Shown here: one piece after another, positions 1 to 64,000 of the stretch
Layout: every line of letters begins with the position of its first letter
How positions within the stretch are numbered: position 1 is the first letter of the stretch
Source: a phage
Sequence record: OZ346228.1
Strand: one strand, 5' to 3'
Length of the DNA stretch: 64,000 nucleotides
Translations under genes and position numbers: made by a program
Notes under the pieces: model-generated
Databases searched by the model: none
What the model saw: the letters and a program-made list of their open reading frames with translations, nothing else
What the model was told of the DNA's origin: nothing

Positions 1-1463
1 ACTGTGGATGTGCAAACGCAGTAGATACTTTTGCAAACAATGAGAAATTTATCCGTAGCTACGGAACAGTGGTCCTTGCAATGGACAACGATGCGGCTAA
101 CGAGGTAGAGAAGCAAAAACACGTTATCAAAGGTGTTGAAGCCACACATAATATTGCAGCATTTTTGATGGCTGACAACGTTTACCACGTGGAATATCCT
201 GGCGAGGTAAACGACCCTGATGGTGTAAAAGATATCCGTGACATGCTGAAGGCTAAAAAGCTGGAAGATATTGTAAACATGTTCCGGCATCCTGTTAAGT
301 ATGTGCCTGATGCTGTGTCGGATTTAGAAGACTTCTCTATCGAATCTTTGCGGAAAAAGACTTCCAACGGGGTAGATATCAGCGCAGAGTTTCCAAAACT
401 GCAAAAAATGCTAAAAGGCTTGCACAAAGGGACACTCGTAATGCTTACAGGTCCATCAGGAGGTGGTAAAACAACTGTAGCCAAAAAACTGGAACACTGT
501 ATTGCAAGATACCTAATGGACCCGACATGTCCAAAGGCCGATGACTACGAAGAGGATGATCGTCTATGCATGATTCATCTTGAGGAGGACCCAGAGGAAG
601 CAATTAACTCCTTGTATGCAAACCAGTTAGGGTTTGATGTTAAAGAGTTTGTTGAAGATCCTAGCCAGTTTTTAACTGATCAAGAACATGCAGAGATTCA
701 CCAATCATGGGCAAAAGCTGGAAAAATCAAAGTGTTCAAACATTTCGGGTCTATTCCAGTGGACGAGTTGATTACCAAGCTTAAGCAAATGGTCTGCCTG
801 TACCATTGTCGCTATATTGTGCTGGATCACCTGTCTATGGTAATTTCAGGGCTTAATGTTAAAGATGAGCGAAAAGAACTGGACATGGCTATGACTCAGC
901 TGGCTGCGTTTTGTAAGCAGTTTAACGTGTTTATCTTGGTGATCGCTCACCTCAAACGTACAGAGATTGTGCCTCCTAAGGACAAGGATGGTAACCCATT
1001 ACCTTTCTGGTATCCTGTGCGAAAAGAGAATTTGCGAGGATCGGCTGGGCTTGAACAGTTGAGTTGGGTAGTCATAGGTGTCGAGGCCGAAGAAATGGTG
1101 GATCGTTCTCGTGGGCGTGTCCGTCTGGTAGGTCTTAAAAACCGTCCAGCAAAAACTTTAGGTATTGCTGACACTTTAGTTATGGACCCACATACAGGTA
1201 AGTTCCATGATGCCAGTAATTGGTACTGGGACAAAGAAATGCAGATGTTTACAGACGGAGAAGGTGGGGAGGTTGTTTGGAGACCTCAGGCCATGTTTGA
1301 GGACCAAGAGCATGCAGTTGTAGAAACACCTATGGGCAAGGTTGTAGCCGATAAGGTTGTAACTCCTACTATTAAGCCTGTTGACACGCAGGAAGACCTT
1401 CAGTACGATGATCCATCCTCTGATCCGGTCCCCGGTTTTGAGGATGATGAAACACCTTTTTAA
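1..1463 (+). CDS. DNA primase/helicase, T7 gp4-like (5' end upstream of window)
   Basis: Frame open from nt 3 with no start; TOPRIM-like VVLAMDNDAAN, Walker A LTGPSGGGKTT, helicase-like body; acidic C-terminus ending DDETPF. Confidence 0.85.
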   Translation, partial: CGCANAVDTFANNEKFIRSYGTVVLAMDNDAANEVEKQKHVIKGVEATHNIAAFLMADNVYHVEYPGEVNDPDGVKDIRDMLKAKKLEDIVNMFRHPVKYVPDAVSDLEDFSIESLRKKTSNGVDISAEFPKLQKMLKGLHKGTLVMLTGPSGGGKTTVAKKLEHCIARYLMDPTCPKADDYEEDDRLCMIHLEEDPEEAINSLYANQLGFDVKEFVEDPSQFLTDQEHAEIHQSWAKAGKIKVFKHFGSIPVDELITKLKQMVCLYHCRYIVLDHLSMVISGLNVKDERKELDMAMTQLAAFCKQFNVFILVIAHLKRTEIVPPKDKDGNPLPFWYPVRKENLRGSAGLEQLSWVVIGVEAEEMVDRSRGRVRLVGLKNRPAKTLGIADTLVMDPHTGKFHDASNWYWDKEMQMFTDGEGGEVVWRPQAMFEDQEHAVVETPMGKVVADKVVTPTIKPVDTQEDLQYDDPSSDPVPGFEDDETPF

Positions 1464-1521
1464 TGTTTAACAAAGAGTGGGAGGGGTAGTACAACCGCCT
1501 CCCCTTTAAGGAGAACTGTAT

Positions 1522-3945
1522 ATGAGCATGTGGTCGTTCGACTTTGAGTCATCCGGTTTGCTGGAAGACCCAGATCTTTATTATCACTGCGGCCTGTTTA
1601 AAGAGCTGAATAAGAACCGTTTTATGCTGTTCCTTCCTCTAAATGACCGCACACACTACTCCGAGGAGGATATAGAAAAGGCTAAGAACTTCATTCTGGC
1701 AAAGAAAACTCTTTATAAAGATTTTGAAGTTCGCATAGCAGATTTTTCAGAGTTGGAAGGTTGGCTTACAGGAAATTCTGACTGGTCACCAACAGCTTTG
1801 AACTGCCATAACTGCTACAGTTATGACTTTATGCTGATGGAAAGATTATCTGGTATTCATTTTGATATGTTCCGTGATCCTAAGTGTATGGGGACTATCA
1901 ACGATCACCAGGTTAACCTGTTTGATACGTTGGCGATGAGCCGAATCTTGTGGCCTGATCGCCCTTTACCAAAAGGTTGTCCGGACTCTGTATTCAACCC
2001 GGTTACTAAGAAAATGCAGCCTGTTGGTCCTCACGGCCTTATGGCATGGGGCTACGCCCTTGGTAACCAGAAAGTTCAAATTGATGACTGGCGCGATCTT
2101 CCGTTATGGAAGTATGTGGATCGTGTATTTGAGGACGTTATCATCCAGGAGCTGCTCTGGAAAGAGCTGGTAGCGGAATCAAAAGGTGTATTCTACGGCA
2201 AATCTGACATGCAGAACTTTATGTACGATCCTGCCAAAGAGAAGCCGAAAGGGTTCAAGAAGATCACCTGGAAGAACGCATTACGTCGAGGCATGTTGCA
2301 GCACTTCCTGATGGAGCTGCAGGCCCGTCAGGGTGTATACTTCGACATAGATGGGGCTATTGCTTTACGTGACCGCTGCGATGCGTGGATGAAAGAGATC
2401 GCTGATCGTGTTGAACCACAACTGCCTTTAAAAGAGCTGTCAATGTCTCAGCGGCCCAAGTTCCCTGAAAAGCCGTTTAACCAAGATGGGACAATCTCTA
2501 ATAATGGTTGGAAATGGTTAAAAGATAAGCTTGGCTATCCTGTGGACATGAGTGCTTTAGAGTTCAAAGCCCCACCTAAGCGAGCATTTACCTCTACAGG
2601 AGATGTCAGTAAGATGGGGATAAAATGGTGTGAAGAGATGGGCTGCAAAGACCACGATAAGATGGCTGATTTCTTGAGAGGTTATATTAAGGGCACCTCC
2701 ACACCACAACCTTTACCTAAAGAGCTGATGGATCAGGCAATAAGCGATCTGCAACAGAAGCGAATGCCTGACTGCAAGATACCTATGAAAATCAGCAATC
2801 AGGACGACATTAAGCGATACCTGATCAGTGCTGGTTGGCTTCCGACAATGTGGAGAACTAAGGATGTAACTAAGGACAGCAAGAAGAAAGCTCTACCTGA
2901 TGCAGATGTTGATGCACGAGTATATGCATACATGGACGAGCTTTTAGAGTCAGAGTATTGTGACCTAATTATCAACTTCTGGAACAAAACTGATGCTAAG
3001 TTTCAGACAACAGTGCACAAGTTCCGAAGCTTTCCTAACTCCGAAAGGATTAAAAAGGAAGTGTTCGGGAAAATACGCAGAAAAGCCAGGGCACTTATTA
3101 CTTCTCCGCAACTGAAAGATACGTTTGGACACCTATGTCCGAATCTTGAAAAATTGAACGGAGAGATGGCTAAAGATATCGTCTTGTGGTTATCATTGCG
3201 AAACCGCAGATCGGTCCTTGATCCAATCAAGGAGGATAAGGTTGATACTGGTCTTCTTAATCACCCACGTTTGAAGATTGACCATAAGCTTCCTGCTAAA
3301 AGCTCTGGATTAACAAACACTTCCCGACAGAAACACAGTATTTGTGCAAACATGCCTAAACCATCTCCTAAAGTGGTTATGGGTAAAGAGATGCGTAGCT
3401 TGTGGGGTGTTCCTCCTGGATACTTTGAGATCGGTATTGACGGGTCCAACTTAGAGCAGCTTATCGGGGCTTGGGGTGCCTTTGAGTTCGACAACGGCTT
3501 GTACTATGATGTTGTAAGTAACGGGGACGCACACCAAAACAATGCTGAGGCATATACAAAAGTAGCAGGCAGAGAGGTGTCTCGTAACGACGGTAAACCT
3601 ATCACGTATGGGGTTATGTACGGGGCACAAAAAGATAAAGTTGCAGATATGCTGGATATCTCCCCAGAGTTGGGGCAAAGGGTGATCGATGCACTTTGGG
3701 ATGCCAACCCAGGTCTTAAGGGGCGCAAAGAGGATCTGGAGAAATTCTGGGAAGCAACAGGTAAGAAGTTTATCTACTCTTTTGATGGTCATGCTATCTG
3801 GACCCGATCTAAACACTCTTTACTTAATGCATACCAACAAAATGGCGGCGCATCGTTGTGTGACTTAGTTGGGATACTCATGCACCATCAAATGGTGAAG
3901 CGTGGGTGGTACGATGAAGGTGTTCGTCGTATTATCTATTACCAT
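1522..3945 (+). CDS. DNA polymerase family A (T7 gp5-like), exon 1
   Basis: RBS AAGGAGA; N-terminal exo motif FDFESSG, HGLMAWGYALG region, motif A IDGSNLEQL, motif B KPITYGVMYGAQ; frame stops 2 codons after ..IIYYH, before any HDE motif C. Confidence 0.85.
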
Positions 3946-4787
3946 AAATAACATTGTGGCTTCGTGCAGTGATGCACGTCGAAAACCTCTTTAATTGACG
4001 GGAAGGCTAAGTTGACTTTTACACCTAAACATGGTAAAAGCTCAATATGCTAATCCGCAGCGAAGACTAAAGGGGTGTAGTTAAAATGGCTAGATCAGTT
4101 GAGTATCACGGATATACCGTGTTTGATGATGGAACAATACCTTTATCGAAACGTGATCATACAACAATGTTTTGTTTTGATAATGGTCGAGGTTACCTTT
4201 GCGTAACCATGTTCATCGAGGGGAAGCAGTGCACAAAAGGTGTCCACCACTTGGTTGCTGAATGCTTTGTATCAAACCCTGATCCTGAAAGGCTCACATG
4301 GGTGAACCATAAGGACGGAAACAAATACAACAATGCATACTGGAACCTTGAATGGACCACCCCTGGTGGAAATATCAAACACGCTTATGATAATGACCTC
4401 AGAGTAAGGCCAGTCGGTGAGTATAATGCCAACGCTGTACTGACCGAGGATGAGGTAACGGAGATTTGCGAACTGTTACAAAGTGGTTTACGACAATGCG
4501 AGATTAGGGATCTTGGGTATCCTTATGAGACGGTCAGAGCCATAAAGCAAAGAAGACAGTGGAAACATATCTCTAAAAACTACACCTGGTAGTAACGTTC
4601 AGAGACTATCGAAAGCATAGCGCCAACATAAATTGGTGCGAAGAAGCGAGTAGAGTAGACCAGCAAGTGCGGTCGAAATGGGAGGTGCCTTGGTAACAAG
4701 GTAGTGAGATAGTCCGATCCATACAGGAAACTGTATGGCTGTGCACGTAATGGTGCGGGGTAGCTTAACGACCTACCTGAACTATTG
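3946..4787 (+). mobile_element. Group I intron interrupting DNA polymerase before motif C
   Basis: Exon 1 ends on U at 3945; AGACTA (P7 5' strand) at 4064-4069; GAGATAGTCCG (P7 3' strand) at 4706-4716; P9-like hairpin CCATACAG-GAAA-CTGTATGG at 4719-4738; terminal G at 4787; joining gives ..YYH-DEYQLQV. Confidence 0.75.
4086..4592 (+). CDS. HNH homing endonuclease, intron-encoded
   Basis: HNH motif WVNHKDGNKYNNAYWNLEW; lies inside the proposed intron between P7 5' and P7 3' elements. Confidence 0.8.
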   Translation: MARSVEYHGYTVFDDGTIPLSKRDHTTMFCFDNGRGYLCVTMFIEGKQCTKGVHHLVAECFVSNPDPERLTWVNHKDGNKYNNAYWNLEWTTPGGNIKHAYDNDLRVRPVGEYNANAVLTEDEVTEICELLQSGLRQCEIRDLGYPYETVRAIKQRRQWKHISKNYTW

Positions 4788-5141
4788 GATGAGTACCAAC
4801 TTCAAGTCCCTGACACACCGAAGTATAAGACTGTGTACACCTTCGACACAATCGAAGAACTGGAAGCATTTAAGGCAGAGCAGGAGGCCAAACTTCATGT
4901 GTTCGACGGTCATAAGTACAAAAAGGCACGCAAGGATGAGGACGGAAACGAAGTGGTTGACAGAGACGGAAACACGGTGTACGATCCTATCCTGAACGAT
5001 GACGGAAAGCTTGAACTTATCTGGAGCCCTGTGGGTGAAATGGTGGTGCATTGCTTCTGGCAAGCTTCTAAAATGATGGGCGTCCCGTTCCAGATCACGG
5101 GTGAATACCTGTGTGGTCGTAATTGGGGTGATTGTCACTAA
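4788..5141 (+). CDS. DNA polymerase family A, exon 2
   Basis: Begins GAT GAG (DE of motif C) in frame after omega-G; C-terminus ..GRNWGDCH resembles T7 gp5 end ..GPNWAICH (from memory). Confidence 0.75.
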   Translation, partial: DEYQLQVPDTPKYKTVYTFDTIEELEAFKAEQEAKLHVFDGHKYKKARKDEDGNEVVDRDGNTVYDPILNDDGKLELIWSPVGEMVVHCFWQASKMMGVPFQITGEYLCGRNWGDCH

Positions 5142-5190
5142 TGTAAACTATCAACACATGGAAGTGTTGTTGAGCAAAGAGGAGACTTTT

Positions 5191-5475
5191 ATGGTAGTAG
5201 AACCAACAAAAACATTTACATCCATGACTATCCCTGTTATTATGCAGGTGGAGTGTGTTCAGGTATCTCAAGTGTGGCCTGGCACCAAAATCCCGACAGG
5301 GCCTGATTTCTTTCAGGTTGGCAAAGTGTACAATGTCTGGAAGGCACCAGATTGTTACCCTTTCATCAAAGATGACCGTGGGATGCTGTGGTATCTTGGA
5401 AATGATTTGACACTGCACCTTGGGAATGCTATTATTGCAGTATTCAGACTTAACAAGAAGGAGACTGATCAATGA
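5191..5475 (+). CDS. hypothetical protein
   Basis: RBS AAAGAGGAG then ATG; 4-nt overlap with next ORF. Confidence 0.5.
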   Translation: MVVEPTKTFTSMTIPVIMQVECVQVSQVWPGTKIPTGPDFFQVGKVYNVWKAPDCYPFIKDDRGMLWYLGNDLTLHLGNAIIAVFRLNKKETDQ

Positions 5476-5699
5476 CGACTTTGGTTAAAGCTACCTTTGT
5501 AGAAGAAAAGATGACAGACCTGTCATTCTTTAAAGAAGGAAAGACCTACGAGGTTTATTACGATAAAGCTCGTGCAAATAAAATGATTAAAGACGAGGAA
5601 GGGGTTGCCTGGTTTATCTCCCATCTGGCAAACGGTGAGTATCATATCTACGGAACCACCCTGCTTGCCAAGTTTGTAGCTGTTGAAGAGGACCTATGA
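5472..5699 (+). CDS. hypothetical protein
   Basis: RBS AAGGAG; ATGA-type overlap with flanking ORFs. Confidence 0.55.
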   Translation: MTTLVKATFVEEKMTDLSFFKEGKTYEVYYDKARANKMIKDEEGVAWFISHLANGEYHIYGTTLLAKFVAVEEDL

Positions 5700-5890
5700 A
5701 AGTAAAGTATCTGGCTGAGGGTATGAGTAGGTATTTCACCCTTGGTGAAGAATATTGGCCATTTACAAGCAACGGCGATGTCTACGTGAAAGATAATTTC
5801 GGCACGCCATGGTTTTTGCACCCTAACGGGTTAGGGTATTCTATTTATCGCAGTGCAATGAGCGACACAACCCTTGCAGAGTTTGTATAG
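5696..5890 (+). CDS. hypothetical protein
   Basis: Co-oriented ORF coupled to upstream gene. Confidence 0.5.
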   Translation: MKVKYLAEGMSRYFTLGEEYWPFTSNGDVYVKDNFGTPWFLHPNGLGYSIYRSAMSDTTLAEFV

Positions 5891-5900
5891 AGGAGGTAGA

Positions 5901-6272
5901 ATGTTAGTAAAAGGTACTCACACAGTCAAACAACGTATCGAAGTTGAGATCGATGACTGCGAGCTGAAGCATATTTTACGGTCATGTTCCAACGTTTTGC
6001 TCCTTAGTATTCTCCAGGAGCGAGCGGAGAACGAGTTCTTAAATGCACTGGCAGGCCGCCCTGGTGATTTCTGTGTGCGTAAGCGTGGTGACAACAAGTC
6101 ATGGCTGTGGGAGATAGACGCAGAATGGGATTACCATAAAAATGAGGGTATAGATGAACCTATTCGTGAATTGACGGACAACGAGGTTCAGATGTACAAT
6201 GAAGTTTGTCAGTGGGCAAAAAGTCAACAAACTTATCTTGATCCTTGGTGGATGATCGAAAATAGTCGTTGA
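5901..6272 (+). CDS. hypothetical protein
   Basis: RBS AGGAGG 5 nt before ATG. Confidence 0.55.
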   Translation: MLVKGTHTVKQRIEVEIDDCELKHILRSCSNVLLLSILQERAENEFLNALAGRPGDFCVRKRGDNKSWLWEIDAEWDYHKNEGIDEPIRELTDNEVQMYNEVCQWAKSQQTYLDPWWMIENSR

Positions 6273-6348
6273 CAGGAAGTAAGATTAGATATAAGATGCT
6301 TCACACAAACAGAGCGTTGATTGTTTAACACTTAAGGAGACCGCTAAG

Positions 6349-6603
6349 ATGAAAATTACTCTGAAGCCAGAATGCGTTGAAAATGACCGAGCTTTTAAAG
6401 ATTGCACAATCGGTGCAATTTATGAAGCAGAGTTTTGTGAGAACCCTTTGGTAAAAGCCCTTCTGGAAGAAGGAGCTCCTCTATCACAGGAAGAGCTTGA
6501 TGAGTTGGAAAACTCAGCACAGTGCCTTACCTTTAAAGATGATGAAGGAGACTCTGTCTGGTGCACTGTTAATGAAGTAGTTTTTGTAAAACCTGAACAT
6601 TAA
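6349..6603 (+). CDS. hypothetical Cys-containing protein (tandem paralog 1)
   Basis: RBS AAGGAG; KPECVENDRAFKDCT..TFKDDEGDSVWCT shared with next ORF. Confidence 0.6.
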   Translation: MKITLKPECVENDRAFKDCTIGAIYEAEFCENPLVKALLEEGAPLSQEELDELENSAQCLTFKDDEGDSVWCTVNEVVFVKPEH

Positions 6604-6666
6604 TGCTTGACAACAGTCATAGGGCCTACTATAATGGCCCTATCAAAACGAAAGGGGACCACAGCA

Positions 6667-6939
6667 ATGACCAAACAATATCAACGAATTAAAGCCAAGG
6701 TTAAGCCAGACTATCTGGAGAAGGACTCTGCTTTTCGGGACTGCACAGCTGACAAAGTTTACACAGGGGCCGTCCTGTTGAACGATGAACTTGAAGTAGA
6801 TATTCTGGGTAAAGAGGCCACTATTAAGGACGACCAAGGCGATTATGTTTGCTGCACCACACGTGAGCTAGAAATCTTAGAATACTTCGGTGAAATCTTC
6901 ACCTCTCTTGATGATTACTTAGATGATGAGGAAGCGTGA
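6667..6939 (+). CDS. hypothetical Cys-containing protein (tandem paralog 2)
   Basis: RBS AAGGGG; KPDYLEKDSAFRDCT..TIKDDQGDYVCCT parallels previous ORF. Confidence 0.6.
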   Translation: MTKQYQRIKAKVKPDYLEKDSAFRDCTADKVYTGAVLLNDELEVDILGKEATIKDDQGDYVCCTTRELEILEYFGEIFTSLDDYLDDEEA

Positions 6940-7328
6940 TGAAAAATATTTGGGATATCGATATCTTTGAAGCCTCTAAGCTTGATGGTGCTGATGGAGT
7001 GATTATGGTGTCTGATGGCAAAGCAACACTAACTTCCGGAGATATCATCTATGCCTTGGACGAGCTGGCGCTTCTGAAATCTACCGGTAACACTTTAGAG
7101 GAGCGTCTTCAAGGCTTCGCCTTCAAAGAAGGCACAAATACCGCCATGATGTGCACCACACGGACAGTTCAAGTTGGTAACGGTGTCTATATGATCATTG
7201 CTGTGTGTCCTAAATTCAGCAACGTCAACAAAGATGATGCTGACGCTGTCAACGATGTGGTTGTTCTCTTCGTGGGTGACGCTATGGCAGATCTGATGAA
7301 TGCAGGAGAAGCAGCAAATGAAGACTGA
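6936..7328 (+). CDS. hypothetical protein
   Basis: Start overlaps upstream stop; RBS GAGGAAG. Confidence 0.55.
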   Translation: MMKNIWDIDIFEASKLDGADGVIMVSDGKATLTSGDIIYALDELALLKSTGNTLEERLQGFAFKEGTNTAMMCTTRTVQVGNGVYMIIAVCPKFSNVNKDDADAVNDVVVLFVGDAMADLMNAGEAANED

Positions 7329-7620
7329 AAACATCACCCCCGCAGGGTTCTTAAAAGTATACCGTGAACTGCTATATACTACAGAGGACAGTGTTCTAGA
7401 GTATCCAGAATATCTTTTGCTGTATAAGTATCTGCAGGAGGCTGGTGAAAATCTGCCAGTTAGTGCAGAAGGTGGTCCGAACTGGATATACAGCGCATGG
7501 AGAAAGGTTGACATTCTCCCAGATCCGGGTAAAGATATGGTAGTTTGGCAGCTTATCAACAACATCGGGATTCCAATCTTTGATGAAGCTGTTAAAATCT
7601 ATTTTGAACTTGACGATTAA
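7318..7620 (+). CDS. hypothetical protein
   Basis: RBS AGGAGAAG before ATG at 7318 (track ORF begins 7300). Confidence 0.5.
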   Translation: MKTENITPAGFLKVYRELLYTTEDSVLEYPEYLLLYKYLQEAGENLPVSAEGGPNWIYSAWRKVDILPDPGKDMVVWQLINNIGIPIFDEAVKIYFELDD

Positions 7621-7637
7621 TATCAGGAGACCTTAAG

Positions 7638-7883
7638 ATGGCTGAAGTAGTTGCTCGCGCAGGACAGAAAGTACGTTGTGTGGAAGTAGGTTTTGGTGGC
7701 AAAGGGTGTCAAAACTTGACTCAAGGTAAGGAATACGCTGTTATTTCTGGTGGTGGCGACGAGAGTATTGTGTTCGAGGGCCACATCCTGGATGCTGAAA
7801 ACTTTGAAATCTTTGACGACGATGGAGATCCGATCACCTGCCTGCTGGACGGGAATTGGGGAACTTTCGAAGTGATTGGCTAA
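7638..7883 (+). CDS. hypothetical protein
   Basis: RBS CAGGAG. Confidence 0.55.
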   Translation: MAEVVARAGQKVRCVEVGFGGKGCQNLTQGKEYAVISGGGDESIVFEGHILDAENFEIFDDDGDPITCLLDGNWGTFEVIG

Positions 7884-7966
7884 CAAATACCTATTGTAAT
7901 TTACAGAAGGGGATGCTAAAATAGTGTCTCCTTCTATGTTGTTCAAATAAAATCGGAGATTCCATA

Positions 7967-8332
7967 ATGGAACAAATGAACGATCAAGCGTCGGTTGCGA
8001 TGAACGAGCAAGAACAACCTCAAGAATTTTTCTTAGGGTTAAGTAAAGATCAAGTGTCTCTTCTGCTAGTGCTTTCTTCTTTCATGGGAAGACTTCAGGA
8101 GCTCACACAACAGCCAGAGGCTGAACAATTATTCCAAGCTTTGCGTGAAGAAGAAAAATATCGTCGTTTGGACTATGCCTTAGGTTGGGTAGCTCAACAA
8201 CGAGATATGCTGATGGCCCTCTCTGGGACCACAAGTTTTGCAATGGGGCTGTTGGCTCAAGTTCAGGACAAATTAATTCAAGCAGGGTTTGCACACACGG
8301 CAAACACTAACGAAGAACAAGGAGACAAATAA
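7967..8332 (+). CDS. hypothetical protein
   Basis: RBS CGGAG; stop overlaps next start. Confidence 0.55.
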   Translation: MEQMNDQASVAMNEQEQPQEFFLGLSKDQVSLLLVLSSFMGRLQELTQQPEAEQLFQALREEEKYRRLDYALGWVAQQRDMLMALSGTTSFAMGLLAQVQDKLIQAGFAHTANTNEEQGDK

Positions 8333-9558
8333 TGAGCGTTATTCAACAATTCGCTAACCCGATGAATCCGCGTGAAACTGTTTTACTGGCTCACGGCATG
8401 ATTAAACGTGTCAGCATCAAGCCTATCAAAGGTGCTGATCCTACAACAGGTATTAAAACCACTGTGTGGCAAGGTAAGAAAATTGAATCCAGCCACACCA
8501 TCTCTTTACTGATTTCTGAACTGGATTCCTCTGATAACCTGCTTCAAGGTGGTGAAGAAGTTTGGATCAGCATGGGTGATAAGCTGCTTAAACCTGGTCA
8601 TCAAGACTCTGTCTCTGTTAAAATTGATGACAAGTGGGAAACCGTAACGCCGGGATGGATCGTAAATATTCCTTTGAAGGCAAACGAGCATAACGGTAAG
8701 ACCTATTACAAAGGCTCACTGGCTAAGATGGTCAAGCTGGGTGCAGGAGAGGCTCCAGCAGCGACTCAGCAGCAAAAACAGCAACAAGGTGCACAATCAC
8801 AAGGCCAGAAGCAGAAACCTCAGCAGAATGCCAATCAGGACGTTTTACGCATCTATGGTGATGTGACTCAGATTGTTGGCAACGTGGTTACTGTTAATGA
8901 CCACAAGATTGGCGAAGGTGCTATGGTTGTAACTGATGAGCAGCTTAAAGACCTGGTGGTAGGTGGTCGTGTTGCAGCCATTGTTGACAAAGACACCGGA
9001 AACATTATCAGTGGTTTCAAGGCCTATCCTCCTAAGGCAGAGAACGGCACTCAAGGCTCTGGTGGCAAGCGTAAATCCTCTTACGACCCTATCGGTGTGG
9101 AAACGGGGCATAGCATCAATGCGTTGCAGATCATCCTGGATCGCGGGTTTAAGGTAGACGACCCACTGGGCGTGGCTAAAACACTGCACGTAGTCACCAT
9201 TGAGCTTAAGAAAGAGTATGCTCAAGCCACCAACCGAGCTGAAGATGAAGTAGGTGCCAGTGTCGGTAATGCGGTGTTGAACGCTTGTCGCCGTATTGAC
9301 AAGAAAACGAAAGTTGATGATTTTGCAGTGGCAATTACTGCAGAAGCAAAAGATGTCTTGACTAATCTAGCTGAGCCGTTGTACGATTGGATCAAGAACG
9401 GTGCTGAGTCCACTGACCATCAAGAACCTCAGGCTGCCAAACAGGAAGCAGCTCCACAGCAAAACACTGTAGACGCTCCTCCTGTAAATGATGCGGAAGA
9501 TGACCCAATGGATCAGAATCCAGCACAGTACGTCTTTGATGATGACATCCCATTTTAA
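8332..9558 (+). CDS. SSB-like replication protein with E. coli SSB C-terminal tip
   Basis: RBS AAGGAG; 408 aa with Q-rich linker; last residues ..YVFDDDIPF match the E. coli SSB tail DFDDDIPF; core fold not recognisable by eye. Confidence 0.6.
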   Translation: MSVIQQFANPMNPRETVLLAHGMIKRVSIKPIKGADPTTGIKTTVWQGKKIESSHTISLLISELDSSDNLLQGGEEVWISMGDKLLKPGHQDSVSVKIDDKWETVTPGWIVNIPLKANEHNGKTYYKGSLAKMVKLGAGEAPAATQQQKQQQGAQSQGQKQKPQQNANQDVLRIYGDVTQIVGNVVTVNDHKIGEGAMVVTDEQLKDLVVGGRVAAIVDKDTGNIISGFKAYPPKAENGTQGSGGKRKSSYDPIGVETGHSINALQIILDRGFKVDDPLGVAKTLHVVTIELKKEYAQATNRAEDEVGASVGNAVLNACRRIDKKTKVDDFAVAITAEAKDVLTNLAEPLYDWIKNGAESTDHQEPQAAKQEAAPQQNTVDAPPVNDAEDDPMDQNPAQYVFDDDIPF

Positions 9559-9620
9559 CATTTAGTTAACATAGCCCTGCCAGAAAGGGTGGGGTATTTT
9601 TGTATAAGGAGATCTAAAAA

Positions 9621-10037
9621 ATGACATTAGAAGATATCATTGTTAAACCTGAGAACTATGACCAATACAACCTGTCAACTCAATCTGTAGACCTTGGATG
9701 CGCCACGGTCAGTGCGTGGCTGGTTAACGGAAAAGAGCTGGATAAATGCTTAGAAGCTCACATGTCTATTAACAAGTTTCTGGATGAAAATACTCACTGG
9801 CTTGAGGGTGCAGGAGTATATGCTTCATGGTTGGAAAGTATGGGATTCGACTACCAATCTGAAGAAGGGTGGTGGAGCTATTTAGCTATCTGCCCAGAGA
9901 CGCTGCAATGCTTCATGAAATATTCTGAAGATTTGGAGTACCGGGCGGTGGTTGATAGTGCTATTGCCCGTTATAGCCGTAAACCTTTTTCCCACGACAT
10001 TAAAACTGTGGAAGAGTTTGTTGAAGTTTTCTGTTGA
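9621..10037 (+). CDS. hypothetical protein
   Basis: RBS AAGGAG. Confidence 0.55.
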   Translation: MTLEDIIVKPENYDQYNLSTQSVDLGCATVSAWLVNGKELDKCLEAHMSINKFLDENTHWLEGAGVYASWLESMGFDYQSEEGWWSYLAICPETLQCFMKYSEDLEYRAVVDSAIARYSRKPFSHDIKTVEEFVEVFC

Positions 10038-10133
10038 CACAGGTGGAAAGGTGTGCAATTATAACTTCATAGAACGGGAGGACGTGATGAACGAAGAAAA
10101 CTGGGATGTATAACTAACAGGAGGCCACTGCCC

Positions 10134-10331
10134 ATGATTTATCGAATCCGTGTAAGAGAAGATGCACCAGGCTGTTACTTTGACTGGCGTGGGTGGTGGT
10201 TTCTCCACCCAATGGATGGACTCACAGATAGAATGCTGGATGCTGCCCTTTATACAGATACCGACATAGAATATAATCTCTATCTGAAGGACGGTATAGA
10301 TAACGGCCTGTTTGAAGCAATTCCTGTGTAA
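10134..10331 (+). CDS. hypothetical protein
   Basis: RBS CAGGAGG. Confidence 0.5.
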   Translation: MIYRIRVREDAPGCYFDWRGWWFLHPMDGLTDRMLDAALYTDTDIEYNLYLKDGIDNGLFEAIPV

Positions 10332-10399
10332 GAGACTGTAATAGCTATGTTTTATGATCTTCCTGTAGCACCACCACCTGTTGAACCCGGAGAACTAAG

Positions 10400-10825
10400 A
10401 TGATCTATGAAATGCCAAAACTGATTCGTGACGATGCCCAAAACGCCCACACCTTTATCATGGGCAAGCGCATGGATATTATTTGTCATAAAGATTTCTG
10501 GGAAGGTAGTTACTTCACAGAATATTTTGGTAAACTGGATAATGGTCTGCTGATCCAGTTCTACACCGATGCGGAAAACAATATCTGCTGGGAGTTCGAA
10601 ACTGAAGATATCCATAAACTTTTCACCTTCCTAGGTATTAAGGTTGAGGCCAAGTTTGAAGAAGGCGAGTGCGACGATTGTGGATTCTACGAGGTAACAG
10701 ATTTCTATCTCCCAAGTGGTGAGAACCTTTACTATGAAAGCCACTTCGGCAACTCAAATATGCCACAAGGTTGGGATGAGTTTTTTGAAATTGCGGAAGA
10801 GGAGCTGACATACCGTGATTATTGA
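10400..10825 (+). CDS. hypothetical protein, coupled to macro-domain gene
   Basis: RBS CCGGAG; stop overlaps GTG start of next ORF. Confidence 0.55.
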   Translation: MIYEMPKLIRDDAQNAHTFIMGKRMDIICHKDFWEGSYFTEYFGKLDNGLLIQFYTDAENNICWEFETEDIHKLFTFLGIKVEAKFEEGECDDCGFYEVTDFYLPSGENLYYESHFGNSNMPQGWDEFFEIAEEELTYRDY

Positions 10826-11273
10826 TACTGTAGCGGGAGATTTAATCTCCCTTTTTAAGAGCGGTGCTGGTCACCTGATCCACGGTTGTAACTGCTTTCA
10901 TACAATGGGTGCAGGCATAGCGAAAGATATTGCCCGTGAGTTCCCTCAAGCACTGGCAGCCGACAAAGAGACTGCCTATGGTAATCTGGACAAGCTGGGT
11001 ATGTTTTCTTGTTGGGAGCATTTTGCCAAGAACAGGGTCGTATATGGAATCAACCTGTATACCCAGTTCTACCCAGGGCCCAATGCTGAATACTTCTCAA
11101 TAATGAAAGGTTTTGAGCGAGTCAACGAGGTATTCAAAGGTGTGTCATTGCCGTTCTACATTCCTAAAATTGGATGCGGTATTGGCGGTCTAAAGTGGGA
11201 ACATGTAGAAGATGTAATTAATCTTGCAACCACAGATATTGATGTGGTTGTAGTAGAGTACAAAAAGTGTTGA
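10815..11273 (+). CDS. macro-domain protein (ADP-ribose binding/hydrolase family)
   Basis: GDLISLF..HLIHGCNCFHTMGAGIAKDI parallels macro motifs GDIT..NAAN..GGGVDGAI; later IPKIGCGIGGL. Confidence 0.6.
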   Translation: MIIDTVAGDLISLFKSGAGHLIHGCNCFHTMGAGIAKDIAREFPQALAADKETAYGNLDKLGMFSCWEHFAKNRVVYGINLYTQFYPGPNAEYFSIMKGFERVNEVFKGVSLPFYIPKIGCGIGGLKWEHVEDVINLATTDIDVVVVEYKKC

Positions 11274-11524
11274 CGACCATCTTCTGAGGTGATATAGTTT
11301 CCACAACAACTAAGAGAGGAGAGCACTGTGGAGACTAAAATCTTAATTCTTGCTGTGGTAGATACAACCGAAGGAGCTATATTCGAATCTGCAGGGGGGT
11401 ATTTCTACCTACCATACGGAAAAAGAACTTCCGAGCCAAGTAAAGATTCAATCCTCAAGGTGTTCCCGTGTGCTTTCTGGCTGGAGATTTTGGTATAAGA
11501 TTGCAGAGGATTTGGGAGAGAATT

Positions 11525-11719
11525 ATGAGAAACAAGAAAGAGCTTTACTCTGGTGAGTGGATCAACGATCAACAGGTGGGAGAGGTAACCTGCTTCCGAT
11601 GTTTTACCAGGTACAATCTTAAAACTGCACCAAAAAGTGTTCCAAAGACTGACGGTTATTACATAAAAGAACCTCATTGCCCAAAATGTAAATGCCGATT
11701 ATACTGGAGTAACCTGTAA
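11525..11719 (+). CDS. small zinc-ribbon protein
   Basis: RBS GGAGAG; CFRC..(x24)..CPKCKC. Confidence 0.5.
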   Translation: MRNKKELYSGEWINDQQVGEVTCFRCFTRYNLKTAPKSVPKTDGYYIKEPHCPKCKCRLYWSNL

Positions 11720-11782
11720 AAGATTGACATCTGAAAACTGCAGTGTATAATATATGCATAAACTAACAGAGAGTGATGTATT

Positions 11783-11974
11783 ATGGTAATTTTTAACCGG
11801 GATGGTATCATAGTTAGACAGCACCCGTTCCTTGAATACTATCAAATTGAGCAATGGTGCTACGGGGATTGCAGTCACTCCTATGGGCAAAGTTGGGGAT
11901 ATCGTACAGTTTTTGAATCCACAGACCTTGACAAAGTAAAACAGAAAGTTTTAGAACTTCTTAACAACAAGTGA
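11783..11974 (+). CDS. hypothetical protein
   Basis: ORF with weak RBS. Confidence 0.4.
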   Translation: MVIFNRDGIIVRQHPFLEYYQIEQWCYGDCSHSYGQSWGYRTVFESTDLDKVKQKVLELLNNK

Positions 11975-11984
11975 GTATCGTGCC

Positions 11985-12317
11985 ATGGTAACATTGGAAA
12001 GACGTAAAGCTATTGCCGCCACACTGGCAGACATCTTTTGGGATTGTAATTTAAAATCTACCCGAAATTGTGGTGCATCTGTAGATGTATTATTCCCACG
12101 GCCTACTATTGTTGCAATGGGCAACCTGCTCGATGTGGTATATGGAGCATGGGACAAGGAAGGTGGATTCTATATCTGGCAACCTGACTACGGGACTTGG
12201 AAAGAGGTTAGTGGTTCTTCGGACTTCACTCCTGCAGTGGCTAAAATGGATGGCTGGAAAATCTATGTCGGTAACGACATGGAACTGAAAGGCGAAATTG
12301 TTTACTGGTTACCTTAA
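11985..12317 (+). CDS. hypothetical protein
   Basis: Co-oriented ORF, weak RBS. Confidence 0.45.
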   Translation: MVTLERRKAIAATLADIFWDCNLKSTRNCGASVDVLFPRPTIVAMGNLLDVVYGAWDKEGGFYIWQPDYGTWKEVSGSSDFTPAVAKMDGWKIYVGNDMELKGEIVYWLP

Positions 12318-12338
12318 GAAAGTCCAGGAGATAAAGTT

Positions 12339-12584
12339 ATGAACAAAGGGTGGACATTTGTAGACGGCGTTAAAAACATGCCTCTAGGAAAGTATATTGT
12401 AGCCATGGCAGATGAGAATGGCAAGGTTGATTTCGGAGTTTGCGAGGTTGTTCTTGCAGGATCTGGTGACTATGCTCACAAAACTGGGATAATTAACGGT
12501 CATTTCTACTTTGATTACAACCCTGTTGTGGCGTATATGGCTATGCCAGAGTTCGAGCTCCCAAAGGAAGGTGCAGATGTTTAA
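12339..12584 (+). CDS. hypothetical protein
   Basis: RBS CAGGAG. Confidence 0.5.
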   Translation: MNKGWTFVDGVKNMPLGKYIVAMADENGKVDFGVCEVVLAGSGDYAHKTGIINGHFYFDYNPVVAYMAMPEFELPKEGADV

Positions 12585-12774
12585 GCTTAAATCTGCATGG
12601 AACATCGCTGTGGGGGACGAGATCCGTATCCCAGGTGGAAAGACCATTATGAAAATATCTCGTATCGAGTACGAAGGTGATCGTGTATTTCATATCTTTG
12701 CAGAAGATGGTCGAGAGATTTATATACAGGCAGGATCTCACATCTATATTCGTAAGAAAGGGGAGGACAAATGA
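12577..12774 (+). CDS. hypothetical protein
   Basis: RBS AAGGAAG before internal ATG of track ORF 12511. Confidence 0.45.
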   Translation: MFKLKSAWNIAVGDEIRIPGGKTIMKISRIEYEGDRVFHIFAEDGREIYIQAGSHIYIRKKGEDK

Positions 12775-13100
12775 CAGAGATCATCATTTCAACTGCAGGG
12801 TATGTATTCCTGACAATCATTGCACTGGCTATTTTGGTGACAGTGTATGGGTTTGTTATCCTTCCTATCCTTGAGACATTTAGTTTGTGTCGGTGTTGGA
12901 GAAAAGCTTACGGTCCACAACCATGGAAGGACTGGCCCCACCTGGTGCGCTTAGCGTTCTCTTATGCTTACGATCACTCCAGTAGTGCATGCATAACCGG
13001 ATACCACGCCCACAACTGGAGCTGGGAAGGGTTGAGGAAATGGAATGTTACAAAGACCATACCTCTGCGCATGTACAAACCTAAAAACAAAGACAACTGA
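12771..13100 (+). CDS. hypothetical membrane protein
   Basis: RBS GGGGAGG; N-terminal hydrophobic helix, Cys/Trp-rich tail. Confidence 0.5.
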   Translation: MTEIIISTAGYVFLTIIALAILVTVYGFVILPILETFSLCRCWRKAYGPQPWKDWPHLVRLAFSYAYDHSSSACITGYHAHNWSWEGLRKWNVTKTIPLRMYKPKNKDN

Positions 13101-13104
13101 TACT

Positions 13105-13620
13105 TGAAAATTCCTGGCATATCAAGTATAAGGGGGATTTCTAAAATGGATTTCCTCCTTTTGATATTTCACCGGGCTGGATATTTTAAAATTCTTAGAA
13201 AATCAGAAAATGGATCGAAAACTAAAATGGATTTTTCAGAGTAGGCGCGACAAGCTGAATAACTCATCCTATCGTTTGCACCATATTCCAGGCCACCATT
13301 ATAGATTTCCCACACATGCTAACCTCTCCCTACTAGAACTTCCTCCACTTACCCTTGACCTTCTATGGTAACAATCTAACCGCTATCTTGAAGTTGCGGT
13401 GCAGCTTTCCAGGTACTCGATCTACTTTTCATTTCAGGGCTTGGATTTTCTGAAAATTTTTCTCGATAAATTTCTCAGTACTCGATCTGTTTTTCGTTTT
13501 CTGAATCGGATTTTCTGGAAATCGTTCCGGCTCTCAACCTGAAATTTTTGGGGACGAAATCGATTTTTCGTTTTCAGAAATGGATTTTTAAAATTTCTAT
13601 ATGGGAATATTTTAGTGGAT
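13105..13620. repeat. Non-coding repeat region (iteron-like direct repeats)
   Basis: No credible ORF; AAAATGGATTT x3, GTACTCGATCT x2 inside two ~55-nt direct repeats, GGATTTTCTGRAAA x2. Confidence 0.5.
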
Positions 13621-13704
13621 ACTGTTTTATAGGAAATTGTTACGGAGGGTAATTAGCATGCTAATTAAATTTATTAAATGCGAGGAGTTCTCATTTAGAA
13701 TTTT

Positions 13705-13870
13705 GAATGATAATCATTCTCGTTTGCAGAATAACGGGCAGGCCCGGTGATTGTCTCCCGGCCCCTGTTGCCCCGGCTTGTTATTATAGTATCACACAGG
13801 ACAAAGAAAGCAAGGACTTTTTGCATAAATTTTTAAATGATAATGATAACCGTTCTCATTTTATGCAGCG
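13705..13870. promoter_or_regulatory. Two Fur-box-like palindromes, each followed by a GC-rich tract
   Basis: GAATGATAATCATTCTC (13705-13721) matches about 15/19 of the E. coli Fur box GATAATGATAATCATTATC; second copy AATGATAATGATAACCGTTCTCATT at 13845-13870. Confidence 0.35.
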
Positions 13871-14283
13871 CCCATCCCCGGTGGTTGTCTCCCCCGTCAC
13901 CGGTGCCTGCCGTCCTTTCGATATGTATATTGTGCCACCTGGCGGGGCCGCTGTCAACACTTTTCAAAAAATTTTTCTAACCTGGTGCGCTAACCGTTGC
14001 AACCTGGCGGGGCCAGCCTGGCAGGACCTAACTGACCAGGTAGGGGAGAATGAAGGCTTGTAAACCTGGTGGGCCTATGCTACAGGATAGGTAACAATTG
14101 AAGAGGAGGTACAAAAATGATATGATCCCCCTGGAAAATGTAGCTATTAATGACTCTGAGGCTATCGCCCTGGTTGAAAAGGCTATGGCGGGAGCGTTGG
14201 AACATAAAGAAGAGTACGAAAATGGTGGTTAACCTGGCGGGGGCGGCAGGTGGATTCTATCATAAAAATAATTTAAAATAGTA

Positions 14284-14313
14284 GTTGACAACAAGGTTAA
14301 TCATGGTATTATT
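14284..14313 (+). promoter_or_regulatory. sigma70-like promoter
   Basis: TTGACA -35, about 17-nt spacer, ATTATT -10. Confidence 0.45.
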
Positions 14314-14362
14314 ACCCTACAAGGTGAACAACACCGCACTAACCAGTAAAGAGGATAAATTT

Positions 14363-14560
14363 ATGAACGCATACGGGATCAAAGTACGTCGCAACACTCG
14401 CCAGGTGGTCACCAATCAAGTGATTTGCCGGGTGGATGTAACCATCAACAACGGGCAAGGCCTTTATAAATTTCGTCGCGGTCATAGCTATACCCTGCAA
14501 CAGCTTAATCGTTGCGCCCTGACAAAAGGTCAGATCAACCACTGGTTTAATAAAAAATAA
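14363..14560 (+). CDS. hypothetical protein
   Basis: RBS AAGAGG; downstream of promoter. Confidence 0.55.
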   Translation: MNAYGIKVRRNTRQVVTNQVICRVDVTINNGQGLYKFRRGHSYTLQQLNRCALTKGQINHWFNKK

Positions 14561-14564
14561 GTAT

Positions 14565-14593
14565 TGACATACAGTCAGACACCAAATACACTA
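14565..14593 (+). promoter_or_regulatory. sigma70-like promoter (weaker -10)
   Basis: TTGACA followed at 17 nt by TACACT. Confidence 0.4.
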
Positions 14594-14624
14594 AAAGCAC
14601 AAAAGACACTAAGAGGATAAAATC

Positions 14625-14810
14625 ATGAAAACCACTACCTTTAATTTTGATAATGCAGACTTTTCTTTTTCTGATGTCAAGAACTGCCGCCGTGATCGTG
14701 GATTTTACAAGGCTTATAATCTGGTGGGCCTGGACGATGACAATAATTTGCACGAAGTAGCTGAGATCCAGCTTGACAGATTGGACGGGAAAGTACTAAA
14801 AACTTATTGA
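14625..14810 (+). CDS. hypothetical protein
   Basis: RBS AAGAGG. Confidence 0.55.
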   Translation: MKTTTFNFDNADFSFSDVKNCRRDRGFYKAYNLVGLDDDNNLHEVAEIQLDRLDGKVLKTY

Positions 14811-14811
14811 G

Positions 14812-14858
14812 TTTATTTTTAGATGGCCTTGACACCAGGGCCATCAATAAAGTAAACT
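14812..14858 (+). repeat. Conserved post-stop intergenic element, copy 1
   Basis: TTATTTTTAGATGGCCTTGACACCAGGGCCATCAATAAAGTAAAC; 7-bp stem GATGGCC/GGCCATC around TTGACA. Confidence 0.6.
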
Positions 14859-14890
14859 AACCACAGTTGAGCGGAAAAGGAGGCTTAAAG

Positions 14891-15010
14891 ATGAGCACTA
14901 CACGCCAGCACACAAAGGTAACCATCATCGTTTGCATCATTGGGTACATCCTGGCGCAAATGTTGATGGGTAGCGCCAACGGTGTCGCAAAATTTTTCTT
15001 AAACTTTTAA
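14891..15010 (+). CDS. small hydrophobic peptide (39 aa)
   Basis: RBS AAAGGAGG; predicted TM helix VTIIVCIIGYILAQMLMG; below the ORF-track cutoff. Confidence 0.4.
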   Translation: MSTTRQHTKVTIIVCIIGYILAQMLMGSANGVAKFFLNF

Positions 15011-15038
15011 TTGACAAGCTAACTTAAATCGATATAAT
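15011..15038 (+). promoter_or_regulatory. sigma70 consensus promoter
   Basis: TTGACA, 16-nt spacer, TATAAT. Confidence 0.65.
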
Positions 15039-15089
15039 AAGCACATAAACGGGAAAACTTCCCAGAACACACAAAAGGAGAAAAACACC

Positions 15090-15431
15090 ATGACTACTAT
15101 GACCGCCTCAGAAAAAGCTATGCAGATCGCTGAACTGAAAAAACAGATCGCAGACCTTGAGAATAAGATCGATAACTTTGAAATCGACGAGGACAAGTAC
15201 GACGAAAACTATGATGAATGGTTAGACGAGATCTACGGCGAAATTATGATCGGAAACATTTCTTTTCTTCCGTCGCGTATCCTCAAGGAGCTAGATCCTA
15301 TCGCTTACCGCTGCGGATTTAGCGACTACATCGACAGCCTGGATATTGAGGACGATGAAGAATACCAGGAATTACAGACAGAGTTAGAAGAAGCAAAAGA
15401 AGAGCTTGCGGAGCTGGAAGAAAACGAGTAA
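15090..15431 (+). CDS. highly acidic protein (candidate DNA mimic)
   Basis: RBS AAAGGAG; about 36 of 113 residues D/E; first gene behind the consensus promoter. Confidence 0.65.
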   Translation: MTTMTASEKAMQIAELKKQIADLENKIDNFEIDEDKYDENYDEWLDEIYGEIMIGNISFLPSRILKELDPIAYRCGFSDYIDSLDIEDDEEYQELQTELEEAKEELAELEENE

Positions 15432-15432
15432 G

Positions 15433-15479
15433 CTTATTTTTAGATGGCCTTGACACCAGGGCCATCAATAAAGTAAACT
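15433..15479 (+). repeat. Conserved post-stop intergenic element, copy 2
   Basis: Near-identical to 14812-14858. Confidence 0.6.
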
Positions 15480-15520
15480 TTATACTGTTAACACTGAACT
15501 AATGCATAGGAGTTAAAACC

Positions 15521-15766
15521 ATGGCAGCACTAATCACCAAATATTATGCCCCTACCAACACCAAAAGCGCCCGTATCATGGTAAAAGGCTTCGGACGTAA
15601 AAAGGTGTACACCTGGGATTATGCCTTAGACACGGAAGACAACTACACCAACGCAATGACCGATTTTATTAATGAACTAAATAAGCAGATCTTGACAAGT
15701 TATAAAGTGACCGATATTGCTTATATAGGTGAAGGCGGGATCTGTTTTGTAGGCATTGTGAAATAG
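15521..15766 (+). CDS. hypothetical protein
   Basis: RBS/start ATAGGAGTTAAAACCATGGC, identical 20-mer to that of ORF 19764. Confidence 0.55.
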   Translation: MAALITKYYAPTNTKSARIMVKGFGRKKVYTWDYALDTEDNYTNAMTDFINELNKQILTSYKVTDIAYIGEGGICFVGIVK

Positions 15767-15767
15767 T

Positions 15768-15812
15768 TATTTTTTCGGTGGTCCTGGTTGCAGGGCCATC
15801 TATAAAGATAAT
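15768..15812 (+). repeat. Diverged copy of the post-stop intergenic element
   Basis: TTATTTTTTCGGTGGTCCTGGTTGCAGGGCCATCTATAAAGATAA. Confidence 0.3.
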
Positions 15813-15840
15813 TTATTAACACCATGAAAGGAGAAAGTAC

Positions 15841-16194
15841 ATGATCAGCGGGGCAAGTTTTATTATTGGCGCTATTGCTACGGCTTTAATTGTAAATAAG
15901 ATCCAGGATAAAAAGGAAAGAGGAAGTACCGCCCTTGCAGAATATCCATTTTGGGCATTCAACGATAACGAAGATTATATTATAAAGTATAAAAATAAAG
16001 AAGGTGACCAAGTAACACCGCGACCGATCCCGGCTTACAAAATGCAGGAAACACTATACCGCCTGGAGGCGGGTGGCGCAAAAATTGTAGACTTTTGGGG
16101 ATACGACCACACAGATCAGGAAGTTATAAAGCGCCGTATCCGGGCTATTCAGGCCAATATTGAAGTTAGCAAGGGGGGAATATATGAAAATTAA
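15841..16194 (+). CDS. hypothetical protein with N-terminal TM helix
   Basis: RBS AAAGGAG; hydrophobic N-terminus. Confidence 0.55.
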   Translation: MISGASFIIGAIATALIVNKIQDKKERGSTALAEYPFWAFNDNEDYIIKYKNKEGDQVTPRPIPAYKMQETLYRLEAGGAKIVDFWGYDHTDQEVIKRRIRAIQANIEVSKGGIYEN

Positions 16195-16381
16195 TTTCGA
16201 GAAAATTGTAAAGCGCCCTCATGATTCCGAAGAGCTGCCAGAACGCCGCCAGCGTAACAATAAACTGAATAAGCCAAAAAGGTTTGGGAAGATCTGGCGT
16301 AATCATTATGATCGTAAATTGCCCGGCCTACTTTTGGAACGTGAACGACAGGCAGAACGATACCGCCATAAAGACAAATAA
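16184..16381 (+). CDS. small basic protein
   Basis: RBS AAGGGGGG; R/K-rich; overlaps upstream ORF by 11 nt. Confidence 0.45.
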   Translation: MKINFEKIVKRPHDSEELPERRQRNNKLNKPKRFGKIWRNHYDRKLPGLLLERERQAERYRHKDK

Positions 16382-16390
16382 CAACCAACG

Positions 16391-16418
16391 CCCCGCCATT
16401 GTGCGGGGCTTTTTATTT
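16391..16418 (+). terminator. rho-independent terminator
   Basis: CCCCGC-CATTGT-GCGGGG then TTTTTATTT. Confidence 0.55.
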
Positions 16419-16538
16419 CTATCCTACGAATAGCGCCCCTGGTTGGCCCTGTAAGCGCCAAAAAGGCCCCCACCTATGCAATCGCCCCTTTAACCTGAAA
16501 ACATCGCCCAGGGCCGTTTCATGGCGTTAAAAATATCA

Positions 16539-16566
16539 TTGACATCGTCAACAGGTTAGCTATACT
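16539..16566 (+). promoter_or_regulatory. sigma70-like promoter
   Basis: TTGACA, 16-nt spacer, TATACT. Confidence 0.6.
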
Positions 16567-16598
16567 AACCACATCAAAGAGAGAAAGGAGTAAACGCC

Positions 16599-16859
16599 AT
16601 GCGTAAATTAAAAAATTTTGATAAAGTTGATGTTATCCTGAATAATTTTTACTACTGCAACAACAAGGCTATTTGGTGGCGTGATAGTTCCACCGATAAA
16701 GTCAGGGCGCGCTTTCTTCAGGGGCACTGGCAAGGCCGCCCAGTGATTAAAATCATGGGGCAATCGGTAGCGTTTAAAAATTGCCGCCGTGTTGATGACG
16801 TTGAGGAGATTTTAAACATTTTGCGCCACAATAATTTAAAAAATAGTGTTGACAAGTAA
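16599..16859 (+). CDS. hypothetical protein
   Basis: RBS AAAGGAG. Confidence 0.55.
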   Translation: MRKLKNFDKVDVILNNFYYCNNKAIWWRDSSTDKVRARFLQGHWQGRPVIKIMGQSVAFKNCRRVDDVEEILNILRHNNLKNSVDK

Positions 16860-16876
16860 GCCTCAATAAGTATACT
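16849..16876 (+). promoter_or_regulatory. sigma70-like promoter
   Basis: TTGACA, 16-nt spacer, TATACT; overlaps 3' end of upstream ORF. Confidence 0.6.
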
Positions 16877-16933
16877 TAAACACACAGGCGGGAAAACTTC
16901 CCGCCACTAACAAAGAAAATAGGAGAAAATATC

Positions 16934-17557
16934 ATGACCACCGTTAACATTACCGCAGGTTACAATTTATCTTTCGACGTGCTGACCGACGAACAAAAAG
17001 AAAAAGCCGTTGAAATGGTCCGCGAAAGAGAAGAACACAGCGGGGATAACTTTTTTGCAGAAAGTGTAATTGAATACTATAAAGAATATGTTTTTCCAGA
17101 GTATGGCCTTGAAGATACCGAAGTACATTGGTCAGGCTTTTGGTGCCAGGGTGACGGCGCGTCAATCAGTGCTGAAAACGTGGATTTAGAAAAATTTTTA
17201 CGTAAAGTAAAGGCCCTGACCAAGTTCCGATCAATTCGTCACTTGTTCGGCACAATGCACGATGGCGAGTTATCAGCCAGTGTTGAACGCGACAAGTACA
17301 GCCATTACAGCCATGAAAACACTGTAAGCGGGTACATTGATACCACTTGGCTAGATCTGACCGCCAAACAAGAAAACAAAGTGGAAGACCTGGAAGAACT
17401 GATCACCGAGACGGTACGGGAGCTATCCCGCAAGGTTTACGTAGACCTGGAGGAGGCCTATCTAGAACAGTTCACCGCAGAAAACCTGATCGGCCTTATC
17501 GAGGCCAATGATTGGCGGTTTGATGTCGATGAATATGGTGAGATGACTTTTTCATAA
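16934..17557 (+). CDS. hypothetical protein
   Basis: RBS ATAGGAG; 207 aa. Confidence 0.6.
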   Translation: MTTVNITAGYNLSFDVLTDEQKEKAVEMVREREEHSGDNFFAESVIEYYKEYVFPEYGLEDTEVHWSGFWCQGDGASISAENVDLEKFLRKVKALTKFRSIRHLFGTMHDGELSASVERDKYSHYSHENTVSGYIDTTWLDLTAKQENKVEDLEELITETVRELSRKVYVDLEEAYLEQFTAENLIGLIEANDWRFDVDEYGEMTFS

Positions 17558-17565
17558 ATAAAGTG

Positions 17566-17593
17566 TTGCAATAACCTAAAAACCTGCTATATT
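17566..17593 (+). promoter_or_regulatory. sigma70-like promoter
   Basis: TTGCAA, 16-nt spacer, TATATT. Confidence 0.45.
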
Positions 17594-17647
17594 AAAACTC
17601 AAGGGGGCAAGACGTTTGCCCCAACACAAAACAAAGAGGATAACATC

Positions 17648-18028
17648 ATGAAAAACACTACCAAGGCTATTGACACCGTTATGTTTAACCTGGTTACATT
17701 CCGTGAAGATATGAAAGATCTTCCTCGTGAAACAGTGTGCGACCATATCGAAAACTATCGCAAACTAATCAAAGAGTTGCCTTTAAAACGTGATCAATAT
17801 GCGGCTAACGCCATGCTTAATGCCATGATCAAAAAGATGATCCAGTGTGATTTAACCCTGGCCTATGATTATGCAGGCGGTCGTTTTGCAGTATACAATC
17901 AGCCCGTGCCCGGTATGAGCACCACCGAAGAATTGCACGCGCTCAATCTAAAACAAGACGTGTGGGATAGTATGCCTCGCGTGGTGGTATGGGTAGAAAG
18001 CGGAAAGATTTACGGCGATAATTTTTAA
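17648..18028 (+). CDS. hypothetical protein
   Basis: RBS AAAGAGG. Confidence 0.55.
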   Translation: MKNTTKAIDTVMFNLVTFREDMKDLPRETVCDHIENYRKLIKELPLKRDQYAANAMLNAMIKKMIQCDLTLAYDYAGGRFAVYNQPVPGMSTTEELHALNLKQDVWDSMPRVVVWVESGKIYGDNF

Positions 18029-18036
18029 TCAGGTAG

Positions 18037-18064
18037 CAGGCGGCATATTTGCCGCCTTATTGTT
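18037..18064 (+). terminator. putative terminator hairpin
   Basis: GGCGGC-ATATTT-GCCGCC then TTATTGTT. Confidence 0.5.
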
Positions 18065-18092
18065 AATCAGAACTGTAAAAGAGGTACATAGA

Positions 18093-18464
18093 ATGGAATT
18101 TATTATTTTGGCTGTATTGGTTGCCTTGTTTAACGCCTGGATCGCTGGCAAGATGGGAAGATCCGCCTTTTTATGGTTTATTATATCTATTTTCCTGGGG
18201 GTGGTTGCAACTATTGTATTGGTTATCCTTGCAATTGTTGACAAGGGGAATAATAGAAAGGGTAAAGTATTTTCAGACCTGTACGACGCTCAAACGTTTG
18301 TCAACGCCTATTATAGTGATCTTCCAGTCTCCCTACGTTGCAGCCTTGCACAACAGGTTTTCGATGAAGCTAAAACCAGAGATCACGCCCATGAGATTTG
18401 TTTAACTGAGGCGGATCGCCTATTTGAGAGGAATAGAAAATATGTGGACCAGCCGTTTAAATAA
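18093..18464 (+). CDS. hypothetical membrane protein
   Basis: RBS AAGAGG; two predicted TM helices. Confidence 0.55.
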   Translation: MEFIILAVLVALFNAWIAGKMGRSAFLWFIISIFLGVVATIVLVILAIVDKGNNRKGKVFSDLYDAQTFVNAYYSDLPVSLRCSLAQQVFDEAKTRDHAHEICLTEADRLFERNRKYVDQPFK

Positions 18465-18648
18465 TGCCACGTTAATTAACCCCTTTAGTAAAGATTTGAA
18501 GCCAGCCGCCTGGCGGGATGGATTCAATAACGAACGCTTTATTTTCAGGCCTGATCTTGAGGAATTTTATAACAATGGATCGAACAACAGCGGAGATAAT
18601 TTTTCTTGTGGTGTGTGTCGTGATAGGACTCCTGGGGGGCCATTGTAG
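18442..18648 (+). CDS. hypothetical protein (uncertain)
   Basis: RBS GAGAGG; overlaps neighbours; alternative small TM ORF 18575-18700 in another frame. Confidence 0.3.
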   Translation: MWTSRLNNATLINPFSKDLKPAAWRDGFNNERFIFRPDLEEFYNNGSNNSGDNFSCGVCRDRTPGGPL

Positions 18649-18807
18649 ATCGCGTCACTACTACCAGAAGGAAAGGGGAGACGATGACAACCAAGGATAA
18701 GCCCCGCACCGATAAGGTGCGCCGTGTTATGGTATGGCTTGAGATCATCGCCCTTGAAATATTGTTAGGCGTAGGGATGTATTTTATCTCTGTAAGTAAC
18801 TGATAAC

Positions 18808-18840
18808 GGCCCCCGATCCCTGGGGGGCCTAACTTTTTTC
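18808..18840 (+). terminator. rho-independent terminator
   Basis: GGCCCCCGATCCCTGGGGGGCC then TAACTTTTTT. Confidence 0.5.
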
Positions 18841-18946
18841 AAAAAATTTTTCTTCCGGGGTGTTGCAATCCGGTCCTGAATATGGATAATAACAATCAAC
18901 GGGGAAACATCCCCACCAACACAAAAACCAGAAAGGAGAAACAAAA

Positions 18947-19147
18947 ATGAGCAACAATATCCGCGTTATTAACTTCAAAAAAGAAGAAAAAATTGCCGTG
19001 CTGATTGACGGTCAAGAAATCTTCAAGGGCGACTATGAAGATCATCAAACGGCGATTAGTATCACTCGCGTGATTGGTTACCATAATTTTTACCCCCAAG
19101 GCGCTGAGGCGGCGGTTAAACGAATCAAAGAGATTGTAGGCCTGTAA
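18947..19147 (+). CDS. hypothetical protein
   Basis: RBS AAAGGAG. Confidence 0.55.
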   Translation: MSNNIRVINFKKEEKIAVLIDGQEIFKGDYEDHQTAISITRVIGYHNFYPQGAEAAVKRIKEIVGL

Positions 19148-19149
19148 AA

Positions 19150-19196
19150 TTTATTTTTAGATGGCCTTGACTCTAGGGCCATCAATAAAGTAAATT
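19150..19196 (+). repeat. Conserved post-stop intergenic element, copy 3
   Basis: TTATTTTTAGATGGCCTTGACTCTAGGGCCATCAATAAAGTAAAT. Confidence 0.6.
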
Positions 19197-19240
19197 TAAA
19201 CCCTGTTAAAATACCACGCAGTTAACAAGGAGTAATGATC

Positions 19241-19540
19241 ATGTTTATCCAGGCTAATAATCTTTATTTCTTTGATGGTCAGATCGTAGATGGTGTGGAA
19301 GTGGAGATCACTGGGTGCCCTGGTGGTCAGGCTATGACTTTTCGGAATAATGCCTTTGATGATTCTCATATCGTTATGAGAATGGAAGTTACAAAGCTGG
19401 ACGACAAGAAAACGCTCATTGACTATTCCGTGAAAGATCATCCAGACTACCACATGATCTATGGTGATTTGTGCATTGTTGACCGTGACAAGGTGGGCGG
19501 CATTGTGATCGCTATTGTGAACGATGTTTTCTCTGTATAG
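19241..19540 (+). CDS. hypothetical protein
   Basis: RBS AAGGAG. Confidence 0.55.
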   Translation: MFIQANNLYFFDGQIVDGVEVEITGCPGGQAMTFRNNAFDDSHIVMRMEVTKLDDKKTLIDYSVKDHPDYHMIYGDLCIVDRDKVGGIVIAIVNDVFSV

Positions 19541-19598
19541 TTCCGCAAATGATGCAAAAGAAGGCCCCTAGCAGGGCCTACAGCGATATAATCACATA

Positions 19599-19630
19599 AA
19601 GGCCATGCAACCGCATGGCCTTTATTATTT
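19599..19630 (+). terminator. rho-independent terminator
   Basis: GGCCATGC-AACC-GCATGGCC then TTTATTATTTT. Confidence 0.55.
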
Positions 19631-19763
19631 TGGCGTTACAGCGGCCCCAAGGCGCTTAAAAATTTTTTAAAGAAGTACTTGCATCAAGCCCTACAATATG
19701 GATAATAGGACGTGTCAGGGGGGGAGGCCCCAATCATTAACCGGATAGATAGGAGTTAAAACC

Positions 19764-20048
19764 ATGGCTATTGTTACCGCTGGCGATGTAGTAGAAATGG
19801 AAGCAAAATACTTAAAAGCGGGTATGCATATCCTACGCAACGATCTTGAACTGGTCCTGACAATGGTTGACTATAACCCAGGGCAAGATTATCCAAGTGT
19901 TGACTACTTTTTTGAGTATGTTGATGAAGAGTTGAAAGAGGATGAGGCCTATTGCGGTGAGTTCTGCAACTTCTTTTGTCCTGATGAGGTTGTAAAGGTT
20001 ATCTATCAACCTGGCGTAGCTTTCCCGCTGCACGCTATCAATAAATAA
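19764..20048 (+). CDS. hypothetical protein
   Basis: RBS TAGGAG; followed by AACCTGGCGGGGCC hairpin. Confidence 0.55.
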   Translation: MAIVTAGDVVEMEAKYLKAGMHILRNDLELVLTMVDYNPGQDYPSVDYFFEYVDEELKEDEAYCGEFCNFFCPDEVVKVIYQPGVAFPLHAINK

Positions 20049-20110
20049 ACCTGGCGGGGCCGAAAAGGCCCCCGCCTGAAATTATGAAAAATAAAAAGAG
20101 GCAAACTATC

Positions 20111-20344
20111 ATGATGGAACAAATTAAACGCGCTGAGGCTATTAATGGCAATGTAATCTATTTTGTCAGCAAAAACGAAAAAGGCGTACCCTATGCGGCG
20201 GTAATAGTACAGCCTGACGGCGATTATTGGTGCACTGTGTACGGCGCTTATTCTTTTGGGCGTCCAGTGCATGATAAAATTTTGAAAGTAGCGAACCCTA
20301 CCGGGAAAAATATTACAGCAGAAAAATTTTTTGAAAAAAGTTGA
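20111..20344 (+). CDS. hypothetical protein
   Basis: RBS AAGAGG before ATG at 20111. Confidence 0.5.
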   Translation: MMEQIKRAEAINGNVIYFVSKNEKGVPYAAVIVQPDGDYWCTVYGAYSFGRPVHDKILKVANPTGKNITAEKFFEKS

Positions 20345-20368
20345 CATGACCATATAAAACTGTAGTAT
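20341..20368 (+). promoter_or_regulatory. sigma70-like promoter
   Basis: TTGACA, 16-nt spacer, TAGTAT. Confidence 0.55.
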
Positions 20369-20421
20369 ATAAATCAAAAGGGGGCAACAAGCCCCACCAA
20401 CCACAAAGAGGATAAAAAATC

Positions 20422-20601
20422 ATGGCTATTATTGCAAAGACCGAGATCGTAGGCTTAGATTCTATTCTCCTCGCATATGAGGAAGCTATAGAAATGTATG
20501 TGGTTTCCTATGGTGAGTATATCCGTGAATATGAATCTATTGATCTAGCTTTTGAATGTTATATTCGCCAGGTTAATAAAGCGTACGATGATTATCGTTA
20601 A
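20422..20601 (+). CDS. hypothetical protein (59 aa)
   Basis: RBS AAGAGG; below the ORF-track cutoff. Confidence 0.45.
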   Translation: MAIIAKTEIVGLDSILLAYEEAIEMYVVSYGEYIREYESIDLAFECYIRQVNKAYDDYR

Positions 20602-20692
20602 AATAGTTTGACAACAAACAACCATCTAACAAAGCATAATACATAAGGTGGTAGAATGATCCGCCACCCGGAACAAAGAAGAGGTAAACACC

Positions 20693-20938
20693 ATGAAAAG
20701 CAATAAAGGTTATAACGGTTACAAAAACAAAACTCATTGGAATGTAAGCCTTTGGATTAATAACGATGAGTCATTGTACCGGTTGGCCCAAGGATTTATT
20801 AACGCTAATGCTAATCGTAATGATGCGGCGCGGGATATGATGCTTTTTCTGGAGCTAACCGGACAAGATAAGACCCCGGACGGCTTCAAGTACAGCACTA
20901 CGGCGATCCGTGCCGCGATGGTTGGAATGAAACACTAA
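20693..20938 (+). CDS. hypothetical protein
   Basis: RBS AAGAGG; last gene of rightward block. Confidence 0.55.
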   Translation: MKSNKGYNGYKNKTHWNVSLWINNDESLYRLAQGFINANANRNDAARDMMLFLELTGQDKTPDGFKYSTTAIRAAMVGMKH

Positions 20939-21984
20939 AAGCACATAGCCGCCAGATCTCAGAATTTACGTACGCTCACCAGTCTATAGCCTGCTAAGTA
21001 TTTATTCCAACCATAGAATAACGGAATAGTCAATACCTGCATAAAATAATTATTCGTGTAAACTGCATAACATAAATCGGCTAGGATGTCAACATTTTTC
21101 GTAAACAGCTCGAAATTATAACGGTGAGTTATAATAAACAGAGAAATCTTTAGTCGTCTAATGTTTACTGTACATTACTATACTGACTGGAATCATTAGA
21201 TGACTAAGAGAAAGATAAGAAATCATTAACAATGCAATTGTTTTATTCGTAACAATAAGGCAACTATGCAAACGGATGGCATGGCGCGACGGAGTCGCGA
21301 CATAATATAAAAGCAGTAACCATCACCCCCGTGATAGTTTGTCTGCAAACTATTAATCAGATCATAGTTGCCTTGTATTTAGTTAATCATGACATAACAA
21401 GCAAGGCAACTATAGATCTGCTAATAGTTGCCCTGCTTTTATATTATGTCATAGATTATTAGCCTGTTAATTGTTAGTCAGTCAAATCAACAACGTTATC
21501 ATTTCAGTCTTTATTGTTGTTGATCGTTATTGTTATCATGCAAACGAATGGCATGGCTTATCATTTTTGAGTAAACAATCTATACGTGAACAGTGAGGCA
21601 TGCAATAGTAAGGGCGGGAATAATGAGAGTGTAAACTGTCAGGCATGTCAATTATATCAATCGTGTCAGTTATGTCACCATTATGTCAGACAAGTTTTTC
21701 TCCTCTTTGTCAAGTGCTGCATGAAAAATTTACAATCTTGTATGGTAGCATTTTTGCGGCCCTGTTTACATTCAGTATTGTATGTATAATCCTTGTTGTG
21801 TGGGCGTTTAGACGTCTAGACGGTCAGAAGTCTGCAGGTTAATATCTAATCTATCGGCTGCTAACTATATCCCACACAAATAGTAAGAAATATAATTGTT
21901 ATGTGCGTAAACAGTAACTCATGTTATCAATCCCTGTATGTATCGCCAGTGGTGCGCATAATGGGTATTATGTTAAATTGCCCG

Positions 21985-22128
21985 TAATGATAATGGTTCT
22001 CACAATGATAGGTATTCTCATTCCCCCACACAAAATAGATTGCAAATGTTGTGCCACTATGTGAACGGCCTCACCTATTAATTTGCCTCACTGCCTCGAT
22101 ATTTGAGAATTATCATAAGAATGAGAAG
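21985..22128. promoter_or_regulatory. Further copies of the Fur-box-like motif inside the 2.2-kb non-coding region
   Basis: AATGATAATGGTTCTCACAATGATAGGTATTCTCATT and inverted GAGAATTATCATAAGAATGAGAAG. Confidence 0.3.
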
Positions 22129-23125
22129 TATTCCCATTTCGTCCGCCTGGCAGCACTCCAGTCGCTACGGCTCAGAACAGGGCAGAATTGTGTCCATTCA
22201 GATATTTCTGTCTGGCTCTTCAGGTCTGTGTGGGAAAAGTCCACCTCTCTGGCGGGGCATGGGGTCATGACGGGAAAATTGCAGGTCAATTAAAAAATTT
22301 ACGTGGTGTATGAAGCGCTCTTCAGGTAAGGCATGTATTATGGGATGAAACCCTCTTCAGGCAATGATATTTGTGGGTGTGATATTTGCTGGAAAGCCAG
22401 ATATGACGGGACTCCCGGCGGGGCAGGGGTAGTACAGACAGGGGAAATATGGAGGATGTGGTTAGGTGAATTGATCAGACAGGTAGAGTATGGAATATGT
22501 TACAGGTATGTTAAATAGGGCGGCTGAATATCTGTAGGATTTGTGTGTAAAATCAAAGACTTAAGTGGTGTTGTGGTATTTTCTATAAATAATTCAAGTT
22601 TAATAGGTAATATTTGTCTCTATTCGCTTTGTGTGGTAAACAGATTCAGATGAGATTGGTTTACAAGCGTATACATAATATACAAATTAAAGATACAAGA
22701 AACCCCCCTCCCCCTTCGGCTACCATTCACCTTTTCCTCTGACTGGTACTTAAACACTTATTCAGACTCTTCAGGTTATCACCCATATATCATATGGCAG
22801 TGACTGGTGTCCTCCGGCCCCTCTTTCGTCACCCGTCCGCTTCGCCATGCTAATGCCATAGCCAATGGTTCGGTTGTTCACCCTGTTCACTCAGGTGTAT
22901 CTCCATACCCCTTCAAAACGAAGAGAACAGAAAACCCGAATTACTCGGTAAAAGAAAAGAGAAGAACTTAATTTTATCAGGATAGGCAAGAATGTCAAGG
23001 CATGACTGCTCACTAAACAAGCAAACAGTCATGTGTGGGAGGTAAGTGATTGTGGTGGTAGGAAATTTAGTTGAAAGATGTGTTATAGGTGCTTCCAGCA
23101 CTTTAGCCGGGCAGCTAATTGTGTG

Positions 23126-23341
23126 TCAGTCCAGCGGTTCATCCTCTACTTCACTGAAATCAATGTTCATGGTCTCTTCCCAACCATCGATCTCAGCACA
23201 AGAGTGGAGTTCTTTAGGGTTTACTCCTAAAGCCTCAGCAACAGAGTCTATATTTAACACCTCTGGCAGGTATGATTCATCAAATTCAAGGTAAATCAGG
23301 CCACGAGTGTTGTCAGCTCCACCAAATATTTCTATCTTCAT
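23126..23341 (-). CDS. hypothetical acidic protein
   Basis: RBS GAGGAG; last gene of leftward array. Confidence 0.5.
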   Translation of the reverse strand: MKIEIFGGADNTRGLIYLEFDESYLPEVLNIDSVAEALGVNPKELHSCAEIDGWEETMNIDFSEVEDEPLD

Positions 23342-23462
23342 AAAATCTCCTCTGGAAATGAGAGTGTGAACAGGGTTTTATACGTCCCAATGCACAGGAA
23401 TTATGCACGTTTTCCTCTTCAGGCCATGCTTTAGCATGAGGAACCTGTGTGGGCTCGGTGCT

Positions 23463-23675
23463 TCATAGTCTACCACCTCTGAACTCTTCGTGCTCAGGCA
23501 TAATAGAGAACCAGATATCTACGATGTCCTCCCACGTCAGGTCATCAGCCTCAGGATCTGTCTGGGACGAAGATGAAGAGTCCTCAGAATCTAAGTTTTC
23601 CTCTTTAACTGGCTCATCCAAGGGACATATGGTCACTCCTTCGGATGTCTCTTCAGATGCATGTGTGTTGATCAT
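23463..23675 (-). CDS. hypothetical acidic protein
   Basis: D/E/S-rich ORF. Confidence 0.5.
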   Translation of the reverse strand: MINTHASEETSEGVTICPLDEPVKEENLDSEDSSSSSQTDPEADDLTWEDIVDIWFSIMPEHEEFRGGRL

Positions 23676-24035
23676 GTTCCACCCGTGAGTATTCCGGCAA
23701 CAGCTGCTATGGACGTAATGATCATCAGGATCACCACTAAAACTTCGGACAATGTTCTCATTGTGTACTCCATATTCTACAAACTATGTGTGGATACTAT
23801 CACTGGATCGGTAATGTGTCAACAGAAACGCCGCGAGGGTTTGGTTAAAATCCGAGCGTATGGTGATTTGGGTCAAAACGGACGTGCGTTCTCGCTACGC
23901 TCGAAAGAGAGATTTGTTTGTAGGAAGCTCTTAAACGCTCTGTAATGAGATTATCTGTCCAAGGTATGCAATCGTGCACCAGATAAAGAAAAGGACGCCA
24001 CAGAGCGTCCTAGGTGTCTTAAATTTGATATTTTG

Positions 24036-24347
24036 CTATACCCATGAGGGCTTATCAAGGTTGGAGTAGCTGAAAGGTGTCAAAAGGTGACTGTCAAAAT
24101 CTCTCAAACTATCTAAATCTTTTTCCTCGTCCTGACACCATCTGTGCCTACATTTATTGTTGTAGTGCATAGAATGCATAGCGTTCTGCAACTTAACAGG
24201 TACAAGTGATTCAGGAGTAGATAGTATTGTTGGGTATGCCAGAATCACCTCAAACAGTGGAAACACATCGAAACTAAAGTCTACCTCTGCAGAGGTTGAT
24301 GGCATATAGGAGTATTTAGCCGCCTTTGTAGACATAATCCACCTCAC
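24036..24347 (-). CDS. hypothetical protein
   Basis: Co-oriented ORF; 4-nt overlap with upstream gene. Confidence 0.45.
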   Translation of the reverse strand: MRWIMSTKAAKYSYMPSTSAEVDFSFDVFPLFEVILAYPTILSTPESLVPVKLQNAMHSMHYNNKCRHRWCQDEEKDLDSLRDFDSHLLTPFSYSNLDKPSWV

Positions 24348-24670
24348 ACAGGTTTGATAATACCTTTACCGAATAATTCTTCGTATCTAATCTTATCCGG
24401 ATCCCACTCTTGGATAATTTCGAAGACAATATCCAACCCAGGGATAATCACTTCTCCAGTGTCAAGTTTGGCAAGAACAAAACCAGAAGGCTGAATGGTT
24501 TCCCAGTTGCGCCGATTGGAATAGAAGACCTCGAAAATATCGCCGACCTTTATCTGTTGATCAAGATGTTCAAGATTCTCTTTCATATAGACGCAGCGGA
24601 TTTTTCGTGCAGGCCATAGACCACCTGCATCACGTTCATTTAGCTCTTTTACAGTAATCGGTATACCCAT
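24344..24670 (-). CDS. hypothetical protein
   Basis: RBS GAAGGAG; follows terminator hairpin. Confidence 0.5.
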   Translation of the reverse strand: MGIPITVKELNERDAGGLWPARKIRCVYMKENLEHLDQQIKVGDIFEVFYSNRRNWETIQPSGFVLAKLDTGEVIIPGLDIVFEIIQEWDPDKIRYEELFGKGIIKPV

Positions 24671-24691
24671 CTCAAATCTCCTTCATAGATA

Positions 24692-24720
24692 GTAAAAAGA
24701 GGGGCCCAAGCCCCCTCTTT
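24692..24720 (-). terminator. rho-independent terminator (- strand)
   Basis: On - strand AAGAGGGGGC-TTGG-GCCCCCTCTT then TTTTTAC. Confidence 0.5.
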
Positions 24721-24724
24721 GTCA

Positions 24725-25030
24725 TCATTCTACAGAGCGTTTGAACAGAATGTCTGCCTCAGACATGTGCTCAACCTCTTCTTCGATTTTAGCGCGACGT
24801 TTTTCAGCCTCATAGCGAATATCGAACTCGGTAGCCACCAGAGATTTGATGAATTTAGGAGAATACAGGTGATCCTGCTTCTCAACGAGAATGATATCCT
24901 TAATGGCATCTTTCAGATCTTTAATCTGAAGTTGGAGTTCTACCAGTTCTTCGATTGTTTTGCGAAGGCGATCACGCTCTGCAGTGTCAGAAGGAAGAGA
25001 GGTGAACAGTTCAACTTTAGATTTAGCCAT
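24725..25030 (-). CDS. hypothetical protein (coiled-coil-like)
   Basis: Charged, heptad-like sequence. Confidence 0.5.
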   Translation of the reverse strand: MAKSKVELFTSLPSDTAERDRLRKTIEELVELQLQIKDLKDAIKDIILVEKQDHLYSPKFIKSLVATEFDIRYEAEKRRAKIEEEVEHMSEADILFKRSVE

Positions 25031-25058
25031 AGTAAGAGTCTCCTTATGTTGTTTTAAA

Positions 25059-25310
25059 TTAACGTTCTACAAAAATACCGTTCAGTTCAATAACCAGGAA
25101 TTTCTGGTCTTCACTATCGTCTCGTGCCAGCACCTCACAGACGTATCGGTCATCCCCATCATCATCGCAGTCAAATACAAGACTGAGGACTTTATCATGG
25201 TAAACCTTCGCCACTACCGCCTCGTAAGTATTGCCGATTGTGAATCCAAGATAATCTCCGATGCATTTGACAACAACATGGTCTCCAGCATTTAAGTCAA
25301 TCTTCGTCAT
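25059..25310 (-). CDS. hypothetical protein
   Basis: RBS AAGGAG before internal ATG of track ORF. Confidence 0.5.
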   Translation of the reverse strand: MTKIDLNAGDHVVVKCIGDYLGFTIGNTYEAVVAKVYHDKVLSLVFDCDDDGDDRYVCEVLARDDSEDQKFLVIELNGIFVER

Positions 25311-25465
25311 TACTGCGCTCCTTGGGTAATAATACTGTATGTAAAACTTTAACCAGAGATGTGAATAACGCCCCAAAACACACCGATAGCGCTAAAACAG
25401 ACAAGGCCATCATTAAAGCTTCAGTAAAATCAGTCATTCCTCACCTCTTGTTAGCCACTATACTA

Positions 25466-25729
25466 TCATTTATCCTTTTCGTCAAGAACTTTTTTAAATC
25501 TTTCAGGGATATCTCCCGTTCTTAGATAGTTCATGACCTCGCAAGGTTCCCACTTGAATTTCTTACAGAGCAGGGCGGCTGAGATTGTTTCATTGCGAAA
25601 AGAAAGGATATTAATATCCCACTCTGAGAACCCCAACTTCCGAAGGGTAGCTACAGAAATCCTCACCGCAACCCAGCAGCAAAAACATGCAACAAACGCC
25701 ACTGCTACAACCCACATCAGGATGTTCAT
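25466..25729 (-). CDS. hypothetical membrane protein
   Basis: N-terminal TM helix WVVAVAFVACFCCWVAV. Confidence 0.5.
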   Translation of the reverse strand: MNILMWVVAVAFVACFCCWVAVRISVATLRKLGFSEWDINILSFRNETISAALLCKKFKWEPCEVMNYLRTGDIPERFKKVLDEKDK

Positions 25730-25818
25730 ATAAGCACCTTACTGAAATACAAGACACAGTGTTAAGGTTACTGACCAGCAAATAATTAGCAGGACCATTG
25801 CAACCTTGGCAAGATTTA

Positions 25819-26106
25819 TCATAGTGCCTCTAAGATTTCATATCCTTCAGGTCGAAATACAAGCCACTCCGTGGCTCCGTTTGGTCGATACGCTTTATAC
25901 AGAACAACCTGATCTCGGCACATGCACATGGCTACATAGTTTTCATCCACACCTGCAGCCTGCATTGCATCTTCTTCTCCGGCAACTGCTTTGCTTACAA
26001 CTTCCTTGGTAGGTAGGTGTGCGATCAGCTCGTCACCATCATTAATTCCAAAATGACTGAGTTCTCCATTGGTATCTTTAATCTTAATCTTAACCAGATC
26101 TTTCAT
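25819..26106 (-). CDS. hypothetical protein
   Basis: 1-nt start/stop overlap with upstream gene. Confidence 0.5.
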   Translation of the reverse strand: MKDLVKIKIKDTNGELSHFGINDGDELIAHLPTKEVVSKAVAGEEDAMQAAGVDENYVAMCMCRDQVVLYKAYRPNGATEWLVFRPEGYEILEAL

Positions 26107-26435
26107 TAGTCTTTCTCCAGGTTCAAAGGTCCTAAGATTTCATATGCCAGATTAGAAGTTACCAGAGGGTCTTCTGCATCTTTAGTATTGTACCACCCGT
26201 GAATAACCAGAGTCCCACTTTGTTTCATATCCAACTGGAACTGTTCTGCAGTTTCCTCATCCAGCTCCAAGATTTCCATAAGGTATTTGATGTTAGGAAG
26301 GTATGCAGCTGTTACAGTTCCCTCCACCAAACCTTCGGGCCAACCTACATCCGGATGACAAGTAGGAACCAGGTTGGTCAACTTAATGGTGTACGCTTTT
26401 TCTGCACGAGCCTTCAGTAACGGGTCAATCTTCAT
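26106..26435 (-). CDS. hypothetical protein
   Basis: Translationally coupled array. Confidence 0.5.
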   Translation of the reverse strand: MKIDPLLKARAEKAYTIKLTNLVPTCHPDVGWPEGLVEGTVTAAYLPNIKYLMEILELDEETAEQFQLDMKQSGTLVIHGWYNTKDAEDPLVTSNLAYEILGPLNLEKD

Positions 26436-26785
26436 TATTCGTCCTCCTCTTCGGTGCCTGCTTCCAGTAATAAGTTAAGAATATCTTCTGCACAAGGCTC
26501 ATAGAACTCTTGGCCTTCATTATCGATGATTTTGTAGTCATCTCCACGAATAATCAGGGGATCACTCTCAAAATTATCGAGACCTTTAACAACGACAACA
26601 CGATCGATTGCCATCATTGTAAGAACTTTATCGACATCTTCCTCTGCTACACCATACTGCAGCAGAATGTCTTTGGTAGGAGGAACAGCATCCACCACAA
26701 CGCCGTTACCAAAACCTTCTGGAAGTTTAGCTAAAATATCTTCCGGAACCACATTCACATCAAAACCGGTAATTTCTACTTTCAT
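26435..26785 (-). CDS. hypothetical acidic protein
   Basis: Translationally coupled array. Confidence 0.5.
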   Translation of the reverse strand: MKVEITGFDVNVVPEDILAKLPEGFGNGVVVDAVPPTKDILLQYGVAEEDVDKVLTMMAIDRVVVVKGLDNFESDPLIIRGDDYKIIDNEGQEFYEPCAEDILNLLLEAGTEEEDE

Positions 26786-27046
26786 TTACAGCACCTCTTC
26801 GTCAACTACTTCATAAAAATGGCCTGGGATTGCAATAGCGTTCTCACCTTCACCTGCAAACACAGTTCCGTCAAGAATCAACATCATAAGAATTTCTGTA
26901 ATATCCTCTTCCGGAACGTTGCCAAAACCTTTAATCAGCTCGTAGGTTGGAATATTTACATCTAAGATGTCACCATCTTTAGAACGGAAATCAACACCGT
27001 CCTGAATCTCTGCCGTTTCAAGGTTTTTCAATTTAATCTTCATCAA
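26786..27046 (-). CDS. hypothetical protein
   Basis: Co-oriented ORF; C-terminus FYEVVDEEVL. Confidence 0.5.
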   Translation of the reverse strand: MMKIKLKNLETAEIQDGVDFRSKDGDILDVNIPTYELIKGFGNVPEEDITEILMMLILDGTVFAGEGENAIAIPGHFYEVVDEEVL

Positions 27047-27122
27047 TCGGTCTCCTGTCTTGTTAAGATGAAGGTATTATTTCACACAGGGTTGGCGTTG
27101 TCAACACCTGTGTGCAAGAAAA

Positions 27123-27518
27123 TTACTGAAACAGTGCGGATAAATTACCTTCTGGTGGGAACTTATCTGCCAAAAACGGTGTTAGCACAGTAGCCTTCTG
27201 AAGATCTGGGGTCCACTCGTTGTTCAGAACATCCCAGTAGTACGCAATGTTGCTGTGTGGGTGCCGCATTACGAACTTTTTCCCTTCGTAGTCGTCTGAA
27301 ACCTCTACAGAAGAAATAACAACAGAATCTTCAAGGGTTTCTTCATAGAAAGATCCCCCTTCAAATTTCCAACGAGATGCAAGAGCCCCTGCCTTGAACG
27401 CTGCAGATAACGGACTGTCGGCAAGAACATACATTTCTTGCACTCTGTCGCTGCGATCTTTGCTTCTTACGTTGTATACAGTATCTGAGCTATACTCAAC
27501 ACGGTATAGGCTTACCAT
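27123..27518 (-). CDS. hypothetical protein, paralog of 29330-29728
   Basis: KFVMRHPHSNIAYYWDVLNNEWTP versus KVFVIVHPDSRVKHYWNSRTKTWTP. Confidence 0.55.
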   Translation of the reverse strand: MVSLYRVEYSSDTVYNVRSKDRSDRVQEMYVLADSPLSAAFKAGALASRWKFEGGSFYEETLEDSVVISSVEVSDDYEGKKFVMRHPHSNIAYYWDVLNNEWTPDLQKATVLTPFLADKFPPEGNLSALFQ

Positions 27519-27877
27519 TACCGCACCTCCTCAATAACTTCCACATCTGAACCTACCACAAATGCAAAAGGACAGGTTTCATGAAAGACATCTGGATCGC
27601 CGCCAAGCTTGCTAACAATCTCTCCACCACTAATAAACACAAGCTCACCGATATTCATCAGATTGCTGAAATAGTACCCATAATGATTAAAGAATGCAGC
27701 AGGGTCAGGTAGACTGGTAGCCTCAAGCACTACATCGGTTGAGGTTACTTTCTTATCATAACCTCTCGCCTTTTGAGATGCAAGATCTGCAGAATCCTCA
27801 GGAGACCGGAGATGCACAGGAATTGTTTCACCAATAAAGCGTACTTTCATATTATCACCCAACAACCATAGCTTCAA
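27518..27877 (-). CDS. hypothetical protein (start uncertain)
   Basis: C-terminus ..DVEVIEEVR; overlaps upstream ORF. Confidence 0.5.
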   Translation of the reverse strand: MKLWLLGDNMKVRFIGETIPVHLRSPEDSADLASQKARGYDKKVTSTDVVLEATSLPDPAAFFNHYGYYFSNLMNIGELVFISGGEIVSKLGGDPDVFHETCPFAFVVGSDVEVIEEVR

Positions 27878-28118
27878 AAGGAGTCATGAACGAATAAACG
27901 GCATCATCATCTGCTTCAGGGAATGCTCCCAAAGACTTCATATCTGAACCCTTGACAAATACAAGGTTTTGATCAAAGGCTTCTTGGGGGTCAATCCGAT
28001 ACATATTTCGTAGAATATCGCTTACCTCCTCATCAAGAGGTGAGTATGCTGTGCACGTTTTTCCGATCAAGCTTTGAGAATCAGGGTATCCACCTGAAGT
28101 TTTAAAATAAACAATCAT
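27855..28118 (-). CDS. hypothetical protein
   Basis: Co-oriented ORF. Confidence 0.45.
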   Translation of the reverse strand: MIVYFKTSGGYPDSQSLIGKTCTAYSPLDEEVSDILRNMYRIDPQEAFDQNLVFVKGSDMKSLGAFPEADDDAVYSFMTPFEAMVVG

Positions 28119-28209
28119 ATAGTATCACCTCTGGTAAGAGATTGGGATTCCTTTCCCACAAATAATTACAAATCTTCCTTATCGAGGAAGTATGCTAATC
28201 CAAGCAGGA

Positions 28210-28479
28210 TTATTCCTCTACAATCTCATACACATCAGGAGTTACAATCAACTCTTCTCCGTTACCCGGTGCAACAAACACCACCAAACCTTCAGGTGTG
28301 TGCTTTTTAGCCATCTCGATAACATCTTCTCGCAGAGCTGGCTCCATCAGATCAAAACCTTCACCCAGGGCATCACGAACCACCTTCATATAGTCAACTG
28401 GTTGTGCTTCAACAATCATGCCTTCAACCAGTCCACAGTTTTTGTCTGCCAGCTCAGTTTTGAATAATTTAATTTTCAT
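28210..28479 (-). CDS. hypothetical protein
   Basis: RBS GAGGAG; C-terminus ..VYEIVEE. Confidence 0.5.
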   Translation of the reverse strand: MKIKLFKTELADKNCGLVEGMIVEAQPVDYMKVVRDALGEGFDLMEPALREDVIEMAKKHTPEGLVVFVAPGNGEELIVTPDVYEIVEE

Positions 28480-28505
28480 TTAGAGGTCTCCTCAATTATT
28501 TGATA

Positions 28506-28607
28506 TTAATAGCCGTAACCTAACACATTAACTACAACTGCGATTGCAAACATAATTTCAAAGCATGCAATCTCTACATTTGGGACTAATTTCTTAATCA
28601 CACCCAT
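28506..28607 (-). CDS. small hydrophobic peptide (33 aa, tentative)
   Basis: RBS GAGGTG; MGVIKKLVPNVEIACFEIMFAIAVVVNVLGYGY. Confidence 0.3.
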   Translation of the reverse strand: MGVIKKLVPNVEIACFEIMFAIAVVVNVLGYGY

Positions 28608-28616
28608 TGTAGCACC

Positions 28617-28937
28617 TCATTCTCCAAAGTCAATCTTTACTTTGCCTTTCCCCTTACCTTTCTTTCCACCGCATTTAGCCAGCTGACGTGCTGCAACATC
28701 TACCATACGGTCAGTTGCCTCGTAAGCATCACTGCCTTTAGCCTTGGCAATAACTTCTTTTCCAGAATTGTCAAAAATGAACGCCATAACTTCCTGGTGA
28801 TCATTTTCAACTTTTACACTTACACGTGCATAGTTAACAGAGGGATGTAAACGCTCCAGCTTGGACATTTTGCGGGAAATAAAAGATACCATACCTTCTG
28901 TGATTTCTACATTGTTGCCAGTGATTTCAATTTGCAT
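28617..28937 (-). CDS. hpf: ribosome hibernation promoting factor (HPF/YfiA family)
   Basis: MQIEITGNNVEITEG..KLE..VSVKVE..ARQLAK tracks E. coli HPF MQLNITGNNVEITEA..KLE..VVLKVE..ARQLTK (from memory). Confidence 0.8.
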   Translation of the reverse strand: MQIEITGNNVEITEGMVSFISRKMSKLERLHPSVNYARVSVKVENDHQEVMAFIFDNSGKEVIAKAKGSDAYEATDRMVDVAARQLAKCGGKKGKGKGKVKIDFGE

Positions 28938-29021
28938 AACGTGTTCCTTTTAAGGAAGAGGGAATAACTATCTCTCTTTGAAAACAATGATACTAAATCT
29001 GAAGCGTTGTGTCAACAGTTT

Positions 29022-29312
29022 TTACAGCTTGTTGTCGATAGTTTTTAAAATATCCACAGCAAGATCTGCCATTTTTCGAACATACTCTGCAAACTCAACA
29101 GGATCCTTGATCAAAGAATTCACAGGGTCGTACCCTAGAGCGTTTAAAATGGCTGCAGCATCTACAACCTTCTCATCATTTGCGAAGATCTCTCCGTCAA
29201 ACTTGTAGGTCCATTTTGAGTCAACCTTAGCAGAGCAGGGTTTGTCCATGCTTGTTACACCATCGTCTTTAAACTCTCCTGCGTTATCAATATTTAGAAT
29301 TAAATCCATCAT
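29022..29312 (-). CDS. hypothetical protein
   Basis: Co-oriented ORF. Confidence 0.5.
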   Translation of the reverse strand: MMDLILNIDNAGEFKDDGVTSMDKPCSAKVDSKWTYKFDGEIFANDEKVVDAAAILNALGYDPVNSLIKDPVEFAEYVRKMADLAVDILKTIDNKL

Positions 29313-29329
29313 GGTGACACCTCACTGTT

Positions 29330-29728
29330 TCAGTTTAGCTTTTCTTCAACAACCCCATAACTTGGGGCAGAGTCAAGAGCTTTCTGGTTTAAAAGTGGCG
29401 TAGCAGAATCTGCAAACGGTGTCCAAGTTTTTGTTCTGGAATTCCAGTAATGCTTCACTCTGGAATCTGGATGCACTATAACAAAAACTTTTTCACTTGT
29501 CAACACATTAATTTCTTCTACACCCTTGCTGATAATTTCTCCGTCATAGCCCCCAGTCTGGTATCCTTCGTACCAGGTTCTTGCATAGGCATAGCCAGCC
29601 TGCCAGCATGCAGCCTCCTCCGAGGTGGAGACTACGTAGAAGTCTTTCTCAAATTCCGGAATACGCCCTTGCTTTACGCTCCAAGCTCCGCGAATTTTCA
29701 TTGTTACTTTGAAAAGCTTGTTCTTCAT
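29330..29728 (-). CDS. hypothetical protein, paralog of 27123-27518
   Basis: Shared HP(D/H)S..YW..(W/T)TP motif. Confidence 0.55.
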   Translation of the reverse strand: MKNKLFKVTMKIRGAWSVKQGRIPEFEKDFYVVSTSEEAACWQAGYAYARTWYEGYQTGGYDGEIISKGVEEINVLTSEKVFVIVHPDSRVKHYWNSRTKTWTPFADSATPLLNQKALDSAPSYGVVEEKLN

Positions 29729-29729
29729 A

Positions 29730-29984
29730 CTACCGCTCTACAATCTCTACGTCTGTTCCTACACCGAAGGCATAGTAATGTTCTTCCCCAAAGTAATACT
29801 TGGGGACACCCGCTTTGATCAGATCTAACCCGCGAATAAATACCACACCGTGTGATACAGTGGAATGCTTCTGACGCACAGGATCGTTGTCAGGCAACCA
29901 TTCAAAGTACACCGCAGGTACAACCTTTCCCTTCAGGAAGGATTGTCCCAAGTAGACGTTAGAATCAAGAATTTTAACCTTCAT
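29730..29984 (-). CDS. small protein, MKVK..EIVE paralog family
   Basis: MKVKILDSNVYLGQ..GKV..RGLDLIKAG..DVEIVER. Confidence 0.55.
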   Translation of the reverse strand: MKVKILDSNVYLGQSFLKGKVVPAVYFEWLPDNDPVRQKHSTVSHGVVFIRGLDLIKAGVPKYYFGEEHYYAFGVGTDVEIVER

Positions 29985-30201
29985 TCTCGTCCTCCACTAT
30001 CTCTGCATCCTCACCAAGGGCAAAGTTGTAGGTCCACTGGCTGTCAAAGCAGTCTTGAGATGCACCAGCGGCAATAAGATCTGCACCTTTTATTTTTAAA
30101 AGGTCAGGATAATCTTCGTTAGGGATAGCGGTAAACACTTTCCCCACTAAGGGCTCCTGACCAATATAGAAGCTTGAATCTAAAACTTTAACTTTCATCA
30201 A
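29974..30201 (-). CDS. small protein, MKVK..EIVE paralog family
   Basis: MMKVKVLDSSFYIGQ..GKV..KGADLIAAG..AEIVED; tandem to previous. Confidence 0.55.
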   Translation of the reverse strand: MMKVKVLDSSFYIGQEPLVGKVFTAIPNEDYPDLLKIKGADLIAAGASQDCFDSQWTYNFALGEDAEIVEDENEG

Positions 30202-30485
30202 CGGTCTCCCTCAGGCGGTTGTGGGACGTAAACACTGTTACGAATATCGTCAGCAGTGTAGTAATAAGTGGTTCCAACCCTATCTCGGGCTGCAATGTAC
30301 TCTGCTATACCAACAAGTGCCATTGATTTGGTGGCGTATCTTCCCCACTCGTTAGCTCCCCAGTAGAATTTAGACCAGTAGGGAATAAGACCGAACAAAT
30401 ATACCTTTTGACGAACTTCCCAGTAAGTGCCTTTTCCGACAAGTTTAAACTCTACTTCACTACTGTTAATCTTTTTCATTATCAA
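30198..30485 (-). CDS. hypothetical protein
   Basis: 4-nt overlaps both sides. Confidence 0.5.
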   Translation of the reverse strand: MIMKKINSSEVEFKLVGKGTYWEVRQKVYLFGLIPYWSKFYWGANEWGRYATKSMALVGIAEYIAARDRVGTTYYYTADDIRNSVYVPQPPEGDR

Positions 30486-30778
30486 TCTCCCTCTACCGTG
30501 GTCGGATTGTCAGTAAGAAATTGAGCATTGGCTGGAGGCACGCCTGACATTTTCCACACAACCATAAGTTTATAACCAGGCACTCTATTAAGTGCAGATC
30601 GAGTAGAGTTTGTGCACGTATACTTTCGCTTTCCAAACCCGTTCTCCATCATAATCCAGTACCCAGTATCTTTGTCACCAGGTATCGGTAGACCACCTTC
30701 ATCAACCCACTGAATTGACCACGGCACGATGGCTACAGCTTTATATTTAAACTTTTTAAACCACTCAAAAAGTTTCAT
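30482..30778 (-). CDS. hypothetical protein
   Basis: Co-oriented ORF. Confidence 0.5.
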   Translation of the reverse strand: MKLFEWFKKFKYKAVAIVPWSIQWVDEGGLPIPGDKDTGYWIMMENGFGKRKYTCTNSTRSALNRVPGYKLMVVWKMSGVPPANAQFLTDNPTTVEGD

Positions 30779-31078
30779 AATTCAGCCCCGCATAGACATA
30801 ATCACTATAAATAGGCAAACAATGAATCCGAATGCCACGCCACCCATAAACGTTAATATTGATGCAATCATAGTCAATCAGCCTCGCCTGGCAACTCTTC
30901 TACCTTAACATGCCGAAAAGTGTTACCGTAATGGTTGATCCATGACATCAGCTCACTTTCTTGCTCTTCCTCTGGGATGAACTCTCGAATACTGACAAGT
31001 TTTAAGAAAACCTAATCACAATCTGCACCCATTCTACCAGACAGACAATAGTGCTTCATAAAAACCCTCCCGCCCGGT

Positions 31079-31273
31079 TTAGAATATTGCTTCTTCCATT
31101 GCGCCTGAGAGCAACAAAGAGGTGATCTGGCTAACATTCATCTCAGACTCTACTTCCTCCCCTTTGAAAGGTTCGCGGCAGAATAGGACTGTTTCAGGAC
31201 TTTTACTTCGAACAATATAATACAAATCATTCAATGTGTTGTAGTAATAAGTGTTAAAACGTAAGTTTTTCAT
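31079..31273 (-). CDS. hypothetical protein
   Basis: 4-nt overlap with upstream gene. Confidence 0.45.
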   Translation of the reverse strand: MKNLRFNTYYYNTLNDLYYIVRSKSPETVLFCREPFKGEEVESEMNVSQITSLLLSGAMEEAIF

Positions 31274-31557
31274 TTTCTAGTCCTCTTCTTAGATTTTTGG
31301 GGAGAAACGCTTTCTGCAATACGAGACAGACGTTCTTCTGAAGCCTTACCTACTCCAGGTTTTTTGAGTGGATTATCTTTATGACCACAATCCAACTGGA
31401 TATTGGATACCTCTCCAACTTTGTAAGTCAATTCTAGCAAAAGGTTGTCGTCCTTGTCAAATGTTTTTACGATAAATTTTTTATCGTTCTCCTGAACTTC
31501 ATATCTGGTACCTGCAGTATACAGCATGGTGCCATCAGCATAGGATATCCAGATCAT
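31270..31557 (-). CDS. hypothetical protein
   Basis: Translationally coupled. Confidence 0.5.
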   Translation of the reverse strand: MIWISYADGTMLYTAGTRYEVQENDKKFIVKTFDKDDNLLLELTYKVGEVSNIQLDCGHKDNPLKKPGVGKASEERLSRIAESVSPQKSKKRTRK

Positions 31558-31901
31558 TGAGCCTCCTTTTGCTGCAACAGCATTAACTCTTTGTTAGAGA
31601 TCTTTACTGCTGTTTTTATTGTTCCATCTTCACGAAACCACGACCAGAACTCTACAGTGTCACCACTATCAAGTAAAGCATGCCCATGGTAAAAATCTTT
31701 GTCCTTAGACAGTTTCTCATCTATATCTGCATCAACACATTCGTGATCCAGAGCATTTTGCCTGAACGCATCGGTTATGCCAATGCACGCCTTGCTCTCA
31801 AGACTGGTATATCCGATATCTTTTAATTCAGTTTCCCAAGTCCAGTACCCTATAAAAGCTAAAACAGCTACCCACAGTAATAACGTTTTAATCTTTGGCA
31901 T
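31554..31901 (-). CDS. hypothetical exported/membrane protein
   Basis: N-terminal hydrophobic segment LLLWVAVLAFIGYWTW. Confidence 0.5.
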   Translation of the reverse strand: MPKIKTLLLWVAVLAFIGYWTWETELKDIGYTSLESKACIGITDAFRQNALDHECVDADIDEKLSKDKDFYHGHALLDSGDTVEFWSWFREDGTIKTAVKISNKELMLLQQKEAQ

Positions 31902-31963
31902 TCTCTCTACCTCTTTCTTAGTTTATTTCACTATGGCACATCCTTTGTGCCATATCTCAACTA

Positions 31964-32434
31964 CTACTTAAATAGTAGTTCAAAATAGTGCAAAATTAAC
32001 AGAAGTTGAACTACACCTAGTGCAACGGCGAGTATGTTAATCTTAGAATCGAAAAACTTCTTAACTTTTACTCTAAAAGGTTCCTTAATGTCCTTTACGA
32101 TCCTATCTATAGATGACCTCATATCTCTGATTACCATCCTGAACATTAAAGACGGATGCTCCCCCATCTCCGTAACGGAATCGAAAACATACTCTCTTCG
32201 GTCATAAGGGCCGCCAGCTCTGCGTATTAACCTCTCCACAGAGACCTCGAACGTCACACCTGTAACGTAATCATCTATAACAAGTCGTGACGGGTCTTTA
32301 CCTTTACTATCAAGAGGTATCAAAGTTATCTTTCCAGATTTTGTTAAAATTTCCCCTTTTTCAAGCAAGGTGTACCAATGCTCTCTGCCAAGACTGTTGA
32401 GGCACGTTTTTACATATTTAACAAACATCGTCAC
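31964..32434 (-). CDS. hypothetical protein with C-terminal TM helix
   Basis: C-terminal ILAVALGVVQLLLILHYF. Confidence 0.5.
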   Translation of the reverse strand: MTMFVKYVKTCLNSLGREHWYTLLEKGEILTKSGKITLIPLDSKGKDPSRLVIDDYVTGVTFEVSVERLIRRAGGPYDRREYVFDSVTEMGEHPSLMFRMVIRDMRSSIDRIVKDIKEPFRVKVKKFFDSKINILAVALGVVQLLLILHYFELLFK

Positions 32435-32634
32435 CCCTCATCGCACGTCTGATATAACCACTCTATAAAATCTTGATACCATTCGCCCTCTGAGCGCTCC
32501 GTAGGCCAATAATCTTCACCCTCTCGTGCATTAAAATCTGAGTATTCAACTTTCCACTCCTTTACCAGCTCGTGGAGAAGGTTTTCAGCCTGCTCTAAAG
32601 ATTTATTTTTTACCATTGCTGTCTCCTTTTTCAA
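32431..32634 (-). CDS. hypothetical protein
   Basis: RBS AAAGGAG. Confidence 0.5.
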   Translation of the reverse strand: MKKETAMVKNKSLEQAENLLHELVKEWKVEYSDFNAREGEDYWPTERSEGEWYQDFIEWLYQTCDEG

Positions 32635-32710
32635 GATAGTTATACATCAGAACTGCACCACCTAAGATGGCTACCAGTAACAATATCCCAGATAGCATCT
32701 CAATAAACAT
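32603..32710 (-). CDS. small hydrophobic peptide (35 aa, tentative)
   Basis: MFIEMLSGILLLVAILGGAVLMYNYLEKGDSNGKK; carries RBS of next gene. Confidence 0.3.
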   Translation of the reverse strand: MFIEMLSGILLLVAILGGAVLMYNYLEKGDSNGKK

Positions 32711-32835
32711 GGCTTGAAACACTGGAAGGTCTCCCTAAATTAACGCACCATTTTAAATACATGCTCTTTTCCCATAAAGGTGCCTGGCTAAGATCTGCGT
32801 AGAACGCAATCTCTTTAAGAACAGTATAGATAGTT

Positions 32836-33063
32836 TTAGGTGCGGTCTCCATCCCTACTCTCCTTCCTGATATTCTTGTAGTAATCAACTAGGCACATTA
32901 TTACGATGAAGATAACAACAGGCCAAAAAGGTGCAGCAGTGATGATGGTGATAAAATCATCAAACTTCACCCTTCGTCTGGACACGATGCATACACCTGT
33001 CAAGAATACCGCTGTTATAACGGACATTACCAGGTAACCTATTAGCACAACATTTATACTCAT
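32836..33063 (-). CDS. hypothetical membrane protein
   Basis: Two predicted TM helices. Confidence 0.45.
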   Translation of the reverse strand: MSINVVLIGYLVMSVITAVFLTGVCIVSRRRVKFDDFITIITAAPFWPVVIFIVIMCLVDYYKNIRKESRDGDRT

Positions 33064-33093
33064 TGGTCCTCCCTTTGTAGGTTAAATTGTATA

Positions 33094-33627
33094 CTACAAA
33101 TGGTCGCTGAGGGTGTCAAGAAAATTATCCCGTTCTTTCTCAGAGTTTTCATGTGTGTAGCTGAAAAACATATCGAGAATAACCTTATTGATATATTCCA
33201 GCTCCTCTGTGTTCAGATGCTTAGCAGGATCTACAATGACATCCCAAATATCATACAGACCGCACTCATGATACCCATAACGCCACTCAATTGTCAAGCT
33301 GAGCGGCAAATCTTTACCTTCACAAACAACCTTCCATCTACATATGTTGGTATCTGGTCGTACCTGTGCACGGTACACCTGCACAAAATCCAATTTGAAT
33401 TTGAGGTACTCGTCATACAATTTAAGCACAAAGCTCTCGATTTGTGGAGACACTTTTGCAGCAAACTGTGCGTATTCGTACTTGCACTGGATGATCTTTC
33501 TGCGTTTTGCAGTTAAATTTTTTGCCGCCAGTTGTTCTTCAGTGTATCTCCACCTACGATCAACAAACGCAACAGGGTCTTTGTCCCCATAGAGGTCTTC
33601 CCAGTTAATCAGAAGCATACCTGTCAC
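33094..33627 (-). CDS. hypothetical protein
   Basis: 177-aa ORF, 4-nt overlap with upstream gene. Confidence 0.55.
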   Translation of the reverse strand: MTGMLLINWEDLYGDKDPVAFVDRRWRYTEEQLAAKNLTAKRRKIIQCKYEYAQFAAKVSPQIESFVLKLYDEYLKFKLDFVQVYRAQVRPDTNICRWKVVCEGKDLPLSLTIEWRYGYHECGLYDIWDVIVDPAKHLNTEELEYINKVILDMFFSYTHENSEKERDNFLDTLSDHL

Positions 33628-33857
33628 TCCTCCACAACTTCAAGGCCTTTACCGCCTCGCTCTGGCAGATTACTTAAAGATAGGTAATACATATAATCAG
33701 GAGAGATCCTGCCAGACTCTGCACCTGCAGCTAGTAAATCCTTCCCTTTAACCAGGACAACATTCTCGTTTGCAGATAGCCGTTTTGCTTCCACAATTTT
33801 ACCAACACAGTCAACCAAGGAAGGGTACCCTAAATCTGTAAGAAATTTAACTTTCAT
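33624..33857 (-). CDS. small protein, MKVK..EIVE paralog family
   Basis: MKVKFLTDLGY..GKIV..KGKDLLAAG..LEVVEE. Confidence 0.55.
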   Translation of the reverse strand: MKVKFLTDLGYPSLVDCVGKIVEAKRLSANENVVLVKGKDLLAAGAESGRISPDYMYYLSLSNLPERGGKGLEVVEE

Positions 33858-33894
33858 GCTACCTCCTACCTACCGTCCCTGGTAAGATAAATTA

Positions 33895-34293
33895 TTACTG
33901 AACAGAGCGCGGTGCTGGGAAGGATAACTCTTCTAAAGAGAAGATTTCATTTCCTACCACCCAAGTTGCTGGGTCATCTGGATCAACAGGTTGGATAATC
34001 ATTACCTCATCCGCCTCGCACACACGTTTCCCACCCATAGTAGCGTCAGCCACTAACATACGCGGCTCTTCAGAAATGCACAGGTAGCCACCTCGGCCCA
34101 CTGTTCCTTCCACGGGATCCTGCCCTTTGACCACAATGAATACCTTCTCTCCTGTGGCGATATTACTTTTCACACTAACAGTTTGACCAACTTTAGATGT
34201 ACCGATCTTGGTGGCTTCAAACATTAAATCCCGAATTACTGTTGCATAGTTGCCGGACACTTTCTTACCTTCTTTAGTAATCTCAATCTTCAT
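33895..34293 (-). CDS. hypothetical protein
   Basis: Co-oriented ORF. Confidence 0.5.
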   Translation of the reverse strand: MKIEITKEGKKVSGNYATVIRDLMFEATKIGTSKVGQTVSVKSNIATGEKVFIVVKGQDPVEGTVGRGGYLCISEEPRMLVADATMGGKRVCEADEVMIIQPVDPDDPATWVVGNEIFSLEELSFPAPRSVQ

Positions 34294-34529
34294 AACCTAG
34301 GCTCCTTAAATGAATCTATGTAATCAATTAAATCCCAAGCATCGCGATGGGCTGTCAGAGGGTATACTTCTCCGAGAGGGATCATAGCAATAAGTCTATC
34401 AAAAACCCAGTCTGGACGCAACATTTTATGGTGATATTCCCACTCACCTTCCACAGATTTTTTCTGAGTGATCAGGATCTCTGTGTAGTGTTTCGCCTGT
34501 CTTGAGTAGATTGAAAATGACTTGTACAT
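34290..34529 (-). CDS. hypothetical protein
   Basis: RBS AGAGGGGG before internal ATG. Confidence 0.5.
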   Translation of the reverse strand: MYKSFSIYSRQAKHYTEILITQKKSVEGEWEYHHKMLRPDWVFDRLIAMIPLGEVYPLTAHRDAWDLIDYIDSFKEPRL

Positions 34530-34564
34530 AAAGACCCCCTCTTGTTGAAAACAACAATACACAA

Positions 34565-34849
34565 CTACCAGGTTACTGTCAAGTAGGCAACCGTATTATT
34601 TTTCTCTGGGGAGATGCCAACAACATCTACCTGCAGACCTCCTGCCCTTAAATCTCCAACAATGTGCGGGAAGTAATCTGAGAGATGCGAGGGTAGATTT
34701 ATCGAAAATCCGCACCCCAGAAAGCCTGCTAACGCTTTATTTTGTATCTCCCCTACAATCGCATCATAAATGGAGTTAAGCTCGTCAGGGAGCGTTACAG
34801 GACGTTTTAGCGCTAACTGGTGTAATTTGTCCTTAGCACTCATTTTCAT
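34565..34849 (-). CDS. hypothetical protein
   Basis: ATGA overlap with methyltransferase stop. Confidence 0.5.
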   Translation of the reverse strand: MKMSAKDKLHQLALKRPVTLPDELNSIYDAIVGEIQNKALAGFLGCGFSINLPSHLSDYFPHIVGDLRAGGLQVDVVGISPEKNNTVAYLTVTW

Positions 34850-35379
34850 TTCAGGTCTACCTCTGGTGGTGCCAACCACATAAATGGCGGCAAGCCTAAA
34901 CGGTTTTTCTTATCCCACACAAAATATGCATATGCTTGCCCGTCAGTTCTGCCATTTGATTGAAAAGATGGACGCTTAGATATTGTGATCACAGTGGTAG
35001 GTGCATTATCAAGCCACCATTCAAATCTGGCTTTGCTTTCCAGAAAATTAAGACGCAAAAGCATAATAACTACGTCAGCATCTTTCAACGCCTTGTCTAC
35101 AAACTCACGAGCCAAACTGTATGGTGGGTTGGTGATAATACAGTCAACATGGTTGTATTCTGTATTCAGATAGTCAACACCTTCTTGGATTTCTCCCCAT
35201 GCAGATCCTAACGGCATACGGGAGTAGAACACACCTGAGGCACTATTCCTGCAAGGCTCTAAGTAGGTCCAGTCTTCTGGGAACGGAATAAGGTCATACA
35301 GCCCTTCTGCACACCACTCCGGTGTCACATACTCATCGTAGGCGTTACGTTGTTCATCAGGTTTTCGAGCACAAGTCAT
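34846..35379 (-). CDS. DNA N6-adenine methyltransferase (small Dam-like)
   Basis: Catalytic motif IITNPPY. Confidence 0.7.
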   Translation of the reverse strand: MTCARKPDEQRNAYDEYVTPEWCAEGLYDLIPFPEDWTYLEPCRNSASGVFYSRMPLGSAWGEIQEGVDYLNTEYNHVDCIITNPPYSLAREFVDKALKDADVVIMLLRLNFLESKARFEWWLDNAPTTVITISKRPSFQSNGRTDGQAYAYFVWDKKNRLGLPPFMWLAPPEVDLK

Positions 35380-35396
35380 GCAAATCTCCAGATCAT

Positions 35397-35425
35397 AAAA
35401 GCCCTCCGAAGAGGGCTTTAGAATT
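35397..35425 (-). terminator. stem-loop/putative terminator between protease and MTase
   Basis: AAAGCCCTC-TTCG-GAGGGCTTT then TTTAT on - strand. Confidence 0.4.
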
Positions 35426-35430
35426 AATGT

Positions 35431-36480
35431 TTAAGCTTCTTCGACAATTCCTGCACCCAGGATTTTTTCATTGAGCTCTTTTGCTGTTTTAATAATATTG
35501 TCCACCAGACGCTTGCGAGTCTTATCTTTTACCTTAACCTCTTCACCGCCGTTCAGGGTTGTCTTCAATTGGGACAGAATGTCTTGAAGTTCAACGACAG
35601 AGAATCGCTGCAGATCTTCTGAGGTAATCTCGCCTAAGGCAATCTTAACGGTCTCACCACTTTCCATCTGCAGGTTCAGGAACACAGTGTGAACATCACC
35701 TTTCGAACCACCCGCTTTTGCAGATTCAACAGCATGAACTAGCTCATCTAAAGAGGTGCACTGGTGAATCTCCGGAAGACCTGCTTCACCTAGCACACCT
35801 TCTTCATCACCTTTTGCCAAAAGCTTTTTAGGTTTTTGTCCGTTCTGGATGCGTTGTATGTTGCCTTCATCCAGAATGATAGCTCCAGTTCGAGCTGCCA
35901 GCTCCTCTCCGTCCAACCACACTTCGCCACCCGCTGTGATGGATGCGATCTCATCTTCTGTCAGCACCCAACCGTAGTATTTTTCGATCAGGCGTTCGAA
36001 ACGTTTTTTCCAGTAGCTGACCTGAGTATTCATGTTCACACCATTGCCATAAGTGCCGCCTTGATAGTAGTGGAACATAAACTCTGTGTCCGGAGCCACA
36101 GTGCGTTCTTTGCAACCCAGCCATAGGATTGTTCCAGCAGAGCAGCACATCCCTTCAGCATGTGCAACAACGCTTGCCTGAGACTCGCGGAATGCCTGTA
36201 GATAAGCCATTGCAATGTGCACGCAACCCCCAGGGCTATTGATGATCACACGAATGCTTTCTTCCGGCTGAGCCATACGGATCGTCTGCAGACGAGACAT
36301 ATGATCCTGCAGGTCCTCCAAATCGTCGATATAAAGAACGTGGTCAACAACAGGTGTTGGGTAGCTGTATGTTTCCATAATACCACCCGGCATACCAAAC
36401 ATTTTATTACTCATAGGTTCGAAACCGTTCTGTTTTTCTTTCATGCCGTGTACCATGGTTCTGCGAGGTGTTAAATTCAT
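35431..36480 (-). CDS. ClpP-family (S14) serine protease with C-terminal extension
   Basis: RVIINSPGGCV, MCCSAGT (Ser), FMFHYYQG (His) parallel ClpP INSPGG..SMGA..MIHQP; extra ~150 aa C-terminal. Confidence 0.7.
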   Translation of the reverse strand: MNLTPRRTMVHGMKEKQNGFEPMSNKMFGMPGGIMETYSYPTPVVDHVLYIDDLEDLQDHMSRLQTIRMAQPEESIRVIINSPGGCVHIAMAYLQAFRESQASVVAHAEGMCCSAGTILWLGCKERTVAPDTEFMFHYYQGGTYGNGVNMNTQVSYWKKRFERLIEKYYGWVLTEDEIASITAGGEVWLDGEELAARTGAIILDEGNIQRIQNGQKPKKLLAKGDEEGVLGEAGLPEIHQCTSLDELVHAVESAKAGGSKGDVHTVFLNLQMESGETVKIALGEITSEDLQRFSVVELQDILSQLKTTLNGGEEVKVKDKTRKRLVDNIIKTAKELNEKILGAGIVEEA

Positions 36481-36540
36481 GAGAAATCCTTAATATTGGA
36501 AGTTGAAAGCTATTTATTTAAACCTGATTCACATTTACCT

Positions 36541-36852
36541 TTATTTAGCAATCACTATGGAATACTTACGATTGTCAGAAGCATCACAACTCAATGATTG
36601 CCAGTCTACCACATACCACGTATCATTGTCAACAATTACTTTATCGCCTGTTCTGTAGCAAGTGCTGCTTTCAATAATTCGAGACTCGATAAAGAATCTG
36701 TGTCGGCGCTCACGTAGCAACGCTAAGTTAATTATATTACCACCGCTGTCCTTGGTCCACACATTCTTGGATCCCTTATTTGCCAAAATTGTCTCGCCGT
36801 TATAGACAAACAGGCAGTATATTTTATTCAGTTTCTCTTGTATTGTAGCCAT
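36541..36852 (-). CDS. hypothetical protein
   Basis: Co-oriented ORF. Confidence 0.5.
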   Translation of the reverse strand: MATIQEKLNKIYCLFVYNGETILANKGSKNVWTKDSGGNIINLALLRERRHRFFIESRIIESSTCYRTGDKVIVDNDTWYVVDWQSLSCDASDNRKYSIVIAK

Positions 36853-36953
36853 ACTGTCCTTCTCTCTGTTTTGTCCGATAATAATATCTAAAGCTTACCT
36901 ATTTGTCAACAACTGTTTTAGATATTTAAGGGTGGAATAACCACCCTTCTGTA

Positions 36954-37742
36954 TTACTCGGAAACAGGGGTCCAAATATGATTTGCACGATCCTCAATAA
37001 GATTGAGTGCGATCTGACGACCCAACCCAGAACGAACGACATCGTCTGGACTATCAAAGCTGATCATTCCAACCTCAGGATCTGGATGACGAGTAAAGAA
37101 ATCCGTCACCCATGCAAGGCCAGATTTACCAGGGATGTCACGTTGGCTATTATCACCCATAATTACAAGGGTGGCTTGATCAGAGATCCTTGTGATAATT
37201 GACAACATTTCTTCAGGGTTAGTTTGCTGTGCCTCGTCAATCAGGACAAAGCATCGCTCATCGAAACTACGACCACGAATGCTTTCAACTTCACAAATCT
37301 CGATACGGCTGTTCTGACCGTCTCCCAGCATTGCGGCAAAAGCACCTTTGCCAACACGACGACAAATCGTGTCCATCATGCTTCGAAGATAGGGCCACAG
37401 TTTCTGCATTGCATTTCCAGGTTTAAATCCTGAAGTCTTTCCTGTCTGAACGTAAGGACGTGCAACAATAATCTTATCAATCTCGTTCTTACGCAGAAGA
37501 TCACCTGCATATGCAGATGCCATGAATGTCTTACCGGATCCAAACACACCGTTTACAATAATAATCTTACGTGACCCTAGATAATCAAGATACTTTTGCT
37601 GCTTCTTATTCATTGGTCTGAGAGCTGGAGCGGTGTGCTCTCTTTCGTCAGCAAATTTCTCAGCAGCCTTACGCAGGCGATCAGATTTGCGAGCCTCTCT
37701 AGCTTCATCACGCATGCGTTTTGTTTCTTTAGCTCGACCCAT
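36954..37742 (-). CDS. phoH: PhoH-like ATPase
   Basis: Walker A VFGSGKTFMA; PYLRSMMD; LIDEAQQT; VIMGDNSQRD. Confidence 0.85.
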   Translation of the reverse strand: MGRAKETKRMRDEAREARKSDRLRKAAEKFADEREHTAPALRPMNKKQQKYLDYLGSRKIIIVNGVFGSGKTFMASAYAGDLLRKNEIDKIIVARPYVQTGKTSGFKPGNAMQKLWPYLRSMMDTICRRVGKGAFAAMLGDGQNSRIEICEVESIRGRSFDERCFVLIDEAQQTNPEEMLSIITRISDQATLVIMGDNSQRDIPGKSGLAWVTDFFTRHPDPEVGMISFDSPDDVVRSGLGRQIALNLIEDRANHIWTPVSE

Positions 37743-37780
37743 GTTGGGACTCCTTTCAGATTGAGATGTGCCAAGTACTT

Positions 37781-38131
37781 TTACTGCAACAGTTTTTCAA
37801 TAGCCGCTTCCATGCTGCTTGCAACAGCCTGAACTCGGATATTCATCTCTTCTTGGTGGATCAGCTCCTTAAGCTCTTTAATGGTAAATTCTTTAGAGAA
37901 ACCTTCCACCATAATCTTGTGCAAGGCTTCTTGCGTGTCTACTTGCAAGAACTTTTCCAGTTTGTTGGCAGAGGCTTCTAAATCAGCCCGAATACGAGGG
38001 TCATCTGTGCGATTCAGCATTAGGCGTAAGCCATCAAGATTAGTAGAAATAGCATCTGCATGTTGAGTAACTAACCGTGGCAAAATGAGATCTACAAACT
38101 TATTAGCCAAATCGATACGTTCTTGTGTCAC
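37781..38131 (-). CDS. hypothetical protein (GTG start)
   Basis: GTGA overlap with upstream small ORF. Confidence 0.5.
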   Translation of the reverse strand: MTQERIDLANKFVDLILPRLVTQHADAISTNLDGLRLMLNRTDDPRIRADLEASANKLEKFLQVDTQEALHKIMVEGFSKEFTIKELKELIHQEEMNIRVQAVASSMEAAIEKLLQ

Positions 38132-38241
38132 TGTTGCACCCCCTCTTCATCTTCATGATGTTTCTTTTCACGCTTGTGTTTTTTCTTAAGCTCAAGCGCA
38201 ATCTCTTTCTTGTACGCCTTCTTCAAGGCTTTTTTAGCCAT
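38128..38241 (-). CDS. small lysine-rich protein (37 aa)
   Basis: RBS GAGGAGG; MAKKALKKAYKKEIALELKKKHKREKKHHEDEEGVQQ. Confidence 0.4.
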   Translation of the reverse strand: MAKKALKKAYKKEIALELKKKHKREKKHHEDEEGVQQ

Positions 38242-38303
38242 TTGGCACCTCCTCTGCTTTCATTACGGCAATTATAACCAACTCAACAAAGCTTTGTCAA
38301 CAA

Positions 38304-38777
38304 CTAGTCTACCTGAACCCAACCGCCTGATACTTTTTTAAACATTCTTTGGTTATCACTGCCTCGGAACGGTTTCTTGGTTGGTAAATCTTTTACATAC
38401 TTACCGTCAATGATGATATCAGCCAGTTTAATAACATCACTAGAGATATGGTCAAATGTGAACCCAGTATATACAAGAATAGTTTTCTTGTCACCAAATT
38501 TTTCCTTAATTTTCTCCATCAGGCTAATAATATCTGGCTCATTATAGTATGCTAAGGGTTCTCCACCCAGTAGAGAGATACCGCACACAGACGGGTTATC
38601 TAAATCTGACAAGATTTTTTGCAAGTCTTCTTCAGTGAACTTCCTCCCCTTATCTTTTGACCAAAATGCCTGATTAAAGCAACCAGGGCAAGCGTGTGGG
38701 CACCCAGATACCCACAAGGCAGTTCTAATACCTGGTCCTTCGGTGTAAGATATTTCTGTGTATCCAGCAATGTTCAT
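38304..38777 (-). CDS. nrdG: anaerobic ribonucleotide reductase activating protein
   Basis: Radical-SAM-like CPHACPGC cluster; directly downstream of nrdD. Confidence 0.75.
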   Translation of the reverse strand: MNIAGYTEISYTEGPGIRTALWVSGCPHACPGCFNQAFWSKDKGRKFTEEDLQKILSDLDNPSVCGISLLGGEPLAYYNEPDIISLMEKIKEKFGDKKTILVYTGFTFDHISSDVIKLADIIIDGKYVKDLPTKKPFRGSDNQRMFKKVSGGWVQVD

Positions 38778-38890
38778 AGATACTCCGCATCACATTTAGG
38801 GCAATGCCAAATAAAATCGTCTAGTGCCTTGCACCAACGAAGATTACAACTACAGCCGCACTTGCAAATTTTATAAATACCTGATGACAT
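38774..38890 (-). CDS. small zinc-ribbon protein (38 aa) coupled to nrdG
   Basis: RBS AGGAGG; CKCGCSC..(x12)..CPKCD; stop overlaps nrdG ATG. Confidence 0.45.
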   Translation of the reverse strand: MSSGIYKICKCGCSCNLRWCKALDDFIWHCPKCDAEYL

Positions 38891-38953
38891 ACTGCACCTC
38901 CTAGCTCACTGTGTGTCAATAATATGCCACATCCTTGTGGCTTTTGTCAAGAA

Positions 38954-40216
38954 TCAGCAACCACAACTTCCGTAGTGCTTAACTCGCTCGATAACTTCCG
39001 CTTGCTTACCTTTATTGTAAGGACGGGAGTTAGGACTGGAAAGGTATCCAGACACACGTCGAATTACACTGATCGTTCCCTCTTCATGGTTTCCACACTC
39101 TGGGCATACAAAGCCTTTAGCTGTTGCACTGAACTCACCAGAGAAACCACACTTGAGACATTTATCCACAGGTTGGTTAATACCAAAATACATAATGTGT
39201 TTATACCCGAAGTCAACAAGAGCCTCTAAAGCATCCAGGTTGTTTTTCAGGTTAGGTGTTTCTACGTATCCGATGTTGCCACCAGAGGATATCATAGCAA
39301 AACCTTCTTCATACTCCCACTTATCAAAAGGAGAGCTATTGATCCATACTGGCTGATGGAAACTGTTGGTGAGATATTCATGCTCGTGCTTCAACACTTC
39401 AGGATATTCACGATCCAGACAGGTTGCAGCTTTATAGCATAGACTCTCAGAAGGGGTGCCGTACAAACTAAACGCTAGTCTACTTTTCTTCTTGTATCGC
39501 TCACAAGCATCTCTCATGTGCTGAAGTATTCCAAGAGCTAAAGCCTTGTCACCCTCTCTGCCCAAAATCTGACAGGTTTCATACACACCAATATACCCAA
39601 TACTGATGGAAGCGTACCCGTCATAGAAGAGTTTATCAATACTCTCTTCAGGATCCAGGCGAGCAAGAGCGCCTTCACACCACATGATAGGGTTCTGCCC
39701 TGCCTTAGTGCCTTTCAGACGGTTAACCCTTACAAGGTGAGCTTCATATGCCAAATCCAGATACTCGTCAAGAACGGAAAAGAAATCAACACCTTCCGTC
39801 TTAGCTTTTGCCGCAATCATTGGCAGGTTAAGACTAACAACACCCAAGTTGAATCTGCCGAGGTATTTCTCCTCACCTGTTTCCAAGTCATTGTATTTGC
39901 TAAGAAAACTCCGGCAACCCATGCTCGTTACTTTACCATCTGTCGAGCCTGTCACTTTACGATTTAGTGGAACAGAAACAAAGTCAGGATAAATCCGCTC
40001 TGCAGAGCATTCCAGAGCTAATCGTTTCAAATCATAGTTAGGATCTCCAGGGTTCATGTTGACACCCTCTTCTAGGAAGAACAACACTTTAGGGAACACA
40101 GGTGTGATACGTTCTTCACCAAGACCCATTTTGTGGACTTTCAAGTAGTTTTTGGTAATCATTCTACCAAAGACTGAGGTGTCCAGACCTAAACTTAATG
40201 TGATGAATGGAGTCTG
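38954..40216 (-). CDS. nrdD: anaerobic ribonucleotide reductase NrdD, exon 2
   Basis: QTPFITLSLG.. continues from exon 1; C-terminal CPECG zinc site and glycyl-radical motif RRVSGYL. Confidence 0.8.
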   Translation of the reverse strand, partial: QTPFITLSLGLDTSVFGRMITKNYLKVHKMGLGEERITPVFPKVLFFLEEGVNMNPGDPNYDLKRLALECSAERIYPDFVSVPLNRKVTGSTDGKVTSMGCRSFLSKYNDLETGEEKYLGRFNLGVVSLNLPMIAAKAKTEGVDFFSVLDEYLDLAYEAHLVRVNRLKGTKAGQNPIMWCEGALARLDPEESIDKLFYDGYASISIGYIGVYETCQILGREGDKALALGILQHMRDACERYKKKSRLAFSLYGTPSESLCYKAATCLDREYPEVLKHEHEYLTNSFHQPVWINSSPFDKWEYEEGFAMISSGGNIGYVETPNLKNNLDALEALVDFGYKHIMYFGINQPVDKCLKCGFSGEFSATAKGFVCPECGNHEEGTISVIRRVSGYLSSPNSRPYNKGKQAEVIERVKHYGSCGC

Positions 40217-41013
40217 CTGTCTCCTCCCTGTGTTTCCACAGGGCCAGACTATCTCTTACTCTACTTCAATAAGATAATAACCCTTTATTGTGAGATGCTT
40301 ACCTTCGGCATTTCCTTCGATAGCCCTATGAACGTTACCTACGTTCAAATTTAAGGCTTTTGCACAGGCATAGAGTGAAGGATATTCACCCACCAAGGTT
40401 TTACCTTTGTATGCCTGCACTTTCCTATAGCACTTACCTGGACAAAGTCCTGTTCGGAAAGCATGTCTCTTATTATCTTCCGGCAAAACCCACTCTAGGT
40501 TAGACGGATGATCATTCAATGTATTGCCATCTTTATGATTCACTTCCCAGTTTTCAGGGTCTTCTGGGACATCCGGCAAACAATACAAGGCAACAATCCT
40601 TGAGGTTTGGATTCGAATCTTTTTACCTTTGTGGTTGAAAGAGTACATATAACGGCGTTTAACATGCTTGTTACCTTTTCCATAACCTCCCCACAATATT
40701 GGGTGTAGCATTCCACGTTTTCCGTATACGTTTCCAACCTCATCAATCACATAGTTTGATTCTTCACCATTAAGAATGATCTTTTTCATAGAGCCTCTCC
40801 ATTTCGAAGTTAGTATTTCAACTAACCCCTACACTACTTGGTTCAGAAATGTTTGTCAAGCATTTCTGCCTTTCGTTAGTCGTTACAACCGTTCCAACTC
40901 CTGTAAGAACTAGTCACGGGATTGGCATAGCTTTCGCCTTAGCGTTCCCCGTTAGCCGGATTTACCGACCCCTCTTATGAGGTTAGGAGAGTTTTACAAC
41001 GGCCAGTTTGTTA
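40217..41013 (-). mobile_element. Group I intron in nrdD
   Basis: On - strand: exon 1 ends on U; AACGGGGAAC, CAATCCCGUG, CGACUAACG (P7 5'), GAGAUAGUCUGG (P7 3'), P9 hairpin CCCUGUG-GAAA-CACAGGG, terminal G. Confidence 0.75.
40256..40789 (-). CDS. HNH homing endonuclease, intron-encoded
   Basis: HNH motif EVNHKDGNTLNDHPSNLEW; inside nrdD intron. Confidence 0.8.
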   Translation of the reverse strand: MKKIILNGEESNYVIDEVGNVYGKRGMLHPILWGGYGKGNKHVKRRYMYSFNHKGKKIRIQTSRIVALYCLPDVPEDPENWEVNHKDGNTLNDHPSNLEWVLPEDNKRHAFRTGLCPGKCYRKVQAYKGKTLVGEYPSLYACAKALNLNVGNVHRAIEGNAEGKHLTIKGYYLIEVE

Positions 41014-41874
41014 ACCGTTGACAGAAGTTAACGTGTTGATTTGATAGAGCAAAGTCTGCATGCTGTCAAATACGTCTTTATCTGTCATTTGCATTGCAAC
41101 AGTTTCAGCATCCGGCAACCAATGTTCCTGGCAAAATTTAAGGTTCTTCTCATAGGTTGCTTCAGCATACTGTGCCAGATAATGATCAATATGGCTCATA
41201 GTCTGACCACCATATTGAGCACTAGCTACCGCACTAGAGATTTGGCTAAGGATTGTTGTTGCAACCCCTATTGACTTCGGCTTACTGACATGGGCGTTAC
41301 CAATGTTGAATCCGTTTTCCAACATATCTGGATAATTTACCAAACAACAGTTTGTTAACGGACTGATCAAGTAGTCAAGATCATGCACATGGATGAATCC
41401 TTTATTGTGCTCTTCGGAGACACGGTCTGGCAGGATCTGTGTTGATGCAAGGTGTTTGCTAAGAATACCTGCAAGCAGGTCGCGATGAGTGTGTACATGA
41501 TTAGTAGGCTTATTTGCGTTTTCTTTTGTAAATTCATCACAAGTTCGATCCAAGAAGCCACTAATATCTGCAAGCAGTTTTCCACCTGCCTCTCTGTTAT
41601 TATCTCTTGTCTGTCTATACTGGATGTATTCTCTGGCTGCACATTTTAAACCCATATCCATAAGAGCATCTTCAACAAGGATATGGATATTTTTTACAGA
41701 GATCGTGCACTGGTCGGTTGGTAGATTGTTAGCAACAACTTCATTAACCGCGCAGGCGATCCGGTAAGCTTCTTCTTCAGTATGTCCAGACTCAAGTAAG
41801 GCGGACTCTGCCGCCTTGATCACCTTAATTCCGTTATAGAACTCTTCTCTACCGTCCCGTTTTACAACTTTCAC
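41014..41874 (-). CDS. nrdD: anaerobic ribonucleotide reductase NrdD, exon 1
   Basis: ATP-cone-like start MKVVKRDGREEFYNGIKV; GFIHVHDLDY..TNCCLVNYPDMLENGF; ends ..NTLTSVNG at splice site. Confidence 0.8.
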
Positions 41875-42149
41875 TTTTTCTCTCCAAAACCATTCTTAAC
41901 AAAAGAGATGAAATCGTCGGCACCGCCTATATGGACACTGTCAAGATCGCTTTCTAAGAAGATCTGCGGCAACGTTCTGGGGACAATTGGACTGCACTTC
42001 TCAATAAGCTCTTCTTTTGTGTAGCCCTCGCCAAGTGTCTTATATACAAAAGGCAGACCTTTGCTGATTGCAAATTCTTTTGCTCTGACACAATGTGGGC
42101 AGTTATCATTACCGTAAATGATGATGAAAAAAGATTTTTCGCAGCTCAT
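41871..42149 (-). CDS. glutaredoxin/NrdH-like redoxin
   Basis: Active site CPHC near N-terminus; adjacent to RNR genes. Confidence 0.65.
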   Translation of the reverse strand: MSCEKSFFIIIYGNDNCPHCVRAKEFAISKGLPFVYKTLGEGYTKEELIEKCSPIVPRTLPQIFLESDLDSVHIGGADDFISFVKNGFGEKK

Positions 42150-42152
42150 ATA

Positions 42153-43241
42153 TTAAAACTCCCAAATTTCTTCTTCAGCGTCGTTAACAGTTGTGTTGAC
42201 GCGGTAGTCAGTGTTCGACATTTCTTGGTTCGCCGTCTGTTGTAATGAAGGTTTCATCCACACCTGCATAAACGGTAGCGGGTCCTTTGTTGGCGGCACA
42301 AAGTCTTTGTCGATGTCGTAGTAATCATAAATCGGTGAGCAGTTATAGTCAACCCACTCTTTAAGCAACGGTGAGTTAAGACCTATAATCGCTCTTCCTT
42401 CGCTGAAAATATAGTCACTCCAACCGTACTCTTTGGTTCGTACTTCATCAAGAATCTCTTTTAACTCCCCCTTTATCTCAAGGAAGCTTTTCTCCCATGC
42501 GGGATCATTAAGCAAGATATCAATGATGGCAAAATCACCTTTCGAATGTAGCATTTCGTCAAGCATGATTTTTTGAACAAGCTGCGCCACCTGAACAAAG
42601 ATACCCTGTTCAGCTACTGCGAAAGTGCATGCAAAACTTGCAATAAACTCAATACTTTCCAGAGCTAAAAGTGCAAAAAGCGCTCTAAGAATGCATTTCC
42701 GCACAACATCTTCTTCAACACTAGAAGGATCCAGTCGGTATTTTGCACCAATAACCTCAAGCTCTTGCATGTATTTGACAATAACGCCAGATCTGCTCAG
42801 AACGTTTTGGTTTTCCTGAATCTCTTCTATAATCTCACGGGCATTGGGGAGGCATTGTCTAACAATCTCTGAGTAAGTTAGTGCGTGAAGAACTTCAATC
42901 TCTGACTGTTTCATCAATAGAGTGAAAAGCTCACTATTAGTGATGAATGGTGAAAAGAGGCAGATGATCGATCTTGCCGCAACGCTATCAGCCTCCCATT
43001 GCCACATCAAGGTCTGCACCATCACGTCATAAGTTGACTTTGAGCATGTTACAAAATCTGAAATAGATTGCGACAAATCCACTTCATCCTCTGCCCAATC
43101 TTGCTCTTTTTGTTTTTTGTATAGTTCAAACAGTTGTGGATATTTTTTGTTGATAGAGTCGTACATACCCATTTGCTGTCCCAGAAACAGCGGATAGTCA
43201 CCAGTTTTATGAGCGGTGTTCTCAGCATTAAATACAGCCAT
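42153..43241 (-). CDS. nrdB: ribonucleotide reductase class I beta subunit
   Basis: RBS AGAGG; position after nrdA; ferritin-like helical protein with C-terminal acidic tail. Confidence 0.75.
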   Translation of the reverse strand: MAVFNAENTAHKTGDYPLFLGQQMGMYDSINKKYPQLFELYKKQKEQDWAEDEVDLSQSISDFVTCSKSTYDVMVQTLMWQWEADSVAARSIICLFSPFITNSELFTLLMKQSEIEVLHALTYSEIVRQCLPNAREIIEEIQENQNVLSRSGVIVKYMQELEVIGAKYRLDPSSVEEDVVRKCILRALFALLALESIEFIASFACTFAVAEQGIFVQVAQLVQKIMLDEMLHSKGDFAIIDILLNDPAWEKSFLEIKGELKEILDEVRTKEYGWSDYIFSEGRAIIGLNSPLLKEWVDYNCSPIYDYYDIDKDFVPPTKDPLPFMQVWMKPSLQQTANQEMSNTDYRVNTTVNDAEEEIWEF

Positions 43242-43279
43242 TATTCTACCTCTAAAATGGGGCCGAAGCCCCTTTAAAA

Positions 43280-45595
43280 TTATAGTGCACAGCTTTCGCA
43301 ATACGGATCTTCAACTGAACTATCTGCAATCAAAGGATAGTTCTTTCTGGTTTCATCTTCAGCCTGTTTCTTGGCATGGAGTTCCTCTGCCAAGGAGTCA
43401 CCAGCACCAACCCTAGAGTTTAAATAATACCATGTCTTCATCCCGAATTTAGTGGCACGGATAAGGTACCCTAGCTGCTCCTTCATTGAAATTTTACCAT
43501 CTTTCAACTTGGTGTAGTCTATGTATAAATCCGCGCTGATTGCCTGACCTGTGAATTTTTGAATCACAGCATACATATCGATCATGTCGTTAGTATCAAC
43601 GTCCCAAGCCGAAGTGTAATACTCTTTCAACTCATCGTATTCAGGAACGATAAACAGCACCTGCCCTTGTGGCGACTTTTTAAAGATAATGTGCTCACGG
43701 ACAGGATAAACCCCGTTAGTGGTGTTTGTTGCCAGCGAAGAGCTTTCATTAGGCATATATGCTTCAAGAACGCTATTACGTAGCCCACCATTTTCAATGA
43801 TTTCTTTACGTAACCCTTCCCAATCCTGTTTAAGAGAAGGATCTTTCACCACACTATCGACCTCTTTGTTATAAGTGTCGATTGGTAACCAACCTTCTGG
43901 ATATTTTGTTTTATACATCCACTCGCAGACACCACGCTCTTTTGCCAACCGTAAACTTGCCTTATGCAAGCTGTAGCTGTGAAGTTCTGCAAGATCGTGA
44001 ACAAGCTGTTTACTTTCAGGAGATCCGTAAGTAACCTTGTGGCTGGCAATAAAATGTGCAACATTGGTAAGGCCAACCCCGATGGATCTGCGTTTTTTAA
44101 CAGTACTCTCCATGTTTTCATACGGATATGCCATGATTTCCATAACATTGTCAATCATAAGCACCGTGTAGTATGCAACATCCTCATACTCCTCTGGGGT
44201 AACCCTTCCAGCTACAAGAGATGACAGGAAGCACAATGCAACCTCACCATCATCAACATCGTACTTGAAGATATTACGCATATCTGAATAGCCTTTTGTC
44301 GGGAGGGCTATTTCTGCACACAGGTTGCTTGAATAGATCACATCTTTAAAAGGTGTATGTCTATTCATCTCATCTGTCCAGTATACGTACAGCCTTCCCA
44401 CCTCAGTACGCTGCGTGATCAGCTCAACAGCAAGATCTCTAGCCCGGATCCATGTCTTAGGAATACTGTCATCTTTAGCAATACGCTCAACCTCTGCATC
44501 GAACTCCTCCATAGACATGGTGAAGATACCCTCATACAGTTGAGGAGCGTGCTTATAAGAAACAAGCATCCAATCTAAATTCTTAGCCACACGGTTGATA
44601 AACGACCTATTAATACCGATGGAGTAGTCCATGGTGTTGATTCTTTTTGAAGCAACAGTCATAGGGTTTCTCAAACGGATTAGCTCATCAATCTGCGGGT
44701 CCAGTGCAAGGAATGATACTGTTGCAGAACCGCCACGTGATTGTTGTCTGTTCTCCTTAACACCAGCATCAATACCTCGATAATATGGAATCTTACCCAT
44801 GTGTTTAATAGTGTTACCGCGAACACCATCACCTGCAGATCTTGATGATAAATAGTAGCCGATACCTGCTTGGTTAACCGTCATTGTGTACGCAACTTCA
44901 CGTGCCACACCAATAGATTTTGCTGTATCGTCAGCTTTTATTACACAACAAGATGCATACCCTGTCTTACCTGTGCGCAGCCCGTTTAAGTACGGTGTCG
45001 GGGCATTGATCTTTAAGTCGGACAGATAAGTGTATAATTTTACAACATCGTTGATACGACGTTCTTTCGGCATATTCTTCATGACAGCCATTGCTATCCC
45101 CATAAACATCATCTGGGGAGATTCAAACAAGGTGTCTTTAAGAGTATCCTTGATCCCGTATTTGTCGCGAAACTGTTTAAGGACTGCATAGCCATAGCCG
45201 AGATCTTTACTGTGGTCAATAACAGCGTCTAAAGTGTTTAGCTCGGTAAAGCTATATCCCATATCCTCCCAATACCCTTTCTCAACCATGTCGTTGTAAA
45301 ATGATGGTAAGGAAGGGATCTTTGTAAACCCTCCAAAAGCCTCTTTATAAATCTGACCAATAAGAACACGACCAGCCATACGGGAATGTGCTTCGTCTTT
45401 ACGGCTAACACAGGAGTCTATGATAGCTTGGTTAACTTCTTTGGTTGTACATCCATCATACAGTCGTTTGTATGCATCCAGTGCAATATGTGACCAATTG
45501 CCGTTACCGTCGTCACCGAAAATAGCTGCCTTATTTAAACGTTCTGGATCGAATGCCACTTCACATCCGTTGCTTTTAATTACCTTGGTGATCAA
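43280..45595 (-). CDS. nrdA: ribonucleotide reductase class I alpha subunit
   Basis: 771 aa; active-site signature NLCAEIALP; C-terminal Cys pair. Confidence 0.9.
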   Translation of the reverse strand: MITKVIKSNGCEVAFDPERLNKAAIFGDDGNGNWSHIALDAYKRLYDGCTTKEVNQAIIDSCVSRKDEAHSRMAGRVLIGQIYKEAFGGFTKIPSLPSFYNDMVEKGYWEDMGYSFTELNTLDAVIDHSKDLGYGYAVLKQFRDKYGIKDTLKDTLFESPQMMFMGIAMAVMKNMPKERRINDVVKLYTYLSDLKINAPTPYLNGLRTGKTGYASCCVIKADDTAKSIGVAREVAYTMTVNQAGIGYYLSSRSAGDGVRGNTIKHMGKIPYYRGIDAGVKENRQQSRGGSATVSFLALDPQIDELIRLRNPMTVASKRINTMDYSIGINRSFINRVAKNLDWMLVSYKHAPQLYEGIFTMSMEEFDAEVERIAKDDSIPKTWIRARDLAVELITQRTEVGRLYVYWTDEMNRHTPFKDVIYSSNLCAEIALPTKGYSDMRNIFKYDVDDGEVALCFLSSLVAGRVTPEEYEDVAYYTVLMIDNVMEIMAYPYENMESTVKKRRSIGVGLTNVAHFIASHKVTYGSPESKQLVHDLAELHSYSLHKASLRLAKERGVCEWMYKTKYPEGWLPIDTYNKEVDSVVKDPSLKQDWEGLRKEIIENGGLRNSVLEAYMPNESSSLATNTTNGVYPVREHIIFKKSPQGQVLFIVPEYDELKEYYTSAWDVDTNDMIDMYAVIQKFTGQAISADLYIDYTKLKDGKISMKEQLGYLIRATKFGMKTWYYLNSRVGAGDSLAEELHAKKQAEDETRKNYPLIADSSVEDPYCESCAL

Positions 45596-45822
45596 TTTGC
45601 TTCCTCCACTTCATCAACGTATTTATCAAGGCAGGTATCAGTATCTTGCTGGATAAAGGTATCCTCTTCTACAGAGATATTTATAATTTTGCCTGTATAC
45701 TCGTCATAATAAACATCATCATACATTTTAATATCGTTTGTCAGGCCGTTGAACCAAAGCCAACCAACATACTCTGACCGACTTGCAAAACCAAGATCCT
45801 TCCACTTGGAGTTATGACTCAT
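45592..45822 (-). CDS. hypothetical protein
   Basis: RBS AAGGTGG; 4-nt overlap with nrdA start. Confidence 0.45.
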   Translation of the reverse strand: MSHNSKWKDLGFASRSEYVGWLWFNGLTNDIKMYDDVYYDEYTGKIINISVEEDTFIQQDTDTCLDKYVDEVEEAN

Positions 45823-45832
45823 CTTCACCACC

Positions 45833-46294
45833 TTAGCTTTCAATACCGAATAATTTTTCCAGGCGATGCAGATCTTCAAAATTGAAAGGTTCATCAACAA
45901 TATGAATATCTTCAGCCTTTTCAGATTGTTTTGTATACTTTCTTACATTAACACGATCCTCTACAGGAATATCATACGGAAGATCTTGAACAAGCATTGC
46001 CTCACCAGGTGCTTTATCCACATCTAAAATATCTACACCGTTATACATTTGCGGGTATCTAAAGTCTGCACGCATGACACCAGCAAATACATCTGCCTTT
46101 CGATAATGTGTTGGCTTATTTTTGCATCGAACGTTTTTTCCACGAAGAACATCAATACTTTTTAAATCAAACCCTACGGCAAAGAGTGCAGCTCGGAGAC
46201 CGTTTCGTGTGCGAACGTTAAACCCGGGAACGGTAGATAGGAAATCCAAAGTAACTGAAATAAATGTCTTTTTAGGAATCATAACATTACTCAT
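45833..46294 (-). CDS. hypothetical protein (weak dUTPase-like motifs)
   Basis: RBS GGAGA; VGFDLKS, RTRNGL, GVMRADFRY loosely resemble dUTPase motifs but order is atypical. Confidence 0.5.
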   Translation of the reverse strand: MSNVMIPKKTFISVTLDFLSTVPGFNVRTRNGLRAALFAVGFDLKSIDVLRGKNVRCKNKPTHYRKADVFAGVMRADFRYPQMYNGVDILDVDKAPGEAMLVQDLPYDIPVEDRVNVRKYTKQSEKAEDIHIVDEPFNFEDLHRLEKLFGIES

Positions 46295-46392
46295 ATCTGT
46301 CTCCATTTCTGGCTCACCAACAAAGTGAGCCATTATTATAGATTATCTAATACTATTAGTCAACACAAAAGTTACCTATCGCTGTGATAGGA

Positions 46393-47376
46393 TTAACCTT
46401 TCACGAAGTGGTTATTAAGCAGTTGTCTGTGCTGAACCCACCCACAAAAGTTGGCAGACCAGAATTTACCATCACGGTCTTGATGGGTTACACCTTCCTG
46501 CCAAGTACTGATGTCTTGTGTGATTTCACATGAAGACAGGTAGTAGTTTAAACGTTCCATTGCGTTATCGTGATCCATAGGTGTTGCCTGGTGCTCGTAA
46601 GGGCTTGCATGAATACGATCCCCACCAATCAATTTTTTAGCCACACTGTCTGCCTTTTCAAACGTGCTGTCAATATTTCGATAAGATACTTGTGCACAGC
46701 AACTAGCACTGATAGACAGAGCTTCTTTAGTATCGAGAATGCAGAGCTTTCCTTCTGTGTCACGTACAGCGTAGTTAAACTCCCCGTCCAAATAAACGTG
46801 CTCTACATATGGAGTGTGCCATTGACCCGGTTTAAGGATTTCAGGAGTGCTATTCACAAGAGCCTCCCACATACAATTAGCTAACATCTGAATCGTAGGA
46901 TCCGCATCGTGCCAGCAACGGAGGTGGAAAAAATTATTCCACTCGGTGCTTGTTACAACTGTTTTCATGCGCTGAAAAGGCTCCACTAAGCGGTTACATA
47001 CTTGCTTATGGTAACCAGCAAGGGCAAACTTCTCTGCATGCCAAGCGGCGTTTTTTGCAGCTTCTTTCCAAAACTCTTCCGGAGTTAGCTCCATATCAGT
47101 GTACTCTACACGGATCTTTTGATCGTGTTCCCCACCATCTTCCATTCCTCGCTTATTTACACCGAAGCGAACTGGCATTGCCGGATTCTCCACAATCTGT
47201 TGCAGCATCTTTCCGACAGGCACTGCACGGGAAGACATGGCGTTTCGGCTGAACACTCGGTGCGTCATAAGCTCTGAGTGAATAATTCGAGGATACTCTA
47301 GCTCAAAAGTGGTGATGCGCTTACCTTTCTCGGAAATGCTGTCAGCAATGATCTTTGCAGTGCACAGTTTTAGCAT
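46393..47376 (-). CDS. thyX: flavin-dependent thymidylate synthase ThyX (long form)
   Basis: ThyX-type motif THRVFSRNAMSSR; 327 aa, longer than typical. Confidence 0.7.
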   Translation of the reverse strand: MLKLCTAKIIADSISEKGKRITTFELEYPRIIHSELMTHRVFSRNAMSSRAVPVGKMLQQIVENPAMPVRFGVNKRGMEDGGEHDQKIRVEYTDMELTPEEFWKEAAKNAAWHAEKFALAGYHKQVCNRLVEPFQRMKTVVTSTEWNNFFHLRCWHDADPTIQMLANCMWEALVNSTPEILKPGQWHTPYVEHVYLDGEFNYAVRDTEGKLCILDTKEALSISASCCAQVSYRNIDSTFEKADSVAKKLIGGDRIHASPYEHQATPMDHDNAMERLNYYLSSCEITQDISTWQEGVTHQDRDGKFWSANFCGWVQHRQLLNNHFVKG

Positions 47377-47576
47377 TATTTAGCTCTCCTTGTTTTAATT
47401 TTGGAAATTTCGTCTGGGTTTATGTTGGCCTTAAATGCAAGGTATCTGTTGAACATATCGGAGCACATGTCTTGGGTGATCCTGGAGGCATACACCAGCT
47501 TACCTCCCAGATCATACACCTCTAGCCAGTCACCGTATCTGACTACAGGATCGCCACCTTTAGAACATCTGCCCAT
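47376..47576 (-). CDS. hypothetical protein
   Basis: 1-nt overlap with thyX start. Confidence 0.45.
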   Translation of the reverse strand: MGRCSKGGDPVVRYGDWLEVYDLGGKLVYASRITQDMCSDMFNRYLAFKANINPDEISKIKTRRAK

Positions 47577-47577
47577 T

Positions 47578-48171
47578 TCAAATACCTTCTAAAAACTTTC
47601 CTATTTTATACCAGCTATTAGCGGTATAGTCAACACTGACCTTTAACTCCTCAAATTGCTCATAAGGCGTATCTTTTAGGATTTTAATAACTTCAGGGCG
47701 TGAAGCGAATTGGTTCAGGTATTCATGCCTGTCGTCAATTATAACATCTACAGCCACATTTCCCTTGAAATGCGTGGCGTAGAAGCCGTGACCCTGGGTG
47801 TGATCGTCCAGATCCATAAAATCACTAGTCCAACGCTTTAAGAACCTTGATTTAGATGCAAGGTGACCTTTCTTGCATACCGAGATAAATGCAAGCTTGT
47901 GACCACGAGCCACCAAATCTTTCATAACCTCAATAGCCCCCTCTTCAGGCTTAAGAAAGTCGTAGAGGAACGGGTCACTCCAGAAATCAAAAGGCCCTAT
48001 GATGTTTTCTTTGGGGCGATCAGGCCAATACTTTGACAGATCGTAATACATTAACCCATTAGAAGGTTTAGTGACTGTCTTACTGGCTGGACCATATAAA
48101 CGCTCCAACCACTCCCACCATGCTGTTCCTGAATCTACCAGTGTCAAATCTACATCAATACCGATTAACAT
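47578..48171 (-). CDS. HAD-family phosphatase (putative nucleotidase)
   Basis: N-terminal HAD motif I IGIDVDLTLVDSG. Confidence 0.55.
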   Translation of the reverse strand: MLIGIDVDLTLVDSGTAWWEWLERLYGPASKTVTKPSNGLMYYDLSKYWPDRPKENIIGPFDFWSDPFLYDFLKPEEGAIEVMKDLVARGHKLAFISVCKKGHLASKSRFLKRWTSDFMDLDDHTQGHGFYATHFKGNVAVDVIIDDRHEYLNQFASRPEVIKILKDTPYEQFEELKVSVDYTANSWYKIGKFLEGI

Positions 48172-48782
48172 TCTTCTTGGGCCTCTTTAGCATCAATATA
48201 CTTGCACACAATCTCCGATGCACATTCCCAAGGTGCACCTTCAGGGTTTACAACATCGAACTCAATTCCTTTTATTCCGTTCTTTTCCAGACTTAGATAG
48301 GTTCTGGAATCATTTCCCCAGTCATATCCGACACGGTGAATACGGAACAACAACAGATCTCCACCTGTGCTGTACGCGTACTCGCTAAGGCATGCCAGCT
48401 CCTCTTTGAATCCACCATCGGAGTAAACAACAACCCCTTTACCTTTAGGGAAATCTTTCTTCAAAGATGCGACTGCGGCTTTACCGAAAGCATCTTCACC
48501 AAAGATAGGTTTAATCAGATTTTCACTACAATGGATCATCCATTCTCGCGGAGAAACATGCTTGCCGTCTATCATTAAGAAAGGGCAAGGCTCTTCTTTG
48601 TAGTGGCGGTCATAAAGTGCATTCCAGAGTTGAGGAGTTACACCAGCTGCCTTAATTGCCACACTGAAGAGCATCTCCTTAACCTCACGGTGGTGTGAGT
48701 TAGGAATAGCTTCCAACAAGAGATCTGCAATGTGATCCTTACCACTGCTGGGTGGGGCGTTAAGAACAATAATATCCATCAA
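48165..48782 (-). CDS. P-loop nucleotide kinase (dNMP kinase-like)
   Basis: Walker A LNAPPSSGKDHIA; size and context like T4 gp1-type kinases. Confidence 0.55.
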   Translation of the reverse strand: MMDIIVLNAPPSSGKDHIADLLLEAIPNSHHREVKEMLFSVAIKAAGVTPQLWNALYDRHYKEEPCPFLMIDGKHVSPREWMIHCSENLIKPIFGEDAFGKAAVASLKKDFPKGKGVVVYSDGGFKEELACLSEYAYSTGGDLLLFRIHRVGYDWGNDSRTYLSLEKNGIKGIEFDVVNPEGAPWECASEIVCKYIDAKEAQEEC

Positions 48783-48982
48783 AAACCTCCGTGGTATTCT
48801 TCAACTGCATCAATAATACTTTTACACTTATCTACCAGCTCGTTAGCCACTACAGCATCGTCTTCCCAAACAGCTTCCTCGATCTGATCAAGCAATGATC
48901 GCATCTTACCCATCATTTCTGGGATAAAGTCTTCTGAAAAGCTGTCTGGAATTGTTAACTTTAGTGTCATTGCGTTCTCCAA
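48779..48982 (-). CDS. hypothetical protein
   Basis: 4-nt overlap with kinase start. Confidence 0.45.
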   Translation of the reverse strand: MENAMTLKLTIPDSFSEDFIPEMMGKMRSLLDQIEEAVWEDDAVVANELVDKCKSIIDAVEEYHGGF

Positions 48983-48997
48983 TCATACTATGCGTTA

Positions 48998-49456
48998 TTA
49001 GAAGTTTGTTTTTACACGTCCCTTTTCATCAACCTCGTTGTTGGCTAGAAGCGTTACAAAGTCTGTGAAACGGACATGAAGAACTCTTTTCTTATCAAGG
49101 TATCCTAAAGCCACCCCTGAGAAATTTAGCATCAAAGGGGCTAAAGAAGCTCTGGCACTGAAATGCTGTTGTTCTACCCTTCCAACACCCTTAGTGTAGG
49201 ATGGGTTAAGATTGTAAGTTCTGAATCCCAGTTTTGTTGGAGCTTTAGAATTAAAAACAACTTTATAGCGTTTCTTACTCAACTTATGCTCCAGGATAAG
49301 CATTCCCTTATCACCCTTGATAAGTTGAAAATCTGTAAAGTGCTCTTTTAATACGAAAGGTAGTGCCAGTCCCATCGCCTGCCCCCTTTGTACCGCTGTC
49401 TCACCAAAAGCTTTTGCATCAGTAAGTTCTTTGGTCAAGTCTATGCTTTTGATCAT
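48998..49456 (-). CDS. hypothetical protein
   Basis: Co-oriented ORF. Confidence 0.5.
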   Translation of the reverse strand: MIKSIDLTKELTDAKAFGETAVQRGQAMGLALPFVLKEHFTDFQLIKGDKGMLILEHKLSKKRYKVVFNSKAPTKLGFRTYNLNPSYTKGVGRVEQQHFSARASLAPLMLNFSGVALGYLDKKRVLHVRFTDFVTLLANNEVDEKGRVKTNF

Positions 49457-50267
49457 ACCTAGTCTCCAAAATGTATTGTAGTTCTTTCTTACCTATACTC
49501 TTCATTCCGGCAGTCTTACCTGCTTCTTCTTGAAAAGAAGAATAGCATTCAGCAAACACTCTGTCAACACCGTCAACTAAAGATTTTATGAAATATGTTG
49601 ATTCTTCAGATTTTGGGTCATCCTCCCCCAATACTTTTCCAGCATTATACCCAACACGTCTTACACAGAAGTCGTAGTCATCTGGAGTGCTAAAAGAAAA
49701 TAACTTATTCTCCCCAATCTCTACAGGATCCCTGTTGCACGCCTTTTTCTCCCAAATTTGGAAAACACACGGCACGTCATAAGGTTTGCCATTAAGTAGA
49801 AACGAGTTCTTAGGGCACCTTTCACTGTAGACAAGGTGCATCGACATGTCCAGTTTGTTTGCAAAAAATATTTTTTCAAATGTCCGTGGCAAGATGAAGG
49901 CTATAGCCCCTCCAAGCTCTAGCAATGATGCACAATGGTTAAAGAATTTGCAAGCTAAAGATGAATTCTTGCCAAATGGTGGGTTACCTATGAAGACATC
50001 TGCCTTGGGATGCACCTCCAAGAAGTTTGCCTGAATGCACGGTGTTGGTCCTTCAAATTCAGGATCTGGTACTAGATCGTAAGACAGTATCTCTGAAAAT
50101 AGTTTTGAAAAAGAACCCCTTCCAGCAGAAGGCTCAACGTATGCACAATTTCCATACTTATCTTTTACTTTACCAACAAGATATTCTGCATACTCAGGGT
50201 TTGTGTAATATTTGTCGTTGGACTCTTTCTTGCTCAAAGTGCCTCCAAAAGGAAAAGGGAGGCGCAA
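49419..50267 (-). CDS. DNA N6-adenine methyltransferase
   Basis: AdoMet motif VEPSAGRGSF and catalytic motif FIGNPPFG. Confidence 0.7.
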   Translation of the reverse strand: MRLPFPFGGTLSKKESNDKYYTNPEYAEYLVGKVKDKYGNCAYVEPSAGRGSFSKLFSEILSYDLVPDPEFEGPTPCIQANFLEVHPKADVFIGNPPFGKNSSLACKFFNHCASLLELGGAIAFILPRTFEKIFFANKLDMSMHLVYSERCPKNSFLLNGKPYDVPCVFQIWEKKACNRDPVEIGENKLFSFSTPDDYDFCVRRVGYNAGKVLGEDDPKSEESTYFIKSLVDGVDRVFAECYSSFQEEAGKTAGMKSIGKKELQYILETRYDQKHRLDQRTY

Positions 50268-50283
50268 GCCTCCCTATACTTGA

Positions 50284-51273
50284 TTAGATTATCTGAATCA
50301 GGGTGTTTTTCATTTCTTCTCTGGTACGGATGTTGTTACGGTCACGAACAACAGATCCACAACCTTCGCAGCGATATGTTTTAAATGCACTCAGTTGAGT
50401 ATACGCCAAAGCTTCTTCCTCGTGAAGGTGTTCTCCACCGCAGCGTGGGCAACGAACTTTTGGCTCCTCATCCTGGTAGTACAATGACATATTGGGGTGC
50501 TGCTTAGCAAACGGGCGTGCCAGCAAATACAGGCCTTCCAGAGATAGGATATCACCAACATTGTACTCCCGCATCTGTTTAAACGCCTCAAGATCACCAT
50601 GAACACACTTGATCCACATTTCAAATGTGTGGTCAATCAGTTTCTGTCGGGCAAGTTGGAAGTATTTGCATGCATACTCCAAAGTGTTTGCATTCAAACG
50701 GAATGCCTTCTTGATCATTTTAAGGGTGTCAACCTCTTTGTATGGGCTTGTTGGAGGCAACCCGTGAAATGCAAATCGTTGGTTTGCCCACCCACAGTCA
50801 AAACCTGAATTGTGGGCTACTGCGACATCACATTTATCCAGATAATACCACAAGTCCTGAATCAATTCGAGGTCATTGTGAATATCCTCATCCCACATTT
50901 TGTAATCGGGAAGAGCGCAGTCAACCACACTAGGACTGTCTAACCACTTACCTGCGAAAGTTAGCATATAGGGCATAATTTCAATACCGCAGGTTTGAAT
51001 GTTGGTCTTATAGTGCCCAAAGAACCAGCCGTTTGTTGGTGATGTTTCTGTATCATACACCCAAACTTTAGCTCCTTTGTGTTCTTCAAGGAAGCGCTCA
51101 GTTGCTTCTCCTACAATCTCTGACATATTCTCTTGTGCACGTTTAAGCTGTAGTCGGATCCAACTCTCACGTGACTCACGGCCTAAAAATTCACGAGCAA
51201 TTTGTCTATTAGTGTATCCCTGCTGCTTTAGTGTTAAAATTTGCTCAAGAGTTAACTTTGTCATCATCGTCAA
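50284..51273 (-). CDS. DnaQ-like 3'-5' exonuclease with N-terminal HTH and C-terminal zinc ribbon
   Basis: Exo I VYDTETS, Exo II VAHNSGFDCGW, Exo III HGDLEAF; N-terminal GYTNRQIAREF; C-terminal CPRCGG..CEGCG. Confidence 0.55.
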   Translation of the reverse strand: MTMMTKLTLEQILTLKQQGYTNRQIAREFLGRESRESWIRLQLKRAQENMSEIVGEATERFLEEHKGAKVWVYDTETSPTNGWFFGHYKTNIQTCGIEIMPYMLTFAGKWLDSPSVVDCALPDYKMWDEDIHNDLELIQDLWYYLDKCDVAVAHNSGFDCGWANQRFAFHGLPPTSPYKEVDTLKMIKKAFRLNANTLEYACKYFQLARQKLIDHTFEMWIKCVHGDLEAFKQMREYNVGDILSLEGLYLLARPFAKQHPNMSLYYQDEEPKVRCPRCGGEHLHEEEALAYTQLSAFKTYRCEGCGSVVRDRNNIRTREEMKNTLIQII

Positions 51274-51279
51274 AATTCC

Positions 51280-51501
51280 TTAGTAAAACTGAAGAATGTC
51301 TTTTAAAGCGAAGTCACGATATTCGCCCTTGTCTACATCAAAGGCATGCATCAACCACTGCTCTTCTTTATGATACTCTGTAGAGCCAAACCATAAATTA
51401 GGCTCAGTAACGCAGCGATCTGCAACAACACCTTTCCAGTTACGGTATTTCATCCTGATCAGGACTGAGTCGCAAGGATTGAATACCTTTTTCATCCCCA
51501 T
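51280..51501 (-). CDS. hypothetical protein (start uncertain)
   Basis: Short ORF overlapping endo VII 3' end. Confidence 0.35.
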   Translation of the reverse strand: MGMKKVFNPCDSVLIRMKYRNWKGVVADRCVTEPNLWFGSTEYHKEEQWLMHAFDVDKGEYRDFALKDILQFY

Positions 51502-52045
51502 AGAAATCTCTCTCCTCAGTTTTCTTTATAAACTCCTGCATGTAGGACTCAATAGCCTCATGCTTGGTGCACTCTGGATTAATGACAAGATTGAGATCTG
51601 ATTCTGCTCGTGCAATAATCGTAGCTTTAGAGCATCTCCTCAAGAACTTTGTCATATCATCTCTGTAGTTTTTGTGGAGCGGGAAGTCGCTGTAGTCTTT
51701 CTCCAGATAGTCAGCCATCCGGCGCAACGCCTCTGATAAACTGCAATCTGTATACTCGTTACAGTATTTCATCCAGTATTTAAGCACATACCCCTCAAAG
51801 GTATTAGTGCACTGAGACAAAACACCCCTGCAACGACCAGTCAGATGATCATGATCTAAACAAGGCTTACGAAGTGGCTCGCACAAGATCGGATCAAGAC
51901 CATCCTGCTCCTCTGACAATTCTTTTCGAAAGTTGGCTATGTCCTTAGAATCTTTTAGCCACCCGCTATGAACGGGGGCTTTGACAGCTTTCTTTCTTAT
52001 TTTACGCTTTGCGATAACCCCTCCAGATGCGCCCTGCCTATCCAA
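51440..52045 (-). CDS. endonuclease VII-like Holliday junction resolvase
   Basis: CLDHDHLTGRCRGVLSQCTNTFEG parallels T4 gp49 NHLDHDHELNG..GKVRGLLCNLCNAAEG (from memory); start uncertain. Confidence 0.65.
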   Translation of the reverse strand: MDRQGASGGVIAKRKIRKKAVKAPVHSGWLKDSKDIANFRKELSEEQDGLDPILCEPLRKPCLDHDHLTGRCRGVLSQCTNTFEGYVLKYWMKYCNEYTDCSLSEALRRMADYLEKDYSDFPLHKNYRDDMTKFLRRCSKATIIARAESDLNLVINPECTKHEAIESYMQEFIKKTEERDFYGDEKGIQSLRLSPDQDEIP

Positions 52046-52626
52046 TAAGCATCTGCGAGATCGGCCTTACCTTGTACCAAATTGATCCCATCTAGGAACC
52101 CAGGTTCAGATACTTCGCAGGCCTTAACCATCAACTTTTTATCCATCGTAACAGGTTTCTTCACAGTATGCTCTTTACCTGTCTTTTTGTCAAGCTTTTT
52201 CTTCTCCTCAAAAGCAAGTTCCTCAGGAAGATGACTACGAGCAAACTTTTTGGCAGTTGTTGGTGTCACAGTGTGGACCTTAAACAGGCCGTCATTTTCA
52301 CAATCAGCTAAAGCATCCCAAAGCATAACTTCAAGACCGTAAAACAACCCAGCCAGTTCGCGTGTGGCATCCCCGCGTGATCCAAAGGAAAGCCCTTCCA
52401 TAACCACGGTGTCAACGCCGTGCGTGTGGATGTAATATCTGACCTGTTTGCAGATCCAGTCAATACGCTCAGCAGCTGTTGCAAAAGAAACCGTCCCTGG
52501 TTTCTTCTCTTTTGCAGATGAGCTTTGAGTTCGTAACACAACCTTATGAACAGGCTTTCCATCGTCCCATACAACGCAAGCTGTGTGTGTCAACGACTGG
52601 TCTATGGATAATAGACGCTCTCTCAT
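51997..52626 (-). CDS. RuvC-like resolvase (putative)
   Basis: LSIDQSLTHTACVV, VVMEGLSF, ADLADAYWIGRAH loosely match RuvC GIDPG..IE..ADAADALAIA. Confidence 0.5.
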   Translation of the reverse strand: MRERLLSIDQSLTHTACVVWDDGKPVHKVVLRTQSSSAKEKKPGTVSFATAAERIDWICKQVRYYIHTHGVDTVVMEGLSFGSRGDATRELAGLFYGLEVMLWDALADCENDGLFKVHTVTPTTAKKFARSHLPEELAFEEKKKLDKKTGKEHTVKKPVTMDKKLMVKACEVSEPGFLDGINLVQGKADLADAYWIGRAHLEGLSQSVK

Positions 52627-52955
52627 GCTTCCTCGTCCTCCTCTCCTTCATCAGGAGCATAAGCCTTATCTTTGAACAAGACGAGAGAGCAAAGCTTAAC
52701 ATCTGTTTCCACACTGGTGAACATGCATAACCGCTCGCCCTCAATCAGCTCACAATCCTCTTTTAAAACAGCAGACCATACACGGTCATCTGCGTAATCA
52801 TCCGTGTACAGGATGTATGAAATGGTGTCATCTTCATACAACCGCCACATACCTGTGGCAACAACGAATGTATTTTTTGTTTTAAGTGTCCCTGTTGTGT
52901 GATCATCCTCAAAAACAGCTTCCATAATTGCGTTATCTACAGCATTTTTAGTCAT
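52623..52955 (-). CDS. hypothetical acidic protein
   Basis: 4-nt overlaps; acidic C-terminus EGEEDEEA. Confidence 0.5.
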   Translation of the reverse strand: MTKNAVDNAIMEAVFEDDHTTGTLKTKNTFVVATGMWRLYEDDTISYILYTDDYADDRVWSAVLKEDCELIEGERLCMFTSVETDVKLCSLVLFKDKAYAPDEGEEDEEA

Positions 52956-54094
52956 CAGATTGCTCCAACATTTCTAAGAACGTTAACAAGTTTTGTCTGG
53001 TCATTAAATGTCCGCTTCATATACAAACAGTCAAAAATTATACTCATCCATTGACCTACGGAAATTCTACGATCAATACCATTGAAGTCAGTATACTTAA
53101 CAACACCTTTCGGGAACCACTTCTTGTACTGATCAATAATAGCCACCCACATCTCCTTTGGAGTGCTGCACTGAGACAGTAGGTAGAATGCTGAGGCATC
53201 CCCGAACTTACCCTTACCGATAAGTCCTTGATACGGCTTGATGTTGTCAGCAGAGTCACCACACAGCATTTGGTATCCGAAGAACAGCATCCCGTAACCG
53301 CCAACCTCTCCATTGGGCTTCATGAAGATGTTCCCCATACCGTTATCGATCAGCATAGGGGTTTCCCTTACAAAATCTCCCTTATCGTTTCGCATGGGAT
53401 CGAACACAAGCCCCGGTAGTGTTCTTTGGTCCTTATCAATAGAGATAATAAACTTGTTGAACTTACCTGTTTTTTGGTAGTGGTTCCAACCTTCAAATTG
53501 CTGGATAGCTAACCAGTCGTCAGCCTCGATACCGTTGATCACTTGAGCATTATACTGCTTTTGGAGATACTGTCTTGCATCTCCAAGCAGCAGTGGTCGA
53601 AGAGTATTGTTACGGTTGGCTTTATATCTTTCCGGCATGGGAAGATCTAGTCTGAAATTACCTGTGCCTCCAAGTACCCCCACGCACCGATCTTCCGGAA
53701 TACCGAGATAATTAAGGACTGCATTAGCTTTACACTTAATTGTGTGCAAGCAGTTCTCTACAGGATCAGGGGTTTGGATATCCAAGACATCGAAATCTTC
53801 TCGTGTCCACGGAATAAACTCCTTGCCAGCCTTTTTACATGCAGCTTCACGGTTGGTATTCTCAGCTTTTAACCAACCACCAACGGTGTTCTTCTGCCGC
53901 CCCCAGAACTCTGTTCGTGTTTTAAACATCTTCTTACGTCCGGAGGCTTTGTGTGTTACCTCAATTGTCCTTTTTTCACAACTTGCTGCAGCTTGATATG
54001 CAACCTGATCGAAGTCATAATAAACTATAGCGTCAGGTTCAAGAAGATCAGCCAGACAATCTATGGACTCAATAAGTGGATATTCTCTACTCAA
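52955..54094 (-). CDS. 5'-3' exonuclease / flap endonuclease (FEN)
   Basis: GIEADDWLAIQQ matches the FEN G(Y/F)EADD motif. Confidence 0.75.
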   Translation of the reverse strand: MSREYPLIESIDCLADLLEPDAIVYYDFDQVAYQAAASCEKRTIEVTHKASGRKKMFKTRTEFWGRQKNTVGGWLKAENTNREAACKKAGKEFIPWTREDFDVLDIQTPDPVENCLHTIKCKANAVLNYLGIPEDRCVGVLGGTGNFRLDLPMPERYKANRNNTLRPLLLGDARQYLQKQYNAQVINGIEADDWLAIQQFEGWNHYQKTGKFNKFIISIDKDQRTLPGLVFDPMRNDKGDFVRETPMLIDNGMGNIFMKPNGEVGGYGMLFFGYQMLCGDSADNIKPYQGLIGKGKFGDASAFYLLSQCSTPKEMWVAIIDQYKKWFPKGVVKYTDFNGIDRRISVGQWMSIIFDCLYMKRTFNDQTKLVNVLRNVGAI

Positions 54095-54395
54095 AGACCC
54101 TCCTGTTAGTTATTCTGCAAGATGGTTGGATGCTGTAATGGAATGCATCATCACTCTCTGCAATAAGTGACTCAACATCCCAATACTTTTCAAAAAGGAA
54201 CGGATTAGACCCCCAGTGGTGGGTTATTTTCATCAAGGAGTCTGGTATCATATAACCACAGATCTTAATTACATCGCCAGGTTGAATTGTGTTTTCATGA
54301 AGGTTGCTTGCCTTCTTCAGAATCATACCTTTATGATTCTCGTTTGCATACAACTGGACAATATCTTTATCTTCAACAATAAAAATTTTAAGCAT
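54087..54395 (-). CDS. hypothetical protein
   Basis: Overlaps FEN start. Confidence 0.5.
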   Translation of the reverse strand: MLKIFIVEDKDIVQLYANENHKGMILKKASNLHENTIQPGDVIKICGYMIPDSLMKITHHWGSNPFLFEKYWDVESLIAESDDAFHYSIQPSCRITNRRVFE

Positions 54396-54454
54396 ATCTA
54401 GTTCTCCTAGTTTATAGATATCTGACCGATAATATCAGATTAATAACACTTTTG

Positions 54455-54748
54455 TCAAGACTTTTTAGTCTTTCTTGGAGAGCTTTTTGTTGATCTTTTC
54501 CTTTTGTGGTAGATTCCAAGTGCAGCGTTTTCTTGGGCGCACGTTTTAACAGTTCTCAGAGAAGAACTTTCAGCTTTAGGCAGGTTTAACTCCCACCAAC
54601 CGAGCCAGTAAAGTTCTGATTCCGACAGCTGCTCAGATTCAGCCTTCCGATACAATGATTGCATACCTCTAATGATGTCGTCCAGAGGTGTATCGAATAC
54701 AAAAGCTGTCTTATCGAATTTCTCTTTTACAGGTCTCTTAGCCATCAA
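54455..54748 (-). CDS. hypothetical basic protein
   Basis: K/R-rich C-terminus. Confidence 0.45.
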   Translation of the reverse strand: MMAKRPVKEKFDKTAFVFDTPLDDIIRGMQSLYRKAESEQLSESELYWLGWWELNLPKAESSSLRTVKTCAQENAALGIYHKRKRSTKSSPRKTKKS

Positions 54749-55184
54749 GGTAACCCTCTATCCACGAAAAGTCAGTCTTCCATTCTGGAACTTTACTAAG
54801 CTCACGCCACTCTGCAAAGCAGTCTCGGTAATACGCCTCTGCCATACTCTTGGTGATCTTATTCACCTTAGCCAACTGATTAACTGCCTGAGCATACTTT
54901 CCACGGATATTTGCTAACCCAGGATGCACCGATGTGTGACAATCCGGGCACAGTGCTATCAGTCCGACAAGCCGGATCACTCCCTCTTCGAAAGTGTAAA
55001 GTTCATGACACTCCACTGGGTGTTTGCTGCCTTTACCGCCGCACACCTCACAAGTGTAGTTGGCTTCTCTATAGCACTTCTTACGTATCTTATCCCACTC
55101 ACTCTTCTTCACAGCGTTTCGGAGGTTATTATACCAAGCTGTTTCTGGGATCAGTTGCACAATAAGCCTGCGTTCAGACTTCAT
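54738..55184 (-). CDS. zinc-binding protein (possible HNH-like)
   Basis: CEVCGG..HPVECHE..CPDCH; start chosen at internal ATG. Confidence 0.4.
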   Translation of the reverse strand: MKSERRLIVQLIPETAWYNNLRNAVKKSEWDKIRKKCYREANYTCEVCGGKGSKHPVECHELYTFEEGVIRLVGLIALCPDCHTSVHPGLANIRGKYAQAVNQLAKVNKITKSMAEAYYRDCFAEWRELSKVPEWKTDFSWIEGYLDG

Positions 55185-55212
55185 TAAACGTCCGTCTTCC
55201 ACGTGTTCTCCC

Positions 55213-55419
55213 TCATTCAAAGAAATGGGTGCGAGGGCAGGAACCTGCCTCACCTTGTTTCACAAGCTCGTAGAGCTCACCTTGACTTGTCTCATAAAGG
55301 CAAATACGTTTACCATTGTCCCGATATACATCGACAAGATACGCTGTTTCACCTGCAAACACGACACCACAGGCCAGACATGCTACCATGAACAAAATTG
55401 CCAATAGAAAATCTTTCAT
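55213..55419 (-). CDS. small signal-peptide/TM protein next to endolysin
   Basis: N-terminal FLLAILFMVACLACGVVFAG then hydrophilic tail. Confidence 0.45.
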   Translation of the reverse strand: MKDFLLAILFMVACLACGVVFAGETAYLVDVYRDNGKRICLYETSQGELYELVKQGEAGSCPRTHFFE

Positions 55420-55482
55420 GGTTAAGCCCTCCTAAACATTTTATGAGGTAACAATACCACGTCCGTGTGGTTATGTCAATGA

Positions 55483-55953
55483 TCAATCAAGGACAACACC
55501 GCCTGCCTTTTTAAACACCTCGATCAACTTCTCGATCTTCTGTTCATGCTGACCATATCCAGCACCAGGTAACGAAGCCCAGCGGGAACGGCATTTATGG
55601 ATAGCCTCGTGGATACGCCCTTCGTCAATGTCGGCGAGAGCCTTGCACTCACGGATCAGTTGCAACGCAATCTTGTCCTGACTGGCGGGGCCAAAATCTG
55701 GCAATCCTAACTGTTCCATGTAGTGTTTAGCAAACTTCTCCAAAACCTGGTAACGACCAGCAGCGGAGGAGGTAAGTTTAGCATTTAGCTTAACGTACAC
55801 ACCTGGATGCTTGCTGTAATCGCTAAACAGCTTGCCACCAACTATGACATCGTATCCCCGATCCTTAGTGGGTTGCCTACCATTATCTGTGCCTTCCGAA
55901 TATGCGATCATGTCCAAGAAAGCTTTTCGTTGAACATTTTTATCAAGTTTCAT
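55483..55953 (-). CDS. endolysin, lambda R-like lytic transglycosylase
   Basis: QRKAFLDMIAYSEGTDNGRQ, YDVIVGG, WASLPGAGYGQ near-colinear with lambda R (from memory). Confidence 0.9.
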   Translation of the reverse strand: MKLDKNVQRKAFLDMIAYSEGTDNGRQPTKDRGYDVIVGGKLFSDYSKHPGVYVKLNAKLTSSAAGRYQVLEKFAKHYMEQLGLPDFGPASQDKIALQLIRECKALADIDEGRIHEAIHKCRSRWASLPGAGYGQHEQKIEKLIEVFKKAGGVVLD

Positions 55954-56076
55954 TTTTCATACTCTCCAGTTTACTCATAACTAACACGATCAACAACACT
56001 ACACAGTGTGGTTATGTAGGTGCCGATTGAAAACCATCATTCAATTGGCTACCGTTACCTACTGAACCTTCCTACA

Positions 56077-57360
56077 TCATTCAAGCACCTCCCAAGTGTC
56101 TGGGTTAACATTTCGGACGCAGATACCGACAGGGAATTGGTAATTGTTGTCTTCTGTCCTTGCTTGGTATTTGAAGGTGACAAACTTGCCGATCATTTCC
56201 TGCATCCTGTCATAGCTACGCTCCTCGTGCGTGCCTTTCATCTTCATTTTAACAACAACACCTTCCTTGTCAACACAGATAAGAACACCTTCATCATTCT
56301 TATCTTTCTCAACGTCAATAACTTTCACCTCTGCGTCGTTGAACTTTTTCCATTTCAATGCTTCAGATGTTCGCTGACCATACTCATATTTACCGCAGAA
56401 ATTACGCATGATAGTACCTTCATATCCTTCGGACATGAATATACCAACAGATTCTTCGCAATGATCAACTGTGTACGCAAGCTCTGCGTCAACAACCTTG
56501 ATATGATCAAGCATCAGAGTGGTAACGGTATCCTCTGCATCCATAAGATCCTTGCAGCGTCCAGACTCTGTTTCTGGATCCCACCACACCTTGTCGCTAG
56601 GAATATCAAAAATGTGATACTCCAGATCGTAGCTACAGTATCCACCGTAACGCAAATCATCACGAACAGGCTCAACATCGACAGGAATATCTACCTTGTT
56701 GAAGTTTTTGTATGTTGATAAGCCTGCCTTAATTGCTGCATGACGGCGTTTTTTATCTGCCTCATAGTCTTTATCGATCTCGGCCTGAATCTCTTCCTGT
56801 GTGCGCCACCGTTTAGCAAGAGACACTATTTTCTGCAAAGGAAGACCATGAATGTATAGTTCCCCATCAAGTTGTTTAATCCCAGTGGTAGAATGGAAAG
56901 AACGAAGTTGCTCTAAAAGCTTTCCTTGAATAGGGTAGGACTTATTACCACGGGAAATAAATTTAGGCTCACCATTTTGGAAAACAACAAGCAGACGAAG
57001 GCCATCTAACTTACGCAAGATCCAGCAAGGTAATTTAAGTGCCTTGCCACGCTTCAGGTAGTCATGCACCAGCATAGGTAAAAGATCAACACCCTGCTCG
57101 CAATCTTCCATGTTTTCAACATACCCCAGACGGACTTGTTTTTCCCACTTGCTGATAGCCTCAAGCTCGGCCTGTTGCTCAGCTGTAGTCTCGTTGGCAC
57201 GACCTACGTTTTTAGGTGTACATACCGTCTCTTTGTACTGCAATTTACCGTCAAGCTTGCCAAACTCTACGATAACCTTTTCGCCATCAGTGAATACTTT
57301 CCACTGTTGGTAGCTGCCATCTTTGTTCAGTGCGTACAGTGTTGTTTTGATTTGATGCAT
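56077..57360 (-). CDS. ATP-dependent DNA ligase
   Basis: Adenylation motif I RKLDGLR (KxDGxR); 427 aa. Confidence 0.8.
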   Translation of the reverse strand: MHQIKTTLYALNKDGSYQQWKVFTDGEKVIVEFGKLDGKLQYKETVCTPKNVGRANETTAEQQAELEAISKWEKQVRLGYVENMEDCEQGVDLLPMLVHDYLKRGKALKLPCWILRKLDGLRLLVVFQNGEPKFISRGNKSYPIQGKLLEQLRSFHSTTGIKQLDGELYIHGLPLQKIVSLAKRWRTQEEIQAEIDKDYEADKKRRHAAIKAGLSTYKNFNKVDIPVDVEPVRDDLRYGGYCSYDLEYHIFDIPSDKVWWDPETESGRCKDLMDAEDTVTTLMLDHIKVVDAELAYTVDHCEESVGIFMSEGYEGTIMRNFCGKYEYGQRTSEALKWKKFNDAEVKVIDVEKDKNDEGVLICVDKEGVVVKMKMKGTHEERSYDRMQEMIGKFVTFKYQARTEDNNYQFPVGICVRNVNPDTWEVLE

Positions 57361-57629
57361 TACTCGGCCTCTTCCTTAAAAATTTTAAACATCTCTTCTT
57401 TACTCATTACCAACCAGTCTCCCATAAAGTCAACTAACCAATCTCCCTGGTACAAAACCAAGTTGCCAAACGGCTCAACAAGCTCACACATGCGACGAAT
57501 ATCTCTGGTCCGAACAGGTGACGATGTAAACACACCTGTATCAATCCACCGTTGCAGATCAGATACTGATGAAGAGCTTCCATCAAACTGGTGTGCTTCT
57601 ACAGGTTTAGCAAGATTAAATAACGGCAT
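57360..57629 (-). CDS. hypothetical protein
   Basis: 1-nt overlap with ligase start. Confidence 0.5.
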   Translation of the reverse strand: MPLFNLAKPVEAHQFDGSSSSVSDLQRWIDTGVFTSSPVRTRDIRRMCELVEPFGNLVLYQGDWLVDFMGDWLVMSKEEMFKIFKEEAE

Positions 57630-57924
57630 TGCAGTCCTCCTTCTGTAGTAGGTCTTTTATAGGATAAACAAGTAAGTGTGGATCGGAATAACGTATAGTC
57701 CTATTCTGCCACACTATGAACTTTATTACAACCAAATTTACAATATCTTTATCACCATGTAGCCCAACACACACATTTGTCCATATTTTGTGGTTGAAGA
57801 TCTTGCTATCGATGTAGATTTTAGTGTCAAACTTATCTTCCATTCTACCTATAAGTTTGATCAGCTCCTTCATCTGGTCGCCAAACACAGCATCTTTTTC
57901 AAGATCTCTGGAATGCTTGTACAT
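57616..57924 (-). CDS. hypothetical protein
   Basis: Co-oriented ORF. Confidence 0.45.
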   Translation of the reverse strand: MYKHSRDLEKDAVFGDQMKELIKLIGRMEDKFDTKIYIDSKIFNHKIWTNVCVGLHGDKDIVNLVVIKFIVWQNRTIRYSDPHLLVYPIKDLLQKEDCNAVI

Positions 57925-57986
57925 AACTAACTACCTCACTGCATACTTTCCATAATAAGTAAAGCCGGGTAATCCCGGCTATGTTG

Positions 57987-58700
57987 TTAAATATACTCTG
58001 TTACATCCTTGAAGCTCGAAGGCTTCATAATCTTACCTTTACTGTCAAGGAATATAATAACTTTATTACCGTTGTAGAACTCCTCTTTAGCAACGAAACC
58101 TTCGTAGCGACCACCAAAACGACGCTCAAGATCTTCAATCTCTAACTCTATGAGCAATTCAGTAGACATATCTGCACTGGCACCGTGAGAATATCGTAGA
58201 TGGTTGATCCGTGCAAACTTGCTGTCATTAGATTTGAGAACCTTCCGCATCATCCCACACACATCGCCGCGAAGCTGGAACAGCAAAGCTGTTGACAACT
58301 CCGCTAAGCGGTAAGCTGACGCTCTTTGCTTGGATGTGTTTTTCGCAGCGATCAGTGTATCATAGAACTCACCGATCTTGAACTTAAGACCTCGTGGATT
58401 ATCAAACAGGTTTGACCACTTTTCGTGATTATCATTAACAAGATAAGCGGCATAACTTGTGACAACGTGAAGATCGCAGGCCTCTTTTAGCAGGTGATCT
58501 CCACCATCACCTTTCTCCAGCTCTTCCAAAACCTCATTGAACTCTTCCTCAATGAAGCTAAGCTGTAATTCGAATGGTGTGTATGATTTTTTCACTTTAG
58601 CTGCCACACGGTTCCAGTTTTCCACCCAGTTGGCAGACCAAAGGTAGTTTTCAGGCTGAGACAGTTTTTCCAGGTTGTCGATCAGTTTAGTATTCAGCAT
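57987..58700 (-). CDS. hypothetical protein (possible MazG-like segment)
   Basis: IEEEFNEVLEELEKG..EACDLHVV weakly MazG-like. Confidence 0.5.
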   Translation of the reverse strand: MLNTKLIDNLEKLSQPENYLWSANWVENWNRVAAKVKKSYTPFELQLSFIEEEFNEVLEELEKGDGGDHLLKEACDLHVVTSYAAYLVNDNHEKWSNLFDNPRGLKFKIGEFYDTLIAAKNTSKQRASAYRLAELSTALLFQLRGDVCGMMRKVLKSNDSKFARINHLRYSHGASADMSTELLIELEIEDLERRFGGRYEGFVAKEEFYNGNKVIIFLDSKGKIMKPSSFKDVTEYI

Positions 58701-58713
58701 TAAAGGTCTCCTT

Positions 58714-59475
58714 TTAAAGTTCCATAAAGTTTTCTACAGTTTCAATAAATGCTTTATCAGAGAAAGCGTCAACAGCACCGTTAAACCATACAGGGATCCC
58801 GCGATCCTCATATTGATAAAGGTCGCTACGTGAAATGCCACTCCCATCTGCACTCTGCGAGTCATACTTGTTTACAATCAGCAGTTTTGTGCCTTTACAA
58901 GTAGCAGGAAACAATTCCCAGTTAAAATTAATAACTGTGTTAGAACAACCTACTAGGATCACCATATCATTGCTTGTGAGAGATGTCAACAGGTCATACA
59001 TGTCTGTATACTTAGGAGCAACCTCACCGAAGAACACTACATTGGGCTTAACCCAGGTATACTTGCCTGTATCTACCTCCGTGTATCCGATATTTTTAAT
59101 TACATCATTACCTTCAGCATCTTCGTAGGTGATTTCAGGCAAATACCCGTGGACATGTAAAATATCTTCATGTTTTACACCAGCACGCTCCAGCAAATCA
59201 TCTACATTGGTGGTAAGGTTGATCACACGACCAGACCAGCGGGAATACCACTCAGCGATCCGAAGATGTGCAAGGTTAGGATCAACACTGCCCAGAGCTA
59301 CACGACGTGCATTGTAAAAGTCATGCACCTTATAGTAGTTCTTGGCAAAGGTGTGGATGTTGCACACCTCATCGATGCTGAAATTCTCCCACATTGCAGT
59401 GCTACCAGATCGGAAAGTGGGAATACCAGATTCAGCGCTCAAACCAGCACCGGAGATAATAATCAGTCGTCGCAT
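58714..59475 (-). CDS. Sir2-family NAD-dependent protein (no zinc ribbon)
   Basis: ISGAGLSAESGIPTFRS, LTTNVDDLLERAG..HVHG, VVFFGE; no CxxC..CxxC pairs in small-domain region. Confidence 0.75.
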   Translation of the reverse strand: MRRLIIISGAGLSAESGIPTFRSGSTAMWENFSIDEVCNIHTFAKNYYKVHDFYNARRVALGSVDPNLAHLRIAEWYSRWSGRVINLTTNVDDLLERAGVKHEDILHVHGYLPEITYEDAEGNDVIKNIGYTEVDTGKYTWVKPNVVFFGEVAPKYTDMYDLLTSLTSNDMVILVGCSNTVINFNWELFPATCKGTKLLIVNKYDSQSADGSGISRSDLYQYEDRGIPVWFNGAVDAFSDKAFIETVENFMEL

Positions 59476-59483
59476 AAGTGTCC

Positions 59484-59834
59484 TCAGTAGATGTTTTGTT
59501 TAATCTCTATTCCAAACTTCTTGAATGAGTCAGCAGCAAGCATAAATTTACGAGCTGCCGATGGATTAGAAGTATGCACGAAAATAATCACGTTGTCAAT
59601 AAGTGGTGGCTTTCCGAATACAAGTTTCTCCTCTAGCGCAGAGAAGCAGTCGTACCCTTCAAGCACTTCACCTAGATCATTGTCAAAATACCACTCAGAT
59701 ACGCGTCTGTAGAGCTTTCTCTTATCATTAAGAAAATCCATAAACTCAGAAGAATTCTTTAGCCACAGAGCGTCTGGGAGTCCATAATCTGACGGATCTC
59801 TAAAATCATCAAGCCACACAATCCACTTCTTCAT
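59484..59834 (-). CDS. hypothetical protein
   Basis: 4-nt overlap with RNA ligase gene. Confidence 0.5.
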   Translation of the reverse strand: MKKWIVWLDDFRDPSDYGLPDALWLKNSSEFMDFLNDKRKLYRRVSEWYFDNDLGEVLEGYDCFSALEEKLVFGKPPLIDNVIIFVHTSNPSAARKFMLAADSFKKFGIEIKQNIY

Positions 59835-60766
59835 TGCATATAGTCCTCGTTGTGGAAATAGTAGTCCAGTATCTCACGACGCTCCTGCTCTAATAAGCAA
59901 TTCCACACATCTTCTGTATAGTTGCTACGAATAAATTTTACCATACCGTAAAACTCTTCGTCAACACGTTTAAAGATATCATCATCCCAAATCTTCCAAG
60001 CTTTACCCCTCATTACTGCCTTCCGTGCCAGATAGTATGGAGACTTGATCTTCAGCTGCAGATCATAAGGGTAGTAAGGCTTACGAATCATATACCCTTC
60101 ACCTCTTGTTTCTGCAGCTAATTCTTTTGCATAGCTGAACGGAATTTCACGCACAGTGTTAGGACGTTTTGCACCAAGGTATTTGGCAATCCCATCTAAA
60201 GCTGCTTCTGGTAGCATTATTCCAGAATCATTATATCTGCAACCTATCAAATATGCGCCATGGTCTTCTTGAACAATATGCGGATCTGAAGGGTGACAAA
60301 TTTCAAACATGAATGTCATGTTTTCATTGCCCATAACCTTCTTGATAAGATCTAAATTACCACATTGCTCTTGGATGGTTTCCTTTGCAAGGTTACAATA
60401 TGGAGAATCAAGAGACCCGGTTGTTGAGAACAATAGGTCACCTTTATGAGATGATACCACACCAAGGAATCCGTTCTTTTTCTCTACCGCAGTCACAAGC
60501 TTATTGTCAGGCAGGTTGGTGGAGTTTTCTCCCAAGTTAAACACTTTTGTGAAGGGCCATGCCACAACATTTCCTTCATTACCTACAACAATGCCTCGGC
60601 ACTCCAGTAAACGAGGGGACAAATGCCATAAATTGTTGTAAAATACTTTTCTAGCATATTTATAGATCTTTAACCCGAGATCTGGGTAATACCTACTGGT
60701 TACAAGACCTTTGTCAACTAGGTCGTCTGCATTAAAATACTTCATTATATGTTCCTCATTTGTCAT
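59831..60766 (-). CDS. RNA ligase, T4 Rnl1-like
   Basis: LECRGIVV, KVFNLGEN, motif I EKKNGFLGV, GDLLFSTTGSL parallel T4 RnlA LECRGIMF, KFFNLNEN, TKEDGSL, GDEILFKSKGSI (from memory); start may be ATG at 60745. Confidence 0.75.
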   Translation of the reverse strand: MTNEEHIMKYFNADDLVDKGLVTSRYYPDLGLKIYKYARKVFYNNLWHLSPRLLECRGIVVGNEGNVVAWPFTKVFNLGENSTNLPDNKLVTAVEKKNGFLGVVSSHKGDLLFSTTGSLDSPYCNLAKETIQEQCGNLDLIKKVMGNENMTFMFEICHPSDPHIVQEDHGAYLIGCRYNDSGIMLPEAALDGIAKYLGAKRPNTVREIPFSYAKELAAETRGEGYMIRKPYYPYDLQLKIKSPYYLARKAVMRGKAWKIWDDDIFKRVDEEFYGMVKFIRSNYTEDVWNCLLEQERREILDYYFHNEDYMQ

Positions 60767-60809
60767 TTTGTCAGTCTATCCTGCCACACAAATAACCTAG
60801 TGTCAACAC

Positions 60810-60838
60810 TTGAAATTAACAAAACAGTTAGGTATACT
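60810..60838 (+). promoter_or_regulatory. sigma70-like promoter in divergent region
   Basis: TTGAAA, 17-nt spacer, TATACT. Confidence 0.45.
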
Positions 60839-60866
60839 ACCGTTGAAATTAAAACGGAGGGTCGCT

Positions 60867-61277
60867 ATGTCTAAAATGCTATATATCGTGCGTGGTCTAC
60901 CAGGGTCTGGCAAATCAACACTGGCAAATGAGCTATCTTTAGAGGGTCTGTATCCACATTTTGAGAACGACATGTTCTGGTATGACGATGACGGCAATTA
61001 CAACTGGGATGCAAGTAAAGTAACACTCGCAGCAAAATGGTGCAAAGATAACGTAGAAGATATGATGCGTATGGGATACGACCGTATCGTGGTAAGTAAT
61101 ACGTTTACAAAAGAAAAACATGTGCAGGAATATGTTGACATGGCAATCACTCACGGGTATAGTTATACCGTGATCGTGGTTGAAAACCGCCACGGTAATA
61201 AAAGCATTCATGATGTTCCAGACAAGGTTGTGGATCGTATGGAACGCCAGCTTAAAAACTGCATTAAACTTAAATGA
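60867..61277 (+). CDS. P-loop polynucleotide kinase-like protein
   Basis: RBS ACGGAGG; Walker A VRGLPGSGKSTLA; divergent from RNA ligase. Confidence 0.6.
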   Translation: MSKMLYIVRGLPGSGKSTLANELSLEGLYPHFENDMFWYDDDGNYNWDASKVTLAAKWCKDNVEDMMRMGYDRIVVSNTFTKEKHVQEYVDMAITHGYSYTVIVVENRHGNKSIHDVPDKVVDRMERQLKNCIKLK

Positions 61278-61284
61278 GGAATGT

Positions 61285-61839
61285 ATGAAATACTTTGTAA
61301 CAAGCGACACACACTTTCTCCACCAGCGGGTCATGGAGTTTGATTCATGTCAAAAACACAGATCTCAGTATGATCACAATCTTGACAGTATGAATGCAGG
61401 AATCATCGCCGAGTGGAACTCTGTTGTGTCACCTGCAGACACTGTGTTCCACTTGGGAGATATTGCGTGCACTAATGATAAGAATATCAACAACTTACTT
61501 CCAGATATTCTAAATATGTTGAACGGACATATTATTCTTGTTCGTGGCAACCATGACACAAGGACGACTGTCAGAATTATGAAAGAGTTCGGTCATGAGG
61601 TTGTAGATTATTACGAGCTTCGCCACAACAAGAATTTGATCTGTATGAGCCATTACCAGTTTGCAAAGTGGAACAGAAAGCCTCACGGATCAGTCCAACT
61701 GTTCGGTCATGCTCACGGAACCACACAACAGTTGTTTGGCAGGCAGCTTGATGTCGGTTGGGATGTGTGGGGGAGACTCTTACCATTAGAAGAGGCATAC
61801 CGTATTGCAATGAGTTTTGATATTGACAGCAGGGAGTAA
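61285..61839 (+). CDS. calcineurin-like metallophosphoesterase
   Basis: RBS TGAGGA; motifs SDTHFLH, HLGDIA, VRGNHD. Confidence 0.7.
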   Translation: MKYFVTSDTHFLHQRVMEFDSCQKHRSQYDHNLDSMNAGIIAEWNSVVSPADTVFHLGDIACTNDKNINNLLPDILNMLNGHIILVRGNHDTRTTVRIMKEFGHEVVDYYELRHNKNLICMSHYQFAKWNRKPHGSVQLFGHAHGTTQQLFGRQLDVGWDVWGRLLPLEEAYRIAMSFDIDSRE

Positions 61840-61886
61840 TCCCTGCTATTTTAAAGAAAATTGCCACACAAGGAGAATCAGGAGAT

Positions 61887-62237
61887 ATGAAAGATGGGGA
61901 TAAGCTGCTATATCTTAAAGTCCCCCTTGAAATACTATCTATGTCAAAAGTTTTGAATGACACAACTGGGGAGGTTGTTGTTCTTGACTTGTATGACAAG
62001 ATCGTATACTGCTACCTGCACAACTGGTATAAGCTTGGAGGAAATTCACGCTTCACACCAAGCACAAGGAAAATTGCAGCAGATGTTGGGATAAAGAAAA
62101 CAAAAGCAGCAGCGTGCGTTAAAACTTTAGAATGTGCAGGAGTGGTTGAAACATCCACACAAGGGAGAGGTAAAAGATGCACATTTTCCAAAGTTTTGCC
62201 ACCAGAAGAAGTTATTCGGATGTCAACAACTGGTTAG
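61887..62237 (+). CDS. putative DNA-binding (HTH-like) protein
   Basis: RBS AAGGAG; STRKIAADVGIKKTKAAACVKTLECAGVV resembles an HTH; followed by palindrome array. Confidence 0.5.
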   Translation: MKDGDKLLYLKVPLEILSMSKVLNDTTGEVVVLDLYDKIVYCYLHNWYKLGGNSRFTPSTRKIAADVGIKKTKAAACVKTLECAGVVETSTQGRGKRCTFSKVLPPEEVIRMSTTG

Positions 62238-62311
62238 ACCAGTAAAAACTTAAATATCTGTACTATAAGGATTCGTATGTTTTATGTTCGCCATGGAACG
62301 GATACTATTAA

Positions 62312-62394
62312 CTGTCCGTGATACGGACACTACTGTCCGTCACGCGGACACATCTGCCCGTAATACGGACACTAACTGTCCGTGATACGGACAC
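62312..62394. repeat. Four tandem 19-bp palindromic sites, 21-22 bp period
   Basis: CTGTCCGTGATACGGACAC, CTGTCCGTCACGCGGACAC, CTGCCCGTAATACGGACAC, CTGTCCGTGATACGGACAC; followed by ~130 bp AT-rich DNA. Confidence 0.6.
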
Positions 62395-62528
62395 ATAAAG
62401 AATATAACTAAAATAACTAAATAATAAAAAATAAAAGATCTAGTACTTATGGTACTAAGTACATATACTTAACTTATGTAGAATATACTAGATCCTAAGT
62501 ACCATGTTTTAAATTTATTACTTACTAT

Positions 62529-62790
62529 GGGCAGTGTCGGCCCTTCATTGGCACTCGCCTACGAGGGGGCGAGATGCCGGGCCTCCTTGGCGCACACAAT
62601 AACAGAAGTTCATACATGCAGGTCTGTTAACATGTGTGGGAGCGAAGCGATAGCGCAGGCCAAAGGCCGAGCACTGATGTGGACCACCGACGAAAGCTTG
62701 CCAGCGCCGTAAGGAGTCGGTTGAGAGTCTCCCGCGCGAGCTTGGATGAAGTTTATGTGTGGAAACTGACAAGAAGGCCCCTAAATCGCT
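62529..62790. other. GC-rich structured non-coding element (candidate ncRNA)
   Basis: ~260 nt of sharply higher GC flanked by AT-rich DNA; hairpins GGCACTCGCC..GGCGAGATGCC and GGCC-AAA-GGCC; track ORFs here on both strands look spurious. Confidence 0.3.
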
Positions 62791-62898
62791 CCACAGCTAT
62801 ATAAACTATACCAGGTAATGCAATCGCACCAGTTTGATAGAAAAGCTCGTTACAAAGCGATACAGTGAGTTTTTCTATAACTTGAAGAGGAGGCAGCT

Positions 62899-63477
62899 AT
62901 GGGTTCACGCAAAGATGACCGTGAAAAGATTGCAAAACGTTATCAGAATGAAGAACAGATGGAGAAAACTTTCAAGTGGAAGCCAGGTTTCCAGCGTAAT
63001 CATTCTAACGCTCGTGATCGTAAGCATCCGGATAAGTGGCTAACACCGCCAAATGATGGCATGCAGGTTGGGGATGAGAAGGAGATGTCGCCTGGAAAAG
63101 ATGGCAACTACATTCGCACTAAGGACGCTGGTCCAAAGGATGACAGCTATCTTGTAGATAAGGTTCTTGATGGTATCAATGTAGATGTTGACACTGCACG
63201 AAACCTTTTTCTTGGGTGGTATCGCACAGGTTTTTTCGACATCAAGGCTATTCGTCGTGTTTGTGATATTAAAAAGTCTGCATATGATGACGACTCGTTA
63301 CATCGCACCCTGAGACAATATTCAGAAAGATATGGTCATCCGGTTATCACTCTTGACGATGTTAACGAAGTGATGTATCATGCAGAGGTTGTTGCAGGAA
63401 GATTCGGTGATGCATATCTTGATATCCTTTCTGCAAAGGATGAGGTAATGTTAAATAAGATTTACTATGAACGCTGA
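62899..63477 (+). CDS. hypothetical protein
   Basis: RBS GAGGAGG; 192 aa. Confidence 0.55.
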   Translation: MGSRKDDREKIAKRYQNEEQMEKTFKWKPGFQRNHSNARDRKHPDKWLTPPNDGMQVGDEKEMSPGKDGNYIRTKDAGPKDDSYLVDKVLDGINVDVDTARNLFLGWYRTGFFDIKAIRRVCDIKKSAYDDDSLHRTLRQYSERYGHPVITLDDVNEVMYHAEVVAGRFGDAYLDILSAKDEVMLNKIYYER

Positions 63478-63487
63478 GGAGCGCTTA

Positions 63488-63676
63488 ATGAACAACCCGG
63501 TAGCAAAGAACTGTAATAAGTTCAACAAGTCTGCAATTCACACTGACAGGAAAAAGAGCTGGTCTCCTGACATTGACGAGGAGCTTGAGAGTTACTTTGA
63601 AGACCTGGTCACTAATGCAGATGAGGTTGCGATTAAAGAATACGCAGACAGGAAGGATAAGGCCGGAATCTGTTGA
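63488..63676 (+). CDS. hypothetical protein
   Basis: RBS TGAGGAG before internal ATG. Confidence 0.45.
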   Translation: MNNPVAKNCNKFNKSAIHTDRKKSWSPDIDEELESYFEDLVTNADEVAIKEYADRKDKAGIC

Positions 63677-63752
63677 CAAAAATAGTGTTACCTGATAAGA
63701 TCTGCAATATGATGTGATGCAATTTTAACTTACGAGGTCTACAGGTAATGCT

Positions 63753-63995
63753 ATGTTTAAGGTTAAGCTCGTTTTTCGTTCCATGAATGAGGATTATTTA
63801 GAAGATGAAGGTGAATTTCGTGCACTGGATGATGCAATAGATTTTGCCAACGACTTAGCTTGTATGAATACGGGTTATGGGCTATGCTGTTGGGATGGTG
63901 GTGTTCAGATCGGTGATAGCAAGATCTTCTACTTCTACCCTGAACCTGATAACAAACAAATTAAGTATGTTTTATTTATTTGTGCTTTACAATGA
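63753..63995 (+). CDS. hypothetical protein
   Basis: 80-aa ORF, stop at 63993-63995. Confidence 0.5.
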   Translation: MFKVKLVFRSMNEDYLEDEGEFRALDDAIDFANDLACMNTGYGLCCWDGGVQIGDSKIFYFYPEPDNKQIKYVLFICALQ

Positions 63996-64000
63996 GGTTG

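Follow-up and report, generated by a model that had tools for sequence, protein, structure and literature searches.

A putative mobile group I intron with an HNH endonuclease gene in nrdD of Vequintavirus coliphages

Introduction

Group I introns that carry homing endonuclease genes have been known from phage genes of nucleotide metabolism since T4, and the existence of a further one in nrdD will therefore hardly surprise specialists. The described system that shares this host gene is the T4 nrdD (sunY) intron, whose ORF follows the catalytic core, within a peripheral loop of the 3' part, and encodes I-TevII, a member of the GIY-YIG family. T4 also provides a precedent for an endonuclease ribosome-binding site that is hidden in RNA structure (PMC2988022). 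The enzyme type considered below has its counterpart in the DNA polymerase intron of Bacillus phage SPO1, likewise a phage group I intron with an enzyme of the HNH_3 type of about 175 aa, namely the HNH nicking homing endonuclease I-HmuI (1U3E); the host gene there is pol rather than nrdD.

Among myoviruses related to the rV5-like phages, Pectobacterium phage CB7 (genus Certrevirus) harbors HNH-containing introns in the terminase, pol, nrdA and nrdB genes, which splice in vivo according to RT-PCR (PMC7344957). Its nrdD, compared here by description only, is uninterrupted. For rV5, of the same genus as the phage analysed here, Kropinski et al. 2013 described intervening sequences in another gene, the terminase, including a homing endonuclease (PMC3606486); their paper makes no mention of nrdD introns. 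Close derivatives of rV5, for example rV5_ev156, are intronless at the nrdD site described below.

Here we analyse an insertion in nrdD within a stretch of 64,000 nt of phage DNA (record OZ346228.1), in the following denoted as the window. The phage is a Vequintavirus (rV5-like) coliphage and is 99.7% identical to phage magaca. With a probability of roughly 90% we take the insertion to be a mobile group I intron that belongs to the phage IA2 type, separates the codons for Gly and Gln in the conserved NrdD sequence NG|QTPF and is probably removed by splicing. Its ORF is situated in L8 and encodes an enzyme of the HNH family, in contrast to the position and the GIY-YIG enzyme of T4. The element represents a new, uncharacterised case of a well-known selfish element, and a literature search found no report of its splicing.

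Results and Discussion

The interrupted nrdD gene

All features are encoded on the minus strand. Exon 1 of nrdD (41874..41014, 861 nt, 287 codons) begins with a GTG start at 41874, which overlaps the stop of the glutaredoxin gene, and ends with ...GUC AAC GGU, the last codon (GGT) reaching to 41014 and an in-frame UAA following directly. Exon 2 (40216..38954, 1263 nt, 420 codons plus stop) starts with the codons CAG ACU CCA (QTP...). The sequence between both exons comprises exactly 797 nt (41013..40217); it is preceded by a U, begins with the UAA stop and has as its last nucleotide a G at 40217 (omega-G). These boundaries were derived from intronless alleles together with the helix model. When the exons are joined without the 797 nt, an uninterrupted NrdD of 707 aa results, with the junction ..NTLTSVNG|QTPFITLSLG and with ATP-cone (residues 2-91), NRDD and Gly_radical domains; the NRDD profile is matched over positions 1-562 of 562 (E 6.6e-161).

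Intronless alleles are continuous and approximately 97% identical across the junction, which reads AACGG-G-CAAACT as compared to AACGGT(797 nt)CAGACT in the window. Excision restores the frame and yields the same NG|QTPF junction as in these alleles. Since the intronless alleles lack exactly the 797 nt, the insertion is more than a chance arrangement. The split of nrdD into parts of 287 and 420 aa that join as NG-QTPF, proposed in an earlier note made from the sequence alone, is hence borne out by coordinates and alleles alike.

We note that the majority of GenBank records list nrdD as two separate CDSs plus an HNH gene, so that NrdD is divided into two proteins and the locus is of relevance for annotation; the records of the BASEL collection already give nrdD as a joined CDS. 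The prevailing annotation would agree with a different explanation, in which a homing endonuclease cassette splits nrdD without any splicing and the two polypeptides assemble, for which the NrdA of Aeromonas phage Aeh1, split by mobE, is cited in the literature as a precedent. The immediate stop after exon 1 and an AUG at 40162, the first one in frame within exon 2, are in line with such an arrangement. However, the 17 codons that precede this AUG in exon 2 are conserved with T4 NrdD, and the conserved residues QTPFITLSLGLDTSVFGR upstream of it would be lost from a separately translated second half. The boundaries are also those expected of such an intron, with U as the last exon nucleotide and G as the last intron nucleotide. 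Furthermore, the ORF is surrounded by a complete, covarying group I core (see below), which is kept even in an ORF-less allele of 257 nt, where a mere spacer would not need it. We therefore consider a split gene to be highly improbable.

Secondary structure of the intron

The structural model was evaluated in three diverged lineages: the ORF-bearing form of 797 nt (W), the ORF-less allele of 257 nt (S), and a third lineage (L026). In all three, P3, P4, P5, P6, P7, P8 and P9 occur in the canonical strand order with a P3/P7 pseudoknot, and the 76-77 modelled pairs (61 in L026) contain 0-1 mismatches per lineage. Two-sided changes among the lineages are found in P1, P3, P6a, P7.2, P8 and P9, and within groups all six substitutions at paired positions (6/6) keep the pairing. 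In a MAFFT alignment of the ORF-excised mini-introns the region P7.1-P8 could not be aligned between alleles; the helices were therefore checked per lineage by script rather than by formal pair counting. An unconstrained MFE fold recovers P1, the long-range P3, P4-P6a, P7.1, P7.2, P8 and P9, missing only the pseudoknotted P7, and the folding z-score of the ORF-less allele is -3.8 compared to shuffled sequences.

P1 is formed by the last seven exon nucleotides CAACGGU (41014..41020) and the internal guide sequence GCCGUUG (40997..41003), and the splice site is marked by a U.G wobble. This helix covaries: the pairing is AAACGGU/GCCGUUU in S and UAACGGU/GCCGUUA in L026, such that pair -7 is A-U in the former and U-A in the latter. 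By direct reading, a CUG just 5' of the guide is able to pair with the CAG of exon 2 to form P10. The intron has no P2; instead P1 is connected by UAAAA to the 5' strand of P3 (CUCUCC, 40986..40991), a placement as in T4 sunY. The P3 pairing with its partner GGAGAG (40795..40800) is replaced by CUCUGC/GCAGGG in S and by CUCUUC/GGAGAG in L026.

The 5' strand of P3 does not adjoin J3/4 and P4. Two extra hairpins, CCUC-AUAA-GAGG and UCGG-UAAAU-CCGG (40956..40982, 27 nt), separate CUCUCC from UA-ACGGGG, a layout that departs from the Rfam consensus as well as from T4 sunY. Both hairpins are recovered in the MFE fold and have counterparts in S (CCUUA-GUA-UGAGG and UCAGC-UGAUC-GCUGG). A canonical P3, whose 5' strand adjoins J3/4 according to the Rfam alignment, was rejected because in both alleles the segment in question lacks a complementary sequence further downstream and forms a covarying local hairpin. 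A literature search on hairpins between P3 and P4 retrieved nothing relevant.

The domain P4-P5-P5a-P6-P6a (40888..40952) consists of P4 (ACGGGG/UCCCGU), an L5a of sequence GAAA, and P6a (GUUCUUAC/GUUGGAAC; GCUUCAC/GUGAGGC in S). It is followed by J6/7 (UGUAAC) and the 5' strand of P7 (GACUA, 40877..40881). Between P7 and the 3' strand of P3 are located P7.1 (CAGAAAUG/CAUUUCUG, 40868..40844) and P7.2 (GGGGUUAGU/ACUAACUUC, 40829..40806), together spanning 40806..40868, with a GUA linker before P7.2 and GAAAU before P3'; equivalents of these elements exist in S and L026. P7.1 and P7.2 in this position are a hallmark of IA2 introns, as in T4 td and Twort, and the subgroup is reportedly defined in Michel and Westhof 1990 by P7.1/P7.2 with a GUA linker and a GAAAY before P3'. 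J8/7 (AAGAGA) and the 3' strand of P7 (UAGUC) occupy 40247..40257, and P9 is formed by CCCUGUG-GAAA-CACAGGG (40226..40243), with one pair altered on both sides in S (CCUUGUG/CAUAAGG). The core elements listed in the earlier note, namely AACGGGGAAC, CAAUCCCGUG, the P7 strands (within CGACUAACG and GAGAUAGUCUGG) and the P9 hairpin, are all present in the sequence.

The model suggests the following reaction. Within the nrdD pre-mRNA, the exon end CAACGGU and the guide GCCGUUG would form P1 with its U.G pair at the splice site, the core P3-P9 would bind guanosine at P7, and two transesterifications would excise the 797 nt up to and including G40217 and ligate the exons to give the message for the 707-aa NrdD.

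The only Rfam family matched is RF00028. The ORF-less allele aligns with the full model end to end at 29.8 bits (E 1e-4), with J6/7-P7, J8/7-P7' and P9 placed at high posterior probability, whereas the intron of the window scores 27.8 bits and is misaligned through the ORF. At the guanosine-binding site, UGUAACGACUA and AAGAGAUAGUC fit the consensus gGUUCAaAGACUA and AAGAUAUAGUC, again with high posterior probability. Both scores are below the gathering threshold of 50 bits, so that a scan of the whole window at this threshold returned no Rfam match and RF00028 emerges only in permissive scans. An account of the low scores as typical of proven introns was dropped, since the proven T4 sunY intron reaches 105.3 bits with RF00028 in the same search.

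The sub-threshold score, far under that of T4 sunY, and the unusual layout between P3 and P4 could point to a decayed or splicing-incompetent relic, with nrdD being effectively a pseudogene in its carriers. NrdD is not essential for aerobic growth in the laboratory, and a splicing-dead copy could therefore persist for a while. Such decay is at odds with the near absence of mismatches in three diverged lineages and with stem substitutions that, as far as observed, all preserve pairing. The unusual layout is not confined to this intron either, as it recurs in many other phage introns (the two hairpins before J3/4 are seen in L008, L011, L013 and L026). All examined carriers retain both nrdD exons as open and conserved reading frames, and the HNH ORF appears to be under purifying selection (see below). 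A relic is hence very unlikely.

The HNH endonuclease gene

The P8 loop is filled by an ORF of 177 aa (40256..40789) whose translation signals are part of the ribozyme. The 3' strand of P3, GGAGAG, doubles as its Shine-Dalgarno sequence, 5 nt upstream of the AUG; the last nucleotide of the P8 5' strand (GCUCUA, 40794..40789) is the A of the AUG, and that of the P8 3' strand (UAGAGU, 40263..40258) is the U of the UAA stop. Because the Shine-Dalgarno sequence lies in P3 and the start and stop codons in the P8 stem, the folded ribozyme should hide the ribosome-binding site, and splicing and translation of the endonuclease would therefore compete on one transcript. As structural details, the embedded translation signals and the P3-P4 hairpins can be tested and are of modest interest. 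A consensus promoter scan inside the intron revealed no promoter-like site and lends no support to a candidate promoter consisting of TTGACA in the P7.1 loop, a 17-nt spacing and TAGTGT.

The encoded protein exceeds the Pfam threshold for HNH_3 (PF13392; 29.3 bits with a cutoff of 24.8, ORF residues 78-107), contains the HNH motif VNHKDGN...NLEW...N, and matches PHROG 59. The alignment with I-HmuI covers residues 8-160 of the protein and 8-159 of the enzyme (E 2.7e-4), a remote similarity. The NUMOD-like helix-turn-helix, which in I-HmuI is C-terminal to a DNA-binding sheet and the HNH domain, scores 18.4 bits in the protein with a cutoff of 27 and thus stays under the threshold. From these matches, the protein is an I-HmuI-like HNH endonuclease, with an activity and a target that are presumably those of a homing enzyme acting on nrdD. 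The comparison with FV3 gives 16 differences in synonymous codons and 2 in non-synonymous codons; judged by this ratio, the ORF is under purifying selection. A T4-like IMG/VR contig has an intron at the identical nrdD position, with an ortholog of 46% identity in the corresponding loop, and a search for related loci with the HNH alignment yielded partial relatives only. Together with the empty-site alleles and the complete covarying core, the ORF sustains the proposal of the earlier note that nrdD harbors a group I intron with its own HNH gene.

Allelic states and mobility

The intron site is polymorphic. Among about 121 Vequintavirus records, the site is empty in approximately 80, contains the ORF-less intron of 257 nt in 14, and the ORF-bearing intron of 797 nt in 28. 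In two carriers compared, the intron differs by 0.4-1.1%, whereas the exons, adjacent 50 nt included, differ by 4-10%, a contrast that indicates recent lateral spread of the intron. According to the earlier note, two introns with similar cores in pol and nrdD would point to active homing in this lineage. The similarity was not supported (see below), but active homing as such is supported on other grounds, as the site is polymorphic and the divergence of the intron is 5- to 20-fold lower than that of the exons.

The proposed cycle would proceed as follows. In a mixed infection, the HNH protein would, by analogy, nick or cut intronless nrdD alleles, and repair from the intron-bearing genome would copy the intron together with roughly 20-30 nt of flanking exon. 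The flanks from -21 to +29 are identical in 7 of the 8 W carriers, the exception being ECML-10 with a C at -13; intronless alleles differ within this interval at -1 and +3 only, where rV5_ev156 and JeffSchatz have G and A, respectively. The flanks of the ORF-less carrier HeinrichReichert show 9 synonymous changes.

The ORF-less and the ORF-bearing alleles are approximately 86% identical over 139 nt at the 5' end and 45 nt at the 3' end, their P7.1-P8 modules are unalignable, and P3 shows a compensating change. It is conceivable, if rather doubtful, that the element constitutes a structural variant so far undescribed among phage IA2 introns, in that it lacks P2, has a two-hairpin domain between the P3 5' strand and J3/4, and carries an L8 ORF with P3 as Shine-Dalgarno sequence and P8 as start and stop, such that folding and translation would be mutually exclusive. 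If so, the allele comparison would suggest that the endonuclease arrived with its own piece of the ribozyme core.

One and the same nrdD site is thus empty, occupied by an ORF-less intron or occupied by an ORF-bearing intron within a single, densely sampled and easily grown coliphage genus. The BASEL phages JeffSchatz (intronless), HeinrichReichert (ORF-less intron) and MaxBurger (ORF-bearing intron) share E. coli K-12 as a common host. The locus offers a natural system in which homing, co-conversion and the cycle of gain and loss of an endonuclease gene can be followed via simple mixed infections.

Comparison with related introns

The T4 sunY intron and the nrdD intron of the window have in common the start UAAC, the lack of P2, the arrangement P1-UAAAA-P3, and P7.1/P7.2 of the IA2 type, and both interrupt the same conserved region of the same gene. 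The T4 intron interrupts codon Y180 in phase 1, at a position 32 nt upstream of the insertion described here, which separates the codons equivalent to G190 and Q191; T4 sunY has no hairpins between P3 and J3/4, in contrast to the two found here; and the RF00028 scores are very different (105 bits for T4 sunY, about 30 for the nrdD intron). The earlier note had suggested an alignment with T4 introns, and blastn in distant mode gave no T4 match. An origin of the intron as an ortholog of T4 sunY, inherited or transferred, would account for the shared host gene and 5' arrangement, yet it conflicts with the insertion site as well as with the endonuclease family and is the least likely of the explanations considered.

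The intron in pol of the window differs from the nrdD intron in that its ORF is located in P6 instead of P8. Aligning both introns by blastn, as had likewise been proposed, gave no significant similarity (best E 0.025) and hence no specific resemblance of their cores. The HNH proteins of the two introns have in common only an HNH stretch of 64 residues with 42% identity.

A pattern search of IMG/VR that included P7 gave no match, and a looser P4-P5 pattern retrieved 23 viral and 2 genome loci. The P4-P5 core of the nrdD intron is 85-88% identical to those of the pol introns of Bacillus phage S4-2 and Listeria phage LP-114. In both of these the ORF precedes J6/7-P7 and is thus located in P6, whereas the nrdD intron carries it in the P8 loop.

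The nrdD locus and its allelic states

The minus-strand genes around the insertion are arranged in the order nrdB, glutaredoxin, nrdD, small ORF and nrdG. The reading frame of the first nrdD exon extends from a GTG at 41874 to a GGT ending at 41014 and is closed immediately by a UAA (41013..41011), and the second exon continues in frame from 40216 (QTPFITLSLG...) to a stop at 38954, both on the minus strand. The gap between the exons measures exactly 797 nt, and once 41014 is joined to 40216 the coding sequence has 2124 nt (707 codons). Its product comprises an ATP-cone (residues 2-91), a glycyl-radical domain and an NRDD domain matched in full (E = 6.6e-161, profile positions 1-562 of 562). 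The split of nrdD described in the earlier note is therefore confirmed, all short motifs quoted there are found in the window, and the gap does hold an HNH gene (ORF 40789..40256, 177 aa), which scores above the Pfam HNH_3 threshold.

The 3.1 kb around the insertion share 99.7% identity with Escherichia phage magaca and 93-98% with about 120 further rV5-like phages (Vequintavirus). A 400-nt query of both exon ends joined finds a single uninterrupted match (93-98% identity) in rV5_ev156, nimi, PDX, JeffSchatz and many more Vequintavirus genomes. Intronless alleles read AAC GGG CAA ACT and the window AAC GGT (797 nt) CAG ACT, encoding the same protein. The phages bov11CS3, CM1 and HeinrichReichert carry a 257-nt insertion without ORF at the identical position. 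A count over the phage collection gives about 80 records with an empty site, 14 with the 257-nt form (S allele) and 28 with the 797-nt form (W allele). Judged from these alleles, the 797-nt segment is an insertion with exact boundaries.

In the W and S phages of the BASEL collection nrdD is annotated as a joined CDS enclosing a "putative homing endonuclease", the intron boundaries having been set via comparative genomics (PMC8594841); the majority of the remaining records give NrdD as two fragments. Some GenBank records thus already treat the insertion as an intervening sequence; our literature search found no paper on this intron. The rV5 genome paper describes introns in the terminase only (PMC3606486), and in the related phage CB7 HNH introns were shown by RT-PCR to splice, though not in nrdD (PMC7344957).

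We note that the GTG at 41874 overlaps the glutaredoxin stop and yields the complete ATP-cone. The BASEL and phita32 annotations begin nrdD 213 nt downstream (region 41662..41874, minus strand), losing most of this domain. The ORF at 38304..38777 (minus strand) encodes the NrdG radical-SAM activase (Fer4_12, E = 2e-42); the identical gene is labelled 'putative minor capsid protein' in the magaca record.

A covarying group I core

No Rfam family matches at the gathering threshold, and a permissive scan returns RF00028 alone. The window intron scores 27.8 bits, with an alignment wrongly threaded through the ORF. The S allele aligns over the full extent of the model at 29.8 bits (E = 1e-4), and P1, P4-P5, J6/7-P7, J8/7-P7' and P9 are placed at high posterior probability. 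The experimentally proven T4 sunY intron reaches 105 bits in the same search, so the low score of the nrdD intron reflects a real departure from the consensus and not the ORF alone. The Rfam evidence for group I identity is weak; the comparative evidence from related sequences is strong.

Three lineages were compared at the nrdD site: W, S and L026, an intron that occupies the position ..TTNG|QQPF.. in a T4-like IMG/VR contig and whose HNH ORF is 46% identical to that of the window. A script placed all strands of each lineage in the canonical order P1, P3, P4, P5, P5a, P6, P6a, P7, P7.1, P7.2, P3', P8, P7', P9 (P7.1 is absent from L026), giving models of 61-77 pairs with 0-1 mismatches. The helix sequences vary while complementarity is kept. 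For example, P1 is CAACGGU/GCCGUUG in W, AAACGGU/GCCGUUU in S and UAACGGU/GCCGUUA in L026; P3 is CUCUCC/GGAGAG, CUCUGC/GCAGGG and CUCUUC/GGAGAG, and P8 is GCUCUA/UAGAGU, GUCUGA/UCAGGC and AGUAUCU/AGAUAUU, respectively. In W and S, P6a is GUUCUUAC/GUUGGAAC and GCUUCAC/GUGAGGC, and P9 is CCCUGUG/CACAGGG and CCUUGUG/CAUAAGG. Substitutions at paired positions within the W and S groups keep the pair in all six cases. Unconstrained RNAfold recovers these helices, including the long-range P3, with the exception of the pseudoknotted P7, and the fold of the S allele lies 3.8 sd on the stable side of its dinucleotide shuffles. The 5' splice site directly follows a U paired with G, and the final base of the intron is G. 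Between P7 and P3' the intron has P7.1 and P7.2, along with the linkers GUA and GAAAY, an arrangement that presumably places it among the IA2 phage introns such as td, sunY and Twort.

Together with the alleles and an ORF resembling I-HmuI, the covarying core supports the main interpretation of the earlier note: the insertion is, with high confidence, an ordinary mobile group I intron with its own HNH homing endonuclease gene.

On the plus strand, a consensus scan flags the P7.1 hairpin (40844..40868) as terminator-like because a T-rich run follows it; the call is probably incidental.

Two hairpins between P3 and J3/4

The layout from P3 to P4 differs from that of T4 sunY and the Rfam consensus. 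The sunY 5' end reads P1-UAAAA-UCUGCC(P3)-UAAA-ACGGG(P4) and that of nine simpler relatives from IMG/VR and MAGs UAAAA-CUCUCU-UAA-ACGGGG, whereas the window reads UAAAA-CUCUCC-UAA-(CCUCAUAAGAGG GG UCGGUAAAUCCGG C UA)-ACGGGG, with two extra hairpins (40956..40982, minus strand) between the P3 5' strand and J3/4-P4. Both are predicted by the MFE fold and both covary, the S versions being CCUUA-GUA-UGAGG and UCAGC-UGAUC-GCUGG. The segment adjoining J3/4, taken as P3 in the Rfam alignment, has no complementary partner downstream. P3' is complementary to the segment upstream of the hairpins also in Bacillus phage S4-2 and in two further related loci, L011 (AUACCUUU/AAGGGUAU) and L013 (AUCCCU/GGGGAU). 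Hairpins occupy this position in L008, L011, L013, L016, L024, L026 (one only), L030 and L032, and the layout recurs in many phage introns with a common ACGGGGAA..GCCAAUCCCGUG core. A literature search found no published description of such hairpins; we do not claim novelty.

The endonuclease gene and its placement in P8

Residues 8-160 of the HNH ORF align remotely with I-HmuI (PDB 1U3E, E = 2.7e-4), a nicking HNH homing endonuclease encoded by the SPO1 pol intron, and the ORF matches PHROG 59. Among sequenced phages, it is present at at least 98.9% amino-acid identity in the 28 W carriers; the next-best matches reach at most 40% over more than half of the protein, and a single 64-residue HNH stretch reaches 50%. 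Nucleotide differences affect mostly synonymous codons (synonymous/non-synonymous 16/2 against FV3, 6/0 against 10C2, 3/0 against EI-SP-GF), so selection acts on the protein.

The ORF occupies the P8 loop exactly. GGAGAG (40800..40795) doubles as the P3 3' strand and as a Shine-Dalgarno sequence with the AUG 5 nt downstream; the A of this AUG closes the P8 5' strand, the first base (U) of the UAA stop closes the P8 3' strand, and J8/7 comes directly after. L026 likewise reads GGAGAG-AGUAUCU-AUG, and the ORF-less S has GCAGGG in place of GGAGAG. The folded core would thus mask the ribosome-binding site; for T4 intron endonucleases, sequestration of this site in RNA structure is a known control (PMC2988022). 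A scan of the intron interior found no promoter-like site. We infer splicing, endonuclease activity and a competition between translation and folding.

The L026 intron (IMGVR_UViG_3300033120_000502, 3729..4464, minus strand of the locus) lies at the same NG|Q site of a T4-resembling NrdD on an AT-rich contig, also with its HNH ORF in P8; this ORF reads past J8/7, P7' and P9 before its stop.

Mobility and relation to other introns

The window was compared with the W carriers EI-SP-GF, 10C2 and FV3 over 3.1 kb. Divergence is 0.4%, 0.4% and 1.8% in the intron 5' core and 0.6%, 1.1% and 3.4% in the HNH ORF, versus 2.2-10%, 1.1-10% and 2.2-12.8% in the exons, depending on region; in each comparison, the 50 nt of exon adjoining the intron show 4-10% divergence. 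Counted from the insertion point, W carriers are identical from -21 to +29 save one C at -13 (ECML-10) and diverge beyond, and intronless alleles differ from them within this tract solely at -1 (G instead of U) and +3 (A instead of G). In S carriers, nine synonymous changes fall into the 20 nt on either side, and the guide sequence carries a compensating change for the one at -7. The window exons are nearer to intronless rV5_ev156 than to other W carriers. Divergence, flanks and exon kinship together indicate homing, in which the intron spread laterally, and recently, from one diverged nrdD allele to another along with short co-conversion tracts. The active homing proposed earlier for this lineage is supported by site polymorphism, low intron divergence and the shared flank tract; the intron is well preserved and apparently still spreading. 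W and S share their first 139 nt and last ~45 nt at ~86%, and their P7.1-P8 segments are unalignable, which suggests that the endonuclease gene came together with its own stretch of core.

A specific similarity between the cores of the pol and nrdD introns, as put forward in the same note, is not supported. The pol intron, in a family A DNA polymerase-like gene, matches RF00028 at 3936..4737 (plus strand, 39.1 bits) and by eye spans ~3946..4787, with its HNH ORF (4086..4592) in P6, ahead of J6/7-P7. The two introns have no significant nucleotide similarity and their HNH proteins match over 64 residues only; they are therefore two independent acquisitions of one general kind. The pol splice sites, placed by eye, lie after U3945 and before 4788 (..YH|DEYQ..); this intron is td-like with P9.1/P9.2, and its P1 looks short (4 bp).

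Orthology to the T4 nrdD intron was rejected. That intron follows ..UAUGAGU, in phase 1 of codon Y180, and encodes the GIY-YIG enzyme I-TevII, whereas the window intron encodes an HNH protein and is inserted 32 nt further downstream in one conserved region, where T4 has its G190|Q191 boundary.

About 20 GenBank records (MG0656xx) bear the name 'Campylobacter phage' and give C. jejuni as host. Across nrdD they share 95-99% identity with E. coli Vequintavirus genomes, and they include all three intron states; their names or hosts look doubtful. In phages phita32, 'Campylobacter phage C2' and JEP1, nrdD exon 2 holds another insertion, ~760 bp long and containing a 510-nt ORF (1318..2069 in locus L003), at a site that is empty in the window (~39917), so that nrdD of Vequintavirus can carry two introns. 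A td-like core also lies ~500 nt downstream of the first intron in the IMG/VR locus L012, and another further downstream in L026.

Follow-up and report, generated by a model that had tools for sequence, protein, structure and literature searches.

The phage sirtuins closest to the one considered here were described by Iyer, Burroughs, Anantharaman and Aravind (Iyer et al., 2022; PMC9503650, section 3.7.3), in whose account a sirtuin is found together with a T4-like tRNA ligase, cREC, a nucleotide kinase, a pyrophosphatase of the MazG superfamily and a calcineurin-like phosphoesterase, with no macro gene adjacent. This neighbourhood, typified by Escherichia phage V5, is the one reported below, and its sirtuin was predicted to remove RNA 2'-phosphates in a Tpt1/KptA-like manner; the same authors are explicit that this RNA-repair clade is not macro-coupled (Iyer et al., 2022). 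Sirtuins of Vibrio phages have been proposed to reactivate acetyl-CoA synthetase by deacetylation of Acs, and the absence of the zinc site has already been reported for Sir2/CobB of the schizoT4-like Vibrio phages KVP40 and phiSt2 (Skliros et al., 2016; PMC5107563). Class M sirtuins (SirTMs) have a zinc-coordinating small domain, QG in place of HG, and a macro gene that is either adjacent in the operon or fused (Rack et al., 2015; PMC4518038). In the literature on the phage sirtuin clade, no experiment was found for any member.

The window, a stretch of 64,000 nucleotides of phage DNA (sequence record OZ346228.1), is from a Vequintavirus (rV5-like coliphage). Its Sir2 gene shows the following features (aa, residues of the product):

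58714..59475, minus strand: Sir2-family (sirtuin) gene of 253 aa, an open reading frame with an ATG start (Pfam SIR2, PHROG 2162)
59407..59451, minus strand: NAD-binding loop GAGLSAESGIPTFRS, aa 9-23, which aligns with GAGISAESGIRTFR of CobB
59302..59319, minus strand: FYNARR, aa 53-58, the class III Y-x-x-R pair (Y92/R95 in CobB, where the same hexapeptide is found)
59194..59214, minus strand: TTNVDDL, aa 88-94, counterpart of TQNID, with Asn90 and Asp92 retained and Thr89 replacing Gln
59146..59151, minus strand: catalytic His109-Gly110, aligned to the HG of HMHG in CobB
59050..59145, minus strand: former zinc-ribbon hairpin, aa 111-142, with no Cys, beta-strands at 110-118 and 124-128, and conserved IGY and W141

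The assignment to the Sir2 family made in a preliminary description of this DNA is borne out. The match to Pfam SIR2 (PF02146; E=6.9e-28, 98 bits for a cut-off of 24) takes in aa 9-181 and model positions 1-178 of 180, which places the protein in the superfamily, and the match to PHROG 2162 'Sir2' is full length (E=1.5e-108); both scores are far above what chance would give. The NAD-binding loop, TTNVDDL and HG, which had been called intact, are so at the positions listed. Among 52 aligned homologs, G9, A10, G11, S16, F21 and R22 of the NAD-binding loop and F53, Y54, R57 and R58 of FYNARR are invariant, as are N90, D92, H109 and G110, and GAG, S16, F21, R22, N90, D92, H109, FGE and N202 are conserved over the 52 homologs and over 150 representatives. 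HG is found in 150 of the 151 sequences of an alignment of the query with these representatives, taken at 50% identity, the sole exception (P0171) being a fragment of 164 aa. The catalytic His and the NAD pocket are both undisrupted. Comparison with an ortholog of 89.7% identity gives dN/dS = 0.11, which shows purifying selection on Sir2.

Regarding the fold, the AF2 model is a confident sirtuin (pLDDT 89.5, pTM 0.88) that superposes on CobB and SIRT5; the best Foldseek matches are to CobB (6rxq/1s5p, TM 0.75-0.84), with SIRT5 next. No homology to the KptA/Tpt1 (ART-type) fold was found, Pfam giving SIR2 alone and the fold matches being all sirtuins. As judged from sequence and model, the Sir2 core probably derives from class III (CobB/SIRT5-like) sirtuins, within a phage-specific clade (PHROG 2162), and the gene product is apparently an active single-domain NAD+-dependent sirtuin.

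The main rival of a role in RNA repair is that of a CobB-like protein deacylase, i.e., a CobB/SIRT5-like lysine deacetylase or desuccinylase/demalonylase that would act on host or phage proteins during infection and release O-acyl-ADP-ribose, a possibility that we regard as real if somewhat doubtful. The best sequence and fold matches (CobB 1s5p/6rxj and SIRT5, E ~1e-21, at the TM values given above) speak for it, as do the NCBIfam CobB models, which are the top matches, the FYNARR motif, whose Y/R pair serves the acidic acyl carboxylate in class III enzymes, and the retention of the pocket residues V91, V146, F149 and H109. In the mapping of the CobB pocket, Y92 corresponds to Y54, R95 to R57, I131 to V91, H147 to H109, V187 to V146 and F190 to F149; the CobB numbering, which we take to be that of UniProt P75960, is off by one at V162 and matches the residue type of the PDB variant names A76, Y92, I131 and V187. 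The same function has already been proposed in print for related phage sirtuins (PMC5107563). However, the protein scores far below the cut-offs of the curated CobB equivalogs (122.6 bits for 243 in NF001753 and 104 for 320 in NF040867), and clade-specific changes are found at substrate-site positions, with Ala76 of the CobB acyl pocket becoming an invariant Cys38, the proline P221 of VxP becoming Asn/Asp183, and the Gln of TQNID becoming Thr89. Moreover, CobB is already present in the host, and a deacylase would leave unexplained why cREC, RNA ligase and HAD_SAK genes are repeatedly found next to Sir2, as described below.

That the small domain has no Cys pairs, as previously noted, also holds: the Cys4 zinc ribbon (CxxC...CxxC) is absent by sequence from aa 111-142, between the catalytic HG and KPNVVFFGE, and C38, C177 and C193 are the only Cys of the protein. 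Because other members of the clade (the metagenomic relatives P0145, P0154, P0135 and P0178) keep CxxC...CxxC in the equivalent hairpin, zinc loss is probably a derived degeneration within the clade and not a marker of functional class. TQNVDDL is retained by zinc-containing relatives and T(T/A/S)N is found in zinc-free phage versions; two of the zinc-containing relatives (P0145 and P0174) lie on contigs of merely 2-4 kb, with ankyrin, DAGK and HNH neighbours. The stability of sirtuins normally requires the zinc ribbon, and substitutions between close orthologs concentrate in the former ribbon, both of which would suit a decaying or structural, non-catalytic remnant whose small domain has been destabilised by zinc loss. 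Such a remnant is nevertheless very improbable considering the dN/dS value, the 46 invariant positions, all catalytic residues included, in lineages with only ~50% identity, the prediction of the hairpin at pLDDT 94-96 in the AF2 model, and the retention of the family in about 1,000 phage genomes (1,012 phage records of PHROG 2162, T5 included). The ribbon would rather have degenerated to a beta-hairpin without zinc, in which hydrophobic and aromatic residues keep the structure together.

In the preliminary description, the lack of zinc was connected with ADP-ribosyltransferase-type sirtuins that pair with macro domains, and attention was drawn to a macro gene in the window:

10815..11273, plus strand: macro-domain protein gene (Pfam Macro E=1e-5; PADLOC DarG E=1.4e-13; NCBIfam DarG E=1.7e-12)

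This gene is real, its NCBIfam DarG score being far below the cut-off of the model, but the connection fails, since SirTMs keep the zinc domain and have QG and an adjacent macro gene (PMC4518038). A SirTM-like protein ADP-ribosyltransferase forming a writer/eraser pair with the macro protein could draw on the presence of both genes in one genome and on the capacity of sirtuins for protein ADP-ribosylation (PMC4518038); it is scarcely credible, however, in a protein that retains HG and lacks zinc, with the macro gene 47 kb away in a separate, plus-strand block of genes. The two families are also distributed differently, with 2,742 phage records for the macro family, T4-like genomes of 165-170 kb among them, for the 1,012 of the Sir2 family, and a macro gene <=8 kb from Sir2 in one of 59 viral loci; nor is the sirtuin clade macro-coupled according to Iyer et al. 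(PMC9503650). The pairing was rejected on the three defining features, which this locus does not have, and on the unrelated distribution among phages.

The genes found around Sir2 are of another kind:

59831..60766, minus strand: T4 Rnl1-type RNA ligase (Pfam RNA_lig_T4_1 E=1e-14; PHROG 562)
59484..59834, minus strand: cREC (cyclic-phosphate processing receiver-like), 116 aa (Pfam PF20274 E=9.1e-14; PHROG 1479)
57987..58700, minus strand: all-alpha NTP pyrophosphohydrolase (MazG / dimeric dUTPase superfamily), 237 aa
57963..57980, minus strand: GC-rich terminator-like bidirectional hairpin with a 7-bp stem of which 6 pairs are GC (consensus match only)
56077..57360, minus strand: ATP-dependent DNA ligase (Pfam DNA_ligase_A_M and OB_2)
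60810..61277, plus strand: P-loop polynucleotide-kinase-like protein, kinase domain only (Pfam AAA_33 E=1e-10)
61285..61839, plus strand: calcineurin-like metallophosphoesterase (Pfam Metallophos_2 E=1.2e-6, Metallophos E=3.9e-6)

The stop of Rnl1 overlaps the start of cREC (ATGA), cREC lies directly upstream of Sir2 with a gap of 8 nt, the pyrophosphatase gene, whose nearest folds are dimeric dUTPases, lies 13 nt downstream, and the hairpin ends the unit. Sir2 is predicted from this layout to be co-transcribed with the RNA ligase, cREC and pyrophosphatase genes in one tight operon, from which the polynucleotide-kinase-like gene ('polynucleotide kinase' in MZ501054) is transcribed divergently. 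Nothing in the window matched in scans for Rfam families and tRNAs, and a promoter scan found 19 candidates where 16 were expected, which is the background level.

With regard to the public records, the start of Rnl1 is annotated 18 nt further in (60748) in one GenBank relative, that of the polynucleotide-kinase-like gene is at ~60867 in GenBank relatives, and the pyrophosphatase gene is wrongly labelled 'putative Sir2-like protein' in some entries. Proteins identical to the window Sir2 are on deposit as "Sir2-like", the gene is annotated in >100 near-identical genomes, and the product is 57% identical to T5.102 of T5. This Sir2-like gene is already known from E. coli phages of the rV5 type, and little is added by finding it in a scan.

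In rV5-like, Mydovirus-like and further loci, Sir2 is flanked by a cassette of Rnl1, PNK kinase, metallophosphoesterase, MazG-like and DNA ligase genes, mostly with cREC, and this cassette is conserved at just 43-56% Sir2 identity with the gene order rearranged; the DNA ligase is co-located with it in loci of the rV5-like, Mydovirus-like and phi92-like kinds. Sir2, cREC and a pyrophosphatase come together again in SHEFM2K and fHe-Yen9-03, jumbo phages of unrelated lineages, where Sir2 is followed at once by a Nudt16-like Nudix domain and cREC, as separate genes in the former and as one fused protein of 302 aa in the latter, and then by a PhoH-like ATPase gene (PIN-PhoH confirmed for fHe-Yen9-03). 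Nudix enzymes can cleave O-acyl-ADP-ribose too, which would suit a deacylase. In T5 and its relatives, a HAD_SAK_2 'RNA-repair' phosphatase comes after Sir2. Not every phage shows the linkage: the phi92-like phages have an intact repair cassette with Sir2 ~32 kb away among DUF7275 and methyltransferase-like genes, joined by AAA_28 genes in a related group of loci, and no repair gene was found near Sir2 in Vibrio phage nt-1. Given the kinship of the rV5-, Mydovirus- and phi92-like phages, their synteny may be partly inherited rather than selected. When distant cREC genes were examined for a displacement between Sir2 and KptA, the loci without Sir2 (n=4 only) had an Rnl2-type ligase, MazG or a metallophosphoesterase, with no KptA. 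The only fusion partners found in long relatives were a tandem Sir2 and WG repeats.

It had also been suggested that the protein may be a NAD-consuming or ADP-ribosylating effector. Here NAD-consuming ADP-ribosyl-transfer chemistry is likely, and it is the effector part that falls away: no PADLOC defence-system model matches the protein at E<=0.01, so this role is without support. An NAD+ glycohydrolase or NAD-consuming effector like ThsA, DSR or SIR2-HerA, serving host shutdown or the exclusion of competing phages, might still be argued from membership of the Sir2 superfamily, from the many zinc-free bacterial Sir2 domains that are NADases (reviewed in PMC9503650), and from the KVP40 homolog, which, as quoted in PMC5107563, was first described as NAD-hydrolysing. 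We consider it improbable, the protein being a single domain of 253 aa with neither sensor nor partner domain, and its nearest relatives being class III enzymes of the deacylase type rather than Sir2 proteins of defence systems. HerA, TIR, SLOG and pAgo domains were absent from the scanned neighbour genes. In addition, a lytic phage requires NAD+ and nucleotide pools, and NAD+ salvage genes beside Sir2 in several carrier phages, such as NadV and NadM adjoining it in fHe-Yen9-03, fit the use of NAD and not its destruction. A defence-type Sir2 (ThsA, DSR1/2, SIR2-HerA, SIR2-pAgo) was rejected on the lack of any PADLOC match.

As regards function, the most likely role, which we favour only tentatively, is that of a catalytically competent sirtuin in an RNA-repair operon, as predicted for 'Escherichia phage V5' (Iyer et al., 2022; PMC9503650). 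Its intact active site, low dN/dS and CobB/SIRT5-like model, the junctions and terminal hairpin of the operon, and the recurrence of a repair neighbourhood in rV5-like phages, Mydovirus-like phages, jumbo phages and T5 relatives all point to this role. As we infer the substrate and every chemical step, host ribonucleases would cut tRNA or mRNA, the Rnl1-cREC-Sir2-pyrophosphatase cassette with the adjoining kinase and phosphoesterase would heal and then seal the RNA ends, and Sir2 would carry out a Tpt1/KptA-like NAD+-dependent removal of RNA 2'-phosphates. In favour of this, there is a formal parallel between the chemistry of sirtuins and that of Tpt1. Against a role in RNA repair, T4-type healing by kinase and phosphoesterase need not leave a 2'-phosphate; nearly all residues of the CobB acyl-lysine pocket are kept, so that a protein deacylase accounts for them equally well; the acidic pI of 4.9 (clade median 5.1) is unusual in an RNA-binding enzyme, although this is weak evidence; the dUTPase-like pyrophosphatase may serve nucleotide-pool sanitation; and the activity of cREC is itself merely predicted. 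The incomplete linkage and partly inherited synteny mentioned above count in the same direction.

By analogy, a narrower proposal can be made, already in print (Iyer et al., 2022), which we regard as a possibility short of likely: the Sir2-cREC-pyrophosphatase trio may be a sirtuin-based non-orthologous replacement of Tpt1/KptA. It would complete the mending of tRNAs that host anticodon nucleases have cleaved and would afterwards break down the by-product, an ADP-ribose cyclic-phosphate, with the class III Y-x-x-R pocket and the clade-specific Cys38 being re-used to hold RNA phosphates. If so, this would be the first sirtuin with a nucleic-acid phosphate, and not acyl-lysine, as its physiological substrate. 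A role in RNA repair, if true, would more generally mean that a sirtuin has been put to Tpt1-like use by phages, widening the known substrate range of sirtuins from proteins to RNA, and that phages have an extra module with which to counter defences that cleave tRNA and mRNA. Since T5, a model phage, and phages of the BASEL collection carry members of the family, knockouts and assays should be easy.

Compared with known systems, the window Sir2 is a member of the phage RNA-repair sirtuin clade (PHROG 2162), the same in family and neighbourhood and with nothing substantive different; the zinc-free state and the neighbourhood are both already in print (Skliros et al., 2016; Iyer et al., 2022). 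The present analysis adds to the latter account the census of zinc ligands, the mapping of the CobB pocket, the junctions within the operon, the separation of Sir2 from the cassette in phi92-like phages and the finding that the 'MazG' partner has a dUTPase-like fold. The zinc-free Sir2 of Vibrio phages is of the same family, the nt-1 homolog being 46% identical over aa 3-194, but differs in context, with no RNA ligase or cREC beside the nt-1 copy. CobB and SIRT5 (PDB 1s5p, 6rxj, 3riy) share the Rossmann core, GAGxS, NxD, the catalytic His, FGE and the same FYNARR, whereas the phage protein has no zinc ligands, TTNVD for TQNID, Cys38 for Ala76, Asn183 for the proline of VYP, and an extra C-terminal insert (aa 203-225) of lower pLDDT. 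Class M SirTMs are alike in sirtuin fold and NAD+ use and differ in having QG, the zinc domain and an operon shared with the macro gene, where the window Sir2 keeps HG (H109), is zinc-free and has a distant macro gene. Tpt1/KptA is proposed as a functional analogy only: an NAD+-dependent two-step reaction via an ADP-ribosylated intermediate, the attack by the ribose 2''-OH and the RNA-repair setting would be common to both, while the folds are unrelated and without sequence similarity, a Tpt1-like activity of the sirtuin being a proposal.

The 253-aa ORF at 58714..59475, located exactly by the preliminary description, can on its sequence be regarded beyond doubt as a sirtuin, because it matches Pfam SIR2 over nearly the whole model (E=6.9e-28) and PHROG 2162, 'Sir2' (E=1.5e-108).

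58714..59475, minus strand, Sir2 gene, 253-aa ORF of a SIR2-type sirtuin
Sir2 aa 9-23, motif GAGLSAESGIPTFRS
Sir2 aa 88-94, motif TTNVDDL
Sir2 aa 109-110, catalytic motif HG

These are the three motifs listed in the preliminary description, whose sequence-level reading is confirmed as real and correct. Alignment leaves the NAD pocket and the catalytic His undisrupted: homologs of only ~50% identity share 46 invariant positions in all, including the GAG residues (G9, A10, G11), S16, F21, R22, N90, D92, H109, G110, F148, F149, E151 and N202. The zinc ribbon of sirtuins, CxxC...CxxC, corresponds to Sir2 aa 111-142, from the catalytic HG to KPNVVFFGE, and this segment is devoid of Cys, which confirms the claimed lack of Cys pairs; the protein has three in total (C38, C177 and C193).

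Relatives were searched among 1.8 billion 50%-identity representatives, and the best 150 were examined together with the query (151 sequences). H109, Y54 and N90 are kept in all of them but one 164-aa fragment, R57, D92 and the clade-specific C38 in most, and an 'IGY' motif is found in many. The segment matching aa 111-142 contains at least four Cys in 87 sequences, one to three in 24 and none in 40. By direct alignment, four metagenomic representatives (P0145, P0154, P0135 and P0178) carry CxxC...CxxC in exactly the hairpin that is Cys-free in the rV5-like, T5, nt-1, fHe-Yen9-03, SHEFM2K and phi92-like proteins. A neighbour-joining tree built without this segment requires, as a rough estimate, ~10 changes of zinc state and places Sir2 in the largest zinc-free group. 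In Sir2 the hairpin is modelled as two beta-strands (pLDDT 94-96), and substitutions between close orthologs cluster there. Given relatives with the Cys pairs in the same hairpin, ~10 changes on the tree and a retained hairpin, the zinc site is a structural module that has degenerated repeatedly within one phage-type sirtuin clade; its loss is a derived state and no marker of a separate enzyme class. The site is also missing in the KVP40 and phiSt2 homologs (Skliros et al., 2016; PMC5107563).

The preliminary description had associated zinc-less sirtuins with macro-paired ADP-ribosyltransferases and pointed to a macro-domain gene, which is indeed present.

10815-11273, plus strand, stand-alone macro-domain protein, TARG1/DarG-like (PADLOC DarG 1.4e-13; PDB 5m3i 1.4e-5)

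The association is incorrect, since class M sirtuins, which have QG for HG and an adjacent or fused macro gene, possess a zinc-coordinating domain in their structure (Rack et al., 2015; PMC4518038). None of these three features is shared by Sir2: HG is kept, the macro gene lies 47 kb away in the block on the other strand, and the zinc ligands are absent. Class M pairing is thus rejected as very unlikely and the proposed partnership unsupported; no PADLOC defence-system model matches Sir2. The macro family occurs in 2,742 phage records; T4-like genomes (165-170 kb) are among them, and there the gene adjoins vs. Its member here is unrelated to the Sir2 operon and is a candidate ADP-ribose-removing counter-defence enzyme (e.g., against DarT-type DNA ADP-ribosylation) or ADP-ribose-1''-phosphate phosphatase.

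Vequintavirus genomes match the region at 99.9% identity; they belong to rV5-like E. coli myophages, isim, CarlMeissner and nimi among them, and already label Sir2 as 'NAD-dependent protein SIR2 family deacetylase' or 'sirtuin domain NAD-dependent deacetylase'. Of 50,697 phage records, 1,012 contain the family by tblastn; it includes T5.102 of phage T5 (57% identity) and members in T5-like phages, in genomes of 142-150 kb (Klebsiella phage Iguana_ER37 and phage ukendt, for instance), in the KVP40-type Vibrio phage nt-1 and in several jumbo phages. Some 18-25 GenBank 'Campylobacter phage' records (MG065653, MG065676, MG065661 and others) contain this stretch of E. coli Vequintavirus DNA, with proteins 99-100% identical, which suggests mislabeling or contamination.

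Sir2 is the third of four minus-strand genes tightly packed head to tail.

59831-60766, minus strand, T4 Rnl1-type RNA ligase
59484-59834, minus strand, cREC (cyclic-phosphate processing receiver-like protein), start overlapping the ligase stop in ATGA
58714..59475, minus strand, Sir2, 8-nt gap after cREC, GAGGA ribosome-binding site
57987-58700 (locus L084, 1588-2301), minus strand, all-alpha NTP pyrophosphatase of 237 aa, 13-nt gap after Sir2
57963-57980, GC-rich hairpin 3' of the pyrophosphatase gene

Genes for a kinase-only polynucleotide kinase (PNK) and a calcineurin-like phosphoesterase are divergent from this operon, an ATP-dependent DNA ligase gene lies downstream, and in relatives a tRNA gene cluster begins ~4 kb past the RNA ligase, just beyond the window edge. 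The pyrophosphatase is named 'putative Sir2-like protein' in GenBank records such as that of phage isim (MN850597). The protein does not match SIR2 and has a dimeric-dUTPase/MazG-like fold, and the name looks like a propagated misannotation. A small HTH protein (DUF6945/HTH_36; 61887-62237, plus strand) is encoded directly after the kinase and the phosphoesterase; annotated in relatives as 'putative transcriptional regulator', it may regulate the divergent repair genes. Far from the operon, at ~22000-24500, coding switches from plus to minus and the sign of the GC skew flips. Here a block of small genes on the plus strand borders on the minus-strand block for nucleotide metabolism and replication, whose last genes form the Sir2 operon; the matching place in CarlMeissner has ~2.5 kb without annotated genes, and scans of the window for Rfam families and tRNAs gave no match.

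Comparison of 59 viral loci distinguishes three types of neighborhood. In type A (rV5-like, Mydovirus-like and other phages; 43-56% Sir2 identity, rearranged gene order), Sir2 is surrounded by Rnl1, PNK, metallophosphoesterase, MazG-like and DNA ligase genes, mostly with cREC. In type B (T5 and ~470 relatives), the genes after it encode a 'Swiss-army-knife RNA repair' phosphatase (HAD_SAK_2) and two DUF7415 paralogs (T5.105-T5.107; T5 locus L002, 7142-8481), and tblastn detects no cREC homolog in T5-like genomes. Type C comprises phi92-like loci and Vibrio phage nt-1, with DUF7275/DUF7277 near Sir2 (L035 4981-5910; L003 2843-3604; L047 9704-10246) and, in the phi92-like set, a methyltransferase-like protein, a metallophosphoesterase and, in some loci, AAA_28 (NadR-type kinase-like). 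This is a second, uncharacterised association; the window has no DUF7275 homolog. Linkage of Sir2 to the repair cassette is frequent and not obligatory, because phi92-like genomes keep the full cassette without Sir2, which sits ~32 kb off. Independent evidence comes from two unrelated jumbo phages (L081 1-2966 and 4962-8500; L082 4965-8394). In SHEFM2K, Sir2 is directly followed by a Nudt16-like Nudix, cREC, a small membrane protein and a PhoH-like protein; fHe-Yen9-03 has Nudix and cREC fused in one protein after Sir2 and PIN-PhoH next, with the NAD+ salvage genes NadV and NadM/ADP-ribose pyrophosphatase a few kb upstream. From this gene order, Sir2, cREC and a nucleotide pyrophosphatase form a recurring trio.

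Formally, the sirtuin and Tpt1 reactions run in parallel: C1'' of NAD+ is attacked by an oxygen nucleophile, and attack by the ribose 2''-OH follows. The Tpt1 reaction steps are outlined in PMC11417386. A substrate that combines a pyrophosphate with a cyclic phosphate would fit the Nudix-cREC fusion. The exact neighborhood, 'prototyped by Escherichia phage V5', has been described with the absence of an adjacent macro gene noted (Iyer, Burroughs, Anantharaman and Aravind, 2022; PMC9503650), cREC having been predicted earlier (PMC7824862). The RNA repair mechanism predicted there, a Tpt1/KptA-like removal of 2'-phosphates from RNA, is tentatively adopted for Sir2; it is weakened because Sir2 is acidic (pI 4.9) and its 'MazG' partner has a dUTPase-like fold. 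Sir2 is already annotated, and its missing zinc and RNA-repair neighborhood are both in the literature. What remains of interest is its biochemistry, and a literature search found no paper testing any Sir2-clade member or cREC.

The main rival to RNA repair, only slightly less likely, is a CobB/SIRT5-like protein deacylase; a near-complete conservation of the acyl pocket, Y-x-x-R included, is in its favor. This pair handles acidic acyl groups in class III sirtuins, and the hexapeptide FYNARR that holds it is identical in CobB and Sir2. The top PDB sequence matches are E. coli CobB (1s5p, 6rxj) and human SIRT5 (E ~1e-21), and a confident AlphaFold model (52 homologs; pLDDT 89.5, pTM 0.88) retrieves CobB (TM 0.75-0.84), SIRT5 and Sir2Af1 as best Foldseek matches. 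Pocket positions were taken from PDB variant titles among these matches, in what we take to be P75960 numbering: CobB Y92, R95, I131, H147, V187 and F190 correspond to Sir2 Y54, R57, V91, H109, V146 and F149. Cys38 (codon 59362-59364), a conserved thiol in the substrate site, is invariant in 120/120 close homologs; of the 150 distant representatives, ~90% have it too, also those that contain zinc. CobB models also lead the NCBIfam search, but at 122 bits against curated cut-offs of 243-320, and dN/dS is 0.11 against an 89.7%-identical ortholog, i.e., purifying selection. From sequence and model, Sir2 is predicted to be enzymatically active and NAD-dependent, its pocket being of class III type; it is not a CobB ortholog and departs from CobB in clade-specific fashion at A76 (acyl-pocket residue; C38 in Sir2), the Gln of TQNID (T89) and the Pro of VYP (N183).

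Follow-up and report, generated by a model that had tools for sequence, protein, structure and literature searches.

Bacteriophage T4 reverses the damage done by PrrC with its Pnkp and Rnl1 (PMC3400036). This pair, encoded by pseT and gene 63, shares with the phage cassette described here the ligase family, the P-loop PNK clade and, as far as the latter's activities can be predicted, three chemistries, and both sets are clustered early-type phage genes (the T4 side as seen in a T4-like phage). The two differ in their 3' healer, which in T4 shares a chain with the kinase and is a DxDxT/HAD acylphosphatase, whereas here a binuclear metallophosphoesterase accompanies a free-standing kinase.

Bacterial Pnkp-Hen1 systems, exemplified by Clostridium thermocellum CthPnkp and Capnocytophaga Pnkp1/Rnl/Hen1, also combine a kinase, a metallophosphoesterase and a ligase, and passages in PMC2190708 and PMC3675462 describe the healing of 2',3'-cyclic ends by the metallophosphoesterase of CthPnkp. 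By analogy, a separate metallophosphoesterase acting as 3' healer would have a known precedent in bacterial Pnkp. The kinase folds match (TM 0.72-0.78), but bacterial Pnkp carries its three domains in one polypeptide and is accompanied by the methyltransferase Hen1, whereas three separate proteins are found here and no Hen1 gene was seen among the six contiguous genes or directly beside them. The bacterial phosphatase is of the lambda-Pase/CthPnkp clade, to which the phage phosphoesterase gave no match, and in profile searches the phage ligase matches T4 Rnl1 alone among solved structures.

Fungal and plant Trl1 and Tpt1 have in common with the cassette a heal-and-seal logic and the use of a kinase with an Rnl1-superfamily ligase, and a possible NAD+-dependent last step in the phage would parallel Tpt1. 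Trl1 is a single polypeptide with a 2H cyclic phosphodiesterase, in contrast to the separate proteins seen here, and a Pfam scan of the latter found neither a 2H domain nor KptA/Tpt1.

The same system has been described for phage V5 and Proteus phage Mydo by Iyer, Burroughs, Anantharaman and Aravind (2022; Viruses 14:1977, section 3.7.3; PMC9503650). Alongside a sirtuin and a T4-like tRNA ligase it comprises a cREC protein, a MazG-like protein, a calcineurin-like phosphoesterase and a kinase, and the phage analysed here has the full set of six. These authors place the sirtuin at the system's centre, call the kinase a “nucleotide kinase” and the phosphoesterase “occasional,” and propose an NAD+-dependent branch of repair, while noting that the activity of cREC is uncharacterised (PMC9503650). 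Approached from the ligase side, the kinase and phosphoesterase are instead near-constant, with the sirtuin, cREC and MazG-like protein a minority add-on. The three domain types also occur in a trifunctional protein of Staphylococcus phage PT94 (Sextaecvirus; phrog_8238-like), whose single 754-aa chain contains AAA_33, Metallophos and RNA_lig_T4_1 domains with the kinase-phosphoesterase order seen here among three proteins. Its phosphoesterase domain was not found by tblastn as a homologue of the phosphoesterase of this phage, and is therefore probably of a different Metallophos subgroup.

Organization of the Locus

The window analysed is a 64,000-nucleotide stretch of phage DNA (OZ346228.1). 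At the cassette it is 100% identical to Escherichia phage isim, a Vequintavirus, and positions 57987-61839, over which six genes (MazG-like, sirtuin, cREC, ligase, kinase and phosphoesterase) are contiguous, share 97.3% identity with phage V5 (DQ832317; Table 1). The cassette is already annotated in GenBank, with the product names RNA ligase, polynucleotide kinase and phosphoesterase, and published (PMC9503650). An earlier note on this DNA, made from the sequence alone, had identified three ORFs as a healing-and-sealing module; all three are present and each scores above its Pfam curated threshold. The grouping of these genes is borne out by their neighbourhoods and fusions in other phages (see below), although the note missed the cREC, sirtuin and MazG-like genes.

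Table 1. Predicted features of the RNA repair locus and its surroundings in the window
Feature	Coordinates	Strand	Basis
ATP-dependent DNA ligase, separate	56077-57360		Bona fide by domain scan
MazG-like nucleotide pyrophosphohydrolase candidate, 237 aa	57987..58700	-	phrog_671
Sirtuin (SIR2) family protein	58714..59475	-	Pfam SIR2, phrog_2162
cREC (cyclic-phosphate-processing receiver-like) protein	59484..59834	-	Pfam cREC_REC
Rnl1-type ATP-dependent RNA ligase (predicted)	59831..60766	-	Pfam, T4 Rnl1 profile match, AlphaFold model
Divergent intergenic region, ~100 nt	60767..60866	.	Promoter-like elements
P-loop 5'-OH polynucleotide kinase candidate, minimal, 136 aa	60867..61277	+	Pfam AAA_33, profile and fold matches
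Binuclear metallophosphoesterase, 184 aa, candidate 2',3'-cyclic/3'-phosphate healer	61285..61839	+	Pfam, metal motifs, linkage

The longest ORF of the ligase is 311 aa, but its start is probably Met8 at 60745, since homologues begin there and the isim record annotates the same position. The kinase likely starts at the ATG at 60867 rather than at the TTG of its longest ORF (60810), and the phosphoesterase likely at the ATG at 61285, which has GAGGA upstream, rather than at the TTG at 61180.

As first described, the ligase on one strand and the kinase and phosphoesterase on the other do diverge across the intergenic region. On the plus strand of this region, a sigma-70-like site precedes the kinase ATG, with TTGAAA (60810) and TATACT (60838) separated by 17 nt (10/12 matches), and on the minus strand a perfect TTGACA at 60806-60801 was seen by eye, with a weak -10. 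These elements, which are consensus matches only, presumably act as promoters. The cassette is arranged in Vequintavirus as two divergent transcription units, but this layout is specific to the genus and no general trait of the system; in metagenomic viral loci the kinase lies on the same strand as the ligase in 69 of 70 cases and the phosphoesterase in 61 of 62.

The RNA Ligase

The ligase matches RNA_lig_T4_1 (PF09511) over the full profile (1-227), scoring 55.4 bits where the cut-off is 28.3 (E 1e-14), and the sole PDB match of its own profile is T4 Rnl1 (2C5U, E 1.5e-13); no Trl1 entry in the PDB was matched at the level of sequence. The minus-strand gene is therefore rightly called Rnl1-like. 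Against the NCBIfam T4 RnlA equivalog TIGR02308 it scores only 38.4 bits, far from the cut-off of 242, so it belongs to the family but is no T4 RnlA equivalog. The AlphaFold model (pLDDT 89.5) finds Rnl3, T4 Rnl1 and Trl1-LIG as its best folds, with TM-scores of 0.63-0.65 to fungal Trl1-LIG and 0.62 to T4 Rnl1. RNA ligases were matched by the model at E values of around 1e-11 and DNA ligases only at around 1e-2, which favours the RNA ligase supposed in the earlier note over a DNA ligase. The phage has a separate, bona fide DNA ligase (Table 1), so the Rnl1-type enzyme is dispensable for DNA.

In the profile alignment, R57, K74/F76 and K96..G99 of the ligase align with R54, K75/F77 and K99..G102 of T4 Rnl1, and E155, E223-G224 and K239/K241 with E159, E227-G228 and K240/K242. 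Motif I, K96-K-N-G99 (K99-E-D-G102 in T4), is invariant in 32 homologues and contains the predicted adenylylated lysine, K96. Motifs III, IV and V (E155 in FEI, E223-G224 and K239-x-K241) are likewise invariant, as are R57 (LECRG) and K74/F76 (PFTKVFN) upstream of motif I. Wang, Ho and Shuman reportedly found in 2003 that Arg54, Lys75 and Phe77 of T4 Rnl1 are essential. The residues that we take to be the counterparts of the T4 catalytic set, R57, K74, F76, K96, G99, E155, E223, G224, K239 and K241, are thus all invariant.

The ligase nevertheless differs from T4 Rnl1 in several respects, being about 60 aa shorter. The T4 sequence FKSKGS aligns to VSTTGT in this family, in which no lysine was found at the position of T4 Lys119 (motif Ia region) and an invariant Thr116 stands there instead. 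The profile alignment ends at T4 residue 249, and the C-terminal all-helical tRNA-specificity domain of T4 Rnl1 (approximately residues 255-374, some 120 aa) was not found in the ligase, which continues past motif V for only some 65 residues, four short helices in the model.

The Candidate Polynucleotide Kinase

The kinase scores 43.3 bits against Pfam AAA_33 (cut-off 27), and the best full-length PDB matches of its profile are T4 Pnk 1LY1 (7e-6), Pnkp1 4XRP, PSTK and CthPnk 4GP7, with a weak match to nicotinamide riboside kinase (E 0.007). By BLAST it matches the kinase domain of the T4-type Pnkp of Streptomyces phage Stanimal (9e-9). Query-normalised TM-scores of its model (pLDDT 83.6) are 0.78 to both T4 Pnkp (2IA5) and CthPnk (4GP6) and 0.73 to PSTK, compared with 0.47-0.59 to adenylate, UMP-CMP, shikimate and gluconate kinases. 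By sequence and modelled fold, its nearest relatives are the T4 and Clostridium polynucleotide kinases and not the nucleotide kinases, in line with the activity originally assigned to it.

The P-loop (consensus GxxGxGK[ST]), G-L-P-G-S-G-K-S-T, spans residues 10-18, of which G10, G15, K16 and T18 are invariant, and an invariant D35 (E-x-D-M-F) aligns to the catalytic Asp35 of T4, the general base after strand 2, whose CthPnk equivalent is Asp38. In T4 Pnk, Arg38 and Arg126 hold the polynucleotide and NTP phosphates. No arginine was found in the kinase at the T4 Arg38 position, three residues after D35, where W or F occurs instead. R9 and R108 (E-N-R-H motif) are invariant; at profile position 102 the HMM alignment to T4 stops, short of R108. 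In the Pfam scan no HAD_PNKP phosphatase domain was found at the C-terminus of this 136-aa protein, which gave AAA_33-type matches only, so the phosphatase is indeed a separate protein, unlike that of T4 Pnkp.

The Metallophosphoesterase

The phosphoesterase is recognized by both Metallophos_2 (29.0 against 27) and Metallophos (27.9 against 21.5) of Pfam. A search for the six metal-ligand motifs of such enzymes (DxH, GD, GNH[DE], H, GH and GHxH) recovered the complete binuclear-metal set as D8-x-H10, G58-D59, G88-N89-H90, H123 and G141-H142-x-H144, all invariant or nearly so across 19 sequences, as expected of the calcineurin-like enzyme proposed for this plus-strand gene. When the PDB was searched with its profile, Aquifex aq_1665 (1XM7, 1.3e-23), an uncharacterised protein, came out as the closest solved relative. 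GpdQ, MJ0936 and YfcE matched weakly, and a few other entries were also returned; the three named are its closest characterised relatives and bear the PDB names of phosphodiesterases or phosphohydrolases. No lambda-phosphatase or Pnkp phosphatase entry was matched at E <= 0.1. Judged by these matches, the protein is of the small aq_1665/YfcE-like type, outside the lambda-Pase/CthPnkp clade. A weak likeness to the ligase-associated PdeM family (E 2.6e-4) is below cut-off.

Conservation, Linkage and Fusions

Among 50,697 phage records, homologues of the ligase occur in 811, of the kinase in 647 and of the phosphoesterase in 1402. In 80 ligase-bearing metagenomic viral loci (IMG/VR), the kinase is nonetheless present at most 6 kb from the ligase 70 times and the phosphoesterase 62 times, and for homologues so rare this juxtaposition is not chance. 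When ligases are clustered at 70% identity, the kinase accompanies 34 and the phosphoesterase 35 of the 41 clusters. Kinase and ligase are fused as a single ORF in 11 loci, and over the phage records the distribution of host names for the kinase is close to that for the ligase. Clusters of the three genes, in differing orders, occur in four distinct phage groups: Phapecoctavirus, the Demerecviridae genus Vipunavirus, and two separate groups of Pseudomonas phages (Bitten and IQPL) whose records state no taxonomy. Taken together, gene context and fusions argue for a strong functional linkage of ligase, kinase and phosphoesterase.

In Streptomyces phage Stanimal the ligase is paired with a T4-type Pnkp (AAA_33 and HAD_PNKP), and in a T4-like Morganella phage Rnl1 and Pnkp are about 2 kb apart. 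On domain content, these arrangements amount to non-orthologous displacement in the phosphatase slot.

A Proposed Repair Pathway and Its Alternatives

On homology and gene context, the cassette, by way of three separate proteins, probably repairs RNA, most plausibly tRNA, that host defence nucleases have cleaved. The kinase would transfer an NTP phosphate to the 5'-OH end, the metallophosphoesterase would open and remove the 2',3'-cyclic or 3'-phosphate to leave a 3'-OH, and the ligase would adenylylate itself on Lys96, pass the AMP to the 5'-phosphate and seal the break. A literature search found no experimental papers on this enzyme clade. The phosphoesterase as 3' healer is the weakest step of this reading, because its family is wider than the cassette: it has the larger number of records, in Kayvirus, Kochikohdavirus and a group of Vibrio phages no ligase or kinase lies within 4 kb of it, and it is missing from all 11 kinase-ligase fusion loci. 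The phosphodiesterase and phosphohydrolase relatives of this protein also count against the reading, as do the absence of an arginine at the T4 Arg38 position of the kinase and, in the ligase, the threonine at the T4 Lys119 position and the short C-terminus.

The genes downstream of the ligase suggest a second route. The start codon of cREC (PF20274, 9.1e-14) and the stop codon of the ligase overlap as ATGA. The cREC protein retains a receiver-like acidic pocket (invariant D9-D10, D51/D53, T/S88-S89 and K96), and in related Klebsiella-type phages its gene is placed between those of the ligase and the kinase. The sirtuin (SIR2, 6.9e-28; phrog_2162, 1.5e-108) and the MazG-like protein (phrog_671 “nucleotide pyrophosphohydrolase,” 5.7e-22; no match in the Pfam scan) follow in the same minus-strand gene string. 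In the published proposal (Iyer et al., 2022; PMC9503650), an NAD+-dependent pathway resembling that of yeast would be the main one: cREC would convert the cyclic phosphate to a 2'-phosphate, the kinase would phosphorylate the 5' end, the ligase would join the ends, and the sirtuin would strip the 2'-phosphate from the junction as a Tpt1/KptA analogue working by ADP-ribosyl transfer, with the metallophosphoesterase and MazG clearing ADP-ribose cyclic phosphate or having a side role. The ligase model, about equally close to Trl1-LIG and T4 Rnl1, agrees with this. We nevertheless consider such a main route unlikely, since no more than 10-11 of the 80 loci and 3-4 of the 41 clusters carry cREC or SIR2 whereas kinase and phosphoesterase are near-universal, the sequence profile of the ligase picks out T4 Rnl1 but no Trl1 in the PDB, and the activity of cREC is uncharacterised by its proponents' own account.

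It is similarly doubtful that the V5-type ligase acts in a Trl1-like manner on cREC-made 2'-phosphate ends, with the zinc-less sirtuin then removing the junction 2'-phosphate with NAD+; the sirtuin part of this reading was proposed by Iyer et al. (2022; PMC9503650). Were it true, the phage protein would do with a sirtuin fold what Tpt1/KptA does with an ART fold, and the NAD+-independent route of the metallophosphoesterase/kinase/ligase triad by itself would be ancestral. The scarcity of cREC and SIR2 shows that the ligase clade evidently works without them. With the sirtuin beside the ligase in 11 and the MazG-like gene in 12 of the 80 loci, the cREC, sirtuin and MazG-like genes are, on gene context, lineage-specific accessories of the module, which may offer an alternative NAD+-dependent route for 2'-phosphate ends.

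Alternatively, the kinase and phosphoesterase could serve nucleotide or signal metabolism (NAD+ salvage, or breakdown of cyclic-nucleotide immune signals) and be mere early-region neighbours of the ligase. The term “nucleotide kinase” used by Iyer et al. (PMC9503650), the weak nicotinamide riboside kinase match, the Prs and NAMPT NAD+-salvage genes that adjoin the cluster in Pseudomonas and Vibrio phages, the many phages with the phosphoesterase but no ligase, and its phosphodiesterase relatives would all fit. This is very unlikely, however, given the existence of kinase-ligase and kinase-phosphoesterase-ligase fusions, the near-identical host-name distributions of kinase and ligase, and best matches of the kinase to polynucleotide and tRNA kinases, with TM-scores clearly above those for any nucleotide kinase.

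A third possibility is that the kinase and phosphoesterase heal DNA ends (5'-OH, 3'-phosphate nicks) for the DNA ligase, while the Rnl1-like protein is a T4 gp63-style tail-fibre attachment factor or unrelated. The DNA ligase itself, which is 2.5 kb away here and within 6 kb in 26 of 80 loci, the weak PdeM likeness of the phosphoesterase, the GenBank label “RNA ligase 1 and tail attachment protein” and the activity of T4 Pnk on both DNA and RNA would fit. This is highly improbable, however: the label is carried over from T4 by annotation only, the ligase is also present in phage VPG01 of the Demerecviridae, T5-like siphoviruses that are not known to have T4-type long tail fibres, a purely structural chaperone would need none of its invariant catalytic residues, and it is the RNA ligase, not the DNA ligase, to which the two genes are tightly coupled, often by overlap or fusion.

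Implications for Phage Biology

Repair of RNA by kinase, metallophosphoesterase and ligase, if it works as inferred, would give rV5-like phages a T4-style countermeasure to tRNA-cleaving host defences built from different and smaller parts than T4's. It would be no blanket protection, since sensitivity to the HEPN tRNase Ec2ApeA has been reported for Vequintaviruses. The same would apply to Phapecoctavirus, Vipunavirus, Saclayvirus and the Pseudomonas phage groups that share the cassette. Phages of these groups feature widely in phage therapy and in the BASEL collection, and such a countermeasure would bear on their predicted escape from PrrC, RloC, HEPN tRNases, Cas13 and PARIS-like nucleases. 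As compact RNA end-healing and sealing enzymes, the proteins would also be possible reagents.

The predicted RNA repair cassette and its public annotation

The earlier note described a divergent RNA healing-and-sealing module at 59831-61839, and all three of the open reading frames (ORFs) it claimed are found there as described: an Rnl1-type RNA ligase, a P-loop kinase and a metallophosphoesterase. The biological starts of the three genes likely lie downstream of the longest-ORF starts. Translation of the kinase begins at the ATG at 60867 and that of the phosphoesterase at the ATG at 61285, which is preceded by GAGGA; for the ligase the probable start is Met8 (60745), in agreement with its homologues and the GenBank record.

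Coordinates of the cassette genes and neighboring features in the window
Feature	Position	Strand	Assignment
RNA ligase	59831-60766	-	311-aa longest ORF; Pfam RNA_lig_T4_1, whole profile, E 1e-14, 55.4 bits (cut-off 28.3)
Kinase	60867-61277	+	P-loop protein; Pfam AAA_33, 43.3 bits (cut-off 27)
Phosphoesterase	61285-61839	+	Pfam Metallophos and Metallophos_2, both above threshold
cREC	59484-59834	-	Pfam PF20274, 9e-14
Sirtuin	58714-59475	-	
MazG-like protein	57987-58700	-	237 aa; phrog_671
DNA ligase	56077-57360		Genuine ATP-dependent DNA ligase (Pfam)
HTH_36/DUF6945 protein	61887-62237		
Tandem repeats	62309-62394		Iteron-like

Over the cassette region the identity to Escherichia phage isim is 100%, and about 100 further Vequintavirus (rV5-like) genomes, phage V5 among them, share 97-99.9%. 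In the BASEL record of phage CarlMeissner the genes are annotated as RNA ligase, polynucleotide kinase and putative phosphoesterase, and other records carry the labels “RNA ligase 1 and tail attachment protein”, “ATPase” and “NEDD4-binding protein 2”. The three-gene observation is correct but, since public records already name the genes, it is not new as annotation. About 20 records, together with MG065676 (Campylobacter phage A116) and MG065690 (A135), are labeled as Campylobacter phages and share 97-98% protein identity with the E. coli Vequintavirus genes, which suggests mislabeled hosts or contaminant assemblies.

Ligase and kinase

Single-sequence phmmer searches of the PDB with the ligase, the kinase or cREC returned nothing useful; T4 Rnl1 and the polynucleotide kinases were reached by family profiles only. 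The ligase profile, built from 32 homologues, matched nothing but T4 Rnl1 (E 1.5e-13, T4 residues 51-249) among 177,635 distinct PDB sequences. In the profile alignment the invariant residues R57, K74/F76, K96-x-N-G99, E155, E223-G224 and K239/K241 correspond to T4 R54, K75/F77, K99..G102, E159, E227-G228 and K240/K242. Wang, Ho and Shuman are said to have found these T4 residues essential in 2003. The phage enzyme differs from T4 Rnl1 in having Thr116 at the position of Lys119 and in lacking the large C-terminal domain, motif V being followed by only some 65 residues, which are helical. Its AlphaFold model (pLDDT 89.5) matches Rnl3-, Rnl1- and Trl1-type RNA ligases at E values of about 1e-11, and DNA ligases at about 1e-2 only. 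It falls below the NCBIfam equivalog threshold for T4 RnlA and constitutes a distinct, smaller subfamily within the Rnl1 family.

The kinase family is very large, with at least 7,992 database clusters of stand-alone proteins of about 130 aa. Its invariant features are an E-N-R-H motif, D35 and residues of the P-loop. The best full-length PDB matches of its profile are T4 Pnk (7e-6), Capnocytophaga Pnkp1, the tRNA kinase PSTK and Clostridium thermocellum Pnk (CthPnk), with D35 aligned to the catalytic Asp35 of T4; matches of the adenylate kinase type cover the P-loop only. The predicted structure (pLDDT 83.6) gives a TM score of 0.78 to T4 Pnk and CthPnk versus 0.47-0.59 to nucleotide kinases, and a direct BLAST match connects the protein with a T4-type Pnkp (AAA_33 plus HAD_PNKP) of Streptomyces phage Stanimal, in the kinase domain of the latter. 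A nucleotide kinase here would undercut the repair reading of the earlier note; as far as computation tells, profile, fold and BLAST all favor the polynucleotide kinases. One difference from T4 Pnk is that no Arg occupies the position equivalent to Arg38. The corresponding PHROGs family, phrog_2071, is named simply “ATPase” and many GenBank records copy that name, and the polynucleotide kinase assignment is absent from much of the public annotation of the family.

Gene linkage and fusions

Homologues of all three genes cluster, in variable order, in four distinct phage groups, namely Phapecoctavirus, Vipunavirus (Demerecviridae) and two separate groups of Pseudomonas phages (Bitten and IQPL; records without taxonomy), and also in Acinetobacter phage Acibel004. 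Among 80 IMG/VR loci with a ligase homologue (36-89% identity), the kinase lies within 6 kb in 70 and the phosphoesterase in 62; several partner-less loci are contigs that end beside the ligase. After clustering of the ligases at 70% identity, the kinase accompanies 34 and the phosphoesterase 35 of the 41 clusters. Base rates in 50,697 phage records are low (ligase 1.6%, kinase 1.3%, phosphoesterase 2.8%), and the distribution of the kinase over organism names in phage records nearly mirrors that of the ligase. Functional linkage of the genes is strong between ligase and kinase and good for the phosphoesterase.

Partners are almost always encoded on the ligase strand (kinase 69/70, phosphoesterase 61/62), and the opposite arrangement is seen at two loci only, the window and L007, a close relative. 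The divergent layout emphasized in the earlier note is real here, but it is a Vequintavirus rearrangement rather than a design feature. About 100 nt separate the two transcription directions and contain a sigma-70-like TTGAAA-17-TATACT ahead of the kinase. This single consensus match hints at a promoter; the promoter scan as a whole found 13 sites versus 8.5 +/- 3.2 expected, which is not significant.

Kinase and ligase are joined in a single ORF of 421-432 aa at 11 of the compared loci (L040, L042, L046-L048, L051, L053, L056, L057, L059 and L061), with AAA_33 and RNA_lig_T4_1 both recognized by Pfam in L048. Within 6 kb of these fusions no metallophosphoesterase homologue is present. Pfam detected no alternative 3'-phosphoesterase (2H, HD or HAD) in selected neighbor ORFs of L040 and L048, the content beside the fusions being a DNA ligase, a second RNA ligase (PF09414 plus OB domain), Prs and unknowns only, so the phosphatase assignment is not strengthened this way. 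All three domains are combined in Staphylococcus phage PT94 (PP212903, L087:1561-3825), where Pfam finds kinase, Metallophos and RNA_lig_T4_1 in one 754-aa protein, a phage counterpart of bacterial Pnkp whose ligase domain is nevertheless of the Rnl1 type. The PT94 protein is annotated “putative serine/threonine protein phosphatase”. In Streptomyces and T4-like phages the ligase is paired instead with a kinase-HAD Pnkp, a non-orthologous displacement in the phosphatase slot.

NAD+-salvage genes, Prs (ribose-phosphate pyrophosphokinase) and nicotinamide phosphoribosyltransferase, repeatedly adjoin the ligase-kinase pair in Pseudomonas/Vibrio phages and IMG/VR loci (L004, L005, L006, L040); at L040 the pair also has as a neighbor the second RNA ligase, which is of the PF09414 type and carries an OB domain.

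The phosphoesterase

The phosphoesterase retains the complete set of binuclear-metal motifs. Its closest solved relative is the uncharacterized Aquifex aq_1665 (1.3e-23), followed by small proteins named as phosphodiesterases or phosphohydrolases (GpdQ, MJ0936, YfcE); among solved structures its profile did not match the lambda-phosphatase/CthPnkp clade. PMC2190708 and PMC3675462 describe the metallophosphatase of bacterial Pnkp as healing 2',3'-cyclic phosphate ends, and the phage protein is analogous to that enzyme but lies outside its clade.

Nor is the family confined to ligase-bearing phages: Herelleviridae and other phages carry members unaccompanied by the ligase. In L091, L092 and L093 (Kayvirus, Kochikohdavirus and Vibrio phage D430) homologues with 30-41% identity are surrounded by hypothetical genes, and neither the ligase nor the kinase has a homologue within 4 kb; the family therefore exists outside the repair cassette, and confidence in this step is lowered. 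Because the family occurs without the ligase and is missing beside the kinase-ligase fusions, the phosphoesterase is the weakest step of the repair model.

Neighboring genes

The ligase stop overlaps the cREC start (ATGA), and a sirtuin and the MazG-like protein come next in the same gene string; the earlier note missed all three. A receiver-like acidic pocket is conserved in cREC. The cRec domain was defined, and its linkage to RNA ligases noted, by Iyer et al. (2021; PMC7824862). Iyer et al. (2022; PMC9503650), who describe this neighborhood for phage V5, propose that the sirtuin handles 2'-phosphates in the manner of KptA/Tpt1. Sirtuin, cREC and MazG are found at only 10-12 of the 80 IMG/VR ligase loci. 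Seen from the ligase, kinase and phosphoesterase are the constant partners, which refines the picture of Iyer et al.

No tRNA gene is present in the whole window, and no Rfam family was found in the 55000-64000 stretch searched. In phage CarlMeissner a cluster of six tRNA genes (Arg, Tyr, Lys, Thr, Ile, Pro; L001:11354-12166) lies close to the repair cassette, about 3 kb past the point corresponding to the right end of the window. Just downstream of the HTH_36/DUF6945 gene, whose product is called “replication initiation protein” in one GenBank record, lies a tandem array of four 21-22-nt units, each with the palindrome GTCCGT-N4-ACGGAC. The GC skew switches sign around 60-62 kb, and the repeats look like an iteron-type origin candidate.

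Proposed role

The observed enzyme families, conserved catalytic residues, gene linkage and fusions support, at the computational level, the RNA repair module proposed in the earlier note. The kinase would handle the 5' end and the metallophosphoesterase the 3' end, after which the Rnl1-type ligase would seal. From this we infer the substrates and the order of the steps, with tRNA as the putative target and anti-defense as the putative role. Tail-fiber attachment, DNA repair and nucleotide metabolism were rejected as primary explanations. Sensitivity of Vequintaviruses to one HEPN tRNase, Ec2ApeA, has been reported, so any protection is not universal.

A literature search found no experimental study of this ligase/kinase/phosphoesterase clade. 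Public records already carry annotations for the module, and the literature describes it as a predicted RNA repair system. It shares its repair logic with T4 and its choice of phosphatase resembles that of bacterial Pnkp, so it is less surprising than a textbook-style variant would suggest by the name of novelty: it is such a variant. What interest remains concerns its biochemistry, above all that of the predicted cREC/sirtuin branch.
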